From NCBI GenBank assembly GCA_000004985.1, contig GG739160.1: a stretch of DNA of 4,229 nt; one strand, written 5' to 3'. Both the position numbers and the translations under genes were made by a program. The stretch is from Naegleria gruberi. Its lineage: Eukaryota. The notes under the pieces were generated by a model. That model was given only the letters and a program-made list of their open reading frames with translations. It ran no database searches and was not told the DNA's origin. Shown here piece after piece: positions 1-4,229 of this stretch. How positions within the stretch are numbered: the first letter of the stretch is position 1; every line of letters starts with the position of its first letter.

Positions 1-960
1 GAATGTCTTCATATTCTGCATTGATCATTTCCCAGCCTTTCTGAACTATTACAAGATTATGCTTGAATAATTCCATTGCAATTTTGTCTTTGGAGTTATT
101 CTCATAAGTTTTGGAACGCTTGGCTATTTCTTCTTGAATCATTTCTACTTTCTTTGATGAAATCTTCTTTTTGGCAAGTGATTGACTGGCATTGGCAGTT
201 GTTTTTTCATGTTCTTTAGGAGAAAAAGCAGCTCTATACGAATCAAAAGTTGGATCCAAACGTTTTCTCATTTCATACGAGCCAGAAAAAATTATTTCAT
301 TATCAACTTGATGCATGAGAATCTTTTTGAGATAAACGAGAGTGAAAATAGTGCACATCTTGTCCTGAGTTTCGGTTAATCTTGTTCCCTCAATAACGTC
401 TCCCTCAATTTCATGAAATTGAACTGATAATTGCTTTCTCAATATGAAATTGCTGAGAAGATTACAGACGAAACAAAGCTTGTGTTGAGGAGAAAGATTA
501 TCGTACATATTTCTGAAAACAGTGTTATGTGAAAAGAAGCCACTATATTCAACAAAGACTATTCACCAAGATGATGATTAACAACCTTATTCGAAACAAG
601 TTTAAACTTACCTTCCTTTTCAGGATGAGAAACATTCAAATCTACAAAACGCTCCCAATCTCTAATAATTCGTGGAATCAACAATTTGAATAATTCACAA
701 TACTCTTCATACATTGGCAATCTCTCCAAAGGAAATGCTATAACTTTACTACACAATTCGTCCCAATCATACATGCCAGTCCTTTCGTATTTGGTGTTGA
801 GTAATTGCTCAGCCTTTGGAAGTGATTCACCCATTCCTGTGAGCCAATCCTCTAAAACTTGTTTCTTTTGACTCTCACTCATATTGGCAAAGGCTTTGAG
901 AATGTATTTAACGCAACAAATTGATTTTGAAAACTTACCCTTGAGGAATTGTGTTGACAT
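1..960 (-). CDS. Hypothetical soluble protein, 5' end in window, 3' end beyond left edge. Proposed two-exon model: exon 1 = 960..612, intron = 611..559, exon 2 = 558..1. N-terminus MSTQFLKGKFSKSICCVKYILKAF...; after the junction ...HPEKE|VFVEYSGFFSHNTVFRNMYDNLSPQHKLCFV...AEYEDI...
   Basis: ATG at 960-958 sits in an AAAAAAAATG context. The 133-aa ORF (559..960) ends at a TAG at 561-559. A second minus-strand frame is open with no stop from 562 down to position 1 (187 codons, internal Met at 508-506). It is absent from the ORF track because it has no stop and runs off the edge; I translated it by hand. The two frames differ by 1 nt and are bridged exactly by a GT-AG interval (see intron feature). 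The composition is K/E/L-rich and looks like real protein. I could not recognise a domain family from the sequence alone. Confidence 0.7.
559..611 (-). other. Putative 53-nt spliceosomal intron on the minus strand. Donor GAAG|GTAAGT at 612/611-606. Acceptor AATAG| at 560-559, where the TAG stop of the unspliced 133-aa ORF is the acceptor itself. Possible branch-like TTAAT about 20 nt upstream of the 3' splice site.
   Basis: Seen directly: the minus-strand sequence reads gaa g|gtaagtttaaacttgtttcgaataaggttgttaatcatcatcttggtgaatag|tc ttt gtt. Removing 53 nt (phase 1) rebuilds the codon G+TC=GTC and lands exactly in the only frame that stays open to the window edge. The alternative explanation is a 1-nt indel error in the assembly near 559-565. 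Confidence 0.5.
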
Positions 961-1124
961 TTTTTTTTGGTTGTTTTTTCAAGAAACTAACTCTCAAAGG
1001 AGGAACATATTGGGCTAGGCTTGTGAGACAATATTGTAAACAAAGCTACTGGAGGCTATTTTTTTCAAAGCCTTTGTTTTTCTAGGTTCATTTCAAAACA
1101 ACTAGTTTAACAAGTTTGGTTGGT

Positions 1125-1135
1125 GGTTCGATTCC
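1125..1135 (+). other. Pol III B-box / tRNA T-arm consensus 11-mer GGTTCGATTCC in intergenic DNA. It could be a tRNA-derived or SINE-like relic, and it is not a foldable tRNA.
   Basis: It is an exact match to GGTTCGANTCC. The chance expectation for a specific 11-mer in an ~8.5-kb two-strand search space is about 0.002. I could not build an acceptor stem or a T stem around it (GGTGG pairs with CCTGG at only 2 bp), and there is no clear A-box (the closest is AGCTACTGGAG near 1045). Confidence 0.2.
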
Positions 1136-1242
1136 TGGCGCTGTTAAAAATAGTTATTACTGGTGGTTTCCATTATTCATTAATTCTTTATGAGTATATT
1201 AGTTTGTTGTATCAAAGTTTGTATTAAGAAGTTAAAAAGAAG

Positions 1243-1577
1243 TTAGTGCCAATTTGGCTTATTACTGTTTTCCCGTCGAGATCTGTGTTGTTCAACAGTT
1301 CTTTCCACTTCCTTTGTGAATGCTCCTTCATGTGTATCCATCCAAAACTGGACAGCTAAATGGATGGACATAATAAGAGGTGAAATGAGTTCCAATCCTC
1401 TCACTTTGAACTTGGCAACTGAGAAAACAACCATTATTAAAACTAAAGAAGCAAACAATGATCCGGCCAATAGTTTGATTAAAATTTCAATGGTACATTC
1501 ATACAGATCTTGTACATCCGTTTTTCTAAATGTTCCTTTTAACTTTTCATGAGCAGTATGAAGAATTGCCATACTAA
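1243..1577 (-). CDS. Possible C-terminal continuation of the membrane protein in a shifted frame, which could equally be a pseudogenised tail: ...VISMAILHTAHEKLKGTFRKTDVQDLYECTIEILIKLLAGSLFASLVLIMVVFSVAKFKVRGLELISPLIMSIHLAVQFWMDTHEGAFTKEVERTVEQHRSRRENSNKPNWH*, with a TAA at 1245-1243.
   Basis: This is a 112-codon open frame (track ORF 1243..1581, GTG start overlapping the upstream TGA) on the same strand. It begins inside the stop codon of the 360-aa ORF. The upstream ORF ends in the middle of a hydrophobic helix (…LVIPLMMLIVAAL*). A 1-nt shift in the gct-gct-ttg-tga run would give a complete 23-residue helix (LVIPLMMLIVAAL-VISMAILHTA), then HEKLKGTFRK, then two more TM helices and a charged tail. 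The open-frame length and the TM periodicity both argue that this is coding. A separate eukaryotic gene starting 6 nt after another gene's stop is implausible. Confidence 0.45.
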
Positions 1578-2842
1578 TCACAAAGCAGCCACTATTAACA
1601 TCATTAGAGGAATTACCAGAGGATTAACAATATTCAAATGATATAATAAATATGAATCTTCACATATCTCTCTGATAATAATAACTAAAAAGAAACAAGC
1701 TAAGGTTGGTATGAAATGGGATTTTTCAAATAGAGAGGGAAATTGACATCTTTTTCTTATTGTTTCTTTGTTACAATTTTCAAATAAATAGTAAATCAGC
1801 CAAAGAAAGGAAGCAAATACTATGTAAAGCATTGAGCCAATCGCATCAAAATAATAAAATAGGTGTTGTTCCCATACACTTAAGCGTTGATTGTAAAGAT
1901 AAAATTTTGTTTTCTTTGTGACCCAGTAAAAAACAATTCCACTCAAAAATATACATCCTATGACAACTCTAATAAAATAGTAAATAAACATTTTTGCTTT
2001 TTGAACCAGTGCACCACATGTAGATGTATGGTTAACAAAATCAATCAGTATACTGGCCCACAATATGATTGTAGAAAATGAAATGCAAGTTATTAATCCT
2101 CCATACGAAATCAAAATGTTATGATTTGGAGGCTGTTCTGTGAAAAATACCCATCCCAAAGATAATAACCCCAATGACACAAACATATTCTTTCCTGTAA
2201 ACGAATTCTTTCGAATTTTGAATAATGGTATCACATTAAAAAACATTTTTTTCACCAGGAATAAAGCCACATAGGAAAAACTCATTTCCCATTCGAAAGT
2301 TTTCTTTTCTTCAGAATTGAAACAACAGCAACAAGTAATTTCTTTGTCTTGATGATTTTGTTCAAGGAAACCTTCATTTTCTTCACCGTCTGATTCACTT
2401 TCTGCCTCTTCAATGTTGTCTGAATTTGAAGTAGTTTGAGAAGTTCCAATATCTTTAAGTTCTATTGATCCACTATTAGATGGTGGTGCATTAGGAATTG
2501 CTAGTGTTATTGTTGATGTGGAAATGGTTTTACCTTCTGAAACTGAAGGATTATTGTTTGAAGAAGGTACATGTTTACGAACCTTTTTCTCTCTTTCATG
2601 TTTACAACATCCAAGGTAGAGTATCAGAATAATTGCACCTATTAATTGAGCAGCAATCACAATAGAATATGGAAAATAAAATAGTTGAATGCTTTCGGCA
2701 GGTTTGTCATTAATTGGATGGCATTCAAAATTTCTACTTGAAACTTCATAACAAACACTAACTGGTTGAGTTCTGTCAAAACATCCTTTGACTTGTTGGA
2801 TAACATCACGATAACTACTGATAGTAATATTCTCAGAAGGGA
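1578..2842 (-). CDS. Main body of a multi-pass membrane protein, with its 5' side interrupted by the assembly gap. Ectodomain tail ...PSENITISSYRDVIQQVKGCFDRTQPVSVCYEVSSRNFECHPINDKPAESIQLFYFPYS. TM1 IVIAAQLIGAIILILYLGCC. Then a ~110-aa acidic Ser/Thr-rich loop (…EEAESESDGEENEG…EITCCCCFNSEEKK…). Then at least 6 hydrophobic helices up to the TGA at 1580-1578.
   Basis: The ORF track lists 1578..2660 (360 aa), but the codon at 2660-2658 is GTG (plus-strand 'cac'), so the track is using alternative start codons. By hand, the same frame stays open for a further 61 codons upstream to the gap edge at 2842, with no ATG, so the 'M' at 2660 is an artefact. There is an N-glycosylation sequon (NIT) and 3 Cys in the ectodomain stub. 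KHEREKKVRK after TM1 follows the positive-inside rule. Helices include MFVSLGLLSLGWVFF, ILISYGGLITCISFSTIILWASILIDFV, MFIYYFIRVVIGCIFLSGIVFYWV, LFYYFDAIGSMLYIVFASFLWLIYYLF, FIPTLACFFLVIII and LVIPLMMLIVAAL. Confidence 0.8.
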
Positions 2843-3061
2843 NNNNNNNNNNNNNNNNNNNNNNNNNNNNNNNNNNNNNNNNNNNNNNNNNNNNNNNNNN
2901 NNNNNNNNNNNNNNNNNNNNNNNNNNNNNNNNNNNNNNNNNNNNNNNNNNNNNNNNNNNNNNNNNNNNNNNNNNNNNNNNNNNNNNNNNNNNNNNNNNNN
3001 NNNNNNNNNNNNNNNNNNNNNNNNNNNNNNNNNNNNNNNNNNNNNNNNNNNNNNNNNNNNN
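2843..3061. other. Assembly gap (219 N) lying inside the ectodomain-coding part of the membrane-protein gene.
   Basis: There is a run of n characters. Coding frames are open on both flanks on the minus strand. Confidence 0.99.
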
Positions 3062-3201
3062 CTACTCTCTTGTACAGTTAATTTTCCATACAGGTCCTTG
3101 ACATCATTTTGCCATGAACGAAGATTACAAGCAAGACAAAATGTTGTGTGAAAACCAAGAAGAAAAATAAGCAGTGCCAACAACAGCATATGTGATGACA
3201 T
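3062..3201 (-). CDS. N-terminal segment (start codon plus signal peptide) of the same membrane-protein gene: MSSHMLLLALLIFLLGFHTTFCLA|CNLRSWQNDVKDLYGKLTVQES..., running into the N gap.
   Basis: ATG at 3201-3199 in a cataaaaATG context. It has a classic n/h/c signal-peptide layout with a predicted cleavage after CLA. It is on the same strand and orientation as the ORF that resumes at 2842, and the gap is only 219 nt of N's. There is a TATAAAAG element 50 nt upstream. The link to the downstream ORF is an inference because the true gap length and frame are unknown. Confidence 0.65.
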
Positions 3202-3250
3202 TTTTATGTTGCATTTGTTGGCAAATAATTTTCTTTTTCGATTTAAATTC

Positions 3251-3258
3251 TATAAAAG
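3251..3258. promoter_or_regulatory. Consensus TATA box TATAAAAG (plus-strand reading), 50 nt upstream of the minus-strand ATG at 3201.
   Basis: It is an exact match to the canonical TATA(A/T)A(A/T)(A/G), embedded in cgatttaaattcTATAAAAGggc. The distance fits a short 5'UTR for the membrane-protein gene. It is about 350 nt from the CHIP ATG and so is probably not the CHIP core element. Confidence 0.5.
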
Positions 3259-3322
3259 GGCAACTAACCCAAGATTCGGAACAAAACTATCATATACAAT
3301 ACTAATAGCAATATAGACATCC

Positions 3323-3360
3323 TGGCTTAATATCTTATTAGAAGAGGAGGTATTAAGCCA
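3323..3360. repeat. 10-bp perfect inverted repeat TGGCTTAATA …18 nt… TATTAAGCCA, with a purine-rich spacer tcttattagaagaggagg.
   Basis: Seen directly: 3323-3332 is the reverse complement of 3351-3360. It lies near the centre of the divergent promoter. It is a candidate palindromic transcription-factor site or a hairpin. Confidence 0.5.
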
Positions 3361-3540
3361 TTTTTTAAATTTTCTAAATTATTTACGTTTGAGATAAATG
3401 GCGGGAAACTTTAACCTCAAACAAATTGAAATTCCTCATCGGACAATTTAATTTGTGCTTTTGTGCTCTTATTTAACCTCCCTCAATTTCTCAACTTGAA
3501 AAAAAATACATCCAACGAGGAACCACGAAATCTTTGCCAA

Positions 3541-3551
3541 TTTTTTTAAAG
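3541..3551 (+). promoter_or_regulatory. TATA-like A/T element TTTTTTTAAAG about 57-67 nt upstream of the CHIP ATG.
   Basis: An A/T stretch at a position typical for a core promoter in a compact genome. The match to the consensus is weak. Confidence 0.25.
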
Positions 3552-3607
3552 AAAACGTGATTCGGAAGTTATTAGAATTTACCTGTTGCGATCATCAATA
3601 TTAAAAA

Positions 3608-4229
3608 ATGGATTTTCAAAAGGCTGCAGCCAAGTTGAAGGAACGAGGCAATGAACACTTTAAAAAGAATGAATTATCGGAGGCTATTAAATGTTATCAA
3701 CAAGCCTTTGAACATGATGAAGATGCCTTCTTTAAAACAAACTTGGCTCTTTGTTATATTAAATTAAAACAATATGAGAAGGCTACGGAGGAGTGTAAAT
3801 CTGCAATCAAGTTGAATCCAAAGTTTGTAAAGGCTTATTTCTTGTTGGGAGAATGTCATTTGAATTGTTTGAATTATGAGCAAGCTGAGAGTGCTTATTT
3901 GAAAGCTGAAGTATTGGCTAAGGAATTACATAATACATCCAAATCTATATTGCTGAATATTTATAAAGGAGTTGATAGATCGAGAGCAAGGAGATATGAG
4001 AAACAAGAACAGGAGAGACAATCAGTAGTTGCAGAATTGAAAAAGTATGTCGAAAAGACGATGGACAATTATGAAAATATGGGAATGGTCAAATCATCAA
4101 CTGAAAGAGAAGAGTTTAATCTGAAAAAGTTTCAATTAGAGTCCTTCTTTGAACAGAATTTGCATCCACACAAGGAAACTGAAGTCCCAGATGTTTTGTG
4201 TTGTAAAATAACCTATACTATTATGAGAG
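3608..4229 (+). CDS. CHIP: CHIP/STUB1-type E3 ubiquitin ligase (TPR + U-box co-chaperone), 5' end complete, 3' end beyond the window. MDFQKAAAKLKERGNEHFKKNELSEAIKCYQQAF…TNLALCYIKLKQYEKATEECKSAIKLNPKFVKAYFLLGECHLNCLNYEQAESAYLKAEVLAKE…RRYEKQEQERQSVVAELKKYVEK…EVPDVLCCKITYTIMR
   Basis: I translated this by hand. The frame is open for 207 codons from the ATG at 3608 (preceded by an in-frame TAA at 3602-3604, context ttaaaaaATGg) to the window end. It is missing from the ORF track because it has no stop. It contains three TPR motifs that align with human CHIP (TNRALCYLKMQQHEQA / [33 protein letters not shown]), then a charged coiled-coil segment, then the first residues of the U-box (human DIPDYLCGKISFELM). 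The human comparison is from memory and not from a search. Confidence 0.85.
   Translation, partial: MDFQKAAAKLKERGNEHFKKNELSEAIKCYQQAFEHDEDAFFKTNLALCYIKLKQYEKATEECKSAIKLNPKFVKAYFLLGECHLNCLNYEQAESAYLKAEVLAKELHNTSKSILLNIYKGVDRSRARRYEKQEQERQSVVAELKKYVEKTMDNYENMGMVKSSTEREEFNLKKFQLESFFEQNLHPHKETEVPDVLCCKITYTIMR

What the first reader, a model, noticed from the sequence alone, without database searches (positions are those of the whole stretch)
559..611. Probable 53-nt GTAAGT…TAG intron joining two minus-strand ORFs, where the apparent stop codon of the upstream ORF is the splice acceptor
The 133-aa ORF ends GAA G|GTAAGTTT…GTGAATAG|TC. Splicing out 53 nt (phase 1) continues in-frame into a frame that is open for a further 186 codons to the window edge. 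An ORF caller would otherwise report a truncated 133-aa protein and miss the larger downstream part. The other two genes here have no obvious introns (CHIP is open across regions that are split in human), so introns appear rare in this genome. That makes this one worth confirming.
Basis: seen in the sequence. Interest (0 to 1): 0.5.

Follow-up and report, generated by a model that had tools for sequence, protein, structure and literature searches.

The report
Ordinary, already-annotated short Naegleria intron
The 53-base stretch is a genuine but ordinary spliceosomal intron in a Naegleria gruberi gene for a MYND zinc-finger protein, and the public annotation of that genome already removes it at exactly these coordinates.

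Summary
On the minus strand, 611..559 reads GTAAGTTT…GTGAATAG (53 nt). Removing it (phase 1, GAA G|GT…AG|TC) joins the 133-aa ORF to a frame that stays open for 186 codons to the window edge.

The window is a 4229-nt Naegleria gruberi scaffold. GenBank model EFC35546.1/XP_002668290.1 maps 100% onto it as exons 960..939, 893..612 and 558..47. A second N. gruberi model (XP_002673825.1) has the same junction.

- **Sequence check:** two independent assemblies of a metagenome run are identical across the site, so there is no hidden 1-nt indel.
- **Ortholog check:** the only homologue outside N. gruberi found among 1.84 billion representative proteins is N. lovaniensis KAG2389272.1 (521 aa). It aligns to the spliced protein in one HSP (E 2e-70), ungapped across the junction. 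Its own coding DNA is uninterrupted there.
- **Second intron:** a contig extending past the window shows another intron (52 nt, G|GTAAGT, phase 1) leading to the MYND finger.

No transcript data could be reached. Verdict: a real U2-type intron, already known, of low interest. One mild curiosity is that none of the four intron positions is shared between the two Naegleria orthologues.

The parts
939..960 (-). Exon 1 of the MYND-finger gene (ATG 960..958; MSTQFLK + first base of a split codon).
   Evidence: P0004 (EFC35546.1) residues 1-7 map here. ORF listing.
894..938 (-). First annotated intron, 45 nt, G|GTAAGTTTTC...CTCAAAG|CC, phase 1. Its length is a multiple of 3 and it has no in-frame stop, so the reading frame cannot confirm it.
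   Evidence: P0004 reads MSTQFLK|AFANMSE, skipping these 45 nt. Sequence. Not testable against the orthologue because the N-termini do not align.
612..893 (-). Exon 2 (...AFANMSESQ...NVSHPEKE + G of a split codon).
   Evidence: P0004 residues 8-101 map here at 100%.
559..611 (-). The intron of the finding: 53 nt, phase 1, U2-type GT-AG, 30% GC. It holds an in-frame stop (TAG 561..559) and its length is not a multiple of 3.
   Evidence: the annotation skips exactly these bases. (orthologue ungapped across the junction). (identical in two other assemblies).
606..611 (-). 5' splice site GTAAGT, preceded by AAG (AAG|GTAAGTTT). The 9-mer GGTAAGTTT is the same as at the first intron.
   Evidence: Sequence. 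That it matches the U1 binding consensus is established knowledge.
577..581 (-). Candidate branch site TTAAT (yTnAy), with the branch A at 578, 19 nt upstream of the 3' end of the intron. Inferred only.
   Evidence: Read from the sequence. No experimental or species-consensus support was available.
559..561 (-). 3' splice site TAG. It doubles as the apparent stop codon of the unspliced 133-aa ORF.
1..558 (-). Exon 3 (VFVEYSGFFSHNTVFRNMYDNL...AEYEDI), which runs off the window. On contig L001 it continues to a third intron (L001 2137..2188) and a last exon with the MYND finger.

Best explanation
Window 611..559 (minus strand) is a conventional U2-type GT-AG spliceosomal intron in a Naegleria gruberi protein-coding gene. 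On the extending contig the gene has four exons. It encodes a protein of about 542-557 aa of unknown function that ends in a MYND zinc finger. U1 snRNA would pair with AAG|GTAAGT at 611, a branch adenosine (probably in TTAAT at 581..577) would attack the donor, and the exons would be ligated after TAG at 559. That creates a GTC (Val) codon from G612 + T558 C557. Unspliced RNA would terminate at the TAG and give a 133-aa fragment. Shown here: the sequence, the frame logic, identity in independent assemblies, collinearity with the orthologue, and agreement with the deposited annotation. Inferred: the branch site and the actual removal from mRNA.
For: (1) The frames join exactly. (2) Deposited model EFC35546.1/XP_002668290.1, 'predicted protein, partial [Naegleria gruberi]', sits on a contig of 4229 nt. 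It maps at 100% to exons 960..939 / 893..612 / 558..47. (3) The second N. gruberi model, XP_002673825.1, reads ...SHPEKEVFVEYSGFF... as well. (4) An exhaustive HMMER search of 1.84e9 representatives found one other relative, N. lovaniensis KAG2389272.1 (E 7.7e-32). BLASTP of the spliced 557-aa product against it gives a single HSP, residues 84-539, E 2e-70, with no gap at the junction. The N. lovaniensis DNA is one uninterrupted reading frame over that region (L003 4334..5041). (5) The conserved block SHNTV[FY]RNM lies upstream of the first Met of the downstream frame, and there is no in-frame ATG between the acceptor and that block. The downstream ORF therefore cannot start on its own without losing conserved residues. 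(6) Contig L001 shows a second intron of the same style: 52 nt, CAAG|GTAAGT...TTTCAG, phase 1. It links to an exon with zf-MYND (Pfam E 5.5e-9), and that junction is also ungapped against the orthologue (PAQ|AQWIKEQQ vs FQAKWIKDRQ). (7) Window 520..650 is identical in two assemblies of run ERR1078381. (8) The host genome has introns: 1.7 exons per gene, 33% GC as here (PMC8296547).
Against: No cDNA, EST or RNA-seq read across the junction could be examined. The protein collection holds no transcript-derived product spanning it (one search found only the one cluster). The alignment with the orthologue is weak in the ~40 residues immediately around the junction: identity is low from residue 84 to about 125 and strong only from SHNTV onward. 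The acceptor has a poor pyrimidine tract (CTTGGTGAATAG). The GenBank models are automated predictions, not independent experimental evidence.
Confidence: 0.93

Rival explanations
1. There is no splicing. The 133-aa ORF and the downstream ORF (starting at MYDNL, window 516) are separate, adjacent genes.
For: A prokaryotic gene caller on the metagenome contig reports them as separate products of 133, 285 and 167 aa. No transcript evidence is available.
Against: The N. lovaniensis protein covers all three pieces in one chain, encoded without interruption at this site. Conserved residues SHNTVFRN precede the Met. The gap between stop and ATG would be only about 43 nt, whereas the spacers around the neighbouring genes in this window are roughly 280-400 nt. 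The organism is a eukaryote with canonical introns.
Confidence: 0.02
2. A sequencing or assembly error (1-nt indel) breaks one continuous ORF, and nothing is spliced.
For: The window is a small scaffold with an N-run. It also has a 10-nt indel relative to contig L001 in the neighbouring gene, so local errors or variants do occur.
Against: Window 1..960 is 100% identical to L001. Positions 520..650 are identical in L001 and L002, which come from a different sample and different technology. A fused read-through would add about 18 residues where the orthologue alignment needs none. Exact GTAAGT...TAG boundaries would then be a coincidence.
Confidence: 0.02
3. The intron is real but largely retained, so the 133-aa truncated product or an NMD-targeted RNA is the main output (regulated intron retention).
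For: Intron retention is reported as the commonest form of alternative splicing across eukaryotes, including N. gruberi (PMC6142364). The acceptor is weak. Retention gives an immediate stop codon.
Against: Nothing here indicates retention. The downstream 440 codons are conserved with N. lovaniensis, so the spliced form must be made.
Confidence: 0.03
4. A programmed -1 ribosomal frameshift, rather than splicing, joins the two frames.
For: The two frames differ by -1.
Against: The downstream frame has a TGA at 565..563 and the upstream frame stops at 561..559. The shift would have to occur within about 4 nt (CTT GGT GAA TAG), where there is no X XXY YYZ slippery heptamer (read). Canonical splice signals are present instead.
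Confidence: 0.005

Closest known systems
Annotated intron of the N. gruberi gene model EFC35546.1 / XP_002668290.1 (predicted protein, partial)
   Same: It is the same object. The model maps at 100% to this window and omits exactly 611..559.
   Different: Nothing at the intron. The model also removes 938..894, and it stops at window 47 instead of running to the scaffold edge.
N. gruberi NAEGRDRAFT_71092 (EFC41081.1 / XP_002673825.1, 492 aa) on a 351,708-nt scaffold
   Same: A near-identical copy, probably the other haplotype. It has the same two junctions, SHPEKE|VFVEY and CFPAQ|AQWIK.
   Different: Three amino-acid differences. The model starts at the internal Met (MYDWDELC), so it lacks the N-terminus. 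Its DNA could not be fetched.
N. lovaniensis C9374_014672 (KAG2389272.1, MYND-type domain-containing protein, 521 aa)
   Same: The only homologue outside N. gruberi in the library. It is collinear over residues 84-539 and has the same C-terminal MYND finger.
   Different: It has no intron at either N. gruberi site that could be compared. Instead it has one 58-nt phase-0 intron (GTATGT...AATAG, L003 5042..5099) at FNPVT|AAFPP, a site that is continuous in N. gruberi.
Short U2-type GT-AG spliceosomal introns of intron-poor protists
   Same: GTAAGT donor, AG acceptor, a yTnAy-like branch candidate about 19 nt upstream, and a short fixed-size class (45-58 nt in the four introns seen here).
   Different: Nothing distinctive was found.

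Membership tests
U2-type (major) spliceosomal intron | 5' splice site GT with an extended match to the GTAAGT / U1-pairing consensus | tested here: met
   AAG|GTAAGTTT at 614..604.
U2-type (major) spliceosomal intron | 3' splice site AG | tested here: met
   TAG at 561..559.
U2-type (major) spliceosomal intron | Branch-point motif (yTnAy) 10-40 nt upstream of the acceptor | tested here: inconclusive
   TTAAT at 581..577, 19 nt from the 3' end, fits the loose motif. Such motifs are common in AT-rich DNA, and no N. gruberi consensus could be obtained (one search found no paper).
U2-type (major) spliceosomal intron | Removal restores a reading frame collinear with homologous proteins, and the intron itself is not coding (stop codon, length not a multiple of 3) | tested here: met
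   53 nt with an in-frame TAG. Single ungapped HSP across the junction against the N. lovaniensis orthologue, E 2e-70. The orthologue's DNA is uninterrupted there.
U2-type (major) spliceosomal intron | Absent from mature mRNA (cDNA/RNA-seq junction reads) | not testable with these tools
   No transcript-derived sequence was found. RNA-seq exists under PRJEB23822 (PMC6142364) but cannot be queried here.
U2-type (major) spliceosomal intron | The host organism splices nuclear pre-mRNA | tested here: met
   The source was identified as N. gruberi, which has 1.7 exons per gene and a mean intron of 203 bp (PMC8296547).
U12-type (minor) intron | Donor [AG]TATCCTT and branch TCCTTAAC | tested here: not met
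   The donor is GTAAGTTT and there is no TCCTTAAC in the 53 nt.
Introner-like / transposon-derived intron family | Sequence similarity between intron copies beyond the splice signals | tested here: not met
   Pairwise global alignments of the interiors of the three N. gruberi introns and the N. lovaniensis intron score no better than shuffles (fraction of shuffles >= observed 0.11-0.74). Only four introns were compared.
Programmed -1 ribosomal frameshift site | Slippery heptamer X XXY YYZ within the overlap of the two open frames | tested here: not met
   The overlap between TGA 565..563 (downstream frame) and TAG 561..559 (upstream frame) is about 4 nt, and CTTGGTGAATAG has no slippery heptamer.

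The most novel reading that the evidence does not exclude
The gene shows complete intron-position turnover within the genus Naegleria. N. gruberi has three introns (45, 53 and 52 nt), all phase 1 and all G|GTAAGT. The two whose sites align to the N. lovaniensis orthologue are absent there; the first lies in the unalignable N-terminus. N. lovaniensis has a single phase-0 intron that N. gruberi lacks. If the uniform donor, phase and size of the N. gruberi introns reflected recent lineage-specific gain, this locus could be a small window on how introns are created in a free-living heterolobosean. The direction of change (gain versus loss) cannot be decided without an outgroup. Orthology rests only on this being the sole hit, and the introns show no mutual similarity.
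Probability: 0.25. Interest if true: 0.3.

Novelty: already known. Interest (0 to 1): 0.07.

Why it matters
It matters very little beyond quality control. It also illustrates how prokaryotic gene callers run on metagenomes fragment protist genes: here one gene became three products of 133, 285 and 167 aa. The only point with some biological content is that the intron positions of this MYND-finger gene differ completely between N. gruberi and N. lovaniensis. That is one data point for intron gain and loss in Heterolobosea.

Tried and rejected
- **Pfam on the two halves and the joined 302-aa product:** nothing significant. Only the full-length product from L001 shows zf-MYND.
- **Word-indexed homologue search with the joined protein:** only the self cluster. 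The same search with the N. lovaniensis protein returned only itself, so no N. fowleri orthologue was retrieved.
- **Exhaustive search with the joined protein:** It was run with P0001 instead.
- **Two scans of JGI metagenome contigs (single protein, then alignment A1):** no relatives.
- **Exact look-ups:** P0003, P0004 and the window's 112-aa ORF are not on record.
- **ARAGORN and Rfam (E<=1) on the window and L001:** nothing.
- **Literature:** no paper for PRJEB11402, none combining Naegleria with GTAAGT, and the 2010 Cell genome paper is not held.
- **Introner-like similarity among the introns:** rejected.
- **Synteny between the window and N. lovaniensis locus L003:** not supported. There is no ORF of 100 aa or more resembling the neighbours upstream of the gene. 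The planned tblastn could not be run because L003 was not in the script folder.

Full report
**Observation**

The window is 33% GC throughout. It carries three eukaryote-style genes:
- the target gene on the minus strand, from 960 to the left edge;
- a signal-peptide/transmembrane protein gene on the minus strand (3201..1243), interrupted by a 219-N run;
- a TPR (CHIP-like) gene on the plus strand from 3608.

On the minus strand, 611..559 reads GTAAGTTTAAACTTGTTTCGAATAAGGTTGTTAATCATCATCTTGGTGAATAG, 53 nt. The 133-aa ORF that starts at ATG 960 ends at TAG 561..559. Deleting the 53 nt joins ...GAA G to TC..., giving a Val codon. The frame then continues open for 186 codons to position 1.

GT...AG pairs that restore an open frame are not rare: 107 exist under 400 nt. 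The 611->559 pair is the shortest. It is the only one that combines the AAG|GTAAGT donor with a short intron, and it retains the residues that later proved to be conserved.

**Where the window comes from**

A homologue search with the joined protein found one cluster. Its members include EFC35546.1/XP_002668290.1, 'predicted protein, partial [Naegleria gruberi]', 272 aa, seen on a contig of 4229 nt, which is the length of this window. That protein maps to the window at 100% identity as three blocks: 960..939, 893..612 and 558..47.

The window is therefore a small N. gruberi scaffold. The deposited annotation already removes exactly 611..559, and also 45 nt at 938..894. A second model in the same cluster is XP_002673825.1 (NAEGRDRAFT_71092, 492 aa), on a 351,708-nt scaffold. 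It differs by three residues and contains the same junction (...SHPEKE|VFVEYSGFF...). It is probably the other haplotype.

Published figures for N. gruberi are 41 Mb, 33% GC, 1.7 exons per gene and a mean intron of 203 bp (PMC8296547). These fit the window's composition. They also show that introns are moderately common here rather than rare.

**Independent sequence**

An ENA metagenome contig (L001, 2724 nt, run ERR1078381) and a Logan assembly of the same run (L002) overlap the window at 98.5-98.9% identity. All differences lie in the neighbouring gene and the spacer. Window 1..960 is 100% identical to L001, and 520..650 is identical in both L001 and L002. A hidden 1-nt indel is therefore excluded as far as sequence data can exclude it.

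The prokaryotic gene caller used on that contig split the gene into products of 133, 285 and 167 aa.

**The rest of the gene**

L001 extends past the window edge. At L001 2137..2188 there is a second frame break bridged by GTAAGTCG...TTATTTCAG. This intron is 52 nt, phase 1, and is again preceded by AAG. The last exon carries a MYND zinc finger (Pfam PF01753, E 5.5e-9). The spliced product is 557 aa, or 542 aa if the first 45-nt intron is also removed.

**Comparative test**

An exhaustive HMMER search of 1.84 billion representative proteins with the exon-3 product (P0001) found one relative besides itself. It is N. lovaniensis KAG2389272.1, a 521-aa 'MYND-type domain-containing protein' (E 7.7e-32).
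- BLASTP of the spliced N. gruberi protein against it gives a single HSP over residues 84-539 (33% identity, E 2e-70).
- That HSP runs without a gap through both junctions: NVSHPEKE|VFVEYSGFFSHNTVFRNM against NLYEAEVPPNGARPSLLSHNTVYRNM, and CFPAQ|AQWIKEQQ against EFDFQAKWIKDRQ.
- The block SHNTV[FY]RNM is conserved and lies upstream of the first Met of the downstream frame. That frame therefore cannot be an independent gene starting at that Met.
- In the N. lovaniensis DNA (L003) the corresponding regions are uninterrupted coding sequence: 4334..5041 and 5100..5957 translate exactly to the protein.

The N. lovaniensis gene has its own single intron, 5042..5099 (58 nt, GTATGT...AATAG, phase 0). 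It lies between FNPVT and AAFPP, a site where N. gruberi is continuous (FDSYR AAFSP). Each species' uninterrupted sequence thus validates the other's intron. The two N. gruberi sites that align and the one N. lovaniensis site are each unique to one species. The first N. gruberi intron (938..894) lies in an N-terminal region that does not align, so it cannot be compared.

**Mechanism**

This is a standard U2-type intron:
- donor AAG|GTAAGT;
- a plausible branch site, TTAAT, at 581..577, with the A 19 nt from the 3' end (inferred only);
- acceptor TAG.

It is not U12-type, because there is no ATATCC/GTATCC donor and no TCCTTAAC branch. A -1 frameshift is geometrically excluded: the two frames overlap by only about 4 nt and there is no slippery heptamer. 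The three N. gruberi introns and the N. lovaniensis intron show no similarity beyond chance, so there is no sign of an introner-like family.

**What is missing**

There is no transcript evidence. The protein collection holds no transcript-derived product across the junction. Both metagenome scans were empty. RNA-seq for N. gruberi exists (PRJEB23822; PMC6142364) and would settle the matter directly.

**Verdict**

It is already in the public annotation and has no unusual property, so novelty is 'already known' and interest is low. The modest residual interest is the complete lack of shared intron positions between the two Naegleria orthologues. This is compatible with ordinary gain and loss over a large evolutionary distance.

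Noticed in passing
The 9-mer GGTAAGTTT is the same as at the 53-nt intron. Its length is a multiple of 3 and it has no in-frame stop. Read-through would simply add GKFSKSICCVKYILK, so only RNA data can confirm it. GenBank model EFC35546.1 removes it.
   Followed up: partly
L001 2137..2188 (beyond the window's left edge): A third intron of the gene: 52 nt, CAAG|GTAAGTCG...TTATTTCAG|CT, phase 1. It leads to the exon with the MYND zinc finger. The junction is supported by the N. lovaniensis alignment.
   Followed up: yes
L003 5042..5099 (N. lovaniensis PYSW02000008.1): The orthologue's only intron (58 nt, GTATGT...AATAG, phase 0) sits at a site that is continuous in N. gruberi. The N. gruberi intron sites that can be aligned are continuous in N. 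lovaniensis, so no intron position is shared.
   Followed up: partly
window 1579..1583 (minus-strand transmembrane-protein gene): The window is 10 nt shorter than metagenome contig L001 (GCTGCTT-----TGT-----GATTAG against GCTGCTTACTTTTATCACAAAATTAG). This breaks the reading frame of the neighbouring gene into ORFs 2660..1578 and 1581..1243, whereas L001 reads straight through (..AAYFYHKISMAIL..). It could be an assembly error, a haplotype-specific frameshift or a pseudogene.
   Followed up: no
window 2843..3061: A run of 219 N (assembly gap or masking) lies inside the coding region of the transmembrane-protein gene, between the signal-peptide exon (ATG 3201) and the rest. Frame continuity across it cannot be judged.
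   Followed up: no
window ~1105..1135 (spacer between the two minus-strand genes): GGTTGGTGGTTCGATTCCTGGCGC resembles a tRNA T-arm/acceptor end. Neither ARAGORN nor Rfam (E<=1) reports a tRNA or any other RNA here, so it may be a tRNA-derived remnant.
   Followed up: partly
window 1..47: Deposited partial model EFC35546.1 stops at ...KHNLVI (window 47), although the frame stays open to the edge and both the XP_002673825.1 protein and L001 continue VQKGWEMINAEYEDIPEQ. This is probably a gene-prediction artefact at the scaffold end, since a GT follows at 46.
   Followed up: no
L001 / L002 (ENA ERZ929261, run ERR1078381, project PRJEB11402): A metagenome sample contains a N. gruberi-like amoeba about 98.5-98.9% identical to the reference scaffold. 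The MYND-finger gene is 100% identical over 960 nt, while the neighbouring gene and the spacer carry all the differences. No paper mentioning the project was found.
   Followed up: no
P0003 (XP_002673825.1) versus the window: The model on the 351,708-nt scaffold starts at the internal Met MYDWDELC, so it lacks the first ~47-62 residues and the first intron. It differs from the window copy at three residues (E>K, D>E, F>C). The two deposited models of what is probably one gene are therefore inconsistent at the 5' end.
   Followed up: no

What the first reader, a model, noticed from the sequence alone, without database searches (positions are those of the whole stretch)
1243..3201. Unusual multi-pass membrane protein: signal peptide, Cys-containing glycosylated ectodomain, TM1, a ~110-aa acidic Ser/Thr-rich loop with a CCCC motif, then at least 6 (possibly up to ~10) TM helices
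I did not recognise this architecture as any family known to me (GPCR, PKD/TRPML, TM9SF, lung-7TM). From memory, the loop after TM1 in those families is either short or extracellular. Here the loop follows a positive-inside KHEREKKVRK and should therefore be cytoplasmic. It carries an acidic cluster (EEAESESDGEENEG) and a CCCC palmitoylation-like motif. The gene is split by the assembly gap. The ORF track mis-starts it at a GTG, so automated annotation would probably miss the signal peptide and call a truncated 360-aa protein.
Basis: partly seen in the sequence, partly recalled or inferred. Interest (0 to 1): 0.6.

Follow-up and report, generated by a model that had tools for sequence, protein, structure and literature searches.

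The report
Unannotated orphan membrane protein, Naegleria gruberi
This is a real but mostly unannotated gene of the amoeba Naegleria gruberi for a many-pass membrane protein with no detectable relatives outside that species; it is broken by an assembly gap and a reading-frame break, and nothing shows that it works in a new way.

Summary
The window is a complete 4229-bp Naegleria gruberi scaffold. They are a signal-peptide-like start (3201), a 219-N gap, a 420-codon stop-free frame (2840-1581; the longest in 1000 simulations was 151) and a further 109-codon ORF (1572-1246).

No consensus intron bridges the break. A single missing base is the best fit, because it restores one 22-residue hydrophobic helix.

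Only the last 109 codons are annotated (NAEGRDRAFT_76799). The 420-codon part is absent from the protein databases searched.

Pfam, NCBIfam, PDB sequences, a word-indexed search of 5.8 billion proteins, exhaustive phmmer of 1.84 billion representatives, and metagenome and viral contig scans were all tried. They found only itself and one N. gruberi paralogue of the C-terminal module (47% identity). AlphaFold2 models were poor (pLDDT 47-52) and fold searches gave nothing usable.

The most likely topology is N-terminus outside, TM1, a roughly 100-residue disordered acidic cytoplasmic loop flanked by CC and CCCC, then 8 (possibly 9) helices, with the C-terminus inside. This layout is not unprecedented: SID-1/SIDT proteins have it. 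This protein, however, lacks their S-H-D-H-H metal site and any profile match.

Verdict: a lineage-restricted orphan gene that was mis-annotated. Modest interest.

The parts
3130..3201 (-). Start codon (3201-3199) and signal-peptide-like segment MSSHMLLLALLIFLLGFHTTFCLA. Cleavage after CLA is likely (small residues at -3 and -1; inferred, as no SignalP was available).
   Evidence: It lies 406 bp from the divergently transcribed CHIP gene, as expected for a shared promoter region.
3062..3129 (-). First visible part of the ectodomain (CNLRSWQNDVKDLYGKLTVQES), open up to the gap.
2843..3061 (.). Assembly gap of 219 N inside the ectodomain coding region. The flanking frames are offset by 1 nt, so the length is an estimate.
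2685..2840 (-). Ectodomain after the gap (52 aa). It has an NIT sequon at 2831-2823 and Cys20, Cys30 and Cys40. AF2 places Cys30 and Cys40 on the two strands of a beta-hairpin (low confidence).
2604..2684 (-). TM1 (LFYFPYSIVIAAQLIGAIILILYLGCC), ending in a juxtamembrane CC (2609-2604).
   Evidence: KD 2.56; AF2 helix 56-89
2316..2603 (-). Disordered acidic Ser/Thr/Asn-rich loop, read as cytoplasmic. It begins with KHEREKKVRK (2603-2574), and holds the acidic cluster EEAESESDGEENEG (2411-2370) and CCCC (2333-2322).
   Evidence: coil in the AF2 model with pLDDT 30-43
2214..2285 (-). Helix A (MSFSYVALFLVKKMFFNVIPLF) with KK in its middle. It is probably interfacial or re-entrant rather than membrane-spanning.
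   Evidence: KD only 1.64. The K/R count is 21 inside and 7 outside if A does not span, and the reverse if it does.
1581..2189 (-). Hydrophobic helices B to F and the first half of G: B 2189-2133, C 2117-2037, D 1991-1914, E 1859-1779, F 1718-1659, G from 1631. This is the end of the 420-codon frame.
1573..1599 (-). Frame break. TGA of the main ORF is at 1580-1578 and the ATG of the annotated 109-aa ORF at 1572-1570. Adding one base here joins the frames and gives one 22-residue helix, PLVIPLMMLIVAAL|VISMAIL.
1243..1572 (-). The annotated NAEGRDRAFT_76799 ORF (109 aa plus stop TAA at 1245-1243). It holds helix H (1488-1411), helix I (1389-1333), the QFWMDTHE motif conserved in the paralogue (1350-1327) and a basic C-terminal tail.

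Best explanation
**What it is.** One protein-coding gene of Naegleria gruberi on the minus strand, about 3201 to 1243. It encodes a lineage-restricted ('orphan') polytopic membrane protein of more than 580 residues.

**Why it was missed.** Gene callers missed it because an assembly gap removes part of exon 1. In addition, one base is missing near 1581-1590, either as an assembly error or as a real indel. That splits off the last 109 codons, which are the only part annotated.

**Inferred working model.**
- A cleaved signal peptide takes the N-terminus into the ER lumen. A small Cys-containing ectodomain faces outside or into the lumen.
- TM1 crosses the membrane once.
- A roughly 100-residue disordered acidic Ser/Thr-rich linker lies in the cytoplasm. 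It is held at the membrane at both ends by Cys clusters (CC after TM1, CCCC before helix A) that are plausible S-acylation sites.
- The linker carries a casein-kinase-2-type acidic cluster (EEAESESDGEENEG). Clusters of this kind serve as sorting signals between the trans-Golgi network and endosomes in other proteins.
- An 8-helix core (helices B to I) follows, with the basic C-terminal tail in the cytoplasm. That gives 9 TM in all, N-terminus outside and C-terminus inside.
- The helices of the core carry several charged or polar residues (R, D, E, K, H). The last helix ends in an H-x8-D-x-H-E motif that is invariant in the only paralogue. On this basis I favour a transporter-, channel- or lipid-handling-type core over a scaffold. 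The loop would control its sorting.

**Shown and inferred.** Shown: the ORFs, their composition, the hydrophobic segments, the lack of homologues and the state of the annotation. Inferred: signal-peptide cleavage, topology, acylation, sorting and any activity.
For: - **Coding.** The stop-free run is 420 codons, against a maximum of 151 in 1000 simulations. Synonymous-codon scores are highest in the proposed frames of both ORFs.
- **Organism and annotation.** P0004 is identical to residues 424-532 of the reconstruction. It is XP_002668291 / NAEGRDRAFT_76799, on a contig of 4229 bp. No database protein covers the 420-codon part.
- **One gene rather than two.** The main ORF ends inside a hydrophobic helix, only 5 nt before the next ATG. 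The second frame is also hydrophobic just upstream of that ATG (GCFVIS). Adding one base yields a 22-residue helix with KD 2.87, the highest in the protein.
- **Not an intron.** There is no GTAAGT-type donor in the gene, whereas the neighbouring gene has two. The intron candidates 1616->1543 and 1581->1526 would delete TAHEKL, which is conserved in the paralogue.
- **Topology.** KHEREKKVRK follows TM1. The K/R count is 21 inside and 7 outside for the 1+8 model. AF2 secondary structure gives TM1, a coil loop and then 9 helices.
- **Orphan status.** No hit in Pfam, NCBIfam, PDB, 1.84 billion representative proteins, or metagenome and viral contigs. N. fowleri and an environmental relative do not have this gene beside CHIP.
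Against: - The paralogue P0005 is itself annotated as a stand-alone 108-aa protein. Its alignment with NAEGRDRAFT_76799 begins at the Met. That fits the C-terminal module being an independent unit.
- No transcript data were available. The join across the gap and the join across the frame break are therefore both unproven.
- The AF2 models are of low confidence (pLDDT 47.5 and 52.5). The helix packing is unknown and the fold is undetermined.
- Topology comes from hydropathy and charge counts only. The D|E loop (4 K/R) and the H|I loop (3 K/R) lie outside in the favoured model.
- The missing base could be a real mutation, in which case the gene may be decaying.
- The proposed function is a guess from composition.
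Confidence: 0.55

Rival explanations
1. There are two translation units. The large membrane protein really ends at TGA 1580-1578. NAEGRDRAFT_76799 (ATG 1572) is an independent small two-helix membrane protein, or a duplicated gene fragment lying directly downstream.
For: - The paralogue NAEGRDRAFT_62867 (P0005) is annotated as a stand-alone 108-aa protein on an 850-kb scaffold. The alignment starts at its Met.
- The profile search finds only these two short proteins.
- The ATG at 1572 has A at -3 and G at +4.
- A copy of the paralogue's C-terminus sits beside a Mutator-like transposase, so this module has been moved or copied on its own.
Against: - A 5-nt spacer leaves no room for a eukaryotic promoter or a 3' end.
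- The main ORF would end in a 15-residue half-helix with no tail.
- Hydrophobicity continues across the junction in the second frame.
- Both 108/109-aa models are ab initio calls that simply begin at the first ATG of an ORF.
Confidence: 0.22
2. It is a decaying gene (pseudogene). The frameshift is real, the locus is a recently inactivated lineage-specific gene, and the architecture no longer yields a functional protein.
For: - There is a frame break with no usable intron.
- There is no orthologue in N. fowleri or at the syntenic CHIP locus.
- The sequence lies on a tiny unplaced scaffold.
Against: - There is only one disruption in more than 530 codons.
- Both ORFs are otherwise intact and keep the best codon-usage score in frame.
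- The C-terminal module is conserved at 47% identity with its paralogue, including the invariant QFWMDTHE.
- Draft Sanger sequence next to a gap is prone to single-base errors (general knowledge).
Confidence: 0.13
3. It is a highly divergent member of the SID-1/SIDT (ChUP, CREST superfamily) family of lipid-hydrolase / RNA-cholesterol transport proteins, which share its overall layout.
For: The order of parts is the same: signal peptide, ectodomain, TM1, a disordered cytosolic loop of about 100 or more residues, then many TM helices with the C-terminus inside (PMC11208740).
Against: - There is no Pfam PF13965 hit even at E<=1-5, and no SIDT chain in the PDB sequence searches.
- SxxxH and HxxxH motifs are absent, so the S-H-D-H-H metal site is missing.
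- The protein has 9-10 helices rather than 11.
- The visible ectodomain is short.
- Fold searches returned only generic helical bundles.
Confidence: 0.04
4. The signal-peptide segment (3201-3062) belongs to a different short gene or exon, and the large ORF starts somewhere inside the gap.
For: The gap hides the connection, and the frames on its two sides differ by 1 nt at the stated gap length.
Against: - Both pieces are on the same strand and both frames are open right up to the gap edges.
- There is no in-frame ATG between 2840 and TM1, so the large ORF needs an upstream start.
- A type-I orientation of TM1 (Cys-rich segment before it, KHEREKKVRK after it) requires a signal peptide.
- The 406-bp spacer to CHIP looks like a shared promoter region.
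Confidence: 0.06

Closest known systems
SID-1 / SIDT1 / SIDT2 (ChUP family, CREST superfamily; Pfam PF13965)
   Same: The order of parts matches: N-terminal signal peptide, Cys-containing N-glycosylated ectodomain, TM1, a disordered cytosolic loop of more than 100 residues (CL1), then a multi-helix core with a cytosolic C-terminus (PMC11208740).
   Different: - No sequence or profile similarity.
- No S-H-D-H-H metal site: no SxxxH and no HxxxH.
- 9-10 helices against 11.
- The ectodomain appears much smaller than the roughly 300-aa double jelly roll, although part of it is hidden by the gap.
NAEGRDRAFT_62867 (XP_002681581, 108 aa, N. gruberi 'predicted protein')
   Same: It is the only true homologue found. 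It is 47% identical to the last 109 residues, with two hydrophobic helices and invariant YECTI, KLLA, FSV and QFWMDTHE.
   Different: It covers only the C-terminal module. No annotated protein resembling the 420-codon part accompanies it. Its function is unknown.
Nonaspanins (TM9SF) and signal-peptide-peptidase-like proteins (SPPL2)
   Same: A signal peptide, a luminal domain and about 9 TM helices with the N-terminus outside and the C-terminus inside.
   Different: - They have no long cytosolic loop after the first TM.
- No Pfam EMP70 or Peptidase_A22B hit.
- No YD, GxGD or PAL motifs.
Acidic-cluster sorting signals and juxtamembrane S-acylation sites (for example the furin cytoplasmic tail; from general knowledge)
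   Same: EEAESESDGEENEG is a run of Ser between acidic residues, like casein-kinase-2-phosphorylated acidic clusters. CC and CCCC lie directly at the cytoplasmic ends of hydrophobic helices, like typical palmitoylation sites.
   Different: The resemblance is at motif level only and is untested. Such motifs also arise by chance in low-complexity acidic loops.

Membership tests
SID-1/SIDT (ChUP; PF13965) | Profile or sequence similarity to the SID-1_RNA_chan transmembrane domain | tested here: not met
   hmmscan against Pfam at E<=1 and E<=5 returned only noise (DUF2062 at 0.62, DUF4752 at 0.25). phmmer against PDB sequences, which include SIDT1/2 chains, found nothing.
SID-1/SIDT (ChUP; PF13965) | S-H-D-H-H metal site: SxxxH and D in the mid-core helices, HxxxH in the last TM | tested here: not met
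   A regex scan found no SxxxH and no HxxxH anywhere in the 532 residues. The motif definition is from PMC11208740.
SID-1/SIDT (ChUP; PF13965) | TM1 followed by a disordered cytosolic loop of more than 100 aa before the remaining TM helices | tested here: met
   The loop is 96-106 residues. It is coil with pLDDT 30-43, has net charge -8 and starts with KHEREKKVRK. The cytosolic side is inferred from the positive-inside rule.
SID-1/SIDT (ChUP; PF13965) | Beta-sandwich (double jelly roll) ectodomain of about 300 aa, and 11 TM helices | tested here: inconclusive
   Only 22 + 52 ectodomain residues are visible around a 219-N gap. There are 9-10 helices in all.
7TM receptor families (Lung_7-TM_R/GOST, Frizzled, Dicty_CAR, class A-like) | Profile match; seven consecutive TM helices directly after the ectodomain; class motifs (E/DRY, NPxxY) | tested here: not met
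   No Pfam hit. TM1 is separated from the rest by a loop of about 100 aa, and 8-9 helices follow. There is no [DE]R[YFW] and no NPxxY.
Polycystin / TRPML (PKD_channel) | A large structured extracellular loop between TM1 and TM2, followed by a 6-TM channel core | tested here: not met
   The loop is disordered, acidic and preceded by a basic cluster, so it is read as cytoplasmic. There is no Pfam PKD_channel hit.
Signal peptide peptidase-like (SPPL2) / nonaspanin (TM9SF) | YD, GxGD and PAL catalytic motifs (SPPL); EMP70 profile (TM9SF) | tested here: not met
   The motifs are absent and there is no Pfam hit.
Unnamed N. gruberi family NAEGRDRAFT_76799 / 62867 (C-terminal two-helix module) | Significant full-length similarity, including QFWMDTHE | tested here: met
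   phmmer E=2e-19 at 46-47% identity. The profile search recovers only these two proteins.

The most novel reading that the evidence does not exclude
The gene founds an undescribed family of polytopic membrane proteins restricted to Naegleria. The family would have a SID-1-like layout (ectodomain, TM1, long acylated and phosphorylatable cytosolic linker, 8-9-helix core) but a different core, ending in a conserved H-x8-D-x-H-E site. Its C-terminal two-helix module would also exist as a separate, transposon-associated unit. A further possibility is that the frame break 5 nt before a conserved Met is biological (termination-reinitiation or recoding) and not an error.
Probability: 0.15. Interest if true: 0.45.

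Novelty: new member of a known kind. Interest (0 to 1): 0.25.

Why it matters
The main practical value is as an annotation correction. A gene of more than 530 codons is represented in public databases only by its last 109 codons, because a gap and a frame break defeated the gene caller. The neighbouring CHIP ubiquitin ligase also seems to be missing from the N. gruberi protein set.

Biologically, it adds one more species-restricted multi-pass membrane protein to a protist whose proteome already holds many such orphans (general knowledge). Its layout resembles SID-1/SIDT, but the catalytic metal site is absent, so no function can be transferred from that family.

It would matter more if transcript data and a good structure showed a new membrane fold, or if the C-terminal module proved to be a mobile, separately expressed unit.

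Tried and rejected
**Homology and family searches (all negative)**
- Pfam on the whole protein, the TM part and the paralogue, and NCBIfam, gave only noise.
- The word-indexed search of 5.8 billion proteins found nothing. It even missed the identical 109-aa record, probably because candidates were capped at 8000.
- Exhaustive phmmer against 1.84 billion representatives found only itself, one paralogue and a chimeric gene model.
- A profile of the C-terminal module found nothing new.
- PDB sequence searches found nothing.
- Metagenome contig scans (two) and a viral contig scan found no relative.

**Structure**
- AF2 on the full reconstruction gave pLDDT 47.5. AF2 on the TM core alone gave 52.5.
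- Foldseek against PDB gave a best E-value of 2.6.
- The afdb50 library was unavailable.

**Synteny**
- The N. fowleri CHIP locus and an environmental relative have glutathione peroxidase, not this gene, next to CHIP.
- N. gruberi DNA for the paralogue loci could not be fetched.

**Introns**
- I enumerated all GT..AG pairs that join the frames and looked for consensus donors.
- 1616->1543 and 1581->1526 were rejected because they delete residues conserved in the paralogue.
- 1599->1574 (26 nt) was rejected as too short (my judgement from general knowledge of spliceosomal introns), and it leaves only a 12-residue hydrophobic stretch.

**Other checks**
- No internal repeat in the TM domain.
- No significant DNA repeats flanking the gene.
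- No tRNA or Rfam family in the window.
- The bacterial promoter/terminator scan does not apply to a eukaryote.
- A literature search for the locus tags and accessions gave zero papers.
Full report
**Source and context.** The window is eukaryotic and AT-rich, with 28-37% GC in the sequenced parts. An exhaustive protein search found a 109-aa protein identical to the ORF at 1572-1246 on the minus strand. The cluster look-up names it XP_002668291 / NAEGRDRAFT_76799, a 'predicted protein' of Naegleria gruberi on a contig of exactly 4229 bp. The window is therefore one whole small scaffold of the N. gruberi draft genome.
- On the plus strand at 3608-4229 lies a CHIP/STUB1-type gene with TPR repeats and the start of a U-box. 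It is 68% identical to N. fowleri CHIP and is cut off by the scaffold end.
- On the minus strand at 960-1 lies another gene with GTAAGT donors and no recognisable family.

**Check of the observation.** On the minus strand, ATG 3201 opens MSSHMLLLALLIFLLGFHTTFCLACNLRSWQNDVKDLYGKLTVQES and then runs into the gap. The gap is 2843-3061, 219 N.
- After the gap a different frame is open for 420 codons, from 2840 to 1581, ending at TGA 1580-1578. In 1000 Markov simulations of this region the longest stop-free run was 151 codons, with a mean of 83. It is therefore coding sequence, not chance.
  - a Cys-containing segment with one NIT sequon;
  - TM1 (2684-2604, KD 2.56);
  - KHEREKKVRK;
  - a loop of 96-106 residues with 23% Ser/Thr and 21 acidic against 11 basic residues;
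  - EEAESESDGEENEG (2411-2370);
  - CCCC (2333-2322).
- Hydropathy and AF2 secondary structure give nine further helices.
The region is thus three pieces: exon 1, the main ORF and the terminal ORF. They are separated by a gap and a frame break.

**The frame break.** I enumerated every GT..AG pair that would join the two frames.
- None has the GTAAGT donor seen twice in the neighbouring gene.
- The terminal ORF aligns with its only paralogue from its very first residues (M..L.TA.EKL). The 74-nt (1616->1543) and 56-nt (1581->1526) candidates would delete conserved residues, so they are unlikely.
- The 26-nt candidate (1599->1574) is very short and leaves only a 12-residue hydrophobic stretch.
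- By contrast, adding a single base near 1581 joins ...NPLVIPLMMLIVAAL to VISMAILHTAH.... That creates one 22-residue helix with the highest hydropathy in the protein (KD 2.87). As it stands, the main ORF ends in half a helix, 5 nt before the next ATG.
- I therefore favour one gene with a single-base error or indel. That reading is the basis of my overall confidence of 0.55.
- The main rival is that the 109-aa ORF is its own unit. The paralogue NAEGRDRAFT_62867 is also annotated as a stand-alone 108-aa protein starting at the aligned Met. A copy of the paralogue's C-terminus is fused, in a gene model on another small scaffold, to a Mutator-like transposase fragment.
- I could not fetch N. gruberi DNA for those loci.

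**Homology.** Nothing places the 420-codon part in any family.
- Pfam and NCBIfam gave only noise.
- PDB sequence searches found nothing.
- The word-indexed search found nothing.
- Exhaustive phmmer over 1.84 billion representatives hit only the C-terminal 109 residues: itself, the paralogue at 46%, and a chimeric model.
- A profile of the C-terminal module added nothing.
- Back-translated pattern scans of the metagenome and viral contig collections found no relative.
- N. fowleri is in these databases but has no detectable homologue. At its CHIP locus, and in an environmental relative, the divergent neighbour is a glutathione peroxidase.
- The gene is therefore restricted to N. gruberi as far as current data show. 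Its main part is not an annotated protein at all.

**Structure.** AlphaFold2 without an alignment gave pLDDT 47.5 and pTM 0.31 for the 532-residue reconstruction. It gave pLDDT 52.5 and pTM 0.38 for the TM core alone. Only the secondary structure is usable.
- Foldseek against PDB had no hit below E = 2.6.
- The AFDB library was not available. The fold is undetermined.

**Topology and likely working.** A signal-peptide-like start, a Cys-containing segment before TM1 and KHEREKKVRK after it together put the ectodomain outside and the loop in the cytoplasm.
- K/R counts in the short loops were compared for two models. If all nine later helices span, there are 7 inside and 21 outside. If helix A (MSFSYVALFLVKKMFFNVIPLF, KK in its centre, KD 1.64) does not span, there are 21 inside and 7 outside.
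- The best model is therefore TM1 plus eight spanning helices, with the N-terminus outside and the C-terminus inside.
- Both ends of the loop carry Cys clusters exactly at the membrane boundary (CC 2609-2604, CCCC 2333-2322). This is the usual setting for S-acylation.
- The Ser-containing acidic cluster resembles casein-kinase-2-dependent sorting signals. Both points rest on general knowledge and were not tested.
- The core helices hold several charged residues. The last helix ends in H-x8-D-x-H-E, invariant in the paralogue.
- My committed guess is a sorted, acylated transporter-, channel- or lipid-handling-type protein of the secretory or endolysosomal system. Confidence in any specific activity is low.

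**Comparison with known families.** It is not.
- SID-1/SIDT proteins have an ectodomain, TM1, a disordered cytosolic loop of more than 100 residues, and ten more helices around an S-H-D-H-H metal site (PMC11208740).
- The layout matches, but membership fails. There is no PF13965 match, no SxxxH or HxxxH motif and a different helix count.
- GPCR-like, polycystin/TRPML, TM9SF and SPPL families also fail their profile and motif tests.

**Verdict.** This is a real, lineage-restricted orphan gene for a polytopic membrane protein. It was badly served by draft assembly and annotation. The claim of an unheard-of architecture is overstated. There is no evidence of a new mechanism, so interest is modest (0.25).

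Noticed in passing
window 3608-4229 (+): A CHIP/STUB1-type E3 ligase gene (three TPRs, then the start of the U-box at VPDVLCCKITYTIMR), cut off by the scaffold end. The best database hit is N. fowleri at 68% identity, and no N. gruberi protein was returned. The N. gruberi CHIP therefore seems to be missing from the annotated protein set.
   Followed up: partly
window 1-960 (-): A second minus-strand gene (MSTQFLKG...), with GTAAGT donors at 938 and 611 and a likely intron around 611-513. It runs off the scaffold and has no Pfam or PDB match. The exact splice phase was not resolved.
   Followed up: partly
L001 8814-10925; L002 1-1208: In N. fowleri and in an environmental heterolobosean contig, the gene divergently paired with CHIP is a glutathione peroxidase, not the membrane protein. 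Local gene order is not conserved with N. gruberi.
   Followed up: yes
proteins P0006 (NAEGRDRAFT_54896, 3888-bp scaffold) and P0007 (NAEGRDRAFT_63184): P0007 is a Mutator-like transposase (PF20700, E=4.5e-17). P0006 is a gene model that fuses a fragment of that transposase to the last ~55 residues of the paralogue NAEGRDRAFT_62867. This suggests a MULE inserted next to, or carrying, a copy of the C-terminal module.
   Followed up: partly
window 1125-1135 (+): GGTTCGATTCC, the consensus tRNA T-arm sequence, lies in the intergenic region between the two minus-strand genes. ARAGORN and Rfam find no tRNA, so it is a remnant or a chance match.
   Followed up: yes
window 2843-3061: The gap is exactly 219 N (a multiple of 3), yet the open frames on its two sides are offset by one base. 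The gap length is a placeholder estimate and not the true distance.
   Followed up: yes
window 1659-1644 region (-), residues 394-399: EDSYLL matches the [DE]xxxL[LI] dileucine sorting pattern. In the favoured topology it lies in the F|G loop on the outside, so it is probably not a functional signal.
   Followed up: no

What the first reader, a model, noticed from the sequence alone, without database searches (positions are those of the whole stretch)
1560..1600. Membrane-protein ORF stops in the middle of a helix, and a 112-codon open frame shifted by one nucleotide continues with more TM helices: frameshift, indel error or pseudogene
The A-frame ends …NPLVIPLMMLIVAAL-TGA, which is 13 hydrophobic residues with no cytoplasmic end. 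The B-frame opens inside that same TGA (ttG TGa ttagtATG…) and encodes VISMAILHTA-HEKLKGTFRK, then two further TM helices, then a charged tail ending at TAA 1245-1243. A 1-nt change in the tttg run restores one continuous protein. The window already contains an N gap, which suggests a draft assembly. I looked for a GT-AG intron that would bridge the two frames with the right phase and found none.
Basis: partly seen in the sequence, partly recalled or inferred. Interest (0 to 1): 0.55.

Follow-up and report, generated by a model that had tools for sequence, protein, structure and literature searches.

The report
Indel-broken Naegleria membrane protein gene
The two reading frames belong to one amoeba (Naegleria) membrane-protein gene that is split in this copy by a small 10-base net deletion, because a 99%-identical independent assembly carries the same gene as one uninterrupted frame; this is an ordinary broken allele or draft-assembly flaw.

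Summary
On the minus strand a long membrane-protein frame stops at TGA 1580-1578 after ...MMLIVAAL. A 112-codon frame shifted by -1 starts at GTG 1581 and runs to TAA 1245-1243.

The window is Naegleria-like. Its CHIP neighbour is 68% identical to the N. fowleri protein, and GC is 33%.

An independent metagenome assembly (L003/L004, run ERR1078381) matches window 1842..1 at 98.9%. There the two frames form one continuous ORF: ...MMLIVAAYFYHKISMAILHTAHEK...

The only coding difference that is not synonymous is at the junction. The window has TGTG (1582-1579) where L003 has ACTTTTATCACAAA, a net loss of 10 nt. The central 5-mer is inverted (ATCAC versus GTGAT). All five other coding differences are synonymous, two in frame A and three in frame B.

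So the protein normally continues about 115 residues: two more TM helices and a charged tail. This copy is frame-broken.

All have poor donors. One is only 26 nt and the other two cover sequence that scores as coding. No slippery site exists, and TGA read-through ends after 12 codons.

These tools cannot tell whether the lesion is real (my lean) or an assembly artefact. The finding is ordinary and of low interest.

The parts
3062..3201 (-). 5' end of the membrane-protein gene. ATG is at 3201-3199, followed by a signal-peptide-like N-terminus (MSSHMLLLALLIFLLGFHTTFCLA...) that runs into the N gap.
2843..3061 (.). Run of 219 N (scaffold gap) inside the extracellular part of the same gene. The reading frame across it cannot be known.
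1581..2840 (-). Frame A, 420 codons. It encodes a Cys-containing ectodomain, one TM helix, an acidic/Ser-rich linker, then about seven hydrophobic helices ending ...NPLVIPLMMLIVAAL.
   Evidence: no Pfam family; no homologue in 1.84e9 representatives
1578..1580 (-). Premature TGA that ends frame A. It is created by the lesion; the intact allele reads ...GCT TAC TTT TAT CAC AAA ATT AGT... here.
1579..1582 (-). The lesion. TGTG stands where the intact allele (L003 261-274) has ACTTTTATCACAAA, a net loss of 10 nt that shifts the frame by -1.
1577..1584 (-). TTTGTGAT is the exact reverse complement of L003 267-274 (ATCACAAA). Best description: inverted 5-mer ATCAC/GTGAT with a 5-nt deletion on each side.
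   Evidence: chance about 0.008; no stable hairpin
1246..1581 (-). Frame B, 112 codons: the rest of the same protein. It encodes a juxtamembrane basic stretch, one strong hydrophobic (TM-like) segment, a second weaker one, and a charged tail. Stop TAA is at 1245-1243.
   Evidence: 111 of 112 residues identical to the L003 ORF and 3 of 3 substitutions synonymous
1574..1599 (-). Candidate intron 1: 26 nt here and 36 nt in L003, GTTAAT...GATTAG. Right phase, but too short and without G at +5. Considered unlikely.
   Evidence: PMC8296547
1543..1592 (-). Candidate intron 2: 50 nt, GTGGCT...GAAAAG. Poor donor and acceptor, and it covers sequence that scores as coding in frame B. Considered unlikely.
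1526..1581 (-). Candidate intron 3: 56 nt, GTGATT...ATTTAG. Its donor exists only in the window allele because the lesion creates it. Considered unlikely.
559..611 (-). Reference example of a real intron at this locus. It lies in the neighbouring zf-MYND gene: 53 nt, GTAAGT...AATAG.

Best explanation
Frames A and B are the two halves of one Naegleria-specific multi-pass membrane-protein gene. In its intact form, seen in an independent 99%-identical assembly, the gene is a single ORF. Its seventh core helix ends ...LIVAAYFY-HK and continues into ISMAILHTAHEKLKGTFRK, two more TM helices and a charged tail.

In the window copy a small complex rearrangement has replaced 14 nt by 4 nt, a net loss of 10 nt at 1582-1579. 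It is best described as an inverted 5-mer flanked by two 5-nt deletions. The change shifts the frame by -1 and creates TGA 1580-1578.

Read as given, this copy would make a protein truncated inside or at the end of that helix, lacking the last ~115 residues. That is a null or truncated allele, or an incipient pseudogene.

I lean to the lesion being real in the sequenced genome, because its form is not that of a base-calling slip. That step is inference. Shown here: the intact allele, the exact lesion, and purifying selection on both halves. Inferred: that the lesion is biological and that no splicing rescues it.

The broader claim, one gene broken by an indel whether real or artefactual, I hold at about 0.85.
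For: 1. An independent assembly was retrieved with the neighbouring ORF. L003 (ENA, MEGAHIT) and L004 (Logan) come from run ERR1078381 and are identical to each other over 1363 nt. They match window 1842..1 at 98.9%.
2. At the junction L003 reads GCTGCTT-ACTTTTATCACAAA-ATTAG where the window reads GCTGCTT-TGTG-ATTAG. The L003 ORF is continuous for 202 codons up to the same TAA.
3. Translations are identical on both sides: 86 of 87 residues in A and 111 of 112 in B. The only differences are the junction residues.
4. All five coding substitutions are at third positions and synonymous (P about 0.002; frame B alone 3 of 3, P about 0.017).
5. The codon-usage log-odds favour frame B from 1573 downward (+6.2 over 9 codons at 1573-1544) and frame A upstream of 1582.
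6. The intact sequence gives a normal 21-residue helix with an aromatic and basic end (YFYHK). This explains why the window's frame A appears to stop mid-helix.
7. The window's replacement bases contain two G that are absent from the L003 segment. They form an 8-nt exact reverse complement of it (chance about 0.008). That is unlike a homopolymer or base-calling error.
Against: - No reads from the sequenced strain could be inspected, so a consensus, cloning or assembly artefact is not excluded. The window is a draft with a 219-N gap 1.26 kb away.
- No relaxation of constraint is visible (5 of 5 synonymous). If the lesion is real it is young, or heterozygous with an intact second allele.
- Only one independent data set (one sequencing run) shows the intact form.
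- No outgroup exists: there are no homologues in 1.84e9 representatives. Polarity therefore rests on ORF integrity alone.
- The suggested hairpin mechanism has no thermodynamic support (-0.5 kcal/mol, no better than shuffles).
Confidence: 0.55

Rival explanations
1. The lesion is the same, but it is an artefact of the draft assembly (consensus, cloning or mis-join error). The organism's real gene is intact, as in L003.
For: The window is a scaffolded draft with an N gap. The only other assembly of this locus is intact. Both halves show purifying selection with no sign of decay.
Against: The difference is not a homopolymer or single-base error. It replaces 14 nt by 4 nt, includes bases absent from the intact version, and has an inverted 5-8-mer. 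The flanks are clean, and the site lies well inside a contig, 1.26 kb from the gap.
Confidence: 0.3
2. The indel lies inside a very small spliceosomal intron present in both alleles. This would be candidate 1 (26 nt here, 36 nt in L003, GTTAAT...TTAG) or candidate 2 (50 or 60 nt, GTGGCT...AAAAG). Both alleles would then give the same mRNA and the gene would be intact.
For: GT..AG intervals of the right phase exist. Any interval that restores the frame here is necessarily a multiple of 3 in L003, so L003's open frame does not exclude it. The only length difference in about 600 coding nt falls inside these intervals.
Against: - The three verified introns at Naegleria loci are 53, 52 and 94 nt, with donors GTAAGT, GTAAGT and GTTAGT. 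The candidates have GTTAAT and GTGGCT, with no G at +5.
- 26 nt is below the 30-nt minimum that Herman et al. set for N. fowleri from predicted genes. The mean N. gruberi intron is 203 bp (PMC8296547).
- The candidate 2 acceptor AAAAG lacks a pyrimidine tract.
- Segment 1573-1544 scores as coding in frame B, and 1599-1582 scores as coding in frame A.
- In L003 the interval encodes a sensible helix end.
Confidence: 0.08
3. The lesion created a new donor (TT|GTGATT at 1581). A 56-nt intron (1581-1526) is now spliced out, giving ...IVAAL-KTDVQ... This would be an in-frame protein lacking about 23 residues but keeping the last two helices.
For: The phase is right, the size is like the local 52-53-nt introns, the acceptor is TTTAG, and the predicted helix end is tidy.
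Against: The donor GTGATT lacks G at +5. The interval is coding in the intact allele and scores as coding. Creation of an intron from coding sequence is rare (established knowledge). No RNA evidence is available.
Confidence: 0.03
4. The frames are joined by recoding: a programmed -1 ribosomal frameshift, or TGA read as sense. Alternatively, frame A ends natively at TGA and B is a separate or chance ORF.
For: The frames overlap by about 15 codons (1623-1578), which is the geometry a frameshift site needs.
Against: - There is no X XXY YYZ heptamer in frame A within the overlap.
- Reading through TGA gives 12 codons and then TAA, never reaching frame B.
- There are 0 in-frame TGA codons among 855 confident codons.
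- The intact allele needs no recoding.
- Frame B is under purifying selection and contiguous with A in L003.
- The chance of such an open frame is about 7e-4.
Confidence: 0.02

Closest known systems
Frameshift-disrupted gene (unitary pseudogene or null allele) in a eukaryotic genome
   Same: A small indel whose length is not a multiple of three splits an otherwise intact ORF into two overlapping frames. An intact allele exists in a near-identical genome.
   Different: No decay is visible yet, because all other differences are synonymous. The lesion is a complex micro-inversion with deletions rather than a simple slip. Whether it is real has not been verified with reads.
Draft-assembly indel error
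   Same: It produces exactly this picture of two abutting frames in a scaffold that also has N gaps.
   Different: Typical errors are 1-nt homopolymer miscounts. Here 14 nt are replaced by 4 different nt.
Short spliceosomal introns of Naegleria (52-94 nt, GT[A/T]AGT...[T/C]AG, as seen at this locus and in N. fowleri CHIP)
   Same: GT..AG intervals of the right phase span the junction.
   Different: The donors do not fit. One candidate is shorter than any intron allowed for in Naegleria. The interval is coding in the intact allele.
Heterozygosity and mosaic haplotypes reported for Naegleria (Fritz-Laylin et al. 2010, as cited in PMC9928731)
   Same: The divergence between the window and L003 is patchy: 10 differences in 1046-1746 and none in 1-1045. 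A broken allele beside an intact one would fit a heterozygous diploid.
   Different: It is not known whether L003 is the second haplotype of the same strain or a different strain.

Membership tests
Frameshifted allele / pseudogene | An intact, continuous homologous ORF exists elsewhere | tested here: met
   L003/L004: 202 codons continuous across the junction
Frameshifted allele / pseudogene | The lesion is an indel whose length is not a multiple of 3 and it creates a premature stop | tested here: met
   14 nt replaced by 4 nt, net -10; TGA at 1580-1578
Frameshifted allele / pseudogene | Relaxed constraint downstream of the lesion | tested here: not met
   3 of 3 substitutions in frame B are synonymous. 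With only three substitutions this means young or heterozygous; it does not mean the copy is functional.
Frameshifted allele / pseudogene | The lesion is present in the organism's DNA (reads or resequencing) | not testable with these tools
   No reads from the source strain are available. The window-type frame-B ORF is not on record as a separate gene.
Assembly or sequencing error | Typical error signature (single-base or homopolymer indel, low-quality context) | tested here: not met
   Complex replacement with an inverted 8-mer
Spliceosomal GT-AG intron (Naegleria type) | GT..AG boundaries that restore the frame | tested here: met
   Three candidates of 26, 50 and 56 nt
Spliceosomal GT-AG intron (Naegleria type) | Donor like GT[A/T]AGT and a length in the local range (52-94 nt; 30 nt or more) | tested here: not met
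   Candidate donors are GTTAAT, GTGGCT and GTGATT, against GTAAGT, GTAAGT and GTTAGT in three verified introns. The 26-nt candidate is below the 30-nt floor (PMC8296547).
Spliceosomal GT-AG intron (Naegleria type) | The interval is non-coding | tested here: not met
   It is in frame and stop-free in L003. The codon score favours coding. The test is weak because the segments are short.
Spliceosomal GT-AG intron (Naegleria type) | Spliced transcript observed | not testable with these tools
   No RNA data are accessible.
Programmed -1 ribosomal frameshift | Slippery heptamer X XXY YYZ in the overlap | tested here: not met
   None found in 1640-1560
Programmed -1 ribosomal frameshift | The frameshift is conserved in relatives | tested here: not met
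   The relative has a single frame.
Stop-codon reassignment or read-through (TGA as sense) | Read-through continues into the downstream coding sequence, and in-frame TGA occurs elsewhere | tested here: not met
   12 codons and then TAA; 0 TGA in 855 codons
Any described membrane-protein family (Pfam, solved folds) | Significant profile or fold match | tested here: not met
   Pfam gave 0 families at E<=1 for A and B. phmmer gave 0 hits in 1.84e9 proteins. The AF2 single-sequence model has pLDDT 62.7, and the best Foldseek PDB hit has E=1.1.

The most novel reading that the evidence does not exclude
The most novel reading not excluded is that the 10-nt length difference sits in an ultra-short intron with a non-consensus donor: 26 nt here, 36 nt in the other allele, GTTAAT...TTAG. 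That would be far below any intron size considered for Naegleria.

A milder novel reading is that the lesion is a genuine, naturally segregating micro-inversion-plus-deletion null allele of a genus-specific orphan 10-TM protein in a heterozygous amoeba.
Probability: 0.06. Interest if true: 0.45.

Novelty: already known. Interest (0 to 1): 0.15.

Why it matters
The practical value is for annotation.
- The gene should be modelled as one ORF of roughly 600 or more codons, including the gap, with a disrupted or low-quality flag. It should not be modelled as a truncated protein plus a stray ORF, nor with an invented intron.
- If the lesion is real, it is a small example of a loss-of-function allele arising by a complex micro-rearrangement in a lineage-specific membrane protein of Naegleria. 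It would also hint at allelic heterogeneity in that genome.
- There is no wider biological consequence.

Tried and rejected
- Pfam on frames A and B: nothing.
- Word-indexed search with joined A+B: nothing.
- Exhaustive phmmer of frame A against 1.84e9 representatives: 0 hits. Comparison with orthologues beyond strain level was therefore impossible.
- Synteny through the CHIP neighbour: the N. fowleri locus L001 and the metagenome contig L002 carry other neighbours, and tblastn found no match to A, B or gene 1.
- Search with the full zf-MYND neighbour protein: nothing.
- Look-ups of the frame-B ORF as a separately called gene (ATG start and GTG start): not on record.
- Two JGI metagenome scans, one with a junction pattern that allows either allele and one with a conserved 29-mer: no hits.
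- PRJEB11402 is not mentioned in the paper library.
The frame-A TM part alone gave pLDDT 62.7 with no meaningful PDB fold match. The afdb50 library was not available.
- tRNA and Rfam scans of the window: nothing.
- Hairpin-mediated mechanism for the micro-inversion: no stable DNA hairpin.
- Programmed frameshift and TGA read-through: rejected.

Full report
**Observation.** The window (4229 nt, 32.9% GC) carries three eukaryote-type genes.
- A zf-MYND-type gene on the minus strand (960 to 1) with a 53-nt GTAAGT...AATAG intron at 611-559.
- A membrane-protein gene on the minus strand, with ATG at 3201 and a 219-N gap at 2843-3061.
- A CHIP-like TPR gene on the plus strand from 3608.

In the membrane gene, frame A is open from the gap to TGA 1580-1578 and ends ...NIVNPLVIPLMMLIVAAL. 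Frame B (A minus 1) is stop-free from 1623, has GTG at 1581-1579 overlapping the TGA, and runs 112 codons to TAA 1245-1243. It contains one strong and one weaker hydrophobic segment and a charged tail. A 126-codon open run in a given frame has probability about 7e-4.

**Source organism.** The CHIP fragment's best hit is Naegleria fowleri FDP41_003361 at 68% identity. The GC content equals the 33% reported for N. gruberi NEG-M (PMC8296547). I infer a Naegleria of the gruberi type. Nothing in the databases names it.

**The protein is an orphan.** It has no Pfam family. The word-indexed search with A+B found nothing, and the exhaustive phmmer of frame A against 1.84e9 representatives found nothing. 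The N. fowleri CHIP locus is not syntenic. Deep orthologue comparison was therefore impossible.

**Decisive evidence.** Looking up the exact 133-aa product of the neighbouring gene's first exon retrieved two contigs from one metagenome run (ERR1078381). L003 is an ENA/MEGAHIT contig of 2724 nt and L004 is a Logan contig of 1363 nt. They are identical to each other. L003 matches window 1842..1 at 98.9%, with 10 mismatches and 3 gap openings.
- At the junction, L003 reads GTGGCTGCTT-ACTTTTATCACAAA-ATTAGTATGG where the window reads GTGGCTGCTT-TGTG-ATTAGTATGG.
- The extra 10 nt put A and B in one frame. The L003 ORF is 202 codons, continuous from the contig end to the same TAA, and reads ...NPLVIPLMMLIVAAYFYHKISMAILHTAHEKLKGTFRK....
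- Outside the junction the two translations are identical.
- The five coding substitutions (two in A, three in B) are all third-position and synonymous (P about 0.002 overall and about 0.017 for B alone).

Frame B is therefore real coding sequence of the same gene. The intact protein ends that helix normally, with 21 hydrophobic residues closed by YFY-HK. That explains why the window's frame A seems to stop mid-helix.

**Nature of the lesion.** The best description is GCTGC-[TTACT]-TTT-ATCAC-[AAAAT]-TAG in L003 against GCTGC-TTT-GTGAT-TAG in the window. This is an inverted 5-mer with a 5-nt deletion on each side.
- The 8-mer TTTGTGAT (window 1584-1577) is the exact reverse complement of L003 267-274. 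A random 4-mer replacement gives such a match in about 0.8% of trials.
- The L003 segment does not form a stable DNA hairpin (-0.5 kcal/mol, no better than shuffles). I offer no mechanism beyond "complex micro-rearrangement".
- The window's bases include G residues absent from the long form, so this is not a collapsed consensus or a homopolymer miscount.

For these reasons I lean towards a real allele (0.55) over an assembly artefact (0.30). Without reads from the source strain, the two cannot be separated.

**Introns.**
- 26 nt (1599-1574, GTTAAT...GATTAG)
- 50 nt (1592-1543, GTGGCT...GAAAAG)
- 56 nt (1581-1526, GTGATT...ATTTAG)

Any interval that restores the frame here is automatically a multiple of three in L003, so L003's open frame alone does not exclude the first two. 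Several points count against them.
- The three introns I could verify are 53 nt (GTAAGT), 52 nt (GTAAGT, L003 2137-2188) and 94 nt (GTTAGT, N. fowleri CHIP). None of the candidates has AGT at positions +4 to +6.
- 26 nt is below the 30-nt floor used for N. fowleri, and far below the 203-bp mean for N. gruberi (PMC8296547).
- The codon log-odds favour frame A at 1599-1582 and frame B at 1573-1544.
- The 56-nt candidate's donor exists only because of the lesion.

Together I give the intron readings about 0.1.

**Recoding.** There is no X XXY YYZ heptamer in the overlap. Reading TGA as sense gives 12 codons and then TAA. No in-frame TGA occurs in 855 confident codons. The relative needs no recoding. 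This reading is rejected.

**Comparison and verdict.** This is an ordinary indel-broken gene, either a null or truncated allele or a draft error, in a lineage-specific membrane protein. Novelty is nil as a kind of feature. The interest is mostly for annotation. The only mildly unusual points are the micro-inversion signature, the patchy divergence between the two assemblies, and the orphan status of the protein.

Noticed in passing
window 1-1842 versus L003: Divergence is patchy. All 10 difference events lie in 1046-1746, and there are none in 1-1045. About 7.6 synonymous differences would be expected in the gene-1 coding sequence at the membrane gene's rate (P(0) about 5e-4). This looks like a haplotype or recombination mosaic, consistent with the heterozygosity reported for Naegleria.
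   Followed up: partly
window 1125-1135 (+): GGTTCGATTCC, a tRNA T-arm-like motif, lies in the intergenic region between the two minus-strand genes. ARAGORN and Rfam find no tRNA or other RNA there. It may be a tRNA-derived remnant or chance.
   Followed up: partly
window 2843-3061: A 219-N scaffold gap interrupts the extracellular domain of the same membrane gene, so the gene model is incomplete whatever happens at the frameshift.
   Followed up: no
window 1243-3201 (-): The membrane protein has a signal peptide, a Cys-containing ectodomain, one TM helix, an acidic/Ser-rich linker and about nine TM helices. It has no detectable homologue in 1.84e9 representative proteins, not even in N. fowleri. 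It is a genus- or species-level orphan.
   Followed up: partly
window 1-960 (-) and L003 892-2670: The neighbouring gene encodes a 557-aa protein with a C-terminal zf-MYND domain and two near-identical-size introns (53 and 52 nt, both GTAAGT). The word-indexed search found no homologues.
   Followed up: partly
window 3608-4229 (+): An intron-less 5' part of a CHIP/STUB1-like E3 ligase (TPR, with the start of the U-box) is transcribed divergently from the membrane gene. The N. fowleri orthologue has a 94-nt intron just before the U-box and different neighbours.
   Followed up: partly
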